From Thermoflexales bacterium (GTDB lineage: Bacteria > Chloroflexota > Anaerolineae > J036 > Brachytrichaceae): DNA of 64,000 nt. Within the stretch, counting starts at the first letter, position 1, and every line of letters starts with the position of its first letter. Of this stretch, positions 1 through 64,000 are shown piece by piece. The notes beneath the pieces were generated by a model. That model worked only from the letters and a program-made list of their open reading frames with translations. It had not been told where the DNA came from and ran no database searches. The translations under genes and the position numbers were made by a program. Location: assembly GCA_025056895.1 (NCBI GenBank), contig JANWVJ010000001.1, forward strand, positions 9,632-73,631, in the 5' to 3' direction.

Positions 1-556
1 CGGTTTCGAGGGCACGCAACATACCCGGCGCGGGTTCTGCTTCCTCGCTGCCTTCGAAGAGGATAGCCTGTACGGCCGGCTGCCAGTGATGCTTGACAAA
101 GTATTCCTGGAATGGCAGCAGGCCAACTTCGGTTTCCACGACGGTGCGCACGCGGTCGTCGCTCATCGGCGTGACGCGCGGAGCAACGCCCAACCGCCGG
201 CACAGCTCGCGTGTGACGGCGCTGAGCGGTTGTCCATCTGCCAACATCTCGCTGCGCAAAAGATGCGTGGCCAGATCGCAATCGCCCAAGCGAAACCACG
301 GCGCAACCCCATAGCGTTCCAACATCTCGAAATTGCGCCACGTGTCACCCGCGATGCCCCAACCGGTGTCCGGGTTGGCAATCCCGGCCAGGGTGTACAT
401 CACCGTGTCCAAGTCCGGCGAGATATGCAAGCCATACAGCTCGAAATCATCGCCGGTATTGACAATCACCGTAAGCGATTCGGCGCCGATCGCGCGCGCC
501 AGTCCATCGGCGAATTTCGCGCCTCCGACACCACCTGCCAGTGCAACACAGTTCAT
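1..556 (-). CDS. cofD: 2-phospho-L-lactate transferase (coenzyme F420 biosynthesis), N-terminal part; gene runs off the window start
   Basis: Reverse-complement translation from the ATG at 556-554 gives MNCVALAGGVGGAKFADGLA..VIVNTGDDFELYGLHISPDLDTVMYTLAG..GWGIAGDTW..FRLGDCDLATHL. This matches CofD/FbiA N-terminal motifs. It is missing from the ORF track because there is no stop in the window. The listed + ORF 86..658 is its antisense shadow. Confidence 0.8.
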   Translation of the reverse strand, partial: MNCVALAGGVGGAKFADGLARAIGAESLTVIVNTGDDFELYGLHISPDLDTVMYTLAGIANPDTGWGIAGDTWRNFEMLERYGVAPWFRLGDCDLATHLLRSEMLADGQPLSAVTRELCRRLGVAPRVTPMSDDRVRTVVETEVGLLPFQEYFVKHHWQPAVQAILFEGSEEAEPAPGMLRALET

Positions 557-634
557 GATTTGATTGTCTGCGATTGGGAGCAACTCGGCAAGTTGAACCT
601 CAGGTCACACTTACACTGCAAGGGAGGGTTCGGT

Positions 635-643
635 TGCTACAAT
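635..643 (+). promoter_or_regulatory. Extended -10-like element TGcTACAAT upstream of rluE
   Basis: TGCTACAAT lies about 40 nt upstream of the rluE ATG in the cofD/rluE divergent spacer. It has the same TGcTA(G/C)AAT form as the element upstream of pyrB. I found no convincing -35. Confidence 0.3.
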
Positions 644-682
644 CGCGCTCATGCTTGATTTCATGCAGGCACAACCTTGATC

Positions 683-1366
683 ATGCTGCGCTATGTTGCC
701 CTGTTCAAGCCATACGGCGTGTTGTCGTCGTTTACGCATGAGGGTGTTTCTCCGACAGACGCCGGCAAGCGCACCCTGAGCGAATTTGGCTTGCCGCCGC
801 ATGTGTATGCCGCCGGCCGACTGGACTACGACAGCGAAGGCTTGCTCATCCTCAGCGACGACGGCCTGTTCATCCATCGCCTGACTGACCCGCGCTACAA
901 ATTGCCCAAGACGTACTGGGCGCAAGTGGAGGGCGAGCCAACCGAATCTCAACTGGCCCACCTGCGACATGGCGTGATTGTGCGCGGTTATCGCACCCGC
1001 CCTTGCCAAGCGCGCCTGTTGCTCGACGGCATCGCGCCGGCGCAATCCAACGGCCCATTCCCGCAGTTACCCTGGCCCATCCCAGCGCGCGACAAGCCGG
1101 TGACGCCGCACGGCCCCACTGCCTGGATCGAATTGATCTTAACCGAAGGCAAGAAGCGCCAAGTGCGCCACATGACGGCAGCGGTCGGCCTACCGACCGT
1201 GCGGCTGATTCGCGTCGCAATCGGGCCGCTCACCCTTCAAGGCTTGCAGCCGGGCCGGTGGCGCGATTTGTCTCTGGCCGAACGACAAGCGCTGATGGCA
1301 CATCAACGCACGACGAGCGGGAGGAAGAACAGGCGCATGGCCGGCGAGACCCACACCGCGCTTTGA
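683..1366 (+). CDS. rluE: 23S rRNA pseudouridine synthase, RluE/RsuA family
   Basis: LFKPYGVLSSF, AAGRLDYDSEGLLILSDDG, KTYWAQVEG and GKKRQVRHMTAAVGLPTVRLIRV match RluE along its length. The ORF track starts at TTG 677; ATG 683 is the more likely start. Confidence 0.8.
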   Translation: MLRYVALFKPYGVLSSFTHEGVSPTDAGKRTLSEFGLPPHVYAAGRLDYDSEGLLILSDDGLFIHRLTDPRYKLPKTYWAQVEGEPTESQLAHLRHGVIVRGYRTRPCQARLLLDGIAPAQSNGPFPQLPWPIPARDKPVTPHGPTAWIELILTEGKKRQVRHMTAAVGLPTVRLIRVAIGPLTLQGLQPGRWRDLSLAERQALMAHQRTTSGRKNRRMAGETHTAL

Positions 1367-4300
1367 GAGCGCATAGCGGCGCCATCGTCCGTTAAGACGG
1401 CGTGATAAAAATCGCGCTGCGGCGGGCTGAAGGCCGGCACGCTGACGCCATACGTCACGCTCACACTTGCGCCAGCAGCCAGCGGGCCGGTCCAGACGAT
1501 CCGATTGCGCGCCAGAGCGGTGCCGCCCACAAGCGGCGTTTGAACAGTGGGGGTGAGCAAGATCAAGCCGGTGGGAATGACAGCGGTCAGCGTAGCCGCC
1601 GGCGCAGCAAGCGCGCCGCTGTTCGTCAGCCGCGCTGTAAACGTGATCAGGCTCAACCAAGCCGGCGCGGCCGGCTGCATTTCCAGCGACGAAACGAGAT
1701 GCGGCGCCCCGCCGGGGCTGCCGACGCGCACCCCAGCCTGGCGCGTAAACCGGATGCCGGGCTGCTGGACGGCCACATGGAGGGTGGCCGTCACGTGTGA
1801 GCCGGCTGGCAGAGTCACGCCGGTCGTTGCCACGAACGTCCAGGTCAACGCCATGCCGGCTTGAAGCGACCCATTCCACTCGCCGGCGTAGTGTGGCGTC
1901 CAGTTTGGCAGTGTCGATGAGATGATCCACAAATCATCGCCCACCGGCGTCGAGATCGACACCGTAGGTGTGATCGTTAACGGCGAGGAAATCACCTCAT
2001 CGGCGCGCAAAACGAGCGTGAAGGTCACCGTTTCGCCGGCAGTGATCAGCGGAGCATGGGGCGTCAGAGATGAGCGGCCCAACCACGACAGCCAAGCGAC
2101 GATGCGATTCATCAGATCGGCGCGAACGGTCTCTGTCAACGCCTCGAAGGCGAAGGGCAAGAACACCGCGCGGGCAGGCGGGGCATGGCCGGGTCGGGTT
2201 TTCTCGCGCGCGAGGGCAGCCGGCTGGCCGCTGTCGCCGCGCAGGATGACCTGCGTGCCGCTCAGGGGCTGTAGCGAGGTGCTCAGGTTCCAGAAATACG
2301 GAAACCGGCCGAAGCTGTCGAGCAAACTGCCGCCGTCGAAGCCCTCGCCAATGGCAGTCGTCGGCGCGCCCACAACGTTCGAGAAGGTGTCTTCGTAGTC
2401 AATCGCAGCTACGCCTAGGTCATTGCGGGTGAAATCGCTCAACTGCGTATAAAACAACGCGGCCTGCGAGGAGAACAACAAACGCCCGCCGCCGTCGAGA
2501 TAATCCTGTAACGCACGCTCTTCTTGGGGTCGAATCGGATCAAACCAATCGTAGCCGTTAAACCACACGACAAGCGGATACATGCGTAACGTCGTGATCG
2601 GCGGGGAGTTGGTTAAGCCGCTCCCCCAGCGCGTATCCCAGCGATCGGCAATGTTACTCTGCGCCATCAGGGCGTTCAGGTAGTCCTGTTCACGGTTGTA
2701 GAAGCGATCGTCGTCCACCAGCAGAATGCCGGCTGGCGTCTTGCTCGTGAACGAGAGGGCCGATTGGATGGCGGGCGACACCAGCGGCCAAGCCGTCACC
2801 GTCACCTCGTTGGACGCATTCCATGCAGTGGACAGCGGAATCGTCACACTGATCACTACCAGCGCCGAGCCGCACGGAGCCAGGGTTACAGTCGGACTCA
2901 GGAGCGCAGCCGGCCAACTCTGGCTGGTGAGAGAAAGCGCGAAGGTCTGCGTCACACCGGCTTCGCCGGTGTTGCGGAGGCGCACCAGATGGGTGACCAC
3001 TTGACCGGGCAGGCCGATGGCCGGGCCGGTCAAGTAGGCGTCGCGTGAAACCGTCTCCACGCCGAGCGTCGGGCGCAGCGCAGCAAAGCCATCCAGCACG
3101 CGCTTCATCGTGTCGGCGCGAGCAGCGGCGCTGTTGATCGCCTCGAAACCGAAGGCGAAATAAGCCGCTTTGTAGTTCAGACACTGCGCAGCGTAAACGC
3201 CCGCTGCGTTCGGGTCATTGGGGTCGGCAGTGTACTGTCCCAGCGGACGACCTTGATCGAGATTGAGCGGGCGCACTACATCCACTAAGTACTGATTGTC
3301 TGCCCCATCGCCGCCGGCAATCGTCAAGACTGCGCCTGCCAGCAACGAGCCGGCAGAGCCAGTGACCACCCGCGACGGCGCATCATCGGCCAGATAAGCT
3401 GCTTTCAACTTGGAAAAGTACGGATGGAACCCAAAGCCGCCGCCGTCGTAAAAGGCAACGTCTTGGCCGCTCAACATCAGATTGCGTCCGGCGGACAGAT
3501 AACGAGAGACTACATCACCGGCTCCGATGTATGCCGGCGAATCAAACGGCGCCGACCAGATGATCGTGTCATAGGCCAACAGGCGCGTGATCGTCGGCGT
3601 GTCGGCCGGCACCTGCTTGACGCGCAGCACGTCATACGGCAAACCGAGATCATCCAACGCGCGGCGGTAGTAATCGGCTGCGCTGGCGTAATACCACGCC
3701 CCGCTATCCACCAGCCCAATGCGCTGGGTGCGCGTCAACCCAAAGTTCAGCTCGCTGATGCTGCCATCTGAAACAACCACCGTGCGCGTTTGTACGCCAT
3801 AGCCCAACAGGCGCGCTTCGACGGTGTACACCCCGGCCGGCAGATTCAGAGCATAGTAGCGCGCCGGAGAGCCACCGTTGGCAAGCGACGATTCAGGCGT
3901 GCCCAGCGCGCGCACGACGGTGGTTGTGAGATACGCGCCGCTGACTACATCGGTCACCACGCCGCGCACAATTCCCGACGGCAGGGCGCTCAGGGTGAAG
4001 TGGATCACCGTCGCGCTGTGGGTGAGGACCAGGCGCGGGGTTGATGTGGCCGGCTGGTAGCCGAATGCAGCGACGCTGACGGTGTAGATTCCAAACGGAG
4101 CCGGAATCGAGTATCGTCCATCTGCATCGGTGAGCGTGGTCAATTCTTGAGCGCCGGCGCGCGCCGTGACCAACGCCCCGCTGATCGGTTGTACGATGTC
4201 CAAGACGTGACCCGTGATCACGCCGGTCTGGATCACCGACAAGACGGCGCGATAGGCATCCAAGCGCCCCCAGCCGCTGAGGTTGTTGGGCAGCGTGGTG

Positions 4301-5805
4301 GAGAGCGGCACAGCCGTGGCGGTGAGCACACGGGTGACGCTGAGCGCCGTTAAGGCAGGGTTGGCGCTGAGCACAAGCGCGGCCACGCCGGCGACATGCG
4401 GCGTGGCCATCGATGTGCCGCTGGCGGTTGCATACACACCACCGGGGAACGTGGAGACCACCTCCACCCCCGGCGCAACCATATCCGGACGCGTTGGACC
4501 TAGCGGTGACGGGCCTCGGCTGGAGAAGTAGGCCACCTCATCATCTGGGTCAGAAGCGCCCACGCCGAACGCGCCCGGCAAACTGGCCGGCGAGCCGACC
4601 GTGCCCCAGCCTGGCCCTCTGTTGCCGTTGGCAAACACCACCACGATGCCGGCCGCGCGCAGCGCAGCAATGTCGGCTGCAAACTCGGTGTCCAATCCGT
4701 TGTCGCTGCCCCACGAGTTGCTCAACACGTCCGGCGCATAAGCCGGGTCGCCGCCAGGCGCCAACATGAACTCGAAAGCAGCGTGCAGCCAACTGTACAA
4801 GCCATAGCCCGCCCCGTTGAGACCCTTGGCAGCCATCCAGCGCGCCCCAGGCGCAACGCCGATGCCGTTTTGTCCGACGATGGTGCCCACGGTGTGAGTG
4901 CCATGACCGTGCATGTCGGTTGGGTAAGCGGCTGCTTCGTTCGTCGCATCAAACCAGTTGTGCAGATGGTCGGCCATCGGCCCACCGGCCCAACCGCGAT
5001 AGCGCGAGCGCAGCGCCGGATGATTCCAGTCCACACCGGTGTCGATATTGGCCACCACAACGCCGGTTCCGGTGATGTTCAAGCCGCGCCACACCCGATC
5101 GGCGCCGATTTGAGCGATGCCCCACGTCGTCTCTCCAAGCCCAGGCGGACTACTCATCACCAGGCCGCCCAACGTGGCGCTGACCGGCGATCGAGCGAGC
5201 GGAAGAGTCGAAGAAAGCGGGAGCAGAAGAGGCGGGGAGATCGGGAGACCCGGCGCAGGCAGGGCAATCCATTGTCGCCATTCATCCAGTGCGATGGAGG
5301 CCACATCCTCACGCTTGGCAATTGCCTTAATGACTTCTGGCGTAGCGCGCAGAGCGATGCCGTTGAAAATCCAGAATGAGCGCTTCTCGGCGACCTGCGC
5401 GGCAATCTCCGGGCGAGCGAGAAAGCCGTGCAGGCTGGCCTGCGATTCGGCGGCAAGCTGTTGTAAAGTGCGCGCCAACGTGCGCCGGCGCTCAATCTGT
5501 ACTTCGCGCGGCAAGGCATCAGGCGCCTCCGACCCGCCCAGCACGCTCGCTCGTACAGAAGGCCGGCTGTCATGCAATCGGACGATCACGCGCAAGTGAG
5601 CGCCGGGCAGGGCCGACTCTAGCGCCCGCTGCAACGCCGGCGACAGAGAAACCAAGCGATCGGTTAGTACGGGATGAGCGCGAGGCAGTGAAACTGCCGA
5701 CGGGACAAACTGCTTCAGCCCAGGAGAGGTCAAAGCGCCAGACGGCGCAGGAAAACCCATCCCACACACAGCCACCAGCAAAACAACGCGCAGCACATAC
5801 TTCAT
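1303..5805 (-). CDS. Secreted multidomain subtilisin-like serine protease (peptidase S8) with a large C-terminal extension
   Basis: Signal peptide MKYVLRVVLLVAVCGMGF. Catalytic triad motifs NIDTGVDWNHP, HGHGTHTVGT and SGTSMATPHVAG. Two CarboxypepD_reg-like beta-sandwich patterns (DADGRYSIPAPFGIYTVSVAAFGY; YYALNLPAGVYTVEARLLGYG). These are followed by about 900 aa containing two related modules. ATG at 5805 is preferred over GTG at 5817. Confidence 0.85.
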   Translation of the reverse strand: MKYVLRVVLLVAVCGMGFPAPSGALTSPGLKQFVPSAVSLPRAHPVLTDRLVSLSPALQRALESALPGAHLRVIVRLHDSRPSVRASVLGGSEAPDALPREVQIERRRTLARTLQQLAAESQASLHGFLARPEIAAQVAEKRSFWIFNGIALRATPEVIKAIAKREDVASIALDEWRQWIALPAPGLPISPPLLLPLSSTLPLARSPVSATLGGLVMSSPPGLGETTWGIAQIGADRVWRGLNITGTGVVVANIDTGVDWNHPALRSRYRGWAGGPMADHLHNWFDATNEAAAYPTDMHGHGTHTVGTIVGQNGIGVAPGARWMAAKGLNGAGYGLYSWLHAAFEFMLAPGGDPAYAPDVLSNSWGSDNGLDTEFAADIAALRAAGIVVVFANGNRGPGWGTVGSPASLPGAFGVGASDPDDEVAYFSSRGPSPLGPTRPDMVAPGVEVVSTFPGGVYATASGTSMATPHVAGVAALVLSANPALTALSVTRVLTATAVPLSTTLPNNLSGWGRLDAYRAVLSVIQTGVITGHVLDIVQPISGALVTARAGAQELTTLTDADGRYSIPAPFGIYTVSVAAFGYQPATSTPRLVLTHSATVIHFTLSALPSGIVRGVVTDVVSGAYLTTTVVRALGTPESSLANGGSPARYYALNLPAGVYTVEARLLGYGVQTRTVVVSDGSISELNFGLTRTQRIGLVDSGAWYYASAADYYRRALDDLGLPYDVLRVKQVPADTPTITRLLAYDTIIWSAPFDSPAYIGAGDVVSRYLSAGRNLMLSGQDVAFYDGGGFGFHPYFSKLKAAYLADDAPSRVVTGSAGSLLAGAVLTIAGGDGADNQYLVDVVRPLNLDQGRPLGQYTADPNDPNAAGVYAAQCLNYKAAYFAFGFEAINSAAARADTMKRVLDGFAALRPTLGVETVSRDAYLTGPAIGLPGQVVTHLVRLRNTGEAGVTQTFALSLTSQSWPAALLSPTVTLAPCGSALVVISVTIPLSTAWNASNEVTVTAWPLVSPAIQSALSFTSKTPAGILLVDDDRFYNREQDYLNALMAQSNIADRWDTRWGSGLTNSPPITTLRMYPLVVWFNGYDWFDPIRPQEERALQDYLDGGGRLLFSSQAALFYTQLSDFTRNDLGVAAIDYEDTFSNVVGAPTTAIGEGFDGGSLLDSFGRFPYFWNLSTSLQPLSGTQVILRGDSGQPAALAREKTRPGHAPPARAVFLPFAFEALTETVRADLMNRIVAWLSWLGRSSLTPHAPLITAGETVTFTLVLRADEVISSPLTITPTVSISTPVGDDLWIISSTLPNWTPHYAGEWNGSLQAGMALTWTFVATTGVTLPAGSHVTATLHVAVQQPGIRFTRQAGVRVGSPGGAPHLVSSLEMQPAAPAWLSLITFTARLTNSGALAAPAATLTAVIPTGLILLTPTVQTPLVGGTALARNRIVWTGPLAAGASVSVTYGVSVPAFSPPQRDFYHAVLTDDGAAMRSQSAVWVSPAMRLFFLPLVVR

Positions 5806-5841
5806 ACGACACCACACACAAAAGTGCTTTAGTTTCGGGTT

Positions 5842-6960
5842 CTAGAAAGTCGATTGCGGGGCGGAGATACGCGCGATAGCCCAGGCAGCATGTTCGCGCA
5901 CAAGAGGTTCTTCGTCGTCCAATAGCGCGCGCAGCGCCGGCAGTGCTTGTGGGCTGCCCCAGTTGCCGGCGGCCACGCACGCATTGCGCAGCAACCCGCG
6001 CCGCTTGGCCCGCAATACAGCCGTGCCTTTGAAGCGCGCGTGAAAAGTGGCGCGGTCCCACCTCAGCACGTCTAGTAACAGCGGGGCCATGCGCCATTCT
6101 TCTAGCGGGTAAAACGCCGGCTGGCGCGTCGGGCGCGCATACTGCCGCACATACGGGCACACCTCCTGGCAGACATCGCAGCCGAAAATCCAGTTGCCCA
6201 TCTGCGGGCGCAACTCAAGCGGAATGCTGCCTTTTAGTTCAATCGTGAGATAGGAGATGCAGCGGCGCGCATCCAGCACAAACGGCTGCGGAAATGCATT
6301 GGTCGGGCACGCCGTAAGACAGCGTGAACAGGCGCCACATCCGCACTTCGCCTTGCGACTTCGTAAGTCAGGTGTTGGGCGAACGCCGGGCAGCGCATTG
6401 TCGGCCTGGAAATCACGCTCCTCGATGATTTCAACGGGAGACAAGATGGCGCCGAGGAAGAAATACGATCCGCGCGTGCGATGAATCAAACAGGTATTCT
6501 TACCGATAAAGCCCAACCCGCACTGCTCGGCCCAGGCGCGTTCGATGACTGGGCCGGTGTCTACGTAAGCTCTTGATTCAAGCGCTACAAACTCACCCAG
6601 CCGGCGCAGACGAGGAATCAGGATGTCGTGATAGTCTGCACCCCAAGCGTAACGCGCAATTCGGCCACGCGCCGGATCGGTCAACAACTCAGCCGGCGGG
6701 GATAGGGTGTCGTAGCTGACTCCAACCAGAACGATGCTGCGCGCGCCAGGCAATACAAGACGCGGATCGACGCGCTTGTCGGCGCTGCGCTCCAGATAGA
6801 CCATTTCGCCGGCATAGCCGGCGCGCAACCAATTGAGAAAGCGTTCTGCACCCGGCGTCTGACCTGCCGGCGCGAAGCCAATCAGATCAAACCCAAGCTC
6901 CAGAGCGCGTTCTGCAACCAGCCGGCTTGTTAACATGCGCGGTGTGTGCGCCCGTCTCAC
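5842..6960 (-). CDS. queG: tRNA epoxyqueuosine(34) reductase
   Basis: 4Fe-4S motifs CGCGACSRCLTACPTNAF and CDVCQEVCP. HEAT-like C-terminus LLDDEEPLVREHAAWAI. N-terminal LGFDLIGFAP. The start may be the internal Met at 6936. Confidence 0.85.
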   Translation of the reverse strand: MRRAHTPRMLTSRLVAERALELGFDLIGFAPAGQTPGAERFLNWLRAGYAGEMVYLERSADKRVDPRLVLPGARSIVLVGVSYDTLSPPAELLTDPARGRIARYAWGADYHDILIPRLRRLGEFVALESRAYVDTGPVIERAWAEQCGLGFIGKNTCLIHRTRGSYFFLGAILSPVEIIEERDFQADNALPGVRPTPDLRSRKAKCGCGACSRCLTACPTNAFPQPFVLDARRCISYLTIELKGSIPLELRPQMGNWIFGCDVCQEVCPYVRQYARPTRQPAFYPLEEWRMAPLLLDVLRWDRATFHARFKGTAVLRAKRRGLLRNACVAAGNWGSPQALPALRALLDDEEPLVREHAAWAIARISAPQSTF

Positions 6961-6981
6961 AGATTGGTGTCCGGCGCGCTC

Positions 6982-7806
6982 CTACTTTACCTCAAAGTTG
7001 GCGACGAACTGCAACTCGTCCTCTAAGAACACACGTACTTCGTACAAGCCAACATCGAAACCGCGCGCTGGCGCCCACTCGATGAAGGCGTTGCCGCTGC
7101 CGCTGCGTTCCCAAGGAAAAGATTCGAAGAACACGCTGCCCCCGTTTCGGAACCAGTTGTGTCGCAACCGTTGACCGACAGGCACGTTCTGGAAGTCGAA
7201 GAAGATGTAGATCGATGGAATGCCTGCCTGAAACTCTGAAGAGGGATTGATCGGCAAGCCGGATGCATCCGCGCCGCCGGCAATCGCACGCAACATCAGA
7301 TGTTTGCCTTCAACAGGCGGCGCGGTCGTATCCGTGTGCGATGAGGCAGCCGTTGCGCTCTCCTCAACCGTTGTTTGAGTCGGTATTGGAGTCGGTAAGG
7401 GAGGGGGTGACGGTGGCGCATCGGTTGGGCGGCCCTCGATAGAGGGAGCCGTCTGAGAAGCCGAAACTGGCTTAGGCAACGAGTTCATCGTGGGCGACGG
7501 TTGAGGGGTAGAGAAGGTCACCGTGGTCAGAACAGCAGCGGTCATGTCCGAGCGCGCAGTCAGGGCGTTCTCCGGCAGCGGTTGCGGCATAATCTGCGCG
7601 ACGATGAATACGCCGGCAGCAATCAAAAACAGCCCGATCGACCAGAGCAATTGTTGGTTAGCGGTATTCTGGGCATGACGGCGTGTCACGTAATACGCAG
7701 CGCGTTGCGCGTGGCGTGCTTTGCGAATGGCGGCCATTAACACAATCACTGCCAAGGCGGCGATGACAATAGCGATTCCACTCAGGCTGTCGCGCGGCGT
7801 AATCAC
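6982..7806 (-). CDS. Hypothetical membrane protein: two TM helices, a Pro/Thr/Ser-rich linker and a C-terminal globular domain
   Basis: Hydrophobic segments GIAIVIAALAVIVLMAAI and LLWSIGLFLIAAGVFIVAQI. Low-complexity PPSPPPLPTPIPTQT linker. I recognised no family. Confidence 0.5.
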   Translation of the reverse strand: MITPRDSLSGIAIVIAALAVIVLMAAIRKARHAQRAAYYVTRRHAQNTANQQLLWSIGLFLIAAGVFIVAQIMPQPLPENALTARSDMTAAVLTTVTFSTPQPSPTMNSLPKPVSASQTAPSIEGRPTDAPPSPPPLPTPIPTQTTVEESATAASSHTDTTAPPVEGKHLMLRAIAGGADASGLPINPSSEFQAGIPSIYIFFDFQNVPVGQRLRHNWFRNGGSVFFESFPWERSGSGNAFIEWAPARGFDVGLYEVRVFLEDELQFVANFEVK

Positions 7807-7921
7807 GCGAAGAATTATACGGTTGGCCGGTATTCACGACTCAACTATACGGAATGTCTTACTATCACACAGGTCGTGCTTCGCTCGTAAGAGATGAAAG
7901 CCCGGAACGACGCACTAGCCG

Positions 7922-9379
7922 ATGATTGAGCGCTTGCAGCAATTTTTCGCCGCCAATGACAGCCTGGTGCAGTTTGCACACGGGCAAGTTTTCTTTGTTC
8001 TGGGGGTGGCGATGTGGTTGCAGTGGCGTCAGCGCAGCCAACTCGAGCTGGCACGAGCACTGCCCTGGCTGGCTGCCTTCGGCATCTTAGAAGCCTTTTC
8101 AGTTTGGGCGAATGTGTTTGTGCCGATGCAGGCGCGCTTGCTCTCGTCAGACGCTATCGAAGTGCTGCGGTTTCTGCAATTACTGCTCACGCTGGCGACG
8201 TTTGCAGCATTGCTTGGGTTTGGCCTAAAGCTGAGTGAGCCATCGCTGCCGCCCTGGTCGGCCTGGTATGTGCCGTTGCTGCTGTGGCTTAGTGTCGCAA
8301 TCGTGCTGCTGATTCAACGTGTGGCAGCCGGTGAACCCGGCGTGGTGCGCAACGCGACCAATGAGGCTTTTCTGCGCTACTCAATTTGCACGCCGGCGGC
8401 GCTCTTAGCAGCGTTTGGGTTGCGGCAACAAGCCGGACGGCTGGTTGGGCCACTGAACATTGAGCGGATCGTGCGCGCGTTGCGCGTGGCCGGCATCGGA
8501 TTTGTGCTGTATGCCCTGTTAGAGGGCGTGCTGGTTCCGGTGGCACCCTTCTTCCCCGCCAACGTATTCAATGAGATGGCGCTCTATCGCACTACCGGCG
8601 TGCCGGCAGGGGTGCCGCGCACGATAGCCGGGGCGGTGATCGCGTGGTCTTTTCTGCGCGCGTTGGAAGTCTTTCGCGTAGAAGTCGAGCGCGTGGCGCA
8701 AGCCTTGCAGCGCGAGCAGTCGCTCAACGCCGAACGTGAGCGCATTAGCCGTGAGTTGCACGACGGCACGATTCAATCGATCTACGCCGCCGGCCTAGCG
8801 CTGGACGACGCGCACCATTCGCTTCAGTCTCTATGCACACCGCCTGATCAATTAGCGCCCGAAGACGCAGCGGCAATTGCGAATGCGCGCAGCCAAGTGC
8901 GGCTGGTCATGGACGCCCTCAATCGCACCGTGCAAGACATTCGCCGCTATATCTACGATCTGCGCTCGGCAGGCGCCGAAGAAGACCTTGCACGGGGGTT
9001 GGTGCAGATCGTTAACGAATGGCGCATGCGCAGCCGTCTGCCGATTGAATGGTCGGTTGAGGGACATCCGCTGCGCCAACTGACCACCGAACAGCGCCAG
9101 CACATTTATCAAATTGTGCGCGAAGCGTTGAGCAACATCGTTCGTCATTCAGGCGCCACGCGGGCGCGGGTCGAACTGCGCTATGGACAATGCGGAGATG
9201 GTCAAGCAGACCTGTGTTTGCAAATCAGCGATAATGGAAATGGCCGGGCGCTGATCAGCGAGCGTCAGGGATATGGCTTGCGTAACATGCGTGAGCGCGC
9301 GCGCTTGTTGGGCGCGCGCCTCACCATCGAGAGCACACCCGGCGTAGGAACAGTGGTCACCTTACAAGTTGGGAATTGA
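7922..9379 (+). CDS. Membrane sensor histidine kinase, NarL/LiaS type (HisKA_3)
   Basis: Polytopic N-terminus. H-box [19 protein letters not shown]. HATPase motifs [13 protein letters not shown] and [28 protein letters not shown]. Its 3' end overlaps the downstream response regulator start. Confidence 0.85.
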
Positions 9380-10038
9380 GAGACGTGGGCAAGCTTAGAC
9401 TGATTTTGGTGGACGATCATGAGGTGGTGCGGATCGGCTTGCGCACCCTGCTCAGCCGCAACCCGGATTTGGAGATCGTCGATGAGGCATCTGCCGGCCA
9501 GGAGGCCGTGCGCAAAGCACTGATGCATCGCCCGGATATCGTGGTGATGGATGTGCGGCTGGCCGGCATGAGCGGCATCGAAGCCTGTCGTGAAATCACT
9601 CAGGCCGCCCCCTCGATCAAGGTCATCATTCTGACTTCGTACGGCGACGATGACACCCTGTTCGAGGCAATCGCTGCCGGCGCGTCGGGTTACGTGCTCA
9701 CGCAAATCGGCAGCACCGATCTCCTCAACGCCATGGAGGCGGTCGGGCGCGGCGACGCCGCGCTCGACCCAACGACAACCTCGCGCGTGTTTGCCCGGAT
9801 GCGCGAAGAAGCGCGGCGCAAAGAAGAAAGCGCCTTTTCCGAGCTGACCGAGCAGGAGTTGCGCGTGCTCTCTTACCTGGCCGAAGGGCGCACCAATCGC
9901 GAAATTGCCGATGCGCTCTCGCTGGGCGAAGGCACCGTGCGCAACTACGTCAGCTCCATCTTCTCTAAACTGCACGTGAACAACCGCGCCGAGGCAGCCG
10001 CCTACGCTGCTGCACACAACATTCGAGACTATCTGTGA
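9376..10038 (+). CDS. Response regulator, NarL/LuxR family
   Basis: Receiver motifs [22 protein letters not shown] and KVIILTS. Lux[47 protein letters not shown]. The true start may be GTG at 9385. Confidence 0.9.
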
Positions 10039-10213
10039 TCCTAATCCGTGGGCGGCGCACTGCGGCAGTTGGCCGGCGCAGCCAGAGCGATCCTCCTGTG
10101 CCGCTGGCCGGCGCAGACCGTAAACAGAACTCGGCCTGTGCAGTCCTCGCTGCGGCGTCGGCTAAACAATAACCCGGCGCCAGAACACGACTCGCTCACG
10201 CTAGAATGCGGCC

Positions 10214-13200
10214 ATGCGTGCAGCGAATGATCCTCTTTGCCAAGCGCTGACCCGACACGTGTCCGGTGAAGTGCGCTTCGATGACGCGATGCGCGTCCTC
10301 TACAGCACCGACGCCAGCAACTACCAGGTATGGCCGCGCGGTGTGGTGCTGCCCAAGACGGCGGACGACGTGATCGCCACAATCATGCTCTGTGCGGAAC
10401 ATGGCGTTCCGATTATTCCGCGCGGCGGCGGCAGCGGCCTATGCGGTCAGGCGATTGGCCCCGGTGTTGTCATCGACTTCTCAAAATACATGAGCCGGAT
10501 TCTGGAGTTGGATGCAGACAGTCGGCGGGCGCGCGTGCAACCCGGCCTTGTGCTGCAACAACTCAACAAACAGCTTGCGCCGTTGAGGTTGCAATTTGGC
10601 CCCGACCCAGCTAGCGGTGAGCGAGCTGTCATCGGCGGCATTATCGGCACGAACGCCACCGGCGCGCACTCGATCCGCCACGGCATGACCGCCGACCACG
10701 TGATCTCTATGCGCTGCGTATTGGCCGATGGAACACTGGTTGAGTTCGGCCCGCGCGAGAATGGCCCTCAAGGGCAACTAGAACTGGCCATCGCCGACCT
10801 CACGCGCCGCTATCAGGCGGCCATCCGACGCGACTTTCCAAAGGTGTGGCGGCGCGCCAGCGGCTACAACTTGGATTTCATCGCCGAGATGCTGGACTAT
10901 GATCCGGCGAATCCAGGCGCGGCCCTGCTCGACGCCAACTTGAAGCGCCAATCGCTCAACTACCGCTCGCACTTGGAAATGATCAGCCGCTTCAACGTGT
11001 CGCCACTGATCGTGGGTTCAGAGGGGACGCTGGCAATGGTGCTGGATGCTACGCTGAAGCTGATGCCCAAGCCGGCGCGCACAGGGCTGATGGTCTGCGC
11101 ATTCAGTTCGTTGTACGACGCGATGGACGCCACGCCGGCCATGCTCACCAGCGATCCGGCGGCGCTGGAGCTGATGGACGGCCTGATGGTGCGCCTGGCG
11201 CGCGGCTTGCCCGAACAAGCGCGCAAGATGAGCTGGTTGAGCGGAGAGCCGGACGCCGTGCTGATCGTCGAGTTCGACGGCGAAACAGAAGACGAGGTGA
11301 AAGCCGGCTTTGCACGCTTAAAGCGCGTGTTGGAAAGCGAACACATTCCTTGTTCAACGGCCGAGTTGATCGATTCACACTCTCAAGCCGACGTATGGGC
11401 TGTGCGCAAGATTGGGCTGGGCATTTTGCTCAGCATGCGCAGCGATCACAAGCCCATCTCAGTGATTGAAGATGTGGCCGTGCCGGTGGCCCGCCTGGGG
11501 GAGTATGTGCGCCGGATGCGCGAGGTATTCGCCCGGCACAAGACCGACGGCGCATTTTACGCGCATGCCAGCGCCGGCGTGCTCCATGTGCGTCCTCTGG
11601 TTAACCTCAAGACGATCGAAGGCTTGCGCACTATGGAGGACATTGGTTTGAGCGCCTTGGCGCTGTGCCGCGAGATGGGCGGCGCACTCAGCGGCGAACA
11701 CGGCGATGGCTACGAGCGCACCCGTTGGAACGAACCGCTATACGGCCAGGAGGTCTATCGCGCATTTTGCGAAGTCAAAGACGTGTTCGATCCACGCGGC
11801 CTGCTCAACCCCGGCAAAAAAGTGCGCGGCGAGGCCATGGAAGAGTTCATGCGCATGGGGCCGTGGTTGAAGTTCAAGTCGTTTTCCAGCGTCTTCACCT
11901 ATCAACAAGATGGCTCGTTCGCCGGCCTGGTCGAGCAGTGCAACGGCAACGGCATCTGCCGCAAAGTCGAAGGTGGGGTGATGTGCCCGTCATACCGCGC
12001 CACGCTGGATGAAACCCACAGCACGCGCGGACGGGCTAATCTATTACGCCACTTCATCACTGACCCAACGACGTGGAATCGGAACGGCCGGTCGGCGATC
12101 AAGCAATCCAAGCCAGAGTCATCCATCGCTCAATCAGCCTCTGTCGGCTGCCATGCAGATGTCCCGCTCATCTCAACGGAGGATGTCAAATCGGCCTTGT
12201 CGCTCTGTTTGTCGTGCAAGGCATGTCGAAGCGAATGTCCGTCCAGCGTGGACATGGCCAAACTGAAGAGCGACTTTCTGGCGCATTACTACGCCGAGCA
12301 CGGCCGGCCGTTGCGCGCCTGGCTGTTCGGCCACTTCGCCGACCTGAGCGCGTTGGCTGCTCCATTTGCTCCACTGGTCAACCGTTTGTTCGCGTTGGGC
12401 CTCACAAAGTGGATGATGAAGCGCATTGGCGTTACCGATCAACGTCCCTTCCCGCGTTTCTCATCGCAGACGTTCCGAGCGTGGTGGCGAAGACATCGGC
12501 CTACTCACCCCTCTCCACATAGCACTCCAAAAACCGTCGCGCTGTTCGTCGATACGTTCGCCAACTACAACCATCCTCACGTGGCGCACCAGGCAGTGGA
12601 ATTGTTGGAGGCAGCCGGCTACCGCGTGATCGTGCCGGACTGCAAATGCTGTGGGCGCACGTTGGTCTCGCAAGGCCAACCCGGCGAGGTCATCCCGCTC
12701 GCTCGGCACAATATCCGAACTCTTGCATCACTGGCCAAGCAAGGCGTGCCCATCCTCGGTCTGGAACCGAGCTGCATCGCGATGTTCACAGACGACTATC
12801 TGGACCTGCTGCCCGGCGAAGATACCCAACAAGTCGCCGGCGCATTTCTGGGCGTGGAAGAGTTTCTGGCGCGCGAGGCCGGCAACGGCAGCTTCGAATT
12901 GACCATGCGCTTCCCCCGCAATCCAGACGTGCTGGTGCACGGGCATTGCCATCAAAAAGCCGGCTGGGGCACGAGCCAGATGAAGCGCGCAATCACCTTG
13001 GCCGGCTACCGCGTTCAAGAGATCGATTCGACCTGCTGCGGGATGGCCGGGGCATTCGGTTATGAAGCCGAACACTTTGAGGTCTCGCGCAAAGTCGGCG
13101 AGCTATCCGTATTGCCGGCTGTGCGCGCAGCGCCGAGCGAGACGCTGATTGTAGCGCCTGGCACTTCTTGTCGCGAGCAGATCGAGCACCTGGGCGGGCG

Positions 13201-13240
13201 CCCCCCCCTGCATCCGGTGGAACTTCTGGCAATCAGATAG
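10214..13240 (+). CDS. FAD-binding and (Fe-S)-binding oxidoreductase (GlcD-like domain fused to a GlcF/LutA-like CCG domain; YdiJ-like)
   Basis: FAD_binding_4 motif IIPRGGGSGLCGQA. HGDGYER in the oxidase C-terminal domain. Two 4Fe-4S motifs CNGNGICRK..CPS and CLSCKACRSECPS. CCG motifs CKCCGRT and STCCGMAGAFG. At about 1000 aa it is similar in size to E. coli YdiJ. Confidence 0.8.
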   Translation: MRAANDPLCQALTRHVSGEVRFDDAMRVLYSTDASNYQVWPRGVVLPKTADDVIATIMLCAEHGVPIIPRGGGSGLCGQAIGPGVVIDFSKYMSRILELDADSRRARVQPGLVLQQLNKQLAPLRLQFGPDPASGERAVIGGIIGTNATGAHSIRHGMTADHVISMRCVLADGTLVEFGPRENGPQGQLELAIADLTRRYQAAIRRDFPKVWRRASGYNLDFIAEMLDYDPANPGAALLDANLKRQSLNYRSHLEMISRFNVSPLIVGSEGTLAMVLDATLKLMPKPARTGLMVCAFSSLYDAMDATPAMLTSDPAALELMDGLMVRLARGLPEQARKMSWLSGEPDAVLIVEFDGETEDEVKAGFARLKRVLESEHIPCSTAELIDSHSQADVWAVRKIGLGILLSMRSDHKPISVIEDVAVPVARLGEYVRRMREVFARHKTDGAFYAHASAGVLHVRPLVNLKTIEGLRTMEDIGLSALALCREMGGALSGEHGDGYERTRWNEPLYGQEVYRAFCEVKDVFDPRGLLNPGKKVRGEAMEEFMRMGPWLKFKSFSSVFTYQQDGSFAGLVEQCNGNGICRKVEGGVMCPSYRATLDETHSTRGRANLLRHFITDPTTWNRNGRSAIKQSKPESSIAQSASVGCHADVPLISTEDVKSALSLCLSCKACRSECPSSVDMAKLKSDFLAHYYAEHGRPLRAWLFGHFADLSALAAPFAPLVNRLFALGLTKWMMKRIGVTDQRPFPRFSSQTFRAWWRRHRPTHPSPHSTPKTVALFVDTFANYNHPHVAHQAVELLEAAGYRVIVPDCKCCGRTLVSQGQPGEVIPLARHNIRTLASLAKQGVPILGLEPSCIAMFTDDYLDLLPGEDTQQVAGAFLGVEEFLAREAGNGSFELTMRFPRNPDVLVHGHCHQKAGWGTSQMKRAITLAGYRVQEIDSTCCGMAGAFGYEAEHFEVSRKVGELSVLPAVRAAPSETLIVAPGTSCREQIEHLGGRPPLHPVELLAIR

Positions 13241-13242
13241 GC

Positions 13243-14073
13243 ATGTCTCAGATCACCAGCCGCAGCAACCCGCGCGTCAAACAGATGCGCGCGCTGCGCC
13301 AACGCAAAGAGCGAGAGGCAACCGGCTTGTGCCTGATCGAAGGTGTGCGCCACGTGACCGAGGCCGCCTCAGCCGGCATCACTCTAGAGAGCATCGCGTA
13401 TGCGCCTGAACAACTCACCAGCCCCTTTGTGCTGGCGTTCATTCGGCAACAAGCGGAACGCGGCGTCTCCTGTCTGGCGCTCAGCAGCGAGGTGTTCGAC
13501 TCAATCGCCGACAAGGACAGCCCACAAAGCATCGTAGCGATTGCCCATCAACGCACGACCGACCTGGCCGAGTTGTCGCCGGCCAACATGGCGTGGGGCG
13601 TGGCGCTGGTCGCCCCCCAAGACCCCGGCAATGTCGGCTCGATTCTTCGCACGATGAATGCAGTCGGCGCCGGCGCGCTCATTCTGATCGATTCAGCCGT
13701 CGATCCCTATCATCCGACTTGCATCCGCGCCAGCATGGGCGCGCTGTTCTGGCATCCGGTGACACGAGCGACGTTTGGCCAGTTCGCAACATGGGCAAGC
13801 AAGCAGGGGTATCACATTCTCGGCACATCTGTGCACGGGACGGTGGATTATCGACAAGCGGATTACACGCCGCCGCTGGTGCTGTTAATGGGCAGTGAGC
13901 GGGAAGGATTGTCTGAGAGGCAAGAAGAGATTTGCCGCCAACTGGTGCGCCTGCCGATGCGAGGACGGGTTAGCTCACTCAATCTGTCTGTGGCAACCGG
14001 CGTGATGTTGTACGCCGCCTTTGAGCGGTTAGAGATGAGCGTGCCTCACCGATGCGAACAGCCATCACTTTGA
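13243..14073 (+). CDS. TrmH/SpoU family RNA 2'-O-methyltransferase
   Basis: NPRVKQMRAL, DPGNVGSILRTMNAVGAGALILI, LLMGSEREGLS and SLNLSVATGVMLY. The start is moved to ATG 13243, just after the upstream stop. The ORF-track start at 13168 overlaps the previous gene. Confidence 0.8.
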   Translation: MSQITSRSNPRVKQMRALRQRKEREATGLCLIEGVRHVTEAASAGITLESIAYAPEQLTSPFVLAFIRQQAERGVSCLALSSEVFDSIADKDSPQSIVAIAHQRTTDLAELSPANMAWGVALVAPQDPGNVGSILRTMNAVGAGALILIDSAVDPYHPTCIRASMGALFWHPVTRATFGQFATWASKQGYHILGTSVHGTVDYRQADYTPPLVLLMGSEREGLSERQEEICRQLVRLPMRGRVSSLNLSVATGVMLYAAFERLEMSVPHRCEQPSL

Positions 14074-15019
14074 GATAAGGCTGTTGGCCAGGGGCGAGCG
14101 GGAAGTCCGGAGCGGGTTCATGAAAAGTGCGCACGACTCGCGCCGCTGACTCGCGCAGTCCTTCCCTCACTCGCCTGTGAAAAGCAGGTTGCGCCATTTG
14201 ATGGTGATTCGTGGCGACAATCAACACACCGTCCGGCTGCACGATCTGCGCGCCCAGCCTGACCAGCTCGGTCAAATCACGCTCCACTGAAAAGCGTGAT
14301 AGGCGAGTGGTCGAGAAGCTGGGCGGATCAAGGATCACCATGTCGAAGCGCTCTTCTCGACGAGCAAAACGCCTCAGCCAGTCGAACACATCTCCAGATA
14401 CAAAGTCGGTCCTGACCGCCGGCAGGTTATTCAGCGCATAATTGCGCGCACCCCATTCGAGAACGCGCCGCGAGATGTCCAAATTGAGCACGCGCGCTGC
14501 TCCGCCTGCCATCGCTGCCACACCAAAGGCGCACGTGTAGGCAAACGTGTTCAATACAGTTTTGCCGGCTGCCACAGCGCGCACCCAACTGCGCACATCA
14601 CGCATATCGAGGAACAAGCCGGGATTTAAGCCATCGGCAGGATGAATCTCGAAGCTCAATCCACCTTCCAGGGCAACGACACACGCAACAGCTTCACCCC
14701 AAATCGGCACAAGCGGGGCCAACTCGGCGCGCACCTGTTCGCTCAGCACGTTGGCCTGCGCCGGCCGGTATTTCACATAGACTGCCCTGGCGCCGGCGCG
14801 TTCGGCCAAGGCGCGTAGGATGTGCATCGGCGGATCGACCACGCGGCCGGCACTGTACACATGTGCGACCAGCACATCGCCGTACCGATCAACTGCCAAA
14901 TCGGGAAGCCCATCTCCCTCACGATTGATGAGGCGGTAAGCGGTGGTATGCGACGCATCGTGCAACCCGCTGCGGCGTTGCCAGGCAACATCAAGCAGCC
15001 TGGCCGGCGGTGCTGTCAT
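13979..15019 (-). CDS. Class I SAM-dependent rRNA methyltransferase, RlmI/RlmK-like
   Basis: YRLINREGDGLPDLAVDRYGDVLV resembles RlmI ([24 protein letters not shown]). Methyltransferase core VLNTFAYTCAFGVAA, VLNLDIS and FDMVILDPPSF. The start is placed at the internal Met, 15019. Confidence 0.7.
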   Translation of the reverse strand: MTAPPARLLDVAWQRRSGLHDASHTTAYRLINREGDGLPDLAVDRYGDVLVAHVYSAGRVVDPPMHILRALAERAGARAVYVKYRPAQANVLSEQVRAELAPLVPIWGEAVACVVALEGGLSFEIHPADGLNPGLFLDMRDVRSWVRAVAAGKTVLNTFAYTCAFGVAAMAGGAARVLNLDISRRVLEWGARNYALNNLPAVRTDFVSGDVFDWLRRFARREERFDMVILDPPSFSTTRLSRFSVERDLTELVRLGAQIVQPDGVLIVATNHHQMAQPAFHRRVREGLRESAARVVRTFHEPAPDFPLAPGQQPYLKVMAVRIGEARSSLTAQRRRTTSRRLPQTD

Positions 15020-15181
15020 ACAGGGAGGAATTGTAGCGGAGGAGAAGGTGAGTGAAGGCGACACCTTTGCCCGACCGTCATTTGCTTCGCGTAACCCCAA
15101 CGCCGGCAAATGCTCAATCGAGCCGACAAGACGGTTCTTGAGTGTGACGAGAGTAATTGAGGACGGCGCTACAATCAGCCT

Positions 15182-16174
15182 ATGTCAATTGATCTGCGTC
15201 AACATGTCATTGCAGTAGATTTGGGCGGCACCAACATCCGCGCCGCACTGTGCGACCAAGAGGGACGCATCCTCAAGCGCCACAAACAACTAACCTTAGC
15301 CGAAGAAGGGCCGGAAGCAGTAATCAATCGTATCGTCGATTCGATTCAGCATGTCATGCCTGAGGCTGGAACCGCAGCCGTGAAAGCCGTGGCAGCCGCC
15401 TGTCCCGGCCCGCTCGATCCGTTTATAGGGGTCGTGATGTACGCGCCGAACTTACCGGGCTGGATCGACATTCCCCTGCGCGACATCCTCCGGCAGCGTC
15501 TGGGGCTGCCGGTCGCGATTGGCAACGACGCCAATCTGGCTGCGTTGGGTGAACAACGATACGGCGCCGGACGCGGCATGAAAGACTTGGTGTACGTGAC
15601 CATCAGCACCGGCATCGGCGGCGGGGTTATTTTGAACAATCAGTTGGTGCTGGGCATGCGCGGCCTGGCCGCTGAAATCGGCCACACCACGCTCGACATC
15701 CACGCGGACTGGACGCACGCCGGTGTGCCGGGCAGCTTCGAGGGCTATGCCTCAGGCACCGGCATCGCCCGCTTGGCGCATCACAAACTGCGCGCGCAAT
15801 TACATGCCCAACAAGAGCGCGGCGCCCCGCTTTCGCGCATGGTCGAACTGGCCGGCGGAGACATTGATGCCGTCACGGCCAAAGAAGTCGGCGAGGCGGC
15901 CCGCTGCAACGATCCGCTAGCTTTGGAGATCATCGCCGAGGTCGCGCGGATTATCGGACTGGGATTCGTCAACTTGCTACACTTGTATGACCCGGCCATC
16001 ATCGTGGTGGGCGGCAGTGTGTCGCTGATGGGCGATCTGCTGTTCGAGCCGGTGCGCCGAACGGTGCAGCAATATGCCATGCTCCCGTATCGAGATCGGC
16101 CTATCGTACCGGCAGCGTTGGGAGACGATTGTGGATTGCTGGGCGCAGCCGCCCTGGCATTTGATCTTGCGTAG
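15182..16174 (+). CDS. ROK family sugar kinase (glucokinase-like)
   Basis: N-terminal ATP motif AVDLGGTNIRAAL. NDANLAALGE. ISTGIGGGVI. C-terminal GDDCGLLGAAALA. Confidence 0.75.
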   Translation: MSIDLRQHVIAVDLGGTNIRAALCDQEGRILKRHKQLTLAEEGPEAVINRIVDSIQHVMPEAGTAAVKAVAAACPGPLDPFIGVVMYAPNLPGWIDIPLRDILRQRLGLPVAIGNDANLAALGEQRYGAGRGMKDLVYVTISTGIGGGVILNNQLVLGMRGLAAEIGHTTLDIHADWTHAGVPGSFEGYASGTGIARLAHHKLRAQLHAQQERGAPLSRMVELAGGDIDAVTAKEVGEAARCNDPLALEIIAEVARIIGLGFVNLLHLYDPAIIVVGGSVSLMGDLLFEPVRRTVQQYAMLPYRDRPIVPAALGDDCGLLGAAALAFDLA

Positions 16175-16211
16175 CCGGTCACCGGCGACAGTGTGTATGC
16201 AGGAGGTTTCA

Positions 16212-16661
16212 ATGAACATCACCGGCGCCGATCACACCAGCTTCAGCGTCTCGAATCTTGAACGGTCGCTCTCGTTCTACACCAATGTGTTGGGGTTCAA
16301 GCTGCTTTGGCAACGTGAGATCACCAACCAGTATTTTCGAGACATTGTCGGCATTCCGGATTGTGTGGTCAAAGCCGCTCACTTGGCGATTCCGAATTCT
16401 TCGCACAAACTGGAACTGTTCGAGTACGCCGCGCCGCGCGGGACGCCGGCTGTGCCTAAGGTAAACCAGCCCGGTAGCGCACACCTGTCGCTGTATGTGG
16501 ACGATTTGCCGGCTGCTTATGAAGAACTGAGAGCGAAAGGAGTTCAATTCCGCTCTCCGCCCATCGAGATCGACGCCGGCGCAAACAAAGGCGGCTGGGC
16601 GTTATACCTGCTCGACCCAGACGGCATACCGGTCGAGTTGTTCCAGCCGCCGGCGCGCTGA
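16212..16661 (+). CDS. VOC (glyoxalase/bleomycin resistance/dioxygenase) family protein
   Basis: MNITGADHTSFSVSNLERSLSFYTNVLGF..GSAHLSLYVDDL..LDPDGIPVELFQ. AGGAGG lies 5 nt upstream of ATG 16212. The longer ORF-track start overlaps the ROK gene. Confidence 0.75.
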   Translation: MNITGADHTSFSVSNLERSLSFYTNVLGFKLLWQREITNQYFRDIVGIPDCVVKAAHLAIPNSSHKLELFEYAAPRGTPAVPKVNQPGSAHLSLYVDDLPAAYEELRAKGVQFRSPPIEIDAGANKGGWALYLLDPDGIPVELFQPPAR

Positions 16662-16757
16662 GTGCACTGTTTCGCCGGCATAAGCCCACTGAGGCCACGC
16701 ACAGTTTGAGGGCCGGAGGGCGGGGGCGCAGTCCCTTCCCCACTTTCAACAAGCAAA

Positions 16758-18398
16758 CTAGAGTTCGTCTTTTGTCAGTGAATTGAGGAACTCTTCATTG
16801 TTCTTGGTGCGGGCGAATCGCTGCAAGAAAGCTTCCATCGCAGTGGTGATGTCATAGCCGGCCCCTTGCGGCTGGGGTGTGGTTAACTGGGCCAGCATCC
16901 GCCGCATCAGGTAGGTGCGCTGGCTGACCTTCTCACCTAATAGCAGTTCATCGCGCCGTGTGCCACTGCGCTCGATATCAATCGCCGGGAAGATGCGGCG
17001 GTCGGCTAGCTTGCGCGATAGATGCAGTTCCATGTTGCCGGTGCCTTTGAACTCCTCGTAGATCATGTCATCCATACGGCTGCCGGTGTCCACCAAGACG
17101 GTGGCAATGATGGTCAAACTGCCGCCCTCCTCGATGTTGCGGGCTGCGCCAAAGAAGGCTTTGGGCGGGTAGAGCGCTGCCGGGTCCACACCGCCGGACA
17201 ACGTGCGTCCGCTCGAAGCAACCGTTAAGTTGTACGCACGACTTAGGCGCGTGAGTGAATCGAGCAGGATGACGACGTGCCGGCCGCACTCGACCAGACG
17301 TTTGGCGCGCGCCAGCACCATCTCGGCCACGCGTACATGGTTTTGCACCGGCTCGTCAAATGTGCTGGCCACTACTTCTGCTTCCACCGAGCGGTCCATA
17401 TCGGTGGCTTCCTCAGGACGCTCGGCAATCAATGCCACCATCAGATGGGTGTCCCGGTAGCGTGCGCTGATGGCATTCGCAATATCTTTCAGAAAGGTCG
17501 TCTTGCCGACCTTGGGCGGCGCGACAATCAGGCCACGCTGTCCTTTCCCGATTGGCGCTACCAGATTCAACAACCGCATGCTGATCTTGTTTGTGCCTTC
17601 CAGGTTGTAAATCTCATCGGGAAAGATCGGCGTCAGCTTCTCGAAGATAGGGCGATTCTTCGCTTGTTCTGGGTCTTGTCCATTGACTGCTTCGACGCGC
17701 AGCAGACTGAAGTACTTCTCGCCTTCCTTCGGCGGGCGCACCTGTCCGACCACCATATCGCCGGTTCGCAGGCCGAAGCGTTTGATCTGCGAAGGGGATA
17801 CGTAAATATCATCAGGCCCGGGCAGGTAATGCTCGGCGCGCAGAAAGCCGATGTTATCGTCCACAATATCTAGCACGCCGCCGCGCAACTCCAAGCCATG
17901 TCGCTCGGCTTGCGCCTGTAGTAGACGGATGATCAGGTCGTCTTTTTTCAGCCGGCTGTAACCGGATATTCCCATATCTCGGGCGCGGTCGCGCAGTTCG
18001 CCTAGCGTCTCGCGCTCGAGTTGCGCCATATCGATCATATTGCGCCGCCCGCGCATGATGTGCACCTGAGGCGGGTGCACCGCAGGCTGAACAGGGGGGG
18101 GCGGCGGGGCCGTGTATTGCGGTGCGGGTGTCTCGACTACCGTCTCGACTATCGCTTCAGGCACCCCATTTGTTGTTGTATTGTCGGCGTCAACTTGGAG
18201 TGTTGGTTGCGCTTCGGCGCCATCCACAGGCGGCGCATCATTCGTCTGGCTCACCTCGCTTACAACGCCATTAGGGGGCTGCGCCTGAGCCGCATCGATT
18301 ATCGCTGCATCAACCTTATTTTGGGTCGGATCAGCGTCGGGGGTTTCTGATGAACGGTTGGCTGCAATGGTGCTTGCCTTAGATCGTCTTGGACTCAT
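16758..18398 (-). CDS. rho: Transcription termination factor Rho with a ~125-aa low-complexity N-terminal extension
   Basis: Rho N-terminal and RNA-binding region [25 protein letters not shown] and [14 protein letters not shown]. Walker [16 protein letters not shown]. Conserved C-terminus SGTRRDELL. The first ~125 aa are rich in A/P/Q/V/T/D and lie upstream of the canonical domain. Confidence 0.9.
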
Positions 18399-18649
18399 AT
18401 CTCGACTGCACTTTCCTCATCATGCTTCAACAGGTTGCATCACAGCGCCGAACGCTGTCAATAAACTACCGACTCATCTCTGTTGCTCGGAGCTTGGCAG
18501 ACACCGTTCGTCCAACGAGGTATCGCGGTTTTCAGGCATCACAAACGCGCGGCCGGCAATTCACTGTCGCGCTTTTACAACACGCGCAGGCGCAAACGGC
18601 TGCTGTGCGGCGTCCTGGAGTTCTTAAAGCAGATCAGCGCGGCTGCTAC

Positions 18650-18678
18650 AGTATAGACACATTAGTTAGGTGCGTCAA
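18650..18678 (-). promoter_or_regulatory. Sigma70-type promoter TTGACG-17-TATACT for rho
   Basis: On the minus strand the -35 TTGACG is at 18678-18673 and the -10 TATACT at 18655-18650, with a 17-nt spacer. This predicts a rho 5' UTR of about 245 nt. Confidence 0.55.
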
Positions 18679-18700
18679 GTACGCTGCTCTGCTCACACAA

Positions 18701-18774
18701 TCGGGGAACCGGGATTTGAACCCGGGACCTCACGGTCCCAAACCGTGCGCGCTACCAGGCTGCGCCATTCCCCG
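18701..18774 (-). tRNA. tRNA-Pro (anticodon UGG)
   Basis: Minus-strand sequence CGGGGAAUGGCGCAGCCUGGUAGCGCGCACGGUUUGGGACCGUGAGGUCCCGGGUUCAAAUCCCGGUUCCCCGA folds by hand into a cloverleaf. It has a 7-bp acceptor stem, a GCGC D stem, a CACGG/CCGUG anticodon stem with loop UUUGGGA, and a CCGGG/CCCGG T stem with UUCAAAU. CCA is not encoded. Confidence 0.9.
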
Positions 18775-18822
18775 TGGGCGGTATGATTATAGCATCTACC
18801 CCTCACTATAATTCATAGCATT

Positions 18823-19572
18823 GTGCGCCAAGTGGTGTTGTGGATATTGACTTTCGCTTTGAACTGGCTCTTGCTCTGCCCTGCCCGGCCGGCGTTGGCT
18901 TCCTATTTTGCACCGGCCGTTCCCATCCGCGCCCAAGAGAGCGACAATCCACCATCGGAAGAAGCTGCGTTGCAATCCCTGAAGGCAATTCTGGACGACC
19001 CGGCCTTGCAGAAGCCCATATCCACCCCGGCAACCCAGCGTGATGAGCACGAGGCGCAAGTCGATCTGCAACTGCCACGCATTGGCGTCGAGGCGATTCG
19101 CTTTGCGTTGGCGCTGGCCGGCGGCGCCGGCATCCTAGCTTTGATCATCGCACTCGGCCCAGCATTGTTTCAATCTCTCGTGGTGCGGCGCACGAAATTG
19201 GCTCGCCCAGGCGCACCGACCTTCGACGAAGCGACGACTTCAGCTGAGGCCGTGACGCGCGCGCAGCATGCGTCAGCGCTCCAAGACTACCGACTTGCAG
19301 TGCGCTTGTTGTACCTAGCTTGTTTGCTGCGCCTCGATGAGCGCGGCGCACTACGCTACGACAGGACACAGACCAATCGTGAATACGTGCGCCAAATTGC
19401 CGATCGCCCGGCGCTGGCCGAGGCATTGCGGCAAGTAGTTGAAGTATTTGATGACGTGTGGTATGGCTTTCGACCGATCACGCCTCAAGGCTATCAAGCG
19501 TTTGAACAGCATGTTCGGCAACTGTTGGATTTAACTCAGCCTGGCGCACAACCCACTACCTCGAACACATGA
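18823..19572 (+). CDS. DUF4129 domain-containing membrane protein
   Basis: N-terminal signal/TM segment, a central TM, and a C-terminal TNREYVRQIADRPALAEALRQVVEVFDDVWYGFRPITP pattern typical of DUF4129. An ATGA overlap links it to the next gene. Confidence 0.65.
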   Translation: MRQVVLWILTFALNWLLLCPARPALASYFAPAVPIRAQESDNPPSEEAALQSLKAILDDPALQKPISTPATQRDEHEAQVDLQLPRIGVEAIRFALALAGGAGILALIIALGPALFQSLVVRRTKLARPGAPTFDEATTSAEAVTRAQHASALQDYRLAVRLLYLACLLRLDERGALRYDRTQTNREYVRQIADRPALAEALRQVVEVFDDVWYGFRPITPQGYQAFEQHVRQLLDLTQPGAQPTTSNT

Positions 19573-20777
19573 AATCGACATCTACCGCCTCGGCGTGGCG
19601 CTCAAACTTCATGGCGCTAATAGCATCCTTGGCCGTTTTGCTGGCCGGCGCAGTCATCTCGGCCGGTTTACAGCTTGGCATGCCAGACGGTCCACCACTG
19701 AGCGCACGCGCCTACGGCGTAACCGGCAGCGTGGCTCTTGCGCGTTGGCATGAAGCACTGGGCTTTCGCGTGCGGCTGATCGAAGGCCGGCCCTTCCAAC
19801 TCCCTGCCGAGGCGCGTCTGTTATATGTGTTGCAGCCAAACACGCGCTATGAGTTTACAGACGACGAGCTGGAGGTGCTGCACGAGTGGGTCGAAGCCGG
19901 CGGCATCCTGGTTCTCGCCGGCGAAGCAACCGTGTCTTACCCCGTCACCCGGCGCGGCCCAACTCAGTACGCTGCGCTGGATGAATCGCCGATTGAGCTG
20001 TTCGGCTTTGAGATGGATATATTCAATACGAGTCTGCTCACAGCAACTTGGACGCAGCCACCGGCAGCACCTTCGCCAGCCCAGCCGTTCCGGTGGCGGC
20101 GTGAGACTGACGAGTACGCCCTTGCTCTCGATCTGCCTGATGACGCTATCATCCACGCCCTGGTCGACGGAGAAGTGATTGCTGCCTCAAGACAGGTCGG
20201 ACGCGGGCGAGTGTTTGTGTTCGCCGGCACATATCCGTTCACCAACGATGGGCTACGCAATGAAGCCAACGCGCAGTTCATTTTGAACCTCACGGCTCTG
20301 GTTCCGCCAAACAGTCTAATCGCCTTCGATGAGTTCCACCATGGGGCGCGGCAGACGCCTTCGTTGCTGGGATGGATGTTCAGCGCGCCGGCCGGATTGG
20401 CCACAGCCCTAGCGCTCGCCCTCATCGGCGCATATATCGCCTGGACAGGTCGGCGCTTTGGCCGGGCTTTCGTTCCGCGCGAATTGCGCATCCACCGCGA
20501 ACCCAGCGAATACGTGCTGGCCTTGGCCAACCTATCGCGGGCTGCCGGCCAACGCAACGCTGCTCTGTTACGCTATCATGCTTGGCTCAAGCGCAAACTG
20601 GCGCGCCCCTATCGCCTCGATCCGTCCATGCCGGATCATCACTTTGTCGCAGCTCTGCAAAGGGTCGGCGCGCCGCTGGACTACGAACGCCTGGCGCGGC
20701 TGCTGAGCGATTTGCAACGGGGCGCATCTTCTGCTGCCCAGTTCGTGCGCCTGGCGCGCGAGGTAGCCGAATTCTGA
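19569..20777 (+). CDS. DUF4350 domain-containing protein
   Basis: N-terminal TM, then LLYVLQPNTRYEFTDDELEVLHEWVEAGGILVLAGE, typical of DUF4350. This family usually partners with DUF4129 in MoxR/DUF58-type clusters. No MoxR or DUF58 gene follows here. Confidence 0.65.
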   Translation: MKSTSTASAWRSNFMALIASLAVLLAGAVISAGLQLGMPDGPPLSARAYGVTGSVALARWHEALGFRVRLIEGRPFQLPAEARLLYVLQPNTRYEFTDDELEVLHEWVEAGGILVLAGEATVSYPVTRRGPTQYAALDESPIELFGFEMDIFNTSLLTATWTQPPAAPSPAQPFRWRRETDEYALALDLPDDAIIHALVDGEVIAASRQVGRGRVFVFAGTYPFTNDGLRNEANAQFILNLTALVPPNSLIAFDEFHHGARQTPSLLGWMFSAPAGLATALALALIGAYIAWTGRRFGRAFVPRELRIHREPSEYVLALANLSRAAGQRNAALLRYHAWLKRKLARPYRLDPSMPDHHFVAALQRVGAPLDYERLARLLSDLQRGASSAAQFVRLAREVAEF

Positions 20778-20788
20778 ATGCACCTACT

Positions 20789-22495
20789 TTACGCGCGCGG
20801 CAAGCCCCAGATCATCTCGCGGGCGACCGACGCTACGTCTGCGTCTGTTGAGATCGAAAGGCTCTCCTTGTCCGCTCGACGCTTCACTTCGATCTGGCCG
20901 GCCTTCAGCGCACGCTCGCCAACGGTGATGCGCAGCGGCAATCCAATCAGGTCGGCATCATTGAACTTGACGCCGGGCCGCTCATCGCGGTCATCCCATA
21001 CGGTTTCGATGCCGGCTGCCCAGAGCGCACGATAAAGCTGCTCGGCCTTCTCCTCGACGCTGCCATCTGCGCTGCGCAGCGAAACCAGGTGAACATGATA
21101 GGGCGCGACCGATGCCGGCCACTTCAAGCCGTATTCATCATGGTGCGCTTCGGCAATGCAAGCCAGCAATCTTCCCACTTCAATCCGGTACGAACCCATA
21201 AAGATCGGCCTGGACCTGCCGTCCTTGTCAAGCACCGTCGCTCCGATTGCTTGGCTGTAGCGGGCACCCAGCTTACTGACGCAGCCGACCGGCACACCAC
21301 GCTCAACTTGCAGCGGTGCGCCGCATTCCGGGCAGGCATCGCCGGCTTGGGCAGCGGCAATGTCACACACCATCGCTGCCTGGTAATCGCGGCCATAGTT
21401 CACATTGAGGAGGTGATAGCCGGCCTCGTTTGCTCCGGCGACCAAGTTGGGCGAAAGGGGAATGGCGTCATCGACCACGACATAGGCTCCATCAACACCG
21501 ACCGGCGATCCATAGCCCGGCTCGGCGCCGATGGCGCGGATTTCATCCACGCTGGCCGGGCGGAGCGCGCGCGCGCCAACTGCGGCAGCCAGTTTCGTCT
21601 CGCTGATCTCCATGTCGCCGCGTACAACCGCAAACACAAAGAACTCATGCGCATCCGGCTGAAGGGGTGCGACATTGGGCGGTAATGCGCCGGCTGGGTC
21701 GGCCACCAAGAACACCGCTTTGGCCGTCTTCGACTTTGGAATCCGCAGAAAGGCAGCTAGCGCCTCGATGGTTGTTGCGCCTGGGGTAGCCACTTTCTGG
21801 ATCGGCAACACCAAGTGGGCGGGGTCAGCAGGCGGCTTGCGAAAGCGCGCCGTTTGTTGGTCTGCTATGTAGCCACAAGCGCCACACAACAGCAGTACGT
21901 TTTCGCCAATCGGATTCAGAAACACGTACTCACGGGTCACTGTTTCACCCATCGCGCCGGCATCCGAGACGGCCATCACAACCGACAAGCCGCATCGCTC
22001 GAAGATACGCGCGTAAGCCCGGCAATGGGCATCATACTGGCGATTCAAACCCTCTTCATCGGCGTCGAAGGAGTAACTGCTGAGCAGGGTGAACTCACGT
22101 GTGTACATCAAGCCGGCGCGTGGGCGTGGATCATCACGCCATTTGAGCCGGATGTGGTACAGCAGTTGCGGCAACTGACGATAGGAGCGAACTTCTCTGC
22201 GGGCGAGATCGATGGCAGCCTCTTCATCGGTCACGGCCCGACTCATATCCCGGTCAGACGTGTCCTTCGGCTGGGCAATCGGCAGCGTGATTTCTTGTCC
22301 GCCGATCGCGTTCATCTCTTCGCGCACCACCGCTTCGATCTTGTTCAGAGCACGCCGGCCAAGCGGCAAATAACCGATGTTTCCGGCAAACATAGATCGG
22401 ATGTAACCGGCGCGCAGCAACAGACGATAGCCGGCTGCTTCGGCGTCGGCCGGCGCTTCGCGCAAGGTTTGGCCAAACGATTTAGACAAACGCAT
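20789..22495 (-). CDS. proS: Proline--tRNA ligase (bacterial type with editing domain)
   Basis: MRLSKSFGQTLREAPADAEAAGYRLLLRAGYIR. Class II motifs in REFTLLSSYSFD and GCVSKLGARY. About 570 aa, consistent with an INS editing domain. Confidence 0.9.
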   Translation of the reverse strand: MRLSKSFGQTLREAPADAEAAGYRLLLRAGYIRSMFAGNIGYLPLGRRALNKIEAVVREEMNAIGGQEITLPIAQPKDTSDRDMSRAVTDEEAAIDLARREVRSYRQLPQLLYHIRLKWRDDPRPRAGLMYTREFTLLSSYSFDADEEGLNRQYDAHCRAYARIFERCGLSVVMAVSDAGAMGETVTREYVFLNPIGENVLLLCGACGYIADQQTARFRKPPADPAHLVLPIQKVATPGATTIEALAAFLRIPKSKTAKAVFLVADPAGALPPNVAPLQPDAHEFFVFAVVRGDMEISETKLAAAVGARALRPASVDEIRAIGAEPGYGSPVGVDGAYVVVDDAIPLSPNLVAGANEAGYHLLNVNYGRDYQAAMVCDIAAAQAGDACPECGAPLQVERGVPVGCVSKLGARYSQAIGATVLDKDGRSRPIFMGSYRIEVGRLLACIAEAHHDEYGLKWPASVAPYHVHLVSLRSADGSVEEKAEQLYRALWAAGIETVWDDRDERPGVKFNDADLIGLPLRITVGERALKAGQIEVKRRADKESLSISTDADVASVAREMIWGLPRA

Positions 22496-22517
22496 GATTC
22501 ACAATCGCAAAAGCAAG

Positions 22518-23570
22518 CTAGATGTCTTGAATGATGCGATGAATCGAATCCGGCCGGCCAACGACGGCGATGGCATCCTGCGCAGCCAGCCGGCGATCGG
22601 GAGCGGGATGGAAATCAAACTCGTCGCCTCGCCGCCAGAACACGATGCTTAGGTCGTAGCGCTGTTCTAGCTCGGTAATCGATTTGCCGAGAAGCACCGA
22701 GTGGCTACCCAGGCGCATCTGAGCAAAGCTGAGCGGCTGGCCTTCGACTGTGATCGGTCGCGTCACGTCCACGCCGACGGCGGCAGCGGCAAAAGCGGGC
22801 GCGGCCATGCTGGTTGCGCTGAGCGCCCGAAAATTGAACTGGTTTTGCAGGGCTTCGGCAAAATCATCATCAAAGATGCGCACAATCACTTGGATGGCCG
22901 GATTCATGCTGCGCGCTTTCAATGCAATTTGCAAATTGAGCGCGTCGTTTTGCGGACACAACACAATTGTTCGCGCGCGCGGCACGCCGGCTGCTCGCAA
23001 CGCCGCCTCACGCCGCGCATCATCGTGCAGAATGGTCACACCCATATTCCGCACCGTTGTCACCAGATCGGCGTCAGGATTCAGCTCGATCACCACCACA
23101 TCCTGGTTCATCTCGCGCAACTGTTTCATGACGCGATAGCCCAGATGCCCAAGGCCAACCAGTACGACGTGACCGCTGTACGTTGAAGCAACTGCCATTT
23201 CCCACTCCCTGCTGCGCGCACGCCGGTTAAACAGCGCGACACCAAAATCGGCTAAGCCCTGCGCCAGTGCACCCAGGCCAAGCACAGGCAGCGCAAAATA
23301 AAAGACTTGCAGATACCACACGCGCGGAAACTCGCCGGGCGACTGGAGGAAAACCAGCGACAACGCTAGATAAACCGCCTCAGCCACTGAGTCAACCGGC
23401 TCACCTGCTTGAATCGACAAGATGTAATAGGCCGCTCCGCCGCCCACAACGACTAGTACAAAAAAGGCCAACGGCGCGCCAAACTGACGTAACAACAAAG
23501 CCGTGTCGCGCCAACTGGCGCGCCACTGCCGCCAAATCAAGATCAGTCTTGAGTGCTTACTTGCTCGCAT
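22518..23570 (-). CDS. Two-TM pore-type membrane protein with cytoplasmic RCK (TrkA-N/TrkA-C) domains
   Basis: N-terminal TM-pore-TM region. Rossmann motif VVLVGLGHLGYRV (TrkA-N). C-terminal TrkA-C-like SITELEQRYDLSIVFWRR. The pore region reads FLQSPGEFP, with no canonical TVGYG filter. Confidence 0.65.
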   Translation of the reverse strand: MRASKHSRLILIWRQWRASWRDTALLLRQFGAPLAFFVLVVVGGGAAYYILSIQAGEPVDSVAEAVYLALSLVFLQSPGEFPRVWYLQVFYFALPVLGLGALAQGLADFGVALFNRRARSREWEMAVASTYSGHVVLVGLGHLGYRVMKQLREMNQDVVVIELNPDADLVTTVRNMGVTILHDDARREAALRAAGVPRARTIVLCPQNDALNLQIALKARSMNPAIQVIVRIFDDDFAEALQNQFNFRALSATSMAAPAFAAAAVGVDVTRPITVEGQPLSFAQMRLGSHSVLLGKSITELEQRYDLSIVFWRRGDEFDFHPAPDRRLAAQDAIAVVGRPDSIHRIIQDI

Positions 23571-23677
23571 AGTCCGCGCATCAGCCCCTGAGTGTACGCC
23601 GATTGGCAGAAGCCGTTTATGGTGTTGCCCTCACTGCGTTGCCAACAAGAGGCAGAGGACATCTCAACGGTGTAGCG

Positions 23678-23686
23678 TGCTAGAAT
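23678..23686 (+). promoter_or_regulatory. Extended -10-like element TGcTAGAAT for the pyrB leader
   Basis: TGCTAGAAT lies in the divergent spacer. AGGACA sits 19 nt upstream as a weak -35. Confidence 0.4.
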
Positions 23687-23695
23687 CCGCCCTCG

Positions 23696-23809
23696 ATGAT
23701 GCGCCGGAATGTCGATTTGTGGCGAACCGGCCACACTCTATCACGCACCCTGCTTAATTTGACAGCAGCCATCAGGCCTTTGGAGTTTCCCAAAGGCCTT
23801 TTCTTTTAA
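23696..23809 (+). CDS. Candidate 37-codon leader ORF that reads through the pyrB attenuator hairpin
   Basis: ATGATG at 23696 begins MMRRNVDLWRTGHTLSRTLLNLTAAIRPLEFPKGLFF. The TAA stop at 23807-23809 lies inside the terminator T-tract. There is no Shine-Dalgarno sequence. The ATG is 9 nt past the -10, so the mRNA would be leaderless or nearly so. Confidence 0.3.
   Translation: MMRRNVDLWRTGHTLSRTLLNLTAAIRPLEFPKGLFF
23774..23807 (+). terminator. Intrinsic terminator (attenuator) 15 nt upstream of the pyrB start
   Basis: AGGCCTTTGG / CCAAAGGCCT form a 10-bp perfect stem with a 6-nt loop, followed by TTTCTTTT. No upstream same-strand gene exists for it to terminate, because the upstream gene is divergent. 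Confidence 0.7.
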
Positions 23810-23821
23810 ACGGAGCATGTC

Positions 23822-24757
23822 ATGACTCACTCACTCAAAGGCCGTGATCTGATCAGTATTGCCGATCTCAGCAAACCGGAAATCCAGGACGTTTTGACCC
23901 AAGCTGCTCAATTCGAGCAACGCCTGGCCCGAGGGGAGACGATGCACTTGTGCGAAGGCCGCATTCTTGCCACGGTTTTTTACGAGCCGAGTACACGCAC
24001 CCGTTTGTCGTTTGAGAGCGCAATGCATCGGCTTGGCGGGCGCATCATCAGCGTGGCCGAAGCCAGAACCAGCAGCAGCGCTGCAAAAGGGGAAACCATC
24101 GAAGATTCGGCGCGCATGTTGGCTGCCTATGCCGATGTGATTGTGCAGCGCCATCCGGCAGTCGGTTCGGCGCGCGCCCTGGCCGACGCGGCCGATGTAC
24201 CGGTCATCAACGCCGGCGACGGCACAGGTGAACATCCCACTCAGGCGCTGCTGGATCTATACACCATCGAGCGTGAGAAGGGCGGGCTGGATGGCCTACA
24301 GATAGCGATGGTGGGCGATTTGAAGAACGGACGCACGGTGCACTCACTTGCCAAAGCGTTGGCCCATTGGCGCGTGACCTTGGACTTTGTCTCGCCTCCA
24401 GAGCTGGCGATGCCGGCTCGGTTGGTGGATGAGTTGCAAGAGCAAGGCGTTCGGGTGCATCAGACCGACGATATGCAAGCTGCCTTGGCAGAGGCCGATG
24501 TGGCCTACATCACGCGCATCCAGCAAGAACGCTTCGTTTCTCCGGATGAGTACCTGAGATACAAAGGTGTGTACGTCATCACCGCCGAGGTCGTGCGCCA
24601 GGCTAAGCCGGGCATCGTGGTGCTTCACCCTCTGCCGCGCGTGGACGAGATCGCCACCGATGTGGATGCGCTGCCGAACGCAGCCTATTTTCGTCAGGCG
24701 CGCAACGGCGTGTATGTCCGCATGGCACTGTTGGCCATGGTGCTGGGCGCGGTGTAG
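23822..24757 (+). CDS. pyrB: Aspartate carbamoyltransferase catalytic subunit
   Basis: FYEPSTRTRLSFE, HPTQALLD and VLHPLPRVDEI motifs. GGAG lies 6 nt upstream of the ATG. Confidence 0.9.
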   Translation: MTHSLKGRDLISIADLSKPEIQDVLTQAAQFEQRLARGETMHLCEGRILATVFYEPSTRTRLSFESAMHRLGGRIISVAEARTSSSAAKGETIEDSARMLAAYADVIVQRHPAVGSARALADAADVPVINAGDGTGEHPTQALLDLYTIEREKGGLDGLQIAMVGDLKNGRTVHSLAKALAHWRVTLDFVSPPELAMPARLVDELQEQGVRVHQTDDMQAALAEADVAYITRIQQERFVSPDEYLRYKGVYVITAEVVRQAKPGIVVLHPLPRVDEIATDVDALPNAAYFRQARNGVYVRMALLAMVLGAV

Positions 24758-24771
24758 TTGTAGTCGAAGAG

Positions 24772-25206
24772 TTACTCACTTAACAGGTCAAGCAGGGCGT
24801 TTAACCCAAGCATGTAGCTGCGCCAGCCGAAGCCGGCGATCGTGCCGGCGCACACCGGCGAGATGTACGAGTGGTGGCGAAACGGCTCGCGGGCGTAAAT
24901 GTTCGAGAGGTGTACTTCTACTGTCGGCAGACCGACGGCGCTAATCGCATCGCGCAGGGCCACGCTGGTATGCGTGTAGCCGCCCGGATTAATCAGAATG
25001 CCATCGGCTTGCCCTCGTGCGGATTGAACTTCGTCGATCAGCACCCCCTCATGATTTGACTGAACAATCTTGAGGGTCGCGCTGCGCTGACCGGCCAAGG
25101 CGCGCAGCCGTGCGTTAATCTCGTCTAGCGTAACGCGGCCGTAGAGCGCCGGCTCGCGCAGCCCGAGCAAATTCAGATTCGGCCCGTGCAAAATCAGAAT
25201 ATGCAT
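24772..25206 (-). CDS. aroQ: Type II 3-dehydroquinate dehydratase
   Basis: [47 protein letters not shown]. Confidence 0.9.
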
Positions 25207-25216
25207 CGCGTTCTCC

Positions 25217-26839
25217 TCAGGGACTCGCTTGCTTCAGCGAGGCCAGCGCAGCTTTTGCTGCCCGCTCGTCCACACTGTCGGTGATCAACGCATCACCCGG
25301 CGCCCGCAGCAAGGCAAAACGCAAACGCTTACCGCGCTTCTTTTTGTCTGTTTGCATCAATTCCCACACAGCCTCGGCCTCGATGGCCGGCAGGCTTGTC
25401 GGCAAGCCGGCCCGTTGCAGCACCACAGTGACCGCATCCGTCAAGGCCGGGTCGCATAAGCCGATCGCTCGTGCCAACCGCATTGCGCACACCATGCCCA
25501 AGGCAACCGCTTGGCCGTGCTTGATGGTGAAACGACTCCATGCCTCGATGCCGTGGCCAAATGTGTGGCCCAAGTTCAGCAAAGCGCGCCGGCCCCGTTC
25601 AAACGGGTCTTCTTCCACGACCTCACGTTTGAGCAGAATGGCATCGAGCAACGTCTGTCTCAGGCCGATGCGCAGATCGGGATGCACTGCCAAACGCCAA
25701 TCCTCTGGATTCAACTGTTGAACCCGCTCCCAGGCAGCTCCGCCGCGCAGCAAAGCCGCTTTGACGATCTCAGCATAGCCACACTGCAATTCGTCAACCG
25801 GCAGCGAATTCAGCAAGTCCAGATCAATGAACACACCGTCGGGCTGTTTGAAGGCTCCGACCAGATTCTTGCCGAACGGCAAATCCACGCCCACCTTGCC
25901 GCCGATGCTTGAATCGGCCATTGCTAACAGAGACGTGGGAACCTGTACAAATCCAATCCCGCGCATATACGTAGCCGCTGCAAAGCCGGCCACATCGCCC
26001 ACGACACCGCCGCCCAGGGCAATCACGGCGCTATTGCGCTCCAGCCCGCCAGCGGCAAACGCTTGATACATGTCTTCAACCGTGCGCAACGTTTTGTGCG
26101 ATTCGCCGGCCGGCATCAGATACACGAAGCTATCCAGGCCGGCGCGGCGCAGGGCATGTTGCACCCGCTCGGCGTATAGCGCTCCCACAATATGATCTGA
26201 TACGATCGCCAGGGGACTGGCCCAACCCCGGCCGGCCAGGGCAAACCCAAGCTGATCGATCAGCCGTTCACCGATCACGATGTCGTAGCGGCCCGCAGGA
26301 TGGCGCACTGCGATCCGCTCGTGCTCTGCATGATAAATGTCAAGCGCCAATTGCGCGGCCTCTTCAACCGTGCGATGCGTGGTGTCGAGGTGATAGTGCA
26401 GCTCGGCGTAGGCTGGCGCGCGTTGCTCGAGCAGATGAGCCACTCGTTGATGGATGTTTTCGCCCGGCCGCTCAACTCGCAACATCGGGCGCGTCGAAGC
26501 GTCCACCCGACGCAAAATCGCCTCTGGCGAAGCCGTCAGACAAACAACGACCCCGGATTGCAACAGAGCTGCGCGGTTGGTTGGATTGACGACCGTCCCG
26601 CCGCCGGTCGCGACGACAATGTGCGTGCGAGTCGCCAATTCGTTTACCAGGGCCACCTCCAAGGCGCGGAAGTGCGCCTCGCCGTATTGGTCGAAGAGTT
26701 GGGGAATCGTCAGACCGGCGCGTCGCTCGATCTCGGCGTCGGTGTCGATAAAGTGATATCCCAGTCGGCGGGCAGCCAACTGACCGATCGTGGTTTTGCC
26801 GGCCCCCATGAAGCCGGCCAAGATCAACGGTTTGCTCAT
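25217..26839 (-). CDS. aroKB: Bifunctional shikimate kinase / 3-dehydroquinate synthase (AroK-AroB fusion)
   Basis: N-terminal P-loop [14 protein letters not shown] (AroK). C-terminal [44 protein letters not shown] and [11 protein letters not shown] (AroB). Confidence 0.9.
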
Positions 26840-26893
26840 GCTCGTGTTCTATGTTGCCGGCCTGGGCCGGCACAGTGCGTTGAGGGTATTCAC

Positions 26894-28081
26894 TCACTCG
26901 TAGCCGAACCGCCATGCGGTGTTGTCCATCGGCAGGTCATCCAATCGCAGCCGGCGCAATGCCTCAAAGCGCGGGCGCATTTCATCAATTGAATCGCCGC
27001 CCAGCTTTTCGAGCAAGGCGTCGGCCAACACAATGCACACCATCGCTTCGACAATCGGCACGGCGCGCGGGACTTGGCAGAAGTCGCTGCGCTCATATTG
27101 CGTCAGCGCCGGCGCGCCGGCTGCTAAGTCCACCGAACGCAGCGGGTTCAGGGTGGTGGCAATTGGTTTGAGCGCCGCACGCACAACGATCGGCGCGCCG
27201 TTTGTAATCCCACCTTCCAGCCCACCGGCGTGATTGCTGATCGGACGAATCACGCCGTCTTCGAGAACCAATTGATCTTGCACCTGCGTGCCGGGGCGCA
27301 GCGTCTCGGCGAAGCCATCGCCGATTTCCACCCCTTTGACGGCGTGAATGCTCATCACAGCAGCGGCGATGCGCGCAGAGAGCCGACGATCCCAGTGTAC
27401 ATGGCTGCCCAGGCCGGGCGGCACATTCAGGGCCACGCATTCGATCACACCGCCGAGCGTGTCCTTGGCCTGCATGATCTGACGAATGGCCTCACGCATG
27501 TGTTCGGCTGCATGCGGGTCATAGCAGCGCACATCCGACATTTCGGCTGCTTGGAAGCGCGCCAGATAGTCTGTGTTGCTCGGCATGTGAGCGACATCGC
27601 CGGTCAGGGCGACATCGCCGATGCGCACCACGTACCCGCCGACGACGACACCGAATTCCCTGAGCAGTTTGCGACAGGCTGCACCGACAGCCACGCGCAT
27701 CGTTGTCTCACGGGCAGAGGCGCGCTCTAAGGCCAGGCGCAACTCGCGATAGCCGTATTTCACCGCGCCGGTCAAGTCAGCATGGCCGGGGCGCGGAATG
27801 GTCATCGGCGAAATGTCACGATCGTGCCACTTAGCATGGTCGAGATTCTCAACCACGAAGGCGATCGGCCCACCAGTGGTTTTGCCGGCCATCACGCCGG
27901 CAGTAATGCGCGCATGATCGCGCTCGATTTTCATCCGTCCCCCGCTGCCGTAGCCCTGTTGCCGACGGGCCAGATCGGCGTCGATATCAGCAGAGGAGAG
28001 CGGCAAGCCGGCCGGCATGCCTTCGAGAATCGCTGTCAAGGACGGCCCATGGGATTCGCCGGCAGTGAGAAATCGAATCAT
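26894..28081 (-). CDS. aroC: Chorismate synthase
   Basis: MIRFLTAGESHGP start motif at the internal Met (28081). RPGHAD, SARETTMRVA and GGLEGGITNG. Confidence 0.9.
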   Translation of the reverse strand: MIRFLTAGESHGPSLTAILEGMPAGLPLSSADIDADLARRQQGYGSGGRMKIERDHARITAGVMAGKTTGGPIAFVVENLDHAKWHDRDISPMTIPRPGHADLTGAVKYGYRELRLALERASARETTMRVAVGAACRKLLREFGVVVGGYVVRIGDVALTGDVAHMPSNTDYLARFQAAEMSDVRCYDPHAAEHMREAIRQIMQAKDTLGGVIECVALNVPPGLGSHVHWDRRLSARIAAAVMSIHAVKGVEIGDGFAETLRPGTQVQDQLVLEDGVIRPISNHAGGLEGGITNGAPIVVRAALKPIATTLNPLRSVDLAAGAPALTQYERSDFCQVPRAVPIVEAMVCIVLADALLEKLGGDSIDEMRPRFEALRRLRLDDLPMDNTAWRFGYE

Positions 28082-28218
28082 GGCTGTGTTTGTGTCATCG
28101 TAATCGTGTGTAAGGGTGTGAATGAACTGTTGAGCGACGTAACAAGCTGCCAAAACGGCTCAAGGATGCCATCGTTCACCTCAAGCCGGAGGCGCGCCAC
28201 GGTATGTCGCGCACATTG

Positions 28219-29127
28219 TTAGGTCAGCCGATCCAGCGCGCGACGCATGATGTCTGCGACCTCCTGGATGGACAGCGGCACTGTCATGCCGGCCGTCCAC
28301 AAAGCAAATGCAGCCGCCCCTTGCTCGGCCAACATCCCGATACCGCCGATGACGCGCAGGCCGGCTGCCTGCGCTTCGCGCATCAGGCGCGTGATGCGCG
28401 GCTTATACACCAAGTCATACAAAACGGCGTCGGCGGGGAACGGCGCATCGGCCGGCCAGGGCGTTGTATCCGAGTGCGGGTCCATGCCGGCTGATGTGCA
28501 GTTCACAATCAAGCGCACGTCGTGAGCAGCGCGCAAGAGGGCGTTCCCGTTTAACGGCAACGGCGTCAACTCGGCGCGTGGGAAGACAGCGCGCATATCC
28601 TCAACCAGTTGGCGCGCGCGCCCGGCATCTCGATTTGCCACCCGCACGCTCCAGCCGCTGTGCGCCAGGGCGTACACCACGCCACGCGCCGAACCGCCGG
28701 CTCCCAGCACCAACGCTGCTGCCTGGGCCTGCCTTGCCGCCTCGATCTCAATTCCATGCCGACGCAGGTCATTTAGAAAGCCAACCCAGTCGGTGTTGTC
28801 GCCGATCAAGCGCATTGGGCGCGGCGAAGCAGCCTGTTGTGAGGCGGAATCGACCTTGACAATCGTGTTCACCGCGCCAATGGCCTCGGCGTGCGGGCCG
28901 ATTTCATCCAGAAATGGCATGACGTTAACTTTGTGCGGCACGGTCACGTTGGCGCCGACGATGCTATCGTCGGCGCGGATGCGCCACACGCACTCGGCCA
29001 GTTCTTCGAGCGGTGTATGCCACAGTTCATACTGCCAATCCAAGCCGGCGGCGATAAACGCAGCACGTTGCATGGCCGGCGAGGCGCTGTGCGCCACCGG
29101 AAAGCCGATCAAGCCCACGCGCTTCAC
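28219..29127 (-). CDS. aroE: Shikimate dehydrogenase
   Basis: GLIGFPVAHSASPAMQ, NVTVPHK, NTDWVGF and LGAGGSARG. A start at GTG 29127 makes a GTGA overlap with the aroA stop. The ORF-track start at 29193 would overlap aroA by 70 nt. Confidence 0.8.
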   Translation of the reverse strand: MKRVGLIGFPVAHSASPAMQRAAFIAAGLDWQYELWHTPLEELAECVWRIRADDSIVGANVTVPHKVNVMPFLDEIGPHAEAIGAVNTIVKVDSASQQAASPRPMRLIGDNTDWVGFLNDLRRHGIEIEAARQAQAAALVLGAGGSARGVVYALAHSGWSVRVANRDAGRARQLVEDMRAVFPRAELTPLPLNGNALLRAAHDVRLIVNCTSAGMDPHSDTTPWPADAPFPADAVLYDLVYKPRITRLMREAQAAGLRVIGGIGMLAEQGAAAFALWTAGMTVPLSIQEVADIMRRALDRLT

Positions 29128-30470
29128 TGCACGGCCTCCGGGGCGAGGCGCGCCAGGTCGCGGAAAAAGTCGGGATAGGTCTTGCTCACGCACTCGGCGC
29201 CGGTGATGATGGTTTCGCCGTGTGCGATCAAGCCGGCCACAGCCAGCGCCATCGCCATACGATGATCGCCGCGCGCATCGACTACCGCGCCGCGCAGGTG
29301 AGTCGGCCCTTCTACAACAAAGCCATCCGGCGCAGCGTCGATGTGGGCGCCCATTTTGCGTAGTTCTTCCACCAGACCATCGATGCGGTTGCTCTCTTTC
29401 ACACGCAATTCTTCTGCGTCGCGCACCGTGGTGACGCCTTGGGCCTGCGTAGCCGCCACAGCAAACACCGGAAATTCGTCAATCATACGCGCCACCCGCT
29501 CGCCGCCGACGGTGATGGCCCGCAGGGCGCTCGATCTGACGGCGATATCGCCTATCGGCTCGCCGGCATCATCGACCGATTCGACTTCGATGCGCGCTCC
29601 CATCGCGCGCAGTGCATCCAACAAACCGGTGCGGGTCGGGTTGAGACCGACCTGTTTCAAACGCAGATCGGCTTGAGGATGGATGCAAGCTGCTACCAGA
29701 AAGAAAGCGGCTGATGAAAAATCGGTCGGCACCGTCAGATCAATCGACGCAAGACCGCCCGGTGTGGGGTCAAGTGTGATGAGGTTGGCGCGACGCTGAA
29801 TGTGCGCTCCCATCAGCTCCATGATTCGCTCGGTGTGGTCGCGGGTCAGGATCGGCTCTTCGATGGCGGTGTTGCCCTGGGCGTACAAGCCGGCCAGCAA
29901 CAGCGCCGATTTGATCTGTGCGCTGGCGATGGGCAAGGTGTAGGAGATGCCGCGCAACATCGCGCCGGGGATATGCAACGGTGCGCAGCCGTCGCGATCG
30001 CTGATAGACGCGCCCATGCGGTTCAGCGGCTCGGTGACGCGGCGCATCGGTCGCCGGCGCAGTTGCGGGCTGCCATCTAATACGCTGGCAAACGACTGCC
30101 CAGCCAACAAGCCGGCCAACAGGCGCATCGTCGTGCCGGATGAATCGCAATACAACGGCGCAGAGGCTGGCGTCAAACCGCGCAAGCCGCGTCCTTCCAC
30201 GATCAACGTATGTCCTTCGTTTCGGATGCCCGCGCCCAGTTGCTGCATGATGTGAATCGCAGCGCGCGTATCGTCACAATCCAGATAGTCCATCAGCCGG
30301 CTCGTGCCATCGGCAATGCTGCCGAGCAGCACACCGCGCACGGTCACGCTGCGATCGCCGGGGACGCGCACCCATCCGGACATGCTTTGAGCGGGGCAAA
30401 TGAGTTGGTTCATTGTCGAATGAGCTGGTTCATTCTGGTTGAAGAGTGATCCCAACAGGTCTGATGACAC
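29124..30470 (-). CDS. aroA: 3-phosphoshikimate 1-carboxyvinyltransferase (EPSP synthase)
   Basis: VRVPGDRSVTVR, SSGTTMRLLAGLLA, RPMRRV and DHRMAMALAVAGL. The start may be the internal Met at 30413 (MNQLICPAQS..). Confidence 0.85.
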   Translation of the reverse strand: MSSDLLGSLFNQNEPAHSTMNQLICPAQSMSGWVRVPGDRSVTVRGVLLGSIADGTSRLMDYLDCDDTRAAIHIMQQLGAGIRNEGHTLIVEGRGLRGLTPASAPLYCDSSGTTMRLLAGLLAGQSFASVLDGSPQLRRRPMRRVTEPLNRMGASISDRDGCAPLHIPGAMLRGISYTLPIASAQIKSALLLAGLYAQGNTAIEEPILTRDHTERIMELMGAHIQRRANLITLDPTPGGLASIDLTVPTDFSSAAFFLVAACIHPQADLRLKQVGLNPTRTGLLDALRAMGARIEVESVDDAGEPIGDIAVRSSALRAITVGGERVARMIDEFPVFAVAATQAQGVTTVRDAEELRVKESNRIDGLVEELRKMGAHIDAAPDGFVVEGPTHLRGAVVDARGDHRMAMALAVAGLIAHGETIITGAECVSKTYPDFFRDLARLAPEAVQ

Positions 30471-30489
30471 ACCCTATCGGCAGCCTGCC

Positions 30490-31374
30490 TCAGAAATGTG
30501 CCTTGCGCGTCTGGGCAGCCGCAGCAAGATACGCGCGCAGGCCGGCCTCATCCTTGCGTTCGATCAGGGCGGTCAGTTGGTCCAGAGCAAATTGAAAGTC
30601 GCGAATGGCGCCAGTCACAGCTGGCGCGTTGGTCATCAAGATGTCAAGCATCATCGTTACATCACTGGCCGCTACGCGGCTGGTGTCACGAAAGCCGCTG
30701 GCAGTCACGCGCCATAGAGCGGGGTCATTCAAGCTGGCCTGATCGGCGGTTGTCACCAGGGCCACAGCCAAGGCATAAGGCAGATGGCTGGCAAATGCAA
30801 CCAGCATGTCATGTTGCGCCGGCTCCAATTCGAGAGGGACTGCACCGGCATCCTCTGCCAGAGTTTGAACGACGGTCAGGGCCGCATCGTCACTGCGGGC
30901 CGAACGAGTCACGATCCATGTTTTGCCACGATAGAGATCGGCATCGGCGGCGTCGAGACCGGTCACCTCTTTACCGCACATCGGATGCGAGCCAACAGCG
31001 CGTAGGCGGGGAGGAAGTTGATTCATCGCTTGGATGATTTCGGATTTGGTGCTGCCCAAATCGGTGATGATGGCGTTATCCGGCGCGCTGCCGGCCAGCG
31101 CGTGGAGTTGATCGATGATCGTGCGCACCGGCGTAGCGAGCACGATCAGATCGGCTTGTGCGACACCTTGTTGCAGAGACGTTGAGGCCGAGTCCACGAT
31201 GCCGCGCGCAAGTGCTTCGCGGGCCACTTCCTCGCGCCGGGTTACGCCGGCAATGTGCTGATATCGGCCGCGCACGGCCAGGGCCAGCGAGGCTCCCATC
31301 AACCCTAGACCAACGATGCACAGCGTCAAGGGGCGGTTGGCAGACACGTGATTGGTAGTTGGCGACTCACTCAC
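30490..31374 (-). CDS. tyrA: Prephenate dehydrogenase
   Basis: Rossmann motif LCIVGLGLMGASLALAV, GSTK and HPMCG. The ORF-track N-terminus (to 31527) overlaps aroF and is an alternative-frame echo. GTG 31374 or GTG 31347 is the likely start. Confidence 0.75.
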   Translation of the reverse strand: MSESPTTNHVSANRPLTLCIVGLGLMGASLALAVRGRYQHIAGVTRREEVAREALARGIVDSASTSLQQGVAQADLIVLATPVRTIIDQLHALAGSAPDNAIITDLGSTKSEIIQAMNQLPPRLRAVGSHPMCGKEVTGLDAADADLYRGKTWIVTRSARSDDAALTVVQTLAEDAGAVPLELEPAQHDMLVAFASHLPYALAVALVTTADQASLNDPALWRVTASGFRDTSRVAASDVTMMLDILMTNAPAVTGAIRDFQFALDQLTALIERKDEAGLRAYLAAAAQTRKAHF

Positions 31375-31399
31375 ACGCTGATTGTACGAGATGTGCTGC

Positions 31400-32431
31400 C
31401 TACACCGTTCGGTCAACGGCTGCGGCAACGCGGCGCACGCGCGCCACCAAATCGGCGTAGCGCGCCGGCGTGAGCGACTGGGCGCCGTCGGACAGAGCTT
31501 GATCTGGATGGGGATGGACTTCGACAATCAAGCCGTCTGCGCCAGCGGCGACGGCTGCCTTGGACACAGCGGTGACATACTCCCATTTGCCTGTGCCGTG
31601 GCTGGGATCGACGATCACCGGCAGATGGCTGAGCTGCTTGAGCACCGGCACAGCGTTGATGTCCAGTGTGTTGCGCGTGTACGTTTCAAACGTACGGATG
31701 CCGCGCTCGCACAGCATCACGTTGTAGTTGCCTTGCGACATGATGTACTCGGCGGCCATCAGCAGTTCTTCCATCGTGCTGGACATGCCGCGCTTGAGAA
31801 GGATCGGTTTCATGCTGGCGCCGGCGGCCATGAGCAGGGGGAAGTTCTGCATGTTGCGCGCACCGATTTGCAAAATGTCGGCGTAAGCGGCCACCAGGTT
31901 GACTTGTTCGGTAGCCATCACCTCGGTGACAATGGCCAGGCCGGTCTGTTCACGCGCTTCGGCAAGCCATTTCAGTCCTTGTTCGCCATGACCTTGAAAC
32001 GAGTAAGGGGAAGTACGCGGCTTAAAGGCCCCGCCGCGCAAAATAGCGGCGCCGGCTTCCTTGACGGCATGCGCCGACTCTAGCACTTGCTCGCGGCTCT
32101 CAGCAGAACAGGGGCCGGCCATCAGCGCAATCGGCGCCGGTGGCCCACCGATTGAGATGGTGCGCCCGTTGACGCGAATGGAGATGATGGTATCGTCCTT
32201 CTTAAACTCACGGCTGGCCAGCTTGAACGGTCGCAGAATCGGCACGACGCGCTCGACGCCGTTGAGCAGTTCAAACATATCACGGTTGACCGGGCGATCG
32301 TTGCCGACTACGCCGATGATGGTGCGTTCTTCGCCCTGCGACAAATGCGCTTTTAAGCCGATTTCTTCGATGCGCTTGACTACGGCCCCGATCTCGGCGC
32401 TCGAGGCCTCGGATTTCATGATAATAACCAT
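31400..32431 (-). CDS. aroF: 3-deoxy-7-phosphoheptulonate (DAHP) synthase, type I-beta, with an N-terminal ferredoxin-like/ACT regulatory domain (copy 1)
   Basis: The catalytic core ([37 protein letters not shown]) matches the KDO8P/DAHP I-beta family. A ~75-aa N-terminal domain, [18 protein letters not shown], resembles the Thermotoga-type regulated enzymes. Confidence 0.9.
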
Positions 32432-32509
32432 CTTTCGATCTCCATGTGCAGGTTTCGGATTGCGTGCTTGCCGTGAGATGGCGCATCACAAACCCCAACC
32501 TGCTGAATA

Positions 32510-33538
32510 TCAAATCGTGCGATCCATCGCCTCGGCAATGCGGCGTGTTTGCTTGACCAGGTCGGCAAACGCTTCAGGCGTGAGCGACTGGGCGCCATCG
32601 GACAGAGCTTGAGCCGGATCGGGGTGAACTTCGACAATCAGCCCATCTGCGCCGGCGGCAACGGCAGCTCGGCTAGCGGCAATCACGAACTCGGATTTGC
32701 CGGTGGCATGGCTGGGATCAACAACAACCGGTAAATGGCTGAGCTTCTTCAGCACCGGCACAGCGTTGATGTCCAGTGTGTTGCGCGTGTACGTTTCAAA
32801 CGTGCGGATACCGCGCTCACATAACATGACGTTGTAGTTGCCGCGCGACATGACGTATTCGGCGGCCATCAACAATTCTTCAATGGTGTTCGCCATGCCA
32901 CGTTTGAGCAGCACCGGCTTCATGCTGGCGCCAACCGCGTTGAGCAGAGCGAAGTTCTGCATGTTGCGCGCACCGACTTGTAGCACGTTGGCATACTGAG
33001 CCACCAGCGGCACTTGCTCAGGAGACATCACCTCGGTCACAATTGCTAAACCGGTTTGCTCACGCGCCTCGGCCATCCATTGCAGCGCCTTTTCACCGTA
33101 GCCTTGAAAGGAATAGGGCGACGTGCGCGGTTTGAACGCCCCGCCGCGCAGACCTTTCGCGCCGGCTTCCTTGACGGCGTGCGCCGACTCCAGCACTTGC
33201 TCGCGGCTCTCGGCCGAACAGGGGCCGGCAATGAGGACGACTTCCCTGCCACCCATGCGGACGCTGTGGCCGTTCATTCCGATCAAGGTAACTGCTGTGT
33301 TGTCCGGCTTGAATTCACGGCTGGCCAGCTTAAACGGCTTGAGGATAGGCAAAGTGGCTTCAACACCGGGCAGCGTCTCGAACACTGTTCGATCCACCGG
33401 CCGGTCATTGCCGACTACGCCGATGACGACTCGCTCTTCGCCGTAGATCGGATGGGCCTGGAACCCCAGCGACTCAACACGCGCCATAATGGCGCCGACT
33501 TCTTTAGCAGTTGCGCCCGCCTTCATAATGATGACCAT
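32510..33538 (-). CDS. aroF: 3-deoxy-7-phosphoheptulonate (DAHP) synthase, type I-beta, with an N-terminal regulatory domain (copy 2, tandem paralog)
   Basis: Same motifs as copy 1. GAGGA lies 7 nt upstream of the ATG. The catalytic core is highly similar to copy 1, while the N-terminal domain is much more diverged. Confidence 0.9.
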
Positions 33539-33668
33539 AGTCTTGTCCTCACTTGAGTAATCGATCGAATAGATAGATTGGTTAGATGGATCAATTCGGG
33601 AACGAGGTGATTGAGCAACTTAGCTCAAGATTAAATGAGCGGACCGCTCGACGAGCTTATCCGGTCTT

Positions 33669-34037
33669 TCAACCCTCCTGAATGCGATCTGGGCGCAGTT
33701 TCTCGGCGCCTCGGATGTAGATATGTTTGATTTCGTCGGCGCGCCGGGCGGTGTTCCAGTGGATCATCACGCGCACGCAGCGCGGCAGACCATGTGGAAC
33801 GTCCATTTCATGCATGCACATCAGCGCAGCGCTTGTCCAACCGAGTTGACGAGCAGCAATCGCGGGAAACTCAGCGTTCAGATCGCGAGTCGTGCTGAAG
33901 AAGGCGCTGGCGACATCTTCAATTTGGATACCGTTCGCTTCGATCATTTTCTCCAGTAACTCGCGTGTTGCTTCAATGATGGCCTCCGGTGTGTTGTCTG
34001 CTGCCACCGTTGCGCCTCGGACGCCACGTAACCACAT
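33669..34037 (-). CDS. aroH: Monofunctional chorismate mutase, AroH class
   Basis: MWLRGVRGATVAADNTPEAIIEATRELLEKMIEANGI parallels B. subtilis AroH (MMIRGIRGATTVERDTEEEIL..LLEKIIEEN). About 120 aa. GGAGG lies 10 nt upstream. Confidence 0.85.
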   Translation of the reverse strand: MWLRGVRGATVAADNTPEAIIEATRELLEKMIEANGIQIEDVASAFFSTTRDLNAEFPAIAARQLGWTSAALMCMHEMDVPHGLPRCVRVMIHWNTARRADEIKHIYIRGAEKLRPDRIQEG

Positions 34038-34067
34038 AATCGAAAGACCTCCATGTGCGATGTGCCT

Positions 34068-34106
34068 AACAACAAAAAGAGCGCGGAGCTTACTGCTCCG
34101 CGCTCT
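34068..34106 (-). terminator. Intrinsic terminator of the aro leader (attenuator segments 3:4)
   Basis: Minus-strand sequence AGAGCGCGGAGC-AGTAA-GCTCCGCGCTCT forms a 12-bp perfect stem with a 5-nt loop, followed by TTTTGTTGTT. It ends 30 nt before the aroH ATG. Confidence 0.8.
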
Positions 34107-34128
34107 GATTTACTGTGTGCCGCCTGCT

Positions 34129-34236
34129 TCAGGTTGTGCTTGCCTGGGCAGACTCGCGTGAGCGTAAGCTACTGTTGCCGCTGGCAAAGTAGCCGTAAAA
34201 CCAGAAGCTGCTAAACGAGAAGGCTCCGCGAGTCAT
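34129..34236 (-). CDS. Aromatic-rich leader peptide (35 aa) of the shikimate operon
   Basis: Hand translation of the minus strand gives MTRGAFSFSSFWFYGYFASGNSSLRSRESAQASTT plus TGA. Codons 6-17 contain 5 Phe, 1 Trp and 2 Tyr. It is below the ORF-track size cutoff. It sits between a consensus promoter and the terminator. A GAAGG motif lies 2 nt upstream of the ATG. Confidence 0.7.
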   Translation of the reverse strand: MTRGAFSFSSFWFYGYFASGNSSLRSRESAQASTT

Positions 34237-34251
34237 GACCTTCGGTCCAAG

Positions 34252-34280
34252 ATACTAACGGATGGCGATGGATGTGTCAA
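34252..34280 (-). promoter_or_regulatory. Consensus sigma70-type promoter TTGACA-17-TAGTAT of the aro leader/operon
   Basis: On the minus strand the -35 TTGACA is at 34280-34275 and the -10 TAGTAT at 34257-34252, with exactly 17 nt between them. The predicted TSS is near 34245, about 10 nt before the leader ATG. Confidence 0.7.
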
Positions 34281-34285
34281 GGGGT

Positions 34286-34308
34286 AAGAAGAAAGAAGAA
34301 AAGAAGGA
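34286..34308. repeat. 23-nt pure polypurine/polypyrimidine tract at UP-element position of the aro promoter
   Basis: The plus strand reads AAGAAGAAAGAAGAAAAGAAGGA, so the sense strand of the operon reads TCCTTCTTTTCTTCTTTCTTCTT. It occupies roughly -42 to -64 relative to the predicted TSS and is strikingly AT-rich for this genome. Confidence 0.5.
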
Positions 34309-34326
34309 TTGACGGGCAGCACATTT

Positions 34327-35700
34327 TCACCCGACCAGTTTATAGCCGCGCCCGCGCACGGTCAGCAAATAAACAGGTTCCGGCGCTCCCGGTTCCAGTT
34401 TGGCGCGCAGCCGGCTGACCAGCTTCTCGATCCGCGCGTCATCGACCTCGTTCAAGTAGTTCTCGCCCCACACTTCGGTAACGATGGTGTATTTGTCCAC
34501 GATCTTGTTGAGCCGACCGTAGAGCAGGAGCAACAACTTGTATTCCAGCTCGGTCAGTGTCTCAATCGGCCGGCCATCTACATAGACATCGCCGGCTTCC
34601 ACATCCACCCGCACGCCGCGTTCGCGCCGGCCAGCAGACAAGGCCTGGCGCTTGATAAAGGATTGCCATAAGGCTCCTACTGCCGGCCCGGTATCAGGGG
34701 CACTGCTATCCTCTGTGCTCGGCGAGCAAGGCAATAGGTTTCTGAGGCGCAATCGAGTCAATGTCGCCTGATCCAGTGCCTGCTCATTAACGCGCCCGTG
34801 GCCGAACAGCGCCATCAAGGTGTCGCGTTCGGGAACAGTCAATTGCGTCCACAATTTCAGACACTCCTGATGCACAGTAGCATCTGCATCGAAGGCATAT
34901 GCAGCGACCGATTGCGCTTCGCGTTGTGCGCTCTTTGGAGCGCCGGCTGCAACACGCCCGTAGATTTGGACAATGCTTTTGAGCAGGCCGGGATGTCCGC
35001 CGGCCTGATGCACTAGAAAATCGACCTCATCGCTCTCGAGTGTGAAGTCGTCGGCTCTGGCCAGTTCCCAAACCAATTCGCGTGATTGGGCGGCATTCAG
35101 GAAACCGATCCAGTGCGTTTGGGCAGCAAACAACTCCACAAATTCGGATGCCTCGTAATCAGCGCGTATCTCTGACAAGGGGCGGTCGGTAGCCGTCACA
35201 AACGTGAGATTGTCGCCAAAGCGATCCTTGCTGGCACGCAGATTGAGAAACACGCGCCCATCCAACTTCTCAAACGGATCGTCAAACTCATCCAGCGCGA
35301 GCACGATACGTCGGCCTGAATCCTCGCATAGCACGGTCAGCGCCTCATTGAATGCCAACGCGCTGCGCAATGGCGTGGGCGGCTGCACCACTTGCTGGCG
35401 GAACACATTCAAGCGCGAGAGCAAGCTTTCCGTTGTGTTGCTCTGCCGTAAGGCTTCGATCACGTTGCGCAACACAATCTCATGCAAGGCGCGCTCACTC
35501 CGCTCCGGCATCAGGTTGCAATCTACATAGACAAACAACCAACGCTCGTCCGGTTGCTGCCACACCAGCCGGCGAACGGCTGACGAGCAGACAGCCCGCA
35601 GCAGAGTTGACTTGCCGGTATTGCTTAAACCGATAACGGAGGCGCACTCCGCTGCGCGTACAGCCGACAGCAACGCTCGTAGTTCCTGTTCACGAATCAT
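34327..35700 (-). CDS. P-loop NTPase (AAA/STAND-like) fused to a C-terminal OmpR/PhoB-type winged-helix DNA-binding domain
   Basis: Walker A GLSNTGKST. Walker B IVLALDEFDD. C-terminal Trans_reg_C pattern LTELEYKLLLLLYGRLNKIVDKYTIVTEVWG..DDARIEKLVSRLRAKLE..LLTVRGRGYKLV. There is no receiver domain. Confidence 0.7.
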   Translation of the reverse strand: MIREQELRALLSAVRAAECASVIGLSNTGKSTLLRAVCSSAVRRLVWQQPDERWLFVYVDCNLMPERSERALHEIVLRNVIEALRQSNTTESLLSRLNVFRQQVVQPPTPLRSALAFNEALTVLCEDSGRRIVLALDEFDDPFEKLDGRVFLNLRASKDRFGDNLTFVTATDRPLSEIRADYEASEFVELFAAQTHWIGFLNAAQSRELVWELARADDFTLESDEVDFLVHQAGGHPGLLKSIVQIYGRVAAGAPKSAQREAQSVAAYAFDADATVHQECLKLWTQLTVPERDTLMALFGHGRVNEQALDQATLTRLRLRNLLPCSPSTEDSSAPDTGPAVGALWQSFIKRQALSAGRRERGVRVDVEAGDVYVDGRPIETLTELEYKLLLLLYGRLNKIVDKYTIVTEVWGENYLNEVDDARIEKLVSRLRAKLEPGAPEPVYLLTVRGRGYKLVG

Positions 35701-35774
35701 GGGCCTGGCCTTCTGTGCATTCTTTCACCGCCGGCGCACTGCCTGTACGCACGCGCGTCAACAGCCCGCCTGAG

Positions 35775-36761
35775 ATGAATACAATTCTAAGCGTGCTTAG
35801 CTTTTTGTTCACTGTGGGCCTGGTTGGCCTGATGACGCTGATGTATTTCCGCGTCGTGCAGGGAATCGATCGATTTGAGAAAGAACCGACCCGCTATGTG
35901 GTTGCGGCATTTTTGTGGGGTGCTGCGCCGGCTGTTCTCATCGCGCTCGTGTTGCAGCTCATTTTGTCGCTCCCGCTGACGTTGATCTTGGGGGAAGACT
36001 CGCTGGCAAGTGCGCTGGTCGGGGCATCGATCATCGCGCCGATCACCGAAGAACTGGTAAAAGGTGCAGCAGTAGCCATCATCTATCTGGCGCGCAGGCA
36101 GGAGTTTGACGGCTGGGTGGACGGGATTGTGTACGGCGCAGCAGCCGGCTTTGGTTTTGCTTTCGTCGAGAATGTGCTGTACCTAATGGGAACAGAAACG
36201 GCCGAGGAATGGGTGGCGTTGTTCTTTCTGCGGGTGATCGTATTTGGCTTCATGCATGGCTTCTGGACGGCGCTCACCGGTCTTGGGTTCGGCATCGCGC
36301 GCAACACCACTTCCATAGCGCAAAAAGGAATAGCCATACTTGCCGGCCTGAGTGTGGCCATCTTCTCGCATCTGATACACAATGGCGCAGTCACCTTAGC
36401 CGAGGCATCCAGCGGAGCGACAATTTGGATTGCCCTCATCAACTATGCCTTCTTAGTGGTCGGCCTGTTGATTGCCAGCGCAGCCGCGCTTTATCATGAT
36501 CGGCAGATTATGAAGACATATCTGCTCGACGAAGTGCCGGCTGTGCTCACGCACGAGGAATATCAGTCGCTGATTACAGCGCGTTCGGCCGCCGGGGCGC
36601 GTTTGGGCATCCTTGCGCCCCGCCGGCGCGCCCTTGTTCAGGCAGCAGCGGAGCTGGCTCAAAAGAAACGTCAACTGGCCAAGTTGGGGGAGGAGCATCT
36701 GATCGGCGCAGATATCGATCGCCTGCGCCAGCAGATGATCGCCCTGCGCCAAGCAGCTTGA
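35775..36761 (+). CDS. PrsW-family intramembrane metalloprotease
   Basis: Polytopic membrane protein with APITEELVKG (EExxK), FMHGFWTALTG and HLIHN motifs characteristic of PrsW. It has a ~90-aa cytoplasmic C-terminal tail. The start is placed at ATG 35775 (MNTILSVL..). Confidence 0.75.
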   Translation: MNTILSVLSFLFTVGLVGLMTLMYFRVVQGIDRFEKEPTRYVVAAFLWGAAPAVLIALVLQLILSLPLTLILGEDSLASALVGASIIAPITEELVKGAAVAIIYLARRQEFDGWVDGIVYGAAAGFGFAFVENVLYLMGTETAEEWVALFFLRVIVFGFMHGFWTALTGLGFGIARNTTSIAQKGIAILAGLSVAIFSHLIHNGAVTLAEASSGATIWIALINYAFLVVGLLIASAAALYHDRQIMKTYLLDEVPAVLTHEEYQSLITARSAAGARLGILAPRRRALVQAAAELAQKKRQLAKLGEEHLIGADIDRLRQQMIALRQAA

Positions 36762-36843
36762 TACCTCATCCTCCAGGTCTGATCGCGTCAGCTCATCCCG
36801 CTAATCCAATTGCTGATATACACTGTGCGCCGGAGGTTCGCCG

Positions 36844-38247
36844 ATGCAATCCTCACCCAGTGCTCCATCCGCCGCAACCGAGAAAGTGCCCTTTCTAACC
36901 AAACTGGCTTTTGGCGCCGGCGACGTGGGGCCGGCCGTCGCAACGGCCATCATGTCGTTCTTCCTGCTGTATTTCCTGACCGATGTGGCGCGCCTGAATC
37001 CCGCCGCCGCCGGCCTGATCCTGCTGTTGAACAAGATCTGGGACTCGGTCAATGATCCGCTGGTGGGTATGGTATCCGATCGGCTGCGTACGCGTTGGGG
37101 ACGTCGGCGGCCTTGGTTCCTGTTCGGCGCCATTCCGTTCGGCCTAACATTTCTGCTGTTGTTCTTGGTTCCGCCGTTCGACGACACAGGAAAATTTGCG
37201 TACTACCTGGTGGTCTCGTTGATGCTCGATTTGGCATTCACCGTGGTCAATGTGCCCTATACGGCCCTCACAGCAGAATTGACGCGCGACTATGATGAGC
37301 GCACCAGTCTGAATCAGTATCGATTCGCATTCTCGATCGGCAGCGGCCTGATCGCCGCCGTAGCGCATCCGATCATCGTGAACGCCGTCCAGCCGGCTGC
37401 CGGCGTGCAAACTGCTTATGCTGTGTCTGCGCTGGTATGGGCTGTTGTAGCGACCGTGCCGTTCTTCTTCGCGTTCTGGGGCACCTATGAACGCCACACT
37501 GTTGAAGAGGAAGCCCCTATGCCCATTCTGCAAGCCCTGCGGTTCACATTTGCCAATCGCGCCTTCCGCTATGTGACTGCCATCTACCTGGCCTCGTGGC
37601 TGGTCGTGCAGACTGTCTCAACGATTGTGGTGTACTACCTCACGTACTGGCTGCGTCAACCGGAGCTGACCGCGCCGGTGATCCTGGCCGTGCAAGGCAG
37701 CGCGTTGATCTGGTTGTTTATCTGGACGAGGGTCAGTAGGCGGGTGGGCAAAAAGGGCGTTTATTTTCGCGGCATGGGCTTCTGGATCGCCGTGTCGTTC
37801 GCGCTGTTCGTGGTGCAACCGGACTGGCCAGCATGGACGATCATCCTCTTGGGCGCGCTGGCCGGCGTGGGCGTGGCAACCGCCTATCTTGTGCCATGGG
37901 CCATGCTCCCGGATGTCATTGAGCTGGATGAGCTGCAAACCGGTCGCCGGCGCGAGGGAGCGTTCTACGGCTTCTTTGTGTTGCTACAAAAGTTGGGGCT
38001 GGCGGTTGGGTTGTTCTTGGTCAGCCAAGTGTTGGCCTGGTCCGGCTACATTACCCCGCCGGCAAATGCCACCACACCGATTGTTCAACCTGACAGCGCC
38101 TTGCTGGCGATTCGCTGGATGATCGGGCCGGCGCCGGCAATCGTCTTGCTCATCGGCATGGGGTTAGTGTGGCGTTTCCCGATCACCAAAGCTCAACATG
38201 AGCAGACCCTTGCAGAGCTGCAAAAACGTCGTGGGCAACTGGCATGA
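36844..38247 (+). CDS. MFS transporter, glycoside-pentoside-hexuronide (GPH):cation symporter family
   Basis: GPH signature DRLRTRWGRRRPWFLFGAIP. 12-TM pattern. GGAGG lies 7 nt upstream of the ATG. Confidence 0.8.
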   Translation: MQSSPSAPSAATEKVPFLTKLAFGAGDVGPAVATAIMSFFLLYFLTDVARLNPAAAGLILLLNKIWDSVNDPLVGMVSDRLRTRWGRRRPWFLFGAIPFGLTFLLLFLVPPFDDTGKFAYYLVVSLMLDLAFTVVNVPYTALTAELTRDYDERTSLNQYRFAFSIGSGLIAAVAHPIIVNAVQPAAGVQTAYAVSALVWAVVATVPFFFAFWGTYERHTVEEEAPMPILQALRFTFANRAFRYVTAIYLASWLVVQTVSTIVVYYLTYWLRQPELTAPVILAVQGSALIWLFIWTRVSRRVGKKGVYFRGMGFWIAVSFALFVVQPDWPAWTIILLGALAGVGVATAYLVPWAMLPDVIELDELQTGRRREGAFYGFFVLLQKLGLAVGLFLVSQVLAWSGYITPPANATTPIVQPDSALLAIRWMIGPAPAIVLLIGMGLVWRFPITKAQHEQTLAELQKRRGQLA

Positions 38248-38287
38248 CTCGACACCGGCTTGAGCCCAGAACAAATATCGGTGTGCC

Positions 38288-38330
38288 GAATCTGACCTTA
38301 AAGGAATCTGACCTTAAAGAGACCTTAAAG
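38288..38330. repeat. Tandem direct repeat: 2 x 16 nt GAATCTGACCTTAAAG plus a third partial copy GACCTTAAAG
   Basis: 38288-38303 and 38304-38319 are identical 16-mers. 38321-38330 repeats the GACCTTAAAG core. The array ends 3 nt before the GGAGG of the downstream gene. Confidence 0.8.
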
Positions 38331-38347
38331 AATGGAGGTGGACAAGC

Positions 38348-39427
38348 ATGGAACTGACCAGCCGAGAACGCATCGCCAACATCCTGCGCCGCAAGCCGGT
38401 AGATCGCATCGGCTTATTCGAGCACTTCTGGAACGACACGCAGGCAGTTTGGACTCAACAAGGGCATCTCAAGCCGGGTGAATCGCTGTGTGATCATTTC
38501 GGCTTTGACTTGGAGCTGGTCTGGCCGTTCGAGATGACCGCCGACCTGGATTTCACACCAGAAGTTTTGGAAGAAACCGAAGAGACGCGCCTGGTGCGCA
38601 ACGGCAACTATGCCGTGATGCGCACGCATAAACTGCATGACTCGACACCGGAGCATATCGATTTTCTGGTTAAAGACCGCGCCACCTGGGAAGAGCACAT
38701 CAAGCCCAGATTGAAAGCAGAGCGCCGGCGCATCAAATTTGACGAATATCGAGCTGCTAAAGCGCGCGCGCACGCAGCCAATCGCTTCTTCGCTTGGTCT
38801 GGGGTCAACGTATTCGAGATCATGAAAGATGTCACCGGCCACCAGTGGATGTTGATCGGCATGGCCGAAGACCCCGACTGGGTGCGGGACATGGCGATGA
38901 CCTACGCTCGATTGATTGTGCAGTTGCAGGAAATCTTATTCGCCGAAGAGGGATTACCCGACGGTGTGTGGTACTACGAAGACATGGGGTTCAAACATCG
39001 GCCCTTCATGTCCCCGGCCATGTACCGGCAGATCATCGAGCCGGCGCACACGCTCACCATCGATTTTGCCAAGAGCAAGGGCTTGCCGGTGATCATGCAT
39101 TCCTGCGGATATGTGGAGCCATTGTTGCCGGGCATGATACGCGCCGGCATCGATATGTTGCAGGTGATCGAAGTCAAGGCCGGCATGGACCTGCTCAAAC
39201 TACACCGCGAATATGGAGACCGACTGTCTTTCATGGGTGGCATCGACGTGCGCGCCCTGTACACCAACGATCGCGCTGTGATCGACGCCGAGCTAGAGAA
39301 CAAAATCCCAACAGTCAAACAAGGATACGGCTACGTGTTGCACAGCGATCACTCTATCCCAAACACCGTGTATTACGACACCTACTGCTATTTCATTCAG
39401 AAAGGGTTGGCGTTGGGACGGTACTAA
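38348..39427 (+). CDS. Uroporphyrinogen decarboxylase (URO-D) family protein of unknown substrate
   Basis: The size and the C-terminal pattern (VIMHSCGYVEPLLPGMIRAGIDMLQVIE..GGIDV..VLHSDHSIP) resemble URO-D/MtaA-like TIM-barrel proteins. The genomic context is sugar-related, not heme-related. Confidence 0.6.
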   Translation: MELTSRERIANILRRKPVDRIGLFEHFWNDTQAVWTQQGHLKPGESLCDHFGFDLELVWPFEMTADLDFTPEVLEETEETRLVRNGNYAVMRTHKLHDSTPEHIDFLVKDRATWEEHIKPRLKAERRRIKFDEYRAAKARAHAANRFFAWSGVNVFEIMKDVTGHQWMLIGMAEDPDWVRDMAMTYARLIVQLQEILFAEEGLPDGVWYYEDMGFKHRPFMSPAMYRQIIEPAHTLTIDFAKSKGLPVIMHSCGYVEPLLPGMIRAGIDMLQVIEVKAGMDLLKLHREYGDRLSFMGGIDVRALYTNDRAVIDAELENKIPTVKQGYGYVLHSDHSIPNTVYYDTYCYFIQKGLALGRY

Positions 39428-39437
39428 GGCTGATCGC

Positions 39438-40775
39438 TTAGGCAAACTGCGGCAAATGTTTGGCGTGGGCGCGCAGCAAGTCGTCCAGCAGGTGTTCTGC
39501 TTGAGTGTATGAGTGAATGTGCGGATCAAGCAGAAGAGCTTGCAAGGCAGCACTGCGGTCACCTCGCACGGCTGCTTCAACCGTCAACTCCTGAATGTCA
39601 ATCTCACGGCGCAAGAGCGCAGCCAAGCCAGCCGGCAGATCGCCAACGGATGCGCCGTGCACTCCCAGCCGGTTGACCACCGCCGGCACTTCCACCACGG
39701 CGCCGGCCGGCAGATTACCGATGCACCCCCCGTTCGGCACGCTGACCGTGCATTCAAGCCGGCTCACGGGGTCGGCGACAGCGTATGCCTCGGCGACAGC
39801 GACGATGAGGTGCGCCGATCGCGCGCCGTCCGGCTGAATGTCGAAAGAGGATTCGCCGCGCGCAACTGCGTGCATCTGCGCCAGCCGTTCACCGCGCTGC
39901 CGCTCGTATGCTGCGAAATCAGGGCCGAGCAGGGGGATCGTTTCGTGGGCGAAGCCGAGAAACTCACCAACCCGCAAATCGCCGGCAGCGCAGAACAACC
40001 CAAACGCATCCAACAGTCGCCGCGAAAGCAACGCAAAATCAGGCGGCATCTGGCGCACCCTCTCGCGGAAAACCGGGTACAGATCACGCCCGCTTGCACG
40101 CTCACGCATATCGAGGATGAAGGTGAAGTGATTCAAGCCGGCAATCGTCAGCGTGATTTTTTGCTCGATCTCCTCTGTTCGCGCCGCCTCAGCCTGATCG
40201 ATCGGCTCGACTAGCCCAAGCACGCGATTCACCAGTCGATATCCCTCTGTCCCGTGCGAGCACAAGCCAACACAGCGAACGCGGGTGTGTCGCGCCAACG
40301 CCAGGCAGACACGGCTGAGCGGATCGGTTAAGTTGATCAACAAGGCAGTCGGGCACAGCTCTTCGACATCACGGGCAACGCTCAGCGCGAGTGGAATGCT
40401 GCGCAGGGCGTGTGACAGCCCGCCCGGTCCACCATTCTCGCCCCGCACGTGCCGAACACCGTGCCGCAGGGGGAGTTGCCAATCCAAACGCCAGGTCGCC
40501 AGGCGATCGACGGTTGCCGCCAGGAGAACCACGTGCGCACCGGCCAACGCTACGCGGCGATCGGTAGTGTGAGAAATGGCGAACGCCCGCCCCGCCAGGT
40601 CGTTGGCATGGGCAGCCACGCGCGCCATCAGCGCGACAGCCGATTCGTCTGCATCGACCAGCCACAGCTCACTGCCGCGCAGCCGGTCGGCGACAGTGAA
40701 CAAATCGGAGAGAATGGCCGGCCCAACCCACACATCGCCGGCGCCGATGACAACGATTCGCAGAGCACGCCTCAT
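39438..40775 (-). CDS. Glycoside hydrolase family 4-like NAD-dependent enzyme
   Basis: N-terminal Rossmann motif [23 protein letters not shown] and VGLCSHG motifs correspond to GH4 INxTNP and GLCH, with one inserted Ser. The start is placed at the internal Met, 40775. Confidence 0.7.
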
Positions 40776-40803
40776 GACAACGCACGTAGTGTACACTCGC
40801 AGC

Positions 40804-41832
40804 ATGTCCAGCCTGAATGTGCTCTATCTGTGTCCGCTGGGCCAACAACACCAACACTGGCGTTTACGGGCTGCACCGGCCGGCCTGAATGTCATCATGC
40901 GGCGCAATCCTTCCAAACCGGAGGTGCTTGAACTCATTCCGCACGCCGATGTGTTGATCAGCGAGCGATCCGGCGTCATCGATCGCGACATCATCGCCGC
41001 CGGCGCGCGCTTGAAGCTGATCCAGCGCATCGGCTCTTTGGCCCACGACATCGACGTGCAGGCCGCCCAGGCGTTCGGCGTGCCGGTGGCAACACAACCG
41101 ATCGTCGGCACGATTGCGGTGGCTGAACACGTCGTCCTGCAAATGCTGGCTGTGCTGCGCCGTGTGATGCCGGAACAGACCATCTTGCGCCAACCGCCAG
41201 AGCGCTTCATCGGCGGGCCGCCGCGTCGCACCACCGAGGATGTCTTCTTCTTCAACTGGAGCGGTCAGACCCAAGTCGCCTTGATGTACGGCAAAACGGT
41301 CGGCATTCTGGGGTTCGGCGAGATCGGGGCCGAGCTGGCGCGCCGTTTAGTCGGCTGGCAATGCCGCATCCTATACAACAAGCGCACACCTCTGCCGGCG
41401 CACATCGAGCACTCCTTTCACATCGCTTATTGCGACGCGGACAAGTTGCTTTCAGAAAGCGATATCGTGGTGTGCTTGTTGCCTTACTCGTCGGAGACAG
41501 ATCAATGGCTGAATGTACAGCGCATCGCCCTGATGAAGCGCGGAGCCATCCTGATCGAGGCCGGCAGCGGCAGCGTGGTGGACGAGCGCGCAGTCGCCAC
41601 CGCGCTCGAGCAAGGGCATTTAAGCGGCGCTGCATTCGACACTTATGAATGGGAGCCGATTGCACCGGACAACCCGCTGTTGCAGTTGATTGAGCGTGAC
41701 CCGAACGCGAATGTGTTGCTCACACCGCATATCGGCTCGTGCAACGATATCTCTGCCGGCGAATTCGCCCAGTTCTACAACAATGCGCTGCGTCTTCTGC
41801 GCGGCGAGCCGCTGCAAGGGTTGGTCACATGA
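40804..41832 (+). CDS. D-isomer-specific 2-hydroxyacid dehydrogenase family protein
   Basis: NAD motif VGILGFGEIGAELARRL. Catalytic region LLTPHIGS. The start is at ATG 40804 (MSSLNVLYL..), since the ORF-track extension overlaps the divergent gene. Confidence 0.8.
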   Translation: MSSLNVLYLCPLGQQHQHWRLRAAPAGLNVIMRRNPSKPEVLELIPHADVLISERSGVIDRDIIAAGARLKLIQRIGSLAHDIDVQAAQAFGVPVATQPIVGTIAVAEHVVLQMLAVLRRVMPEQTILRQPPERFIGGPPRRTTEDVFFFNWSGQTQVALMYGKTVGILGFGEIGAELARRLVGWQCRILYNKRTPLPAHIEHSFHIAYCDADKLLSESDIVVCLLPYSSETDQWLNVQRIALMKRGAILIEAGSGSVVDERAVATALEQGHLSGAAFDTYEWEPIAPDNPLLQLIERDPNANVLLTPHIGSCNDISAGEFAQFYNNALRLLRGEPLQGLVT

Positions 41833-42713
41833 ATCAAGACACCTCCAACACTTCCTTTCGCATCCATCCTCTGACACGCATCGGCAGCGTGCACCTGAGG
41901 GTTTCAACCTTCCACCGCACTGTTCCGTTTTATACGGATGTGTTGGGCTTGGGCATCATAGACGAAGCAGCGCATCGCCTGACACTGGGGGTTGAAACCG
42001 AGCAACCGTTGATTGTGCTGGAGGAGACCATCGGCGCAATCCGCAAGCCGGCGCGCACAACCGGCCTCTACCATTTTGCCATCCTGGTTCCATCGCGCAT
42101 CGATCTGGCGCGCTTGGTGATGCGCTTTGTCGAAACAGAATATCCGGTGCAAGGGGCATCGGATCATGGGGTGAGCGAGGCGCTCTACTTAGCCGACCCG
42201 GATGGCAACGGCATCGAAGTGTATGCCGACCGCCCAAGCGACGCTTGGCCCCGTGAGGACGGCAAGCTGCGCATGACGACCGATCCGTTGGACATGGCAG
42301 GTTTGCTGAATCTGCTGGGAACGCAGAAAGAAGCTGCCGGCTTGCCCGCCGGAACGCGCATCGGGCACATCCATCTACATGTCGGTCACCTGGCCGAGGC
42401 CGAAGCGTTCTACCGCGAGCGGCTTGGCTTCGACCTGATGCAGCGCTACGGAAACAGCGCGGCCTTTCTGTCTGCCGGCGGCTACCACCACCATATCGGC
42501 ATCAACACATGGGCCGGCGTCGGCGCGCCGCCCCCGCCGGCTCAGGCAGTGGGACTGCGCCACTTCACCGTCCACTTGCCGAACAGGTCTGCTTTGCACG
42601 CGTTGGTCGATCACCTGCGCCGCAGCGAGATCGTCGTGCATGCTGAGGAGAACGGCGAGCGGATCGCCGATCCATCCGGCAACCACATCCTGCTCACGGC
42701 TGCCGAAGCATGA
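41829..42713 (+). CDS. Two-domain VOC family protein (glyoxalase/extradiol ring-cleavage dioxygenase-like)
   Basis: Two repeats of the VOC fold: IGSVHLRVS..YTDVLGL and IGHIHLHVGHL..FYRERLGF. GGYHHHIGINTW motif. An ATGA start/stop overlap links it to the upstream dehydrogenase. Confidence 0.7.
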   Translation: MNQDTSNTSFRIHPLTRIGSVHLRVSTFHRTVPFYTDVLGLGIIDEAAHRLTLGVETEQPLIVLEETIGAIRKPARTTGLYHFAILVPSRIDLARLVMRFVETEYPVQGASDHGVSEALYLADPDGNGIEVYADRPSDAWPREDGKLRMTTDPLDMAGLLNLLGTQKEAAGLPAGTRIGHIHLHVGHLAEAEAFYRERLGFDLMQRYGNSAAFLSAGGYHHHIGINTWAGVGAPPPPAQAVGLRHFTVHLPNRSALHALVDHLRRSEIVVHAEENGERIADPSGNHILLTAAEA

Positions 42714-42722
42714 GGCAGAGCA

Positions 42723-43256
42723 TCAACGCCCGGCAAACGTGTTCAATGCCCGCGCGACAGAATCGATCGTGGACTTCAGGGAGGTGTCGCTGACACGAAT
42801 ACTGAGCGGAATCTCCATGTTCAGCGGCACGTCGGTATTAACGGGAAAGGTCTGACTGACCGGAATGGTCACATCAAACTGGACCGGAATCGACGCCTGG
42901 ATGGGCACGTCAAATTCAAGGACTCCCACAACGGGCAATTCACGCGAAACGGTCACGACGGTATTCACGTCGATGGTCTGACGAATCGGCACGACCACGT
43001 TTTGCACAAACGGCACTTCCGCGCGCACGGGAACGGTTTGGTTCAAGCGCAGGGTGTAGTTAATATCCTGATTGCCAAAGGCAATTAGTGCGTCGGCAGT
43101 ATCGGCGGCAAGCCGACGCGCCCACATGATGCCCAAGATCAGGAGAGCAATCAGCACCACGTTGAGCAAGAACGACGCCAGCGCCAGCGTCCACAGCGCA
43201 GCCGGCGCAGAGGGTTTAGAGCGAATCGGCGTTTGCATAGAGATGCACTCCTCCAA
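42723..43256 (-). CDS. Hypothetical single-pass membrane protein with a repetitive V-P-V/I-rich ectodomain
   Basis: TM segment LWTLALASFLLNVVLIALLILGIMW. Then repeated xVPIxxxI-like segments (TVPVRAEVPF, VVVPIRQTI, DVPIQASIPVQFDVTIPVSQTFPV). I recognised no family. Confidence 0.45.
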   Translation of the reverse strand: MEECISMQTPIRSKPSAPAALWTLALASFLLNVVLIALLILGIMWARRLAADTADALIAFGNQDINYTLRLNQTVPVRAEVPFVQNVVVPIRQTIDVNTVVTVSRELPVVGVLEFDVPIQASIPVQFDVTIPVSQTFPVNTDVPLNMEIPLSIRVSDTSLKSTIDSVARALNTFAGR

Positions 43257-43271
43257 ACACGTGCAGCTTGG

Positions 43272-44141
43272 CTAAGCGAGATACTTGCCCATCCACAGCG
43301 CCAGGCGCTCGCGCGCAGCCGGCGAGATGCGTTCCGCAGCGGTGATGGTAGCGGAGCGCATACAGCCCTCCGTCTCATGCGGCAGGGTCTCTGCCACTTC
43401 AACTAAGTTGGCAATTGCCTGCTGCGCCAGAGCGAGATTGGCGTTCAACCGCTCGATCACCATCTCAGTTGTGACCGGCTCTTCAGACTCATGCCATACG
43501 TCGTAGTCGGTGACATGGGCCATCACCGCCAAGTCAATCTCAGCTTCGCGCGCCAACGCTGCTTCGGGTGAGGCGGTCATGCCGATGATGTCGCATCCCC
43601 AGGCGCGGAACATATTGCTTTCGGCTTTGGTGCTGAAGCGCGGTCCTTCGATCGTAACGAACGTGCCACCGAGGTGGGCAACGCCGCCAGCGTCGCGCAT
43701 GGCCTGCGCCAGAGCTGCACTCAGCGATTTGCTGTACGGTTCGGCTATAGAAGCATGAGCCACCCACCCCTCTCCAAAAAACGACAGGGCGCGCTTGCCG
43801 CGCGTGAAGTCAATGAGCTGATCCGGTACGACGACGTCGCGCGGCCTAATTTGCTCGCGCAGACTGCCGCACGCGCTGACGCTGACCAAATGGTTGATCC
43901 CTAGCGCTTTCATCGCATAGATGTTGGCGCGATACGGCACTTCACTGGGGCTGAACACGTGCCCCCGTCCATGACGCGGCAGAAAAGCGACGCGCTTGCC
44001 GCGCAACGTGCCGACGACAACCGCACCGGACGGTTCACCGAAAGGCGTTTGGATGCGGTGTTCGACGGTGTCGGTTAGGCCCGGCATGGCATACAATCCA
44101 CTACCGCCGATAATGCCGAGAACAATCGGCGCTTCATTCAT
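43272..44141 (-). CDS. mtnP: S-methyl-5'-thioadenosine phosphorylase
   Basis: GIIGGSGLY, FLPRHGRGH, VSACGSL and GMT motifs of the MTAP/PNP family. Confidence 0.85.
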   Translation of the reverse strand: MNEAPIVLGIIGGSGLYAMPGLTDTVEHRIQTPFGEPSGAVVVGTLRGKRVAFLPRHGRGHVFSPSEVPYRANIYAMKALGINHLVSVSACGSLREQIRPRDVVVPDQLIDFTRGKRALSFFGEGWVAHASIAEPYSKSLSAALAQAMRDAGGVAHLGGTFVTIEGPRFSTKAESNMFRAWGCDIIGMTASPEAALAREAEIDLAVMAHVTDYDVWHESEEPVTTEMVIERLNANLALAQQAIANLVEVAETLPHETEGCMRSATITAAERISPAARERLALWMGKYLA

Positions 44142-44172
44142 CTGGCTTCCTCCACAATCGGCGCAGCCGGCG

Positions 44173-44757
44173 TCAACGCGCCAGCTCGCGCATCAGTGTA
44201 ATCACCTGTTCCTTCGTGACGACACCGTTAACAATCTTGCGCAGTATGCCGTCTTTGTCCACCAGAAAAGTGGTCGGCATACCCAGCACGCGATACTGCC
44301 TGCTTACATCGCCCAAAGGGTCCTCAACGATCAGATAGGGAACGGCGTATTCCTGAGCAAACTGCTTCAGCTTCTCTGTATCATCGTTTGTGCCGATGCC
44401 GATGAAGACGGCATTGATGTCCTGAAGTTGTTCGTAAGCAGCTACCAAGTCGGGCGTTTCCTCTCTGCACGGCGGGCACCACGAAGCCCAAAAGTTAATC
44501 AGCACGGGTCGTCCCTTGAAGTCGCTCAGTCGGACGGCGCGGCCGTCGAAGGTTTGCAACTGAAAATCGGGGGCAGGCTCATTTTCCCGCAGGAATTGCA
44601 TGACCGGTTGAGCCGGCAGGCTGGCCGGCGCAGCGGGCTGATTCGCGGTTGAGGCAATCAGCAAGCCGGCGCCAAAGCCGAACAACGAGGCGATGCCGGC
44701 CAGAATCACAATCGGCCATGGCGATAGGCGCTTGGGTGAGACGGGCGAACTGCTCAT
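44173..44757 (-). CDS. TlpA/ResA-family membrane-anchored thiol-disulfide oxidoreductase
   Basis: N-terminal TM segment. Thioredoxin-fold active site INFWASWCPPCREE. An ATGA overlap links it to the upstream DUF2085 gene. Confidence 0.8.
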   Translation of the reverse strand: MSSSPVSPKRLSPWPIVILAGIASLFGFGAGLLIASTANQPAAPASLPAQPVMQFLRENEPAPDFQLQTFDGRAVRLSDFKGRPVLINFWASWCPPCREETPDLVAAYEQLQDINAVFIGIGTNDDTEKLKQFAQEYAVPYLIVEDPLGDVSRQYRVLGMPTTFLVDKDGILRKIVNGVVTKEQVITLMRELAR

Positions 44758-45494
44758 GAGGTGCTACGAGGCGTGTACGGCGCGTCCGAGTTGGGCGTGG
44801 ATACCACACGAGCTAGACGCTCTTCGGCAGCAAAGCTGCTTTCGATCAGCGGAAAGGCCAGCCAGGCGATGGCAGCGCCGAACAGCGCGCCGGTCAATAC
44901 GCGCAGCGCCCACGTGCTCTCGCGAAACGGCAAGATTGCCAATGGTGGCTGGCTGAGCAATTGCGAGAAGCCATCGATGGCAATCGGCGCAAGGCCGATG
45001 AGCACAAACACCGGCCAGGGAATGGGCCGGCGGATGCGCCGGCGCGCCATACCAAAGATCATGCCATTGATGGCCATGCTGAGATAAATGGCGATATCGC
45101 GTTGGCACAGGGCGACTTTATAGCCAACCCGCTCGTTGCCCTGGAAGTCGCGTGCTTCTAGCAGGCCACGCGGCGTCAGGGGGTTAATGCCGGTGGCGCG
45201 CTCAAACTCGCCCTCGCCTTCACCGCGCGGGTAAACGAGCTGGTCGCCAAACAGAAAGAATGAACGGAAAGCATACGTGTGGCAAACAAACTTGTACGGT
45301 TGATAAATGGCCTGGGCCAGACCGTCGGCGCCGGCCTTCTTCAACACAGGCGCCAGAAAGGGCAAGCCGACATATATCAGCAACAGGCTCACGATGATGG
45401 ACAACCAGTGCTGACGAAAGGCCTCGGCGAACTGGTTGAGAGCAGAAGCGAGGCGCGGCTGACGCGCCGGCTGCCCAGGTGATTGAGACTGCAC
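44754..45494 (-). CDS. DUF2085 domain-containing membrane protein
   Basis: The FVCHTYAFRSFFLFG and VALCQRDIAIY patterns and the 4-5 TM layout are typical of DUF2085. Confidence 0.6.
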   Translation of the reverse strand: MQSQSPGQPARQPRLASALNQFAEAFRQHWLSIIVSLLLIYVGLPFLAPVLKKAGADGLAQAIYQPYKFVCHTYAFRSFFLFGDQLVYPRGEGEGEFERATGINPLTPRGLLEARDFQGNERVGYKVALCQRDIAIYLSMAINGMIFGMARRRIRRPIPWPVFVLIGLAPIAIDGFSQLLSQPPLAILPFRESTWALRVLTGALFGAAIAWLAFPLIESSFAAEERLARVVSTPNSDAPYTPRSTS

Positions 45495-46600
45495 GCGGCG
45501 ATTATATCCACGCCGGCGATTACAATCGCACTGTGCCTCTTACAGCGATTGCCGCAACATTTGCCGGCGCTTTGGTGCTTGCGCTGGTGGCAACGCCGCT
45601 GGCGGTGCGCTTGGGCTTGAAACTGGGCATCGCCGACAAGCCCGGCGGTCGGCGCAGACACAGCCGCACCACCTCGCGGTTGGGCGCAGTTCCGTTGTTC
45701 ATCGCTTTCATCGGCGCAGCGCTTCTCGCCCAAACGTTCAACGTGCCGACTCTAGACCCCCAAGAAGATACACGCTTCAGCGGCCTGCTGATCGGCAGCG
45801 TGGTGATCTTTGTCGCCGGCCTGCTGGATGATCGCTTGGAGCTGCGCGCCGGCCCGCAATTCGCCGCCCAAACGCTTGCTGCGGGAATCGCGATCGCCCA
45901 CCTGGTCTTCATCGAGCGCTTTCATAACCCGCTTATCGGCCGGGAGCAGGTGCTGACCGGCTGGCCGATTGTGGCGCTCAGCTTATTTTGGTATCTCGGC
46001 ATGATGAACACGGTCAACTTCCTGGATGGGATAGACGGGCTGGCAGCCACTGTGTCTCTGATTGCAGCCGGTGTGACGACCATTCACATGATGCGCGAGG
46101 GCCAATACAGCGTCGCCTTGCTGCCGATTGCCCTAATGGGTGCGTTGATGGGATTTTTGGTGTTCAACGTTCAGCCGGCGCGCATCTTTTTAGGAAGCGG
46201 GGCACAGTATCTGGGCTTCACCCTGGCCTGCCTGGGCATCATCGCCGGGGCAAAAGTGGCCTTGTTGCTGTTGGTGATGGGGGTGCCGATCGCCGATGTC
46301 GCCTGGCAGGTGATCGACCGCCTGCGCCGGGGCAAAAGTCCTTTTGAGGGGGATCGCGGCCACTTGCATCTGCGACTGGCCGACGCCGGCTGGAGCGCGC
46401 GGCGGATTGTGGCGTTATACGCCGCCGTATGCATCACCTTCGGCGGGGTGGCCTTGCTCATCCAGCCTCCTGTGCTGAAGTTGATCACACTAGGGGTAGT
46501 GCTGGCCGGCGTGGTGATCACGCTGGCGCTGTTATCGAGCCGCGCCCAAGCCTTCCATGCACCTCCCACCTCAGACAACACCCGCCAAACGCCCCCCTAA
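45479..46600 (+). CDS. Glycosyltransferase family 4 (MraY/WecA-like polyprenyl-phosphate sugar-1-phosphate transferase)
   Basis: IADKPGGRRRHS, DDRLEL and MMNTVNFLDGIDGLA motifs in a polytopic protein. The start is uncertain. GTG 45533 would avoid overlap with the divergent gene. Confidence 0.8.
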   Translation: MIETARGDYIHAGDYNRTVPLTAIAATFAGALVLALVATPLAVRLGLKLGIADKPGGRRRHSRTTSRLGAVPLFIAFIGAALLAQTFNVPTLDPQEDTRFSGLLIGSVVIFVAGLLDDRLELRAGPQFAAQTLAAGIAIAHLVFIERFHNPLIGREQVLTGWPIVALSLFWYLGMMNTVNFLDGIDGLAATVSLIAAGVTTIHMMREGQYSVALLPIALMGALMGFLVFNVQPARIFLGSGAQYLGFTLACLGIIAGAKVALLLLVMGVPIADVAWQVIDRLRRGKSPFEGDRGHLHLRLADAGWSARRIVALYAAVCITFGGVALLIQPPVLKLITLGVVLAGVVITLALLSSRAQAFHAPPTSDNTRQTPP

Positions 46601-46668
46601 AGAGCCTATTTTCAGCATTTCCTCATCCCTCTCCGACCCAGGAATAAACAAGATGAGCATGATAAATA

Positions 46669-46697
46669 TTGACAGACCCCGGTGAGGGGGCTATACT
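46669..46697 (+). promoter_or_regulatory. Consensus sigma70-type promoter TTGACA-17-TATACT for sufCBD
   Basis: -35 at 46669-46674 and -10 at 46692-46697 with an exact 17-nt spacer. An A-rich stretch lies upstream (GGAATAAACAAGATGAGCATGATAAATA). Confidence 0.65.
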
Positions 46698-46771
46698 GCG
46701 CGTCCAGACAAAATAGGGTAAGAATTTAGGCCGCCGCAGGCCGGCAACTTGAGGACAAAAGAGGAGCACAC

Positions 46772-47596
46772 GTGGACACAACAAAGTGGTTTGAAATTCG
46801 CGACCTGCATGTGAGCGTCGAGGGCAAGCCGATTCTGAAAGGCTTGAACTTGAGCATGAACCCCGGCGAGATTCACGCAATCATGGGGCCGAACGGATCA
46901 GGCAAGAGCACATTGGCGTACACGCTCATGGGCCATCCTGGCTACGAAGTCACGGCCGGCGAGGTCATCTTCAACGGCCAGAACGTGTTGGAGATGGAGC
47001 CTGACGAACGCAGCCGAGCCGGTCTGTTCCTGGCCTTCCAGTATCCGGTGGCCATCCCTGGGGTGACCGTGGCGAACTTTCTGCGCACGGCGCTCAACGC
47101 GCGCATCAAGGCCGAAGCAGCCGCTCGCAACGGCGGCGTTGTGCCGGCAGATGTGAAAGGCATTTCTATTCCCGAATTTCGCAAGCAGTTGCGCGAGGCG
47201 ATGCGCATTCTGAAGGTTGATGAATCCTTTGCCGGTCGTTATCTAAACGACGGCTTCAGCGGTGGTGAAAAGAAGCGCGCCGAAGTGCTGCAAATGGCAA
47301 TGCTCAAGCCGAAGATCGCGATTCTGGACGAGACCGATTCCGGCCTCGACATCGATGCCCTGCGCATCGTCAGCGAGGGCGTGAATACACTCCATGCTCA
47401 AGACTCGCAGATGAGCGTGCTGGTCATCACGCATTACCAGCGCCTGCTCAACTACATCAAGCCGCAATTCGTGCACGTGCTCATCGACGGCCGCATTGTT
47501 GAAGCAGGCGGACCAGAATTGGCGCTACACCTCGAAGAGAAGGGCTACGACTGGCTGCGCGAGCCGGAGGCCGAGCCGGAGCGCCCCAGCCGCTGA
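46772..47596 (+). CDS. sufC: Fe-S cluster assembly ATPase SufC
   Basis: GTG start with GAGGAG 5 nt upstream. Walker [13 protein letters not shown] signature FSGGEKKR. Walker [11 protein letters not shown]. Confidence 0.9.
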
Positions 47597-47631
47597 CCCA
47601 TAGCGCACACACTCGATAAGCCCAAACAAGG

Positions 47632-49056
47632 ATGGGTGAAATGGCCGAGAACAAGACTCAGGTTGAAGTCAACGAAAGCTACGCGGAGAAGTACGGCTTC
47701 TTCGTGCCGGAAAATTACACCTTCAAGAGCCGCAAAGGGCTAGATGCCGAGATCGTTAAGGAGATTTCGTGGATCAAAGGTGAGCCGCAGTGGATGACCG
47801 AGTTCCGGCTGCGCTCACTGGAAGCGTTTCAAGCCAAGCCGATGCCGAACTGGGGCGGGCCGGCTCTTAAGGATATCCGCTTCGACGACATTTACTACTA
47901 CATCAAGCCAACCGAGGAGCAAGCGAACTCCTGGGATGAATTGCCGCCGGAAATCAAGACAACCTACGATCGGCTGGGCATTCCTGAGGCGGAGAAGAAG
48001 TATTTGGCCGGCGTAGGCGCCCAGTATGAGTCCGAAGTCATCTATCACAATCTTGCTAAAGAGCTGGCCGACAAGGGCGTGATCTTTCTCGACACCGACA
48101 CAGCCCTGCGCGAACACCCCGAGCTGTTCCGCGAGCATTTCGGCACGGTGATTCCTTACACCGATAACAAATTTGCTGCGCTGAACAGCGCCGTGTGGTC
48201 GGGCGGCTCGTTCATCTATGTGCCGCCGGGCGTGAAGATCGACTTGCCGCTTCAGGCTTATTTCCGCATCAACGCCAAGAACGTCGGCCAGTTCGAGCGC
48301 ACGCTCATCATCGTTGATGAAGGCGCATATGTGCACTACGTCGAGGGCTGCACAGCGCCAATCTACTCTAGCGACTCGCTGCATAGCGCCGTGGTCGAGA
48401 TCATCGTCAAGAAAGGCGGGCGCTGTCGCTACACTACCATTCAAAACTGGTCAACGAATGTGTACAACCTGGTGACCAAGCGCGCCGTAGCATACGAGGG
48501 TGCGACGATGGAGTGGGTGGACGGCAATCTGGGTTCTAAGCTGACCATGAAGTACCCAGCGGTGTATCTAATGGGACCGGGCGCACACGGCGAAATCCTA
48601 TCGATTGCCTTCGCAGGGAAAGGTCAGCACCAAGATGCCGGCGGAAAAGTCGTTCACGCCGCACCCAACACCACCTCCAAAATCGTCAGCAAGTCGATCA
48701 GCAAGGACGGTGGGCGCGCGAGCTATCGCGGCCTCCTAAAGGTGTATCGCGATGCGCGCGGCAGCCGCAGCAATGTGGTGTGCGATGCGCTGATTCTCGA
48801 TGAGCACAGCCGCAGCGATACATATCCATATATTGAAGTGGACAACGACGACGTGACCATCGGCCATGAGGCTTCGGTGAGCAAGATCGGCGAAGAGCAA
48901 CTCTTCTACGCGATGAGTCGCGGCTTGAGCGAAGAGGAAGCCTCCACTATGGTTGTCTCCGGCTTTATCGAGCCGCTCGTCAAAGAGCTGCCAATGGAGT
49001 ACGCCGTCGAAATGAACCGGCTAATTGCGTTGCAGATGGAAGGGACGGTCGGATAA
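47632..49056 (+). CDS. sufB: Fe-S cluster assembly protein SufB
   Basis: The conserved SufB C-terminal beta-helix region is present ([43 protein letters not shown]). The start may be ATG 47641. Confidence 0.9.
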
Positions 49057-49058
49057 AG

Positions 49059-50426
49059 ATGGCAGTCGTTACCCTGAAACCGGCCCCGCTGGTGAAAAGT
49101 GGGGAGTTGACGCGCGAGTTCGTCGAAGCCTACGCCTCAGCAGCCGACGACCCGGCCTGGATGGTCGCGCGCCGGCTGGAGGCGCTGCGCGTGTTCCGCG
49201 ACACGCCTGCCCCTCAACGCAGCGATGAACTCTGGCGGCGGGTCGATCTGTCGGCCTTCAAGCTTGACCAGGTGTTGGCGACCATTCAATTGCCCACCGG
49301 CGATCAGGCGCTGGATGACGATGCGCGCCGCTTCCTGGACCCGTTCATTTACGCCAATGCGCCGGGCGTCGTTGCACATGTGAACGGCGCGCCGGTCGTG
49401 TCACACCTGGATGAATACCTGCACGCGCAGGGTGTGATCTTCACCGACTTACTGTCGGCCAGCTACCAGCACGCAGATTGGCTGGAAAATCACCTGATGA
49501 CCGAGTGCGTCAAGCTGACCGACGCGTATTTTGCAGCGCTGCACGGTGTGTTCATGCGCGGCGGCGTCGTGCTGCGCGTGCCGAAAGGTGTGCGCATCGA
49601 GCAACCGCTGCGCGCAGCAACTTGGATGAGCGCCGACCAACGCGCCGGCTTTAATCACACGCTGATCGTGCTGGAGGAAGGCGCGCAAGCCACTTTGATT
49701 GAAGAATTCGCCTCGCCCTCGCACGGCCAGCCGACTCACGGCCAGCCGGCGCAAGTGTTCTACAACGGCGCAGTCGAGATCGTGCTCGGCAAAGATGCCC
49801 AACTGGACTACGTGAGCATTCAGGACTGGGGACGCAACGTGTGGAACTTCACCAACGAGCGCGCCCATTTGCACGCCGGCGCAACACTGCACTGGGTGGC
49901 CGGCGGATTGGGATCACGCTACACCAAGTCGGCCATCGAGGCCGATCTACTGGGCGAGGGCGGCACGGCGTTGTTGTCAGGCGTCTTCTTTGCCGACGGC
50001 AAACAGCAATTACATTACGACACGCAACAAAATCACATCGCGCCGGCCTGCAAGAGCGATCTGTTGTACAAGAATGCCTTACGCGATGAGGCACGCACGG
50101 TGTGGCGAGGCAACATTCGCGTCTTCCCCGGCGCGCAAAAGACAGACGCCTATCAGGCTAACCGCAATCTGCAACTGTCCAGCAAGTCCCGTGCCGACTC
50201 GATCCCCGGCCTGGAGATCGAAGCAGACGACGTGCGCTGTACCCATGGTTCAACAGTCGGACGCCTGGAAGAAGAACCGATGTTTTACCTGCGATCGAGA
50301 GGTATTCCAGAGGTTGAAGCGCGCCGGCTGATTGTAGAGGGTTTCTTTGCGCCCGTGATCGAGCGCATCCCGCTTGAAGAAACACGCGAGCGCTTGCTAG
50401 CTGAAATTGCCAGGAAGATTGGGTAA
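49059..50426 (+). CDS. sufD: Fe-S cluster assembly protein SufD
   Basis: It follows sufB by 2 nt. SufB/D-family C-terminal region (HTLIVLEEGAQATLIE, QNHIAPACKSDLLYKNAL, LEIEADDVRCTHGSTVG). Confidence 0.85.
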   Translation: MAVVTLKPAPLVKSGELTREFVEAYASAADDPAWMVARRLEALRVFRDTPAPQRSDELWRRVDLSAFKLDQVLATIQLPTGDQALDDDARRFLDPFIYANAPGVVAHVNGAPVVSHLDEYLHAQGVIFTDLLSASYQHADWLENHLMTECVKLTDAYFAALHGVFMRGGVVLRVPKGVRIEQPLRAATWMSADQRAGFNHTLIVLEEGAQATLIEEFASPSHGQPTHGQPAQVFYNGAVEIVLGKDAQLDYVSIQDWGRNVWNFTNERAHLHAGATLHWVAGGLGSRYTKSAIEADLLGEGGTALLSGVFFADGKQQLHYDTQQNHIAPACKSDLLYKNALRDEARTVWRGNIRVFPGAQKTDAYQANRNLQLSSKSRADSIPGLEIEADDVRCTHGSTVGRLEEEPMFYLRSRGIPEVEARRLIVEGFFAPVIERIPLEETRERLLAEIARKIG

Positions 50427-50490
50427 ATCCTTGCAACGGTAGGGGTTGGGAACAAGACCGTTTCACCCGTTACCGACATCGTTACACTTA

Positions 50491-50518
50491 CGCGCCCCTT
50501 CATGGGGCGCGTTTGCTT
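50491..50518 (+). terminator. Intrinsic terminator after sufD
   Basis: CGCGCCCC-TTCAT-GGGGCGCG forms an 8-bp GC stem followed by TTTGCTT. Confidence 0.7.
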
Positions 50519-50957
50519 ATCTACTCTCCGGCATCAATCGACCGTCACGTCACGATCTTCTTGCACAAGTGGTTGCTTTGGGGCAACACTTACCCTACTG
50601 ACACGATCCCATTTCTCGACCGCAGAATCAGAAAACACAATCGAGCCAGACAAGCACCGCTGTTGGACAGGAGCATTAAAACAGATTTCTCAGGACAAGC
50701 GCGCAGGGCTATACTCAACGCGGAGGACGAAGATGCACTCGCATTTGCCCGTCACGCTGGTTGGGGCTGATTTGGTGCCGGTAGCGCCTATTGATAGCGG
50801 CTCAGCGATACGTCATCCATTTGTTGATCACCAACCCCGGCAGCAGCCGACATCGGCTTGCTCAACAGCGTCATCCTAAAACCCCGAAGGTGTCCCCTCT
50901 TACACTTGAATGGATTTACGCACTTCGCTCTTTTACCCCGCTACTTCTTGAATTGCC

Positions 50958-53096
50958 ATGGACTGCAAGCGCCCGCTTAGCTTCCTTGCATACCTCCACC
51001 ACGCCTTTGAAACCTTGTTTGAGCAATCGCCGATCGGGCTGGTGATCGCCGATCTAGAAGGGCGATGTTTGGCAGCAAACCCGGCTTTCTGCCGCATGAT
51101 CGGGTATTCCAGTCAAGAACTCATCGGCCAACACTTTAGATCTTTCACCCACCCAGATGATTTGGCGATCAATCTGCAACAAGGACAAGACATGATTGCC
51201 GGCCGGCGTCGTTCGATGCAGATTGAGAAGCGTTACGTGCGCAGAGATGGTAGTGCACTATGGGTGTCGCTCAGTGCTTCTATTGTGCACGATAACGAAG
51301 GCCGGCCCGTCGCAGTCGTGTCTCAGATTCAAGACCTCACCGCCTACAAAGAAGCCGAGCGTCAAACCACTTTGTTGCTTGAAGACTACCGCGATTTATA
51401 CGAATCACAACTTCAGATCGTGGCGCGGCTGACCGGTTTATACCAGGCCGGCCTGGCCTTAACCCAGGCTGGGTCGATGGACGATCTGTTGAACATCATC
51501 GTCCGCCAGGCTGGGCGACTCATCATCGGGGCAGACGCAATCATGCTCAGCCGCTATGACCAGAGCGGGCAACTGCTTGTTGCCGCAGTCGAAGGGTTGC
51601 CGGCATCCATAATCGGTGCCCGCGTGCCGATGGAACAAGGGTTGAGCGGACGCGCTGTGTCGCTGCGCCGTATGCAACGGGTCAGCGATTATTCAACATG
51701 GGAGCACCGCGTTGAGGCGGGACTCACGTTTGGCTTCCGGTCTGGTGTGGCGCTGCCGCTTGTCTGGCAAGAACGGGTGATGGGGGCGTTGGCCGTGGTA
51801 AGACGGCAGACAGGGCAAATTGCAGATGAGGACGTGAATGTGCTGACGCTATTTGGCACACTGGCAGCCGCCGGCTTAGCCTTGCGCGGTGCCTATGAGG
51901 ATGCCCATCGTCGCGAGGTCGAAGCTCGTGAACTGGCACGCCAACTAGCCAGCGCGCGCGATGACGAACGCAACCAAATTGCTGAACGCTTGCACAATAC
52001 CATCGGCCACTCGCTCTCCCTGTTGCAGAAGAGTCTGATAACAGTTTGTCATCCACCGAGCGGTGAGCAGCCGGCGCCGGAGACATTGCCATCAGCAATG
52101 CGCTTGCTCAATCAGGTGAGCGAACAGGTGCGCGCACTGGCGATGGACCTGGACTCACAGGTGCTGGATGAATCCGGCGTGGCTGCCGCCGCACGACGCT
52201 ACGTAGAGCACATAGCCGTCGCCACTCAGCAACCGATCCGCTTCCATACCACCGGCCGTATCCGACGGATGCCGATACAAATCGAGCGCGTCGTTTTTCG
52301 CGGGCTAAAAGAAGCATTGAACAACGCCGTGCGTCACGCCCAAGCGCGCGAAATTTCGGCCCAATTGCATATCGGCGCGAATACCGTGCGGCTGACCGTG
52401 CAAGATGACGGTATCGGCTTTGATCCGTCCCTGTTGGACTCGAACAATGGTCCCGCCCACTCATTTGGTTTGGCCGGCGTGCGCCGCCAGACGCGCCTGT
52501 TGAACGGTGATTTCAACGTCGAGAGCGCTCCGGGCAAAGGCACGACGGTCATCATCGAGATTCCTGTGCCGGCAGAACTCATTCGCGATGGCGAAAGGAT
52601 GCGTGTACTGATTGCTGAGGGCCACGACATCACCCGTCGTGGAATCGCCGCGGCCTTGTGCGAGAGTGGTGAATACGAGTGCATCGAAGCAAGCGATGGC
52701 TTCTCGGCTCTACACCAGGCACAAATGAATCGGCCCGACATAGCCCTGGTCGATGTGGACTTACCGGAGATGGCCGCTCTCTCAGCGGTGCGTCAGATCG
52801 CGGCTGTGTGTGAACATGCTCTTATTGTTCTTCTGCTTTCTCACAACTACGATGAACAATTTGTCGAGCGAGCCATGCAAGCCGGTGTACACGGGCTTGT
52901 GCTTAAGTCAGCCAGCAGCCAAGAGCTGCTCCAGGCACTTCGCACAGTGCGGGCCGGCGAGCTGGTCGTCCCCCCTCGACTGGTGCATGTAATTCCATCG
53001 TCTACAAAAGCAGACCTTCGCAGAGGAAGCTCTCGCTTCGCTCACCAAACGGGAGCGCCAGGTGTTGGAACGGATTGTGAACGGCTACCGCAATAA
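50958..53096 (+). CDS. PAS-GAF sensor histidine kinase (HisKA_3) fused in frame to a receiver domain
   Basis: PAS region FETLFEQSPIGLVIADLEGRCLAANPAFCRMIGYS. GAF region. H-box ERNQIAERLHNTIGHSL. HATPase LKEALNNAVRHAQA..GKGTTVIIEIP. It then continues with no stop into the receiver MRVLIAEGHD..DIALVDVDLPEM..LVLKSAS. The last ~30 aa look out of frame. Confidence 0.8.
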   Translation: MDCKRPLSFLAYLHHAFETLFEQSPIGLVIADLEGRCLAANPAFCRMIGYSSQELIGQHFRSFTHPDDLAINLQQGQDMIAGRRRSMQIEKRYVRRDGSALWVSLSASIVHDNEGRPVAVVSQIQDLTAYKEAERQTTLLLEDYRDLYESQLQIVARLTGLYQAGLALTQAGSMDDLLNIIVRQAGRLIIGADAIMLSRYDQSGQLLVAAVEGLPASIIGARVPMEQGLSGRAVSLRRMQRVSDYSTWEHRVEAGLTFGFRSGVALPLVWQERVMGALAVVRRQTGQIADEDVNVLTLFGTLAAAGLALRGAYEDAHRREVEARELARQLASARDDERNQIAERLHNTIGHSLSLLQKSLITVCHPPSGEQPAPETLPSAMRLLNQVSEQVRALAMDLDSQVLDESGVAAAARRYVEHIAVATQQPIRFHTTGRIRRMPIQIERVVFRGLKEALNNAVRHAQAREISAQLHIGANTVRLTVQDDGIGFDPSLLDSNNGPAHSFGLAGVRRQTRLLNGDFNVESAPGKGTTVIIEIPVPAELIRDGERMRVLIAEGHDITRRGIAAALCESGEYECIEASDGFSALHQAQMNRPDIALVDVDLPEMAALSAVRQIAAVCEHALIVLLLSHNYDEQFVERAMQAGVHGLVLKSASSQELLQALRTVRAGELVVPPRLVHVIPSSTKADLRRGSSRFAHQTGAPGVGTDCERLPQ

Positions 53097-53274
53097 AGAA
53101 ATCGGTGAGGAATTAGGGATCAGCGTGCGCACCGTCGAAGTCCACCGCCGCAACGTTATGGATAAACTGGGCGTCAGGAACCTGGCACAACTTGTCCGCC
53201 TGGTTGAACGGGGACAAGACCTTCACTATTGCAGCAACTGTAGGAGACCGCGAGACCAAGCGCATCTGGAATGA
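52993..53274 (+). pseudogene. LuxR-type HTH output domain in the +1 frame relative to the upstream HK-REC ORF (frameshifted C-terminus)
   Basis: The +1 frame, open from 52993, reads FHRLQKQTFAEEALASLTKRERQVLERIVNGYRNKEIGEELGISVRTVEVHRRNVMDKLGV. This is a complete NarL/LuxR HTH, but its first helix lies upstream of any start codon. Removing one A from the A4 run at 53006-53009 fuses it in frame. Confidence 0.6.
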
Positions 53275-53531
53275 TTCTCCCTCCCCCCAGCAGAGACAAC
53301 CCAGATGCGCCGGCCACGCAGAAGAGGTTCTGAAGCGCGGGCAACGACGAGTCTCGATGGGTCGCGCAGCCTCTGTAGAGGATGATAGCGCTTTCAAGCA
53401 GGTTGTGAATACAGATTAGTACGTATCTTTGAACTGAATCACCTTTACAGGATTCTGTTTAGCGCACATGGTTCCAGATTGGCGAGAAATACATCACGTG
53501 ATGATCATGGGCGCGAAAGAAGCGGGTCGGA

Positions 53532-54590
53532 TCATGCCGGCTGCAACATCACTTTCACCAAATCGGCCGGCTGGGTGGTGAGTCGCTCAAAGAACTCCGC
53601 CCCTTGCTCTAATCGAGCAACCTGAACCATGTCGCGCACCTGCACATGCCCCGAAGTGATCAGTTCGAGGGCGCGTAGAAAGTCGTCGTCGGTGTAGGCA
53701 TAGCTGCCCAACACACGCAACTCGCGGTTCACCACCGGTAGAAAGTTCAGGGATGTCTCCCCCTTGCCCAGGCCGACGAGGGCCAACACCCCTCCGGGCG
53801 CTAATGCAGCGATGGCTTGCTGGCGCGCAGCCGGCGCGCCGGCTGTGTCCACAACAAACTCTGCGCCCCAGCCGTCCGTCAATGCTTGCACATGCTCAAC
53901 CACATCCTGCGCAGTGCTGAGGACGGTGTGTGTTGCACCCATCGCTCGCGCTCGCTCCAACCGCTGCGCCACCACATCGGTGGCGATGACAAGGGACGCG
54001 CCGGCCAGTTTTGCCAGTTGAACCGCCAACAACCCTTGCGCGCCGGCTCCCAACACGACCACCGTCCGCAACAGCGGGGGCGCCATGCTGCGAAAGACGT
54101 GTACTTCTACCGCCAGCGTCTCGACCAGCGCAGCGTCCAGGTCGCTTGTTTCAGGAGGCAGTTTAAACACGCGATTAACCGGCGCAACGACCAGTTCGGC
54201 AAATGCGCCGGCGCGTTCGATGCCCAAAACATCCATATTTGGGCAGATATTCGTTCGCCCGGCGCGACAGGCCGGACATGCGCCACACGCAATCAGAGGC
54301 TGCACCACGACTCGGTCACCCACAGCCAGTGCACCACCCATGCGACGCTGCGCGTCGCGACCCAGCTCGACAATTCGGCCGGAAAACTCATGCCCCATGA
54401 TCAGAGGAACACGGGCATTGCGACGCGGGCTATGACCGAGGTAGCCGCTCAGGTCAGAACCACAAATGCCGCACATGTGGACACGAATCAACACCTCATC
54501 AGGAGCGGGGCACGGATCGGGCACTGACTCGACTCGCAACTGATGTGACCCATAAAAGACGAGCGCCTGCATGGGGATATTGTCGGCCAA
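53532..54590 (-). CDS. Zinc-dependent medium-chain alcohol/polyol dehydrogenase (sorbitol/threonine dehydrogenase-like)
   Basis: Catalytic Zn motif CGICGSDL..GHEFSG. Structural Zn cluster CGACPACRAGRTNIC. NAD motif VLGAGAQGLLAV. Confidence 0.8.
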   Translation of the reverse strand: MADNIPMQALVFYGSHQLRVESVPDPCPAPDEVLIRVHMCGICGSDLSGYLGHSPRRNARVPLIMGHEFSGRIVELGRDAQRRMGGALAVGDRVVVQPLIACGACPACRAGRTNICPNMDVLGIERAGAFAELVVAPVNRVFKLPPETSDLDAALVETLAVEVHVFRSMAPPLLRTVVVLGAGAQGLLAVQLAKLAGASLVIATDVVAQRLERARAMGATHTVLSTAQDVVEHVQALTDGWGAEFVVDTAGAPAARQQAIAALAPGGVLALVGLGKGETSLNFLPVVNRELRVLGSYAYTDDDFLRALELITSGHVQVRDMVQVARLEQGAEFFERLTTQPADLVKVMLQPA

Positions 54591-54647
54591 ATCGCCGCTT
54601 CTCTCAACCTCGCGTGCTCACTGCCCATTCAATTTGCTGCGGCCCTG

Positions 54648-55016
54648 TCACGCTGCATCCAGCAGCATCAAGTTAAGCGTCTCACGCGCTGCCGGCAGCG
54701 TTTGCAGAGCAGCCCAGTTCCCCACCACATCGGCAGCCCGCTCGATGGCGAGCAGACGCACTAGCGGGTCTTCTCGGGTTGGCATACCTCCAATCCGCGT
54801 GCGTGGCCAGTAAGGCGCCAGCCGATGCTGCCAAACTGGATGGGCCTGCTTTAACCAGACCCGCAGGCGCGTAAAAGTTGCTTCATCTTCTGCGCTGGCT
54901 AGACCTTGCCGATATACGCGCACCATCAAAGCCTCTAGCTCGTCCCAGTGGCGCACCAACTCAATCAAAGCCGGATCATTGATGCGCGTGAGGAGTGAAC
55001 GGGTGAATGGATTCAT
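54648..55016 (-). CDS. Hypothetical protein
   Basis: An ORF of about 120 aa on the same strand and just upstream of the dehydrogenase. I recognised no motifs. The start is placed at the internal Met (MNPFTRSLL..). Confidence 0.4.
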   Translation of the reverse strand: MNPFTRSLLTRINDPALIELVRHWDELEALMVRVYRQGLASAEDEATFTRLRVWLKQAHPVWQHRLAPYWPRTRIGGMPTREDPLVRLLAIERAADVVGNWAALQTLPAARETLNLMLLDAA

Positions 55017-55144
55017 ATTCTTCCGCCTAGCGTCAACCTTGTCCAACCGAAGCGGCTCCAAGTCAGCAGCCTACCGGAGCAGAATGCTGAAACAGAACGA
55101 TTGCTATACTGCGCCCCGCAAAAATCTTTTTTGAGGGAACAACC

Positions 55145-55528
55145 ATGCCTAAGCAGCTTGTCAACACCGAAGGCGTCGCCCGTGCAGGTGGAGCATACTC
55201 GCCGTGCGTGCGCGCAGGCGACTTCATCTTTGTGGCCGGCCAAGGGCCGATCAATCCTGCCACCGGCGCCGTAGTCGGCGCTACCATCGAAGAGCAAACG
55301 GCGCAAACACTTGAAAACATCAAGAACATTTTAGCTGCCGCGGGCGCGTCGATGGCCGATGTGGTCAAAGCTACTGTGCATCTGAGCGACCTCAGCCTAT
55401 TCGACCGCTACAACAAGGTGTATGCAACCTACTTCCCCGACCCTAAACCGGTACGCACCACGGTCGGCAGCCAACTGCTGAACATCCTGGTCGAGATCGA
55501 TGTGATTGCTTACGTGGGCGAACGTTGA
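55145..55528 (+). CDS. ridA: RidA family reactive-intermediate deaminase (YjgF/L-PSP)
   Basis: GAYSPCVRAGDFIFVAGQ..IEEQTAQTLENIKNIL..VVKATVHL..RTTVGS..LVEIDVIA. Confidence 0.85.
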   Translation: MPKQLVNTEGVARAGGAYSPCVRAGDFIFVAGQGPINPATGAVVGATIEEQTAQTLENIKNILAAAGASMADVVKATVHLSDLSLFDRYNKVYATYFPDPKPVRTTVGSQLLNILVEIDVIAYVGER

Positions 55529-57838
55529 ATGCCGGCGCTTGAAAAAACAACCCGCTTGGCCGATCCGGTCGTAACCGCCGGCGACCGCCTATACGCCATC
55601 GGCTCCCAGAACGGCTTATTCCCCGATTCATGGGGTGGTCATGTGCCCAACGAGATGTGGGGTATCTGGGCGCATCCGATCAAGCTGCTGGACGGATTCT
55701 GGCTGGGTCTCGTTCATCCGTCGTTCGGCAGCGTGCGCTGGTTGGCCGAGGCCGAGTTGTGCCGCGTGTCGCCCGGCTATACCGAGTTCGAATACTCCTT
55801 TCCGAATCTGCGCGTCAGTCGGCGCGATTTTGCTCCCGATGGGCTGGCCGGCCTGGTCGTCTCGCTGCGGGTGACGACGACCGGCACGTGGCCGGAGGGA
55901 ATGCACGTGCGGGCAAGTTTCACGTCCGACTTGCGGCCGGCTTGGCTGGGCGAACGCGCGGGCTGGCGCGACACGCCGGACCGGGTCGCGTGGCGCACGA
56001 CAGACCAAGCCCTGATCTTCCGTGATCGCGACAATCCCTGGTTTGCTGCAATCGGGGCAGATGTTACAGCGACCGACATCGTACTCGATCAAGTCGAGAT
56101 CGCTTTTCAACGCACCGCCGGCCAGGGCGCATGTGCCGGCGTGAGCTGGCCGCTGACCGGTGACGGCCAACTCACTTTCTTTATCGCCGGCAGCGCCCAG
56201 TCCGAGGACGAAGCGCTGGAGACGCTGCGCCGGCTGCGCGCAGAACATACGGCGTTGTTCAGAGCCAAACAAGCGACCTATCACACCATCCTTGACACGT
56301 GCGCCCTGGATTGCCCAGATGCAGGACTGAACCGCGCATTTGCTTGGTCGAAGGTCAATTGCCAGATGCTGGCACGGGATGTACCCGGCCTCGGGCACGG
56401 CGTGGGCGCAGGCTTGCCGGTCTACCCGTGGTGGTTCGGCATCGACATCGAATACGCCGCATTGCCTATGTTGCAAGCCGGCTTGTTTAACTTAACGCAG
56501 GACAGCCTGCGCTTGCTGCACCAAGCCAGCCTGGCAGCCAATCCCGACCAACCAGGCCGCGTGATTCACGAGCTGACTACGACGGGCGTTGTGTTTAACA
56601 ACGGCAATCTGGTCGAAGCGCCGGCGTTTGTGCGCGCCGTACACCAGTATTGGCTGTGGACAGGCGATTCGGCATGGGTGCGCGAGCTATATCCTTTTTG
56701 TAAGCAAGCTCTGCTTGAGTACACACTAGGGAGATGCGATCCGGACGGCGACCTGTGCCCCTCAGGCCGCAGCATCATCGAGACGCCGGAGATGCACGCC
56801 GGCTTGGAGTGTATCGACGTAACGACCTATACCTGCGAGGCGCTTGCCGCACTCGGCGAGCTGGCCCAGATTGCCGGTGATACAGCCATCTTGCCTGAGC
56901 TGCGCCGGCGAGCAGATGAGTTAGCTGAACGCATCCGGCGCGAGTGGTGGCTGGAACAGGAAGGATTGTTCGCCGACGTGCGGGCCAGCAAGCGCGAAGT
57001 AAATGAGCTATTGACCCACCTGGAACAGATGGTGCGCGAGCAGGATTGGCTGGCGGGTTCGCTTGAACAGGCTCAGATCGGTGCAGGCTTATTCACGACC
57101 GAACTGGCCCGACATGCCGGCGCACCTGACGAGGTTGATCTGCCGTGGTTGCTGCGGCACTGGATCATCCTGTGTCCGCTTGAAGCAGGCTTAGCGAGCG
57201 AACCCCAAGCAGCACACGCCTTCACCCGCCTGGAGTCGGCTGAGTTTTGCAACGAGTGGGGTATGAAGCTACATCCCGACCGGCGCGATGTGATGAGCAT
57301 CAATACCGGCCTGCTGGCGCTGGCCGAGGCGCGCTACGGTCGGTTGGAACAGGCGCTGGGATACGTGCGCAAACTGGCTGATGTGCTTGCGGTGCGCACC
57401 CCCGGCGCCATCAGTGAAGCATTGCCGGATCAATGGTGCTTTCTGCAATTGTGGTCGGCGCTCGGTGTGATCTCGCCGATTGTAGAGGGCGTGTTCGGCA
57501 TCGCGCCGCGCGCTGCTGAGAAACGATTGCGGGTGATCGGCAACTTGCCGGCTACGTGGCCCCAGGCTTCGTTGCGTCACGTACGTGTCGGCGCGGCAAC
57601 GGTTGATGTGACGCTGGCGCAGAACGAGACGGAACGCCGCATCCAGGTTGTATGCAGTGACCCGGCTTACACATTTGAAATGGGCTGGGTTGTGCCTGCC
57701 GGCATCGAGGTGGTCGAAACGCGGTTAAACAACTACCCGGCTGAATGGCGTCTCGAGCCAACGCGCAGCGGCTCGATTGTCGTGTGCGGTGCCCAGAGTA
57801 TGGCCGACCTGACGATTCGTCTAGCAAAGATTGCCTAG
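55529..57838 (+). CDS. Amylo-alpha-1,6-glucosidase / (alpha/alpha)6-barrel glycoside hydrolase family protein
   Basis: About 770 aa. The central GLPVYPWWFGIDIEYA resembles the GDE_C motif (PWF..FGRD). The ATG immediately follows the ridA TGA. The family call is tentative. Confidence 0.55.
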   Translation: MPALEKTTRLADPVVTAGDRLYAIGSQNGLFPDSWGGHVPNEMWGIWAHPIKLLDGFWLGLVHPSFGSVRWLAEAELCRVSPGYTEFEYSFPNLRVSRRDFAPDGLAGLVVSLRVTTTGTWPEGMHVRASFTSDLRPAWLGERAGWRDTPDRVAWRTTDQALIFRDRDNPWFAAIGADVTATDIVLDQVEIAFQRTAGQGACAGVSWPLTGDGQLTFFIAGSAQSEDEALETLRRLRAEHTALFRAKQATYHTILDTCALDCPDAGLNRAFAWSKVNCQMLARDVPGLGHGVGAGLPVYPWWFGIDIEYAALPMLQAGLFNLTQDSLRLLHQASLAANPDQPGRVIHELTTTGVVFNNGNLVEAPAFVRAVHQYWLWTGDSAWVRELYPFCKQALLEYTLGRCDPDGDLCPSGRSIIETPEMHAGLECIDVTTYTCEALAALGELAQIAGDTAILPELRRRADELAERIRREWWLEQEGLFADVRASKREVNELLTHLEQMVREQDWLAGSLEQAQIGAGLFTTELARHAGAPDEVDLPWLLRHWIILCPLEAGLASEPQAAHAFTRLESAEFCNEWGMKLHPDRRDVMSINTGLLALAEARYGRLEQALGYVRKLADVLAVRTPGAISEALPDQWCFLQLWSALGVISPIVEGVFGIAPRAAEKRLRVIGNLPATWPQASLRHVRVGAATVDVTLAQNETERRIQVVCSDPAYTFEMGWVVPAGIEVVETRLNNYPAEWRLEPTRSGSIVVCGAQSMADLTIRLAKIA

Positions 57839-57855
57839 GGCCGGCTGCGCAGGGC

Positions 57856-57894
57856 GCTGGCCGATCTCACCCGTGCAGCGTGAGATCGGCCAGC
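57856..57894. other. Strong 15-bp inverted repeat (hairpin) just downstream of the glycosidase stop, with no U-tract
   Basis: GCTGGCCGATCTCAC - 9-nt loop - GTGAGATCGGCCAGC. Confidence 0.4.
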
Positions 57895-58047
57895 CAGAAT
57901 GCGGCAGAGGTGAACAGTGCGGACACGCAAACGTCATCATCCCGCTCTTGCCGCAAGGACAGCGTTCTACGTCTGTCTCTTCACACAGTCAAGGACTGCC
58001 ACCAGATAAGCAGTTGAAGGTAAGGTAGCTTTAGCAGGAGGTTTTAG

Positions 58048-58950
58048 ATGAGCGATTTGATCAGGATTGGCATGATCGGGCTGGACACCTCCCATTGCGC
58101 GGCCTTCGCCGGTATTCTTCACGACTCGGAACAGCCGTGGCACGTGGCCGGCGGGCAGATTGTGGCCGCTGTGCCTGGAGGGTCCGAGGCGTTTTCGCTC
58201 AGCCGAAATCGCGTGGCCGGCTTCACCGCAGAATTGCGCGCCCAATACGGCGTGCGTCTGGTGGACGACATCGAGACACTGGTTGTTCAGGTCGATGCCA
58301 TACTGCTCGAAAGTGTAGATGGCCGACAGCACCTGGAGCAGTTTCGGCGGGCAGCAGTTGGCAAGCCGGTCTTTATCGACAAACCATTTGCCACCACAAC
58401 CGCCGAGGCGCGAGAGATCATCCGCATCGCCGAACACACCGGCACACCGCTAATGTCCTGCTCCTCCCTGCGTTACGCTGCCGGCATTGACAATTTGATT
58501 TCTGACCCGGCAGAAAAGGTGCAATCCTGTGAAGCATTTGGGCCAATGCCGATTTTGGAAGACTATCCCGGCCTGTTTTGGTACGGCATCCACAGTGCTG
58601 AAATGCTCTTTGCGTTTATGGGAACCGGATGTGCCCGCGTGCGCCGCATGTCAACCCGCGATATAGAGATCGTCATCGGCGAGTGGCGTGATGGACAAGC
58701 AGGAGTGATGCGCGGTACGCGGCTGGAGCAGAACGATTTTGGCTGTGTTGTTCACACCAACGCCGGCACGCGTCTGGCGCTGGCAGCACAGACACCCCCT
58801 CACTATTACACCCTGCTGACACAGGTCATGGCATTCTTTCGCAGCGGCATTTCGCCAGTTCCGATCGAAGAGACATTTGAGATCGTAAGCTTTTTAGAAG
58901 CCGCTGAACGTAGTCAGTTAGAGGCCGGCCTTGCCGTTAACATCGGTTAG
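58048..58950 (+). CDS. Gfo/Idh/MocA family oxidoreductase
   Basis: N-terminal Rossmann motif IRIGMIGLDTSHCAAF. AGGAGG lies 7 nt upstream of the ATG. Confidence 0.75.
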   Translation: MSDLIRIGMIGLDTSHCAAFAGILHDSEQPWHVAGGQIVAAVPGGSEAFSLSRNRVAGFTAELRAQYGVRLVDDIETLVVQVDAILLESVDGRQHLEQFRRAAVGKPVFIDKPFATTTAEAREIIRIAEHTGTPLMSCSSLRYAAGIDNLISDPAEKVQSCEAFGPMPILEDYPGLFWYGIHSAEMLFAFMGTGCARVRRMSTRDIEIVIGEWRDGQAGVMRGTRLEQNDFGCVVHTNAGTRLALAAQTPPHYYTLLTQVMAFFRSGISPVPIEETFEIVSFLEAAERSQLEAGLAVNIG

Positions 58951-58993
58951 AAGCAAGATTTGGCCCCGACCGAACGATGTACCATTCTGCCCC

Positions 58994-59665
58994 ATGGAAC
59001 TGAGGCCTGACAATGTTGCCGAGTGGGATCCGGCCCTATTCGACAAACAAGATCCCAGCCCAGACTACCTGTTTTACGCGCAGGTGCGCAAGGTTGTCCA
59101 TCTTGATCAAGAAGCAATCCGTGCGCTCACCGGCCTGTATCGCGAACTGCTGCCGGCCGGCGGCGCCATTCTGGATCTGATGAGTTCCTGGCGCTCCCAT
59201 TTGCCCCCCGACATGATCTTTAGCCGCGTGTGCGGTTTAGGAATGAACAAGGAAGAGCTGGCAGACAATCCGCAGTTGACAGACTACTTCATCCAAGACC
59301 TGAATGCGAAACCCACATTGCCGTTTAAGGACGGCGAATTTGACGCAGCGTGCTGCGCTGTGTCGGTGCAATATCTGCAAAAGCCGGTGCAGGTCTTCCG
59401 CGAGGTGTTGCGCGTGCTGAAGCCAGGCGGAGTCTTTGTTGTTTCATTCAGCAATCGCTGTTTTCCCACCAAAGCAGTGCAAGTGTGGCTCGAAACCAGC
59501 GATGAAGAGCATCTGCAATTGGTCGCGTTATACTTTGCTGCGTCAGGGGGCTGGTCGCGCATCACCATGCGCGATTGCAGCGCGCCGTGCGCGCGGCTGT
59601 TTCAGTGCGACCCGTTGTATGCTGTGTGGGCAACTGCTGACAGGCGAATGTCATCCGACCGATGA
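58994..59665 (+). CDS. Class I SAM-dependent methyltransferase
   Basis: ILDLMSSWRSHL (motif I-like) and LKPGGVFVVSFSN (methyltransferase type 11 pattern). The start is placed at ATG 58994. Confidence 0.7.
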   Translation: MELRPDNVAEWDPALFDKQDPSPDYLFYAQVRKVVHLDQEAIRALTGLYRELLPAGGAILDLMSSWRSHLPPDMIFSRVCGLGMNKEELADNPQLTDYFIQDLNAKPTLPFKDGEFDAACCAVSVQYLQKPVQVFREVLRVLKPGGVFVVSFSNRCFPTKAVQVWLETSDEEHLQLVALYFAASGGWSRITMRDCSAPCARLFQCDPLYAVWATADRRMSSDR

Positions 59666-59681
59666 TGGGCTGAGGAAAGCG

Positions 59682-60584
59682 ATGGTCGTTTTTACCGCTC
59701 CTACACGCCCGGCGCTGATAGCCGGCATCGCTGCCATGGCGGCTGCCTGTGCGGTGTTGTTCACTTTGCTGGCACTAGCCGTTGCACTGCCCAAATCTTT
59801 GCTCACCTTTGTTCTCATAACGCTTGCGCTGGGTTTGGCGCTCTTCATCGGCTGGGCAGGGTGGCACACTTACGCTCTCACGCATACCAGCTATGCCATC
59901 GATCGCAACGCCTTTGTCATTCGTTACGGGCCGATTCGGCAGGTCATTCCAATGGGCGAAGTGCAGCGCGTGATCGCCGGCTCGGATATCGCACCAGACA
60001 TGCGACTTCTCCGTTTGCCGTTGCCCGGCTGGTGGATCGGGCGCGGAGAGCACCCTGCCTTGGGCAAGATCGACCTGTTCAGCACCCTGCCTCTCGAGCG
60101 GCAGATCATCATTGTGACCCAAGCCGGCGCTTATGGTGTGTCGCCGGCCAGTATGGAAGATTTCGTTGAGGCTTTTCGGGTGCGATTCCAGATGGGGCCA
60201 ACACAACTTGTCCAGCCGGCGCGATTGCAGCCCGCGTTTATGAAGTGGTCAATTTGGAAAAGCCCGATCACGCTGGGGTTGATTGTTGCGCCGATCGTGC
60301 TGAATGCATTGGTGTTCGCCGTCAGCTTTGCGTTGTTTCCCAGCTTGCCAGAACAGATTGCCCTGCACTTCGACGCAAGCGGCGCGCCGGATCGATTTGG
60401 CAGCCCGGCCCAGATTTTCGGGCCCGGGTTGATCGGCCTTGGGTTACTGATCGTTAATCTCGCGCTAGGCGCTGTGATCTATCGAGGGGAGCGCCTGGCC
60501 GCTTATCTGATATGGGGCGGCAGCAGCGGCATACAACTGGCGCTGCTGGTGGCCACGCTGACGCTGGCCTTCTCGCAACTGTAA
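59682..60584 (+). CDS. Membrane protein with a bacterial PH-like segment and a C-terminal DUF1648-like domain
   Basis: TM pairs. YAIDRNAFVIRYGPIRQVIPMGEVQRV (bPH_2-like). IALHFDASGAPDRFGS (DUF1648-like). GAGGA lies 5 nt upstream of ATG 59682. Confidence 0.55.
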   Translation: MVVFTAPTRPALIAGIAAMAAACAVLFTLLALAVALPKSLLTFVLITLALGLALFIGWAGWHTYALTHTSYAIDRNAFVIRYGPIRQVIPMGEVQRVIAGSDIAPDMRLLRLPLPGWWIGRGEHPALGKIDLFSTLPLERQIIIVTQAGAYGVSPASMEDFVEAFRVRFQMGPTQLVQPARLQPAFMKWSIWKSPITLGLIVAPIVLNALVFAVSFALFPSLPEQIALHFDASGAPDRFGSPAQIFGPGLIGLGLLIVNLALGAVIYRGERLAAYLIWGGSSGIQLALLVATLTLAFSQL

Positions 60585-60588
60585 CGCC

Positions 60589-61569
60589 ATGATCTTGGTC
60601 ACCGGCGCAACCGGCTGTATCGGACGGGCCGTCGTAGAGCAGCTTGTCAGAGCAGGCCACATAGTCAAATGCCTATGGCACTGGGGCCGCGAGCACCCTG
60701 CGCCGCGCAAAGTTGTCGTCATCGGTGGAGATGTGCGCAACGTGAATTCATTGATGGATGCGATGGAAGAAGTGGATACAGTCGTGCATCTGGCCGGCGT
60801 CCGTCGGGAATCGCCGTCCGAATCGTTCGAGTCGGTCACCATCTCCGGGATGCGCAACCTCATCGAGGCGATGAAACAAGTCAGTGTCACACGTCTGATC
60901 ACCATGTCTTGTCTGGGCGCAGAGACACGCTCGGCTCATCCACACTTACGCGCAATCGGCAAGGCCGAGGAGCTTGCACGGGCCAGTGGACTGAACTTCA
61001 CCGTGCTGAAGTCATCAGTGGTGTATGGACCGGGCGATTGGCTGACAAGTTGGCTGGCCGGCATCGCCGCTGCCTTGCCATTCGTATTGCCTTTGCCTCA
61101 TGGGGGGGCTACCCGCCTGCAACCAATCTGGGTCGGCGATGTGGCTGCCTGCATAGAACGCTGCCTGAACTCGCGCGCTACGTATCGGCAGGTGTTACCG
61201 ATCGGGGGGCCACAGGCGCTAACGCTGGCCGAGATTGCACAGTTCGTATTGCAAGCGCGCGGCGTGCGGCGACGGGTGGTGCGTGTACCGAGCGCTCTCA
61301 CACTCGCTTTGACCACATTTCTAGCGCGCTATCCCGGCGCCTTGGATGAATGGGAGATGGAGGCGTTGGCGCACAATCGCACCACGGAAACAGGCGGCGT
61401 GCACCGCATCTTTGGCTTTGCGCCAGCGCGTATGCACAGCAAGTTAGACTTCCTCAAGCCAGACTATCCCCCGCCACCTCTGCCGGTGCGCTTTTCACAA
61501 GGACGGCGCTCGGAAATGAGGGCACACGCAACACGCCATGCAGCCCTTGGCAGCCCTGGCCGACGTTAA
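60589..61569 (+). CDS. NAD(P)H-binding SDR-family protein (NDUFA9/NmrA-like)
   Basis: MILVTGATGCIGRAVVEQL Rossmann motif. About 325 aa. Confidence 0.75.
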   Translation: MILVTGATGCIGRAVVEQLVRAGHIVKCLWHWGREHPAPRKVVVIGGDVRNVNSLMDAMEEVDTVVHLAGVRRESPSESFESVTISGMRNLIEAMKQVSVTRLITMSCLGAETRSAHPHLRAIGKAEELARASGLNFTVLKSSVVYGPGDWLTSWLAGIAAALPFVLPLPHGGATRLQPIWVGDVAACIERCLNSRATYRQVLPIGGPQALTLAEIAQFVLQARGVRRRVVRVPSALTLALTTFLARYPGALDEWEMEALAHNRTTETGGVHRIFGFAPARMHSKLDFLKPDYPPPPLPVRFSQGRRSEMRAHATRHAALGSPGRR

Positions 61570-61782
61570 AGTCCGCGTCGGATAAGCGATGATGAGTGCC
61601 CAAAAGGCTTACTCAGTAGCGCTGGCGGGCCGACCGCGTTTGAACGGTCGTCCTTCTAATACAACGCTAACGACGCGCCATCATTGCTCTAGCTAGGCCG
61701 GCTTATGGTTTGTTCCTGAATCGAATGAGCAATACCTGATCACGCGGGCCTGGCTCAGACTCGCGCAAGGAGTGGAAGAGAC

Positions 61783-63672
<1,890 letters not shown>

Positions 63673-63696
63673 TTGCGACAAACGTAGGTTGCTGCA

Positions 63697-63734
63697 CCCC
63701 TTCCCGCAGGTTGTGCCTGCGGGAAGGGGTTTTT
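63697..63734 (+). terminator. Intrinsic terminator after dnaK
   Basis: CCCCTTCCCGCAGG-TTGTG-CCTGCGGGAAGGGG forms a 14-bp perfect stem followed by TTTTT. The T-tract overlaps the stop codon of the convergent gene. Confidence 0.8.
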
Positions 63735-64000
63735 ATCGGATCACAACAACCCGCGCCGGCGCTGCATCGCCATTTACGATTTTCAACGGCAGCGCGACGA
63801 GTTGACAGTCTCCCGCCGGCACATCGCGCAAATACAGACTCTCGATCAGAATGATGTCATAGCGCAGAAAGGTCCTATGCGCCGGCAAGTCATTGCTGGT
63901 CGGCGGATCGACAGAAGGGGCATCGGTGCCAATGACCCGCACACCGCATTGACCCAGATAGTCCGCTGCTTCAGGCGTAAACCAGGCAAAGTTGCTATCA
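63733..64000 (-). CDS. Cyclase family protein (kynurenine formamidase-like), C-terminal part; gene runs off the window end
   Basis: The reading frame continues upstream of the ORF-track start: ..FAWFTPEAADYLGQCGVRVIGTDAPSVDPP..PAHRTFL. This matches the putative-cyclase pattern (G.D..S.D). Confidence 0.65.
   Translation of the reverse strand, partial: DSNFAWFTPEAADYLGQCGVRVIGTDAPSVDPPTSNDLPAHRTFLRYDIILIESLYLRDVPAGDCQLVALPLKIVNGDAAPARVVVIR

Follow-up and report, generated by a model that had tools for sequence, protein, structure and literature searches.

The locus considered here raises the question of what is achieved by a short open reading frame, rich in aromatic codons, that lies between a promoter and the first gene of a shikimate operon. 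It was found in a window of 64 kb, by which is meant the whole stretch of DNA that was analysed, and unless stated otherwise all of the features described below are on its minus strand. A first-pass annotation had read the element as a leader-peptide attenuator with a Phe/Tyr/Trp sensor. The conserved mini-ORF, terminator and alternative pairings found across the Chloroflexota support this reading, and the element is very probably a ribosome-mediated attenuator, responsive to charged Phe-, Tyr- and Trp-tRNA, by which read-through into the operon headed by aroH is controlled. A classical ribosome-sensing device is probable because the same arrangement precedes aroH in most of the other Chloroflexota examined. 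Translation of the ORF, ribosome stalling, the coupling of transcription to translation and the regulatory outcome are what we infer from these sequences.

The nine genes downstream of the leader encompass every step of the shikimate pathway, as had been proposed, together with chorismate mutase and prephenate dehydrogenase. The presumed regulated set extends over 24772..34037. The first gene after the leader, aroH (34037-33669), is followed after a gap of 130 nt by two copies of DAHP synthase (33538-32510 and 32431-31400), and then by tyrA (31527-30490), aroA (30470-29124), aroE (29193-28219), aroC (28153-26894), an aroK-aroB fusion (26839-25217) and aroQ (25206-24772). The common strand and the short gaps suggest that the nine genes form a single transcript.

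The leader is preceded by a sigma-70-type promoter (34252..34280), which consists of the -35 element TTGACA (34280-34275), a 17-nt spacer and the -10 element TAGTAT (34257-34252). This assignment, already made in the first-pass annotation, is borne out by matches at 10 of the 12 consensus positions, and the site is the top promoter-like sequence within 14 kb. In most close relatives, where a 50-nt flank is sufficient to reach it, TTGACA and a TAnnAT -10 element are found equally far from the leader start. The predicted 5' UTR is only around 8-10 nt in the window and around 6-12 nt across the window's clade. No conserved Shine-Dalgarno sequence was detected among the leaders of this clade, in which the ribosome-binding site is weak or absent, and initiation on the leader would therefore be Shine-Dalgarno-independent.

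The leader ORF (34129..34236) runs from an ATG at 34236 through 35 codons to a TGA (34131-34129) and encodes the peptide MTRGAFSFSSFWFYGYFASGNSSLRSRESAQASTT. Codons 6-17 (34186..34221) specify the sensor run FSFSSFWFYGYF, in which 8 of the 12 residues are aromatic (5 Phe, 1 Trp and 2 Tyr), in agreement with the original count. Nowhere else in the 64-kb window, in any of the six frames, are at least 7 of 10 consecutive codons aromatic. As the run is unique in 64 kb and recurs before aroH in dozens of genomes, it is not due to chance.

This recurrence was established by alignment and search of the regions upstream of aroH orthologs, a comparison that the first-pass annotation had suggested and that revealed both a conserved aromatic mini-ORF and a covarying terminator stem. 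At least six aromatic codons within a stop-free 10-codon window were found on the sense strand of 53 of 147 aroH upstream regions, compared with 2 of 147 on the antisense strand and 3 of 735 shuffled sequences. When tallied by the taxon names of the records, the leader element is present in around 50 of 56 Chloroflexota loci outside the Dehalococcoidia, and it was absent from all 23 of the Planctomycetota, Desulfobacterota and Dehalococcoidia loci in which it was sought. Homologous mini-ORFs upstream of aroH make up 67 non-redundant loci, with a median peptide length of 29 aa, and 58 of these begin with an in-frame ATG, the first aromatic codon following at a median distance of 7 codons.

Taken over the whole family, the 10-codon windows of highest aromatic density are made up of 34% Phe, 31% Tyr and 5% Trp, which amounts to 70% aromatic residues, and Trp codons are present in half of the leaders. 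The codon counts over the 67 leaders are 184 UUU, 41 UUC, 119 UAC, 90 UAU and 35 UGG. Phe and Tyr thus swap between lineages and both synonymous codons occur for each, which fits selection on the class of amino acid and not on a fixed RNA sequence. The leader always immediately precedes aroH and shares its orientation, whereas the genes located farther upstream vary between genomes. A three-frame test of ORF openness was not used as evidence, being circular for frame 0, with the other two frames open in 50 and 27 of the 67 leaders.

Between the ORF and aroH lies an intrinsic terminator (34068..34106) that is just as the first-pass annotation had drawn it. A perfect 12-bp stem with a 5-nt loop (34106-34078), AGAGCGCGGAGC-AGUAA-GCUCCGCGCUCU, harbors 9 G-C among its 12 bp and is followed by the U-tract UUUUGUUGUU (34077-34068); the ATG of aroH (34037) is found 30 nt beyond this tail. 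The hairpin has an energy of -24.7 kcal/mol, and the terminated transcript is predicted to be around 175 nt in length. A strong hairpin with a U-rich tail occurs between ORF and aroH in all 67 non-redundant leaders, with a median energy of -23.5 kcal/mol and a median distance to aroH of 55 nt, without overlap with the aroH ribosome-binding site. In several Chloroflexia-type leaders the U-tract is interrupted (CUCUGUUGU). Within an alignment of 24 Chloroflexia sequences the stem is 98.3% paired, with compensatory changes at 6 of the 12 pairs.

The switch was proposed to be built from four RNA segments, all of which are present at the positions originally assigned to them. Segment 1 (seg1, GACUCGCGGAGC, 34223..34234), whose first nucleotide is the G of the ATG, represents the 5' strand of the anti-antiterminator. 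Its partner is an extended segment 2 (seg2, AGCUUACGCUCACGCGAGUCU, 34150..34170), which covers codons 23-29 and also supplies the antiterminator with its 5' strand. When 34250..34040 is folded without constraints, the minimum-energy structure, which has a z-score of -3.9 against shuffled sequences, holds both the seg1:seg2 helix, with the 12 bp and single bulged A deduced earlier by hand, and the terminator formed by segments 3 and 4 (seg3 and seg4). The seg1:seg2 domain has a folding energy of -37.9 kcal/mol.

Two further hairpins are associated with this domain. The inner hairpin, GCUACUUUGCC-AGC-GGCAACAGUAGC (34168..34193), is found in the minimum-energy fold and by RNAalifold; the last aromatic codons lie in its 5' strand, and on the 3' side it runs into the beginning of the antiterminator strand. 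At pair 70:78 of this hairpin, in the RNAalifold numbering, 6 sequences have G-C and 6 have A-U, and an analogous hairpin is carried by the Chloroflexia-type leaders. The other, GUCUGC.CAGG ... CCUG..GCAGGC (34122..34153), encloses the leader stop codon and overlaps the 3' end of seg2 with its 5' strand; relatives of the L001 type have GUCUAC/GUAGAC at this position, a pairing judged by eye. A helix proposed by RNAalifold between columns 51-55 and 98-102 of alignment A2 was rejected as weak and in competition with the better-supported seg1:seg2.

The antiterminator turned out to be larger than had been thought. The 8-bp seg2:seg3 pairing that had been described does exist (-12.8 kcal/mol) but is only part of a helix of around 18 bp formed between 34170-34150 and 34108-34087, whose 3' strand, UCAGAGCGCGGAGCAGUAAGCU (34087..34108), comprises the 5' arm and loop of the terminator and extends 3 nt into the 3' arm. 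At -24.0 kcal/mol, against -24.7 kcal/mol for the terminator, the extended helix provides the comparison of energies that had been called for. If the 5' part is left out, as though covered by a ribosome, and the transcript is ended with seg3, with the loop or 3 nt past it, the seg2:seg3 antiterminator is the minimum-energy structure. Folding with parts of the leader masked had also been suggested, and with a 30-nt ribosome mask placed at each codon the equilibrium fold keeps the terminator throughout (P around 0.9-0.98). No equilibrium switch is therefore seen, and the switch would have to be kinetic. As a family-wide test, the upstream pairing of seg3 in transcripts ended before seg4 was dropped, since seg3 finds some partner in GC-rich leaders and the ribosome states gave similar mean values (stalled 0.70, terminating 0.60, no ribosome 0.68).

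Conservation of the antiterminator is evident in the Chloroflexia alignment, where it is 90.7% paired; displacing the partner strand by 1-3 columns lowers this to 37-53%. Its covariation is modest, as the variation is mostly one-sided and tolerant of G-U, with compensatory changes at two pairs, one of which involves the terminator loop. Hardly any variation is seen in either strand within the window's clade, and AGCUUAC of seg2, including its UUA Leu codon, is unchanged in 12 of 12 members. All 8 sequences compared within the clade retain the seg1:seg2 helix, and a seg1:seg2 helix of different register is found in the clade's other subclade. In loci L003 and L165 its changes are A-U to G-C, U-A to C-G and C-G to U-A, all of these compensatory changes stemming from essentially one lineage split. 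Shuffling of the seg2:seg3 and seg1:seg2 duplexes gives z-scores of -3 to -5.6 in Chloroflexia-type leaders and weak values (z around -1) in the GC-rich clade of the window, for which column-wise pair counts and folds of shortened transcripts were therefore used.

The two types of leader are also linked by a covariance model, R1, which was built from Chloroflexia-class leaders only and contains no sequence from the window's clade. It matches the window over its full length (model positions 1-118 of 118) at 34069..34197 on the minus strand, with 31.6 bits and an E-value of around 9e-6, although R1 E-values are rough on account of a shortened calibration. No other match in the window is both full-length and on the sense strand; a second one is partial, on the plus strand, and lies over the palindromic terminator. 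R1 also matches around 40 further leaders, each directly upstream of aroH, and detected no leader in the Planctomycetota, Desulfobacterota and Dehalococcoidia loci.

From these components the following mechanism can be proposed. Transcription would start around 9 nt ahead of the leader ATG, and a ribosome would translate the 35-codon leader as RNA polymerase moves on. With aromatic aminoacyl-tRNAs in ample supply, the ribosome would clear codons 6-17 and reach the stop codon. In its wake the extended seg2 (34170-34150) would pair again with seg1 (34234-34223) and the inner hairpin (34193-34168), and the terminating ribosome would be placed between seg2 and seg3. Seg3 would thus be left free, the 12-bp terminator would form and transcription would end 30 nt before aroH. 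If any one of the aromatic aminoacyl-tRNAs were scarce, the ribosome would stall in the run, melting the inner hairpin and separating seg1 from seg2. The freed extended seg2 would then pair with the emerging seg3 and the terminator loop, and the resulting antiterminator of around 18 bp would take the loop-closing nucleotides before seg4 exists, allowing the polymerase to read through.

In this scheme the positions of the ribosome differ from those of the first-pass annotation, in which a ribosome at the stop codon would cover seg2 and a stalled ribosome would cover seg1. With an assumed footprint of roughly 34146-34117 for a ribosome with the stop codon in its A site, the former does not hold in the window's clade: seg2 ends at 34151, 20 nt from the stop, and is not reached. 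The antiterminator would consequently be blocked by the seg1:seg2 helix, by the ribosome located between seg2 and seg3, or by both. The latter claim requires amendment, as a ribosome stalled at codons 11-17 would no longer lie over seg1 and would instead melt the inner hairpin, being itself placed within the loop of the seg1:seg2 helix. With seg2 uncovered at the stop and seg1 uncovered at a late stall, the geometry of the window's clade would need steric exclusion or a second, queued ribosome. In Chloroflexia-type leaders seg2 is found within the last codons of the ORF and in most members ends 3 nt before the stop, so the textbook stop-codon logic would apply directly in these relatives.

Other readings of the element have to be weighed against this one. 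T-boxes bind uncharged tRNA directly, without translation, and the leader might similarly be a translation-independent attenuator that senses a tRNA in a T-box-like manner, a small molecule, or a TRAP-like protein bound to the UUU/UAC triplets. Such a device would account for the real and conserved terminator/antiterminator pair and would sit comfortably with the very short 5' UTR of the window's clade and its lack of a conserved Shine-Dalgarno sequence; T-boxes, moreover, are known from Chloroflexi (PMC3766115). It is nonetheless very unlikely. No T-box and no leader family (Phe_leader, Trp_leader, leu/phe leader, or the His, Leu and Thr leaders) was found by Rfam near the element in window positions 33500-34800 at E-values up to 10, the only match there being to the trpB motif RF04312, which scored 22.8 bits where 59 are required and lies mainly on the terminator. 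In 19 related loci no family reached its gathering score, and in 6 of these no relevant family appeared at E-values up to 1. RNAalifold of the clade alignment revealed no conserved aptamer-like structure other than the switch helices. A sensor of this kind would also leave unexplained the conservation of amino-acid class in a run where Phe, Tyr and Trp replace one another and the choice of synonymous codon differs, the in-frame start at a median of 7 codons upstream and the fixed relation of the stop codon to seg2.

Translation of the leader could also act by other means, either through Rho-dependent polarity or by modulating the hairpin as a processing or stability element. The interrupted U-tracts of several Chloroflexia-type leaders, which would weaken intrinsic termination, point in this direction, as does the failure of equilibrium models to reproduce the switch. 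We regard this as highly improbable, given that the window hairpin, with 12 bp, 9 of them G-C, and a U-tract, has the form of a canonical terminator, that the hairpins are clear of the aroH ribosome-binding site (a median of 55 nt upstream, and 30 nt in the window) and that competition with the hairpin offers the best account of a conserved strand complementary to its 5' arm and loop. Finally, the element may be an aromatic-rich micropeptide or small RNA gene with its own terminator, adjacent to aroH only incidentally. Gene callers have annotated the small ORF in several assemblies, and a terminated transcript of around 175 nt is expected under any model. Yet it is the composition of the run that is conserved and not the peptide sequence, conservation at the C-terminus tracks the RNA pairing strand down to the invariant UUA Leu codon, the element directly precedes aroH in the same orientation in every case, against a changing set of genes farther upstream, and an antiterminator would be pointless for a stand-alone gene. 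This last reading is accordingly exceedingly improbable, and a ribosome-sensing attenuator is retained as the preferred one.

Leader-peptide attenuation is usually presented as a proteobacterial process, with scattered actinobacterial cases. A survey that included Chloroflexi considered four Rfam leader families only and suggested an origin of the attenuators in gamma-proteobacteria (PMC3766115). For the Chloroflexota aroH leaders, no prior description was found in the literature searched and there is no Rfam family. We are inclined to regard them as an undescribed RNA/uORF family that spans the phylum, in Chloroflexia and Anaerolineae though not Dehalococcoidia, in which a homologous aroH leader with a peptide run of around 70% Phe/Tyr/Trp would sense the shortage of any aromatic amino acid and gate the whole of the common aromatic pathway. 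A conserved attenuator in two classes would extend the mechanism to a phylum for which no report was found. Its conservation would imply tight transcription-translation coupling and be indirect evidence that ribosomes follow close behind RNA polymerase in the Chloroflexota, for which the leader would offer a natural, sequence-defined reporter. It would also explain how the common pathway is controlled, through one sensor with Phe, Tyr and often Trp codons. The design in the window's clade would be unusual, with a nearly leaderless ORF, a start codon inside the anti-antiterminator and an antiterminator that captures the terminator loop. The leaders could serve directly as the seed alignment of a new RNA family, and would improve the annotation of many metagenome-assembled genomes.

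The closest parallels in logic are pheL-pheA and trpL-trpEDCBA of E. coli, which likewise combine a short ORF of end-product codons with a mutually exclusive terminator, antiterminator and anti-antiterminator, and in which a stall at the sensor codons favours the antiterminator. There is no homology of sequence or structure, in that no Rfam leader family matches the Chloroflexota element. The Chloroflexota sensor mixes Phe, Tyr and, in half of the leaders, Trp at a density of around 70%, and its target is the common shikimate pathway with chorismate mutase and prephenate dehydrogenase rather than a terminal branch. A further difference is that the antiterminator extends over the terminator loop. 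Within the window's clade, moreover, 20 nt separate seg2 from the stop codon, and seg1 extends into the start codon of an ORF that is nearly leaderless.

The novelty originally claimed has to be narrowed, as mixed Phe/Tyr leaders before DAHP synthase are known in aroR and uORFC-13-1, and stands in that none was found for the Chloroflexota. In Corynebacterium glutamicum, aroR is a leader with a Phe-Tyr-Phe motif before the aroF operon (Neshat et al. 2014, as cited in PMC11802643), and thus, on that description, a mixed Phe/Tyr leader that attenuates an operon starting the shikimate pathway; it reportedly responds to Phe and not to Tyr (PMC11802643). As described there, aroR differs in being from Actinobacteria, in having three sensor codons as opposed to 7-9 of 10 in the Chloroflexota, and in preceding aroF as the first gene and not aroH; the likeness, compared by description only, is functional. 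The uORFC-13-1 of Acholeplasma is a predicted Phe uORF immediately before an intrinsic terminator upstream of aroF (PMC8632094), and so shares with the window a Phe-codon uORF and a terminator before a DAHP synthase gene. It is limited to Acholeplasma and some environmental sequences, however, with a U-run that encodes at least one Phe in place of a dense Phe/Tyr/Trp run, and no Rfam match connects it to the Chloroflexota element. The T-boxes of aromatic amino-acid genes in Firmicutes also choose between terminator and antiterminator in a 5' leader according to tRNA charging, whereas the Chloroflexota element holds a conserved ORF and has no T-box match.

The leader lies on the minus strand, where a promoter scan ranks TTGACA-17 nt-TAGTAT (34280-34252) as the top site in 14 kb, with 10/12 matches, and where 15 nt separate the end of the -10 box from the leader ATG at 34236. 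The ORF that begins there has 35 codons, ends at the TGA at 34131-34129 and encodes MTRGAFSFSSFWFYGYFASGNSSLRSRESAQASTT, and its codons 6-17 contain 5 Phe, 1 Trp and 2 Tyr; promoter, ORF and aromatic run are all as the first-pass annotation described them. The run is the sole stop-free 10-codon stretch with at least 7 aromatic codons in the six frames of the 64-kb window. The same scan recovers the proposed intrinsic terminator, AGAGCGCGGAGC-AGUAA-GCUCCGCGCUCU followed by UUUUGUUGUU, between the ORF and aroH, its tail ending 30 nt before the aroH ATG (34037). In the unconstrained fold of 34250..34040 this terminator (segments 3 and 4, 34106-34095 and 34089-34078) is present together with the seg1:seg2 helix, also predicted earlier, at z = -3.9 against shuffles. 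In the window's clade, a group of 12 members, just 13-19 nt lie between the -10 box and the leader ATG (window 34237-34251; comparison loci L001, L002, L003, L166, L170 and L172), against 35-40 nt in Chloroflexia-type leaders.

Downstream of the leader the complete shikimate gene set that had been claimed is found as nine co-directional genes, assigned by Pfam and encoded on the minus strand. The first is a type I chorismate mutase (aroH, starting at 34037), and the others are two DAHP synthases with an N-terminal ferredoxin-like regulatory domain, PF18152 (33538-32510 and 32431-31400), prephenate dehydrogenase, EPSP synthase, shikimate dehydrogenase, chorismate synthase, a shikimate kinase-3-dehydroquinate synthase fusion (aroK-aroB, one 540-residue protein, 25217-26839) and a type II dehydroquinase. 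The tandem DAHP synthase paralogs suggest differently feedback-regulated isoenzymes, and a promoter-like site, TGCACA-18-TATTAT (32450-32421, minus strand), overlaps the start of the second. Between aroH and the first DAHP synthase there is a comparatively AT-rich gap of 130 nt (33539-33668, minus strand), which contains a weak hairpin, GAGCGGUCCGCUC (33649-33637), and then AUUUAAUCUU; in close relatives the gap at this junction measures 8-176 nt. The gap might act as a further control point or terminate transcription in part, so the nine genes may not all share one transcript.

The window's AroH protein has an identical counterpart in a Thermoflexales/Anaerolineae metagenome-assembled genome. 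The regions upstream of aroH were compared in 80 loci taken at one genome per species, a further 80 from metagenomes, and 13 close relatives found via exact-protein look-ups, aromatic codons being counted for each locus in the best stop-free 10-codon window within 400 nt upstream of aroH. At least six of the ten codons are aromatic on the sense strand at 53/147 loci, with a bimodal distribution, as against 2/147 on the antisense strand and 3/735 in shuffled sequences, and the aromatic mini-ORF is thus conserved among relatives. Typical peptides are MQSRSTYYFWFWYFASSPRDWLLRVG in Roseiflexus, MLTKPVYFYFYFFSTQPRRNCEEVVTR in Ardenticatenaceae and MTRGAFSFSYFWFYGYFADGKSSLLPRGSTKGMTS in the nearest relatives of the window, with VSTYRNFFFFSFYYFYASFRKGRLFRVERD as further examples. 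By a hand tally of the record titles of the one-genome-per-species loci, the element is present in around 50 of the 56 labelled Chloroflexota outside Dehalococcoidia, and in none of those from Planctomycetota (0/15), Desulfobacterota (0/5) or Dehalococcoidia (0/3). In 67 non-redundant leaders, Phe makes up 34% of the codons in the densest windows, Tyr 31% and Trp 5%; Phe and Tyr each use both synonymous codons, and a Trp codon is present in 33 of the 67. Of the 67, 58 begin with an in-frame ATG, a median of 7 codons ahead of the first aromatic codon, and the peptides have a median length of 29 residues. In this comparison the conserved property is that the codons belong to the aromatic class, and not any nucleotide string.

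All 67 leaders also carry a strong hairpin with a U-rich tail (median -23.5 kcal/mol); the median spacing is 26 nt from the leader stop to the hairpin and 55 nt from the hairpin to aroH. In an alignment of 24 Chloroflexia-type leaders, those of the class Chloroflexia, the terminator stem has 12 pairs and is 98.3% paired, and covariation of the kind anticipated for relatives is seen as both-sided changes in 6/12 pairs, one position, for example, being A-U in 12 sequences and G-C in 12. The last codons of the Chloroflexia-type ORF, GGUUGCUUCGCGUUG, pair over 13-14 bp with the 5' arm and loop of the terminator (GGCGUGGAGCAAC), giving an antiterminator duplex with an energy of -20 to -23 kcal/mol, for which the best examples reach a z of -3 to -5.6 relative to shuffled sequences; in most members 3 nt separate its upstream strand from the stop codon. 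Counted by column, 90.7% of this helix is paired, a figure that drops to 37-53% if the partner is shifted by 1-3 columns. Variation is mostly one-sided, with U opposite A or G, and both-sided changes occur at two pairs, one involving a loop nucleotide. As the loop is unpaired in the terminator, complementarity to it speaks specifically for the alternative helix.

In the window the antiterminator that had been put forward does exist, and it extends beyond the claimed 8 bp: duplex folding pairs AGCUUACGCUCACGCGAGUCU with UCAGAGCGCGGAGCAGUAAGCU (34170-34150 with 34108-34087, minus strand) at -24.0 kcal/mol, against -12.8 for the 8-bp core and -24.7 for the terminator. With the 5' part removed to mimic a ribosome, the extended antiterminator was the minimum-energy fold of the RNA at all three cut points used: the end of seg3, the loop end, and 3 nt beyond the loop. 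The stretch AGCUUAC is unchanged in 12/12 members of the window's clade, and as it includes a UUA Leu codon, which is rare in GC-rich genomes, it points to a constraint at the RNA level.

Both leader types have a small hairpin just past the aromatic run. In the window this is GCUACUUUGCC...GGCAACAGUAGC (34193-34168, minus strand), recovered by RNAalifold with one pair that is G-C in six sequences of the clade and A-U in six; the Chloroflexia counterpart, ACCAGCC...GGNCUGGU, is 86% paired. The 5' strand includes the last aromatic codons and the 3' strand shares nucleotides with the beginning of the antiterminator strand, so this hairpin fills the role of the textbook segment 1. It is enclosed in the window by the seg1:seg2 helix, the entire domain reaching -37.9 kcal/mol. 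The first seven pairs of that helix form in 8/8 of the closest sequences, with A-U to G-C, U-A to C-G and C-G to U-A changes in L003 and L165, and in the subclade of L166, L170 and L172 the helix likewise begins at the start codon, in a different register. The alignments support the four-segment layout of the first-pass annotation for the window's clade, with compensatory changes from essentially one lineage split. The codons UUC UGG UUU UAC (34186-34206) are also able to pair with GUAAAUCAG (34109-34119) just 5' of the terminator on the minus strand, a predicted further alternative that folding yields with a ribosome placed at codons 6-7 and, for a transcript cut before seg4, with no ribosome.

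Classical attenuation is the best reading of the leader, an interpretation that is supported by these sequences. A ribosome stalled on the aromatic run would melt the post-run hairpin and hold seg1 and seg2 apart, and the freed seg2 would capture seg3 and the terminator loop ahead of seg4 synthesis; a ribosome running through would prevent that capture. The earlier view that a stalled ribosome covers seg1 does not hold for a stall at codons 11-17 in the window, which is past seg1 and leaves it uncovered. That a ribosome at the stop covers seg2 fits the Chloroflexia type, where the terminating ribosome would do so directly, but not the window's clade: a ribosome whose A site holds the stop codon would span about 34146-34117 in the window (assumed footprint), leaving the end of seg2 at 34151 uncovered. 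In this clade, therefore, the block would have to come from the seg1:seg2 domain together with a ribosome placed between seg2 and seg3. Equilibrium folding does not reproduce the switch, so the choice of helix must be kinetic, as it is in trp operon attenuation. We infer that the leader ORF is translated. In the window's clade the leader ATG follows a 5' UTR of about 6-12 nt in which no Shine-Dalgarno sequence is conserved, and the ORF there appears nearly leaderless; in the Chloroflexia type 35-40 nt, including purine-rich stretches, precede the ATG.

A covariance model built from the 24 Chloroflexia-type sequences only, with the hairpin and terminator as its structure, was searched against 432 kb of other loci plus the window. 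Its match to the window leader is full-length (34197-34069, 31.6 bits, with a rough E-value of about 9e-6), and it finds some 40 more leaders in Anaerolineae, Ardenticatenaceae, Aggregatilineales, Herpetosiphonaceae and other groups, all of them immediately before aroH, with no match in the Planctomycetota, Desulfobacterota or Dehalococcoidia loci searched. The gene upstream of the leader varies by genome (glycosyl hydrolase, pseudouridine synthase, integrase, and in the window a STAND-type regulator), which argues that the leader travels with aroH; it is possibly the founder of an undescribed family spanning the phylum. This last gene (34327-35700, minus strand) immediately precedes the leader promoter, and its product joins a STAND/AAA NTPase to a winged-helix DNA-binding domain of the OmpR type (Trans_reg_C); its adjacency to the leader is not kept in the other genomes compared.

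At Dehalococcoidia-like loci (L030, L031, L036, L063, L075, L102, L103, L107, L116, L149 and L159) aroH lacks an aromatic leader in the 230 nt upstream and comes immediately after a gene that ends, judged by eye, in a trpA-like C-terminus (…GSAIID…VKEYVEVLTGRR). Between the two lies a conserved hairpin motif, CUCGGGCC-N9-GGCCCGAG with UAUGG ahead, which matches no Rfam family. In L004, a few hundred bases upstream of its leader, a sub-threshold match to the CRISPR direct repeat RF01356 (2593-2616, 31.3 bits against a threshold of 35, E 0.066) is probably due to chance.

No family in Rfam 15 matches the leader. At E up to 10 the window region gives a single hit close to the element, a trpB-motif match that is below threshold and owed mainly to the terminator; no family reaches its gathering threshold in 19 loci, and a search of 6 loci at E up to 1 brings up no relevant match. 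Full-text literature searches found no prior description for Chloroflexota; a comparative study that included five Chloroflexi genomes covered only His, Trp, Thr and Leu leaders, and suggested that amino-acid attenuators arose in gamma-proteobacteria (PMC3766115). Placing a mixed aromatic leader in front of a shikimate gene is, as an idea, not new, and among known systems those nearest in function are the Corynebacterium glutamicum aroR leader, whose Phe-Tyr-Phe motif precedes the aroF operon (Neshat et al. 2014, in the summary given in PMC11802643), the Acholeplasma uORFC-13-1 motif, which precedes aroF (PMC8632094), and E. coli pheL. The attenuation mechanism itself is textbook; it is the breadth of the element, the density of its mixed sensor and the transcription-translation coupling that it implies in Chloroflexota that make it worth reporting and testing.
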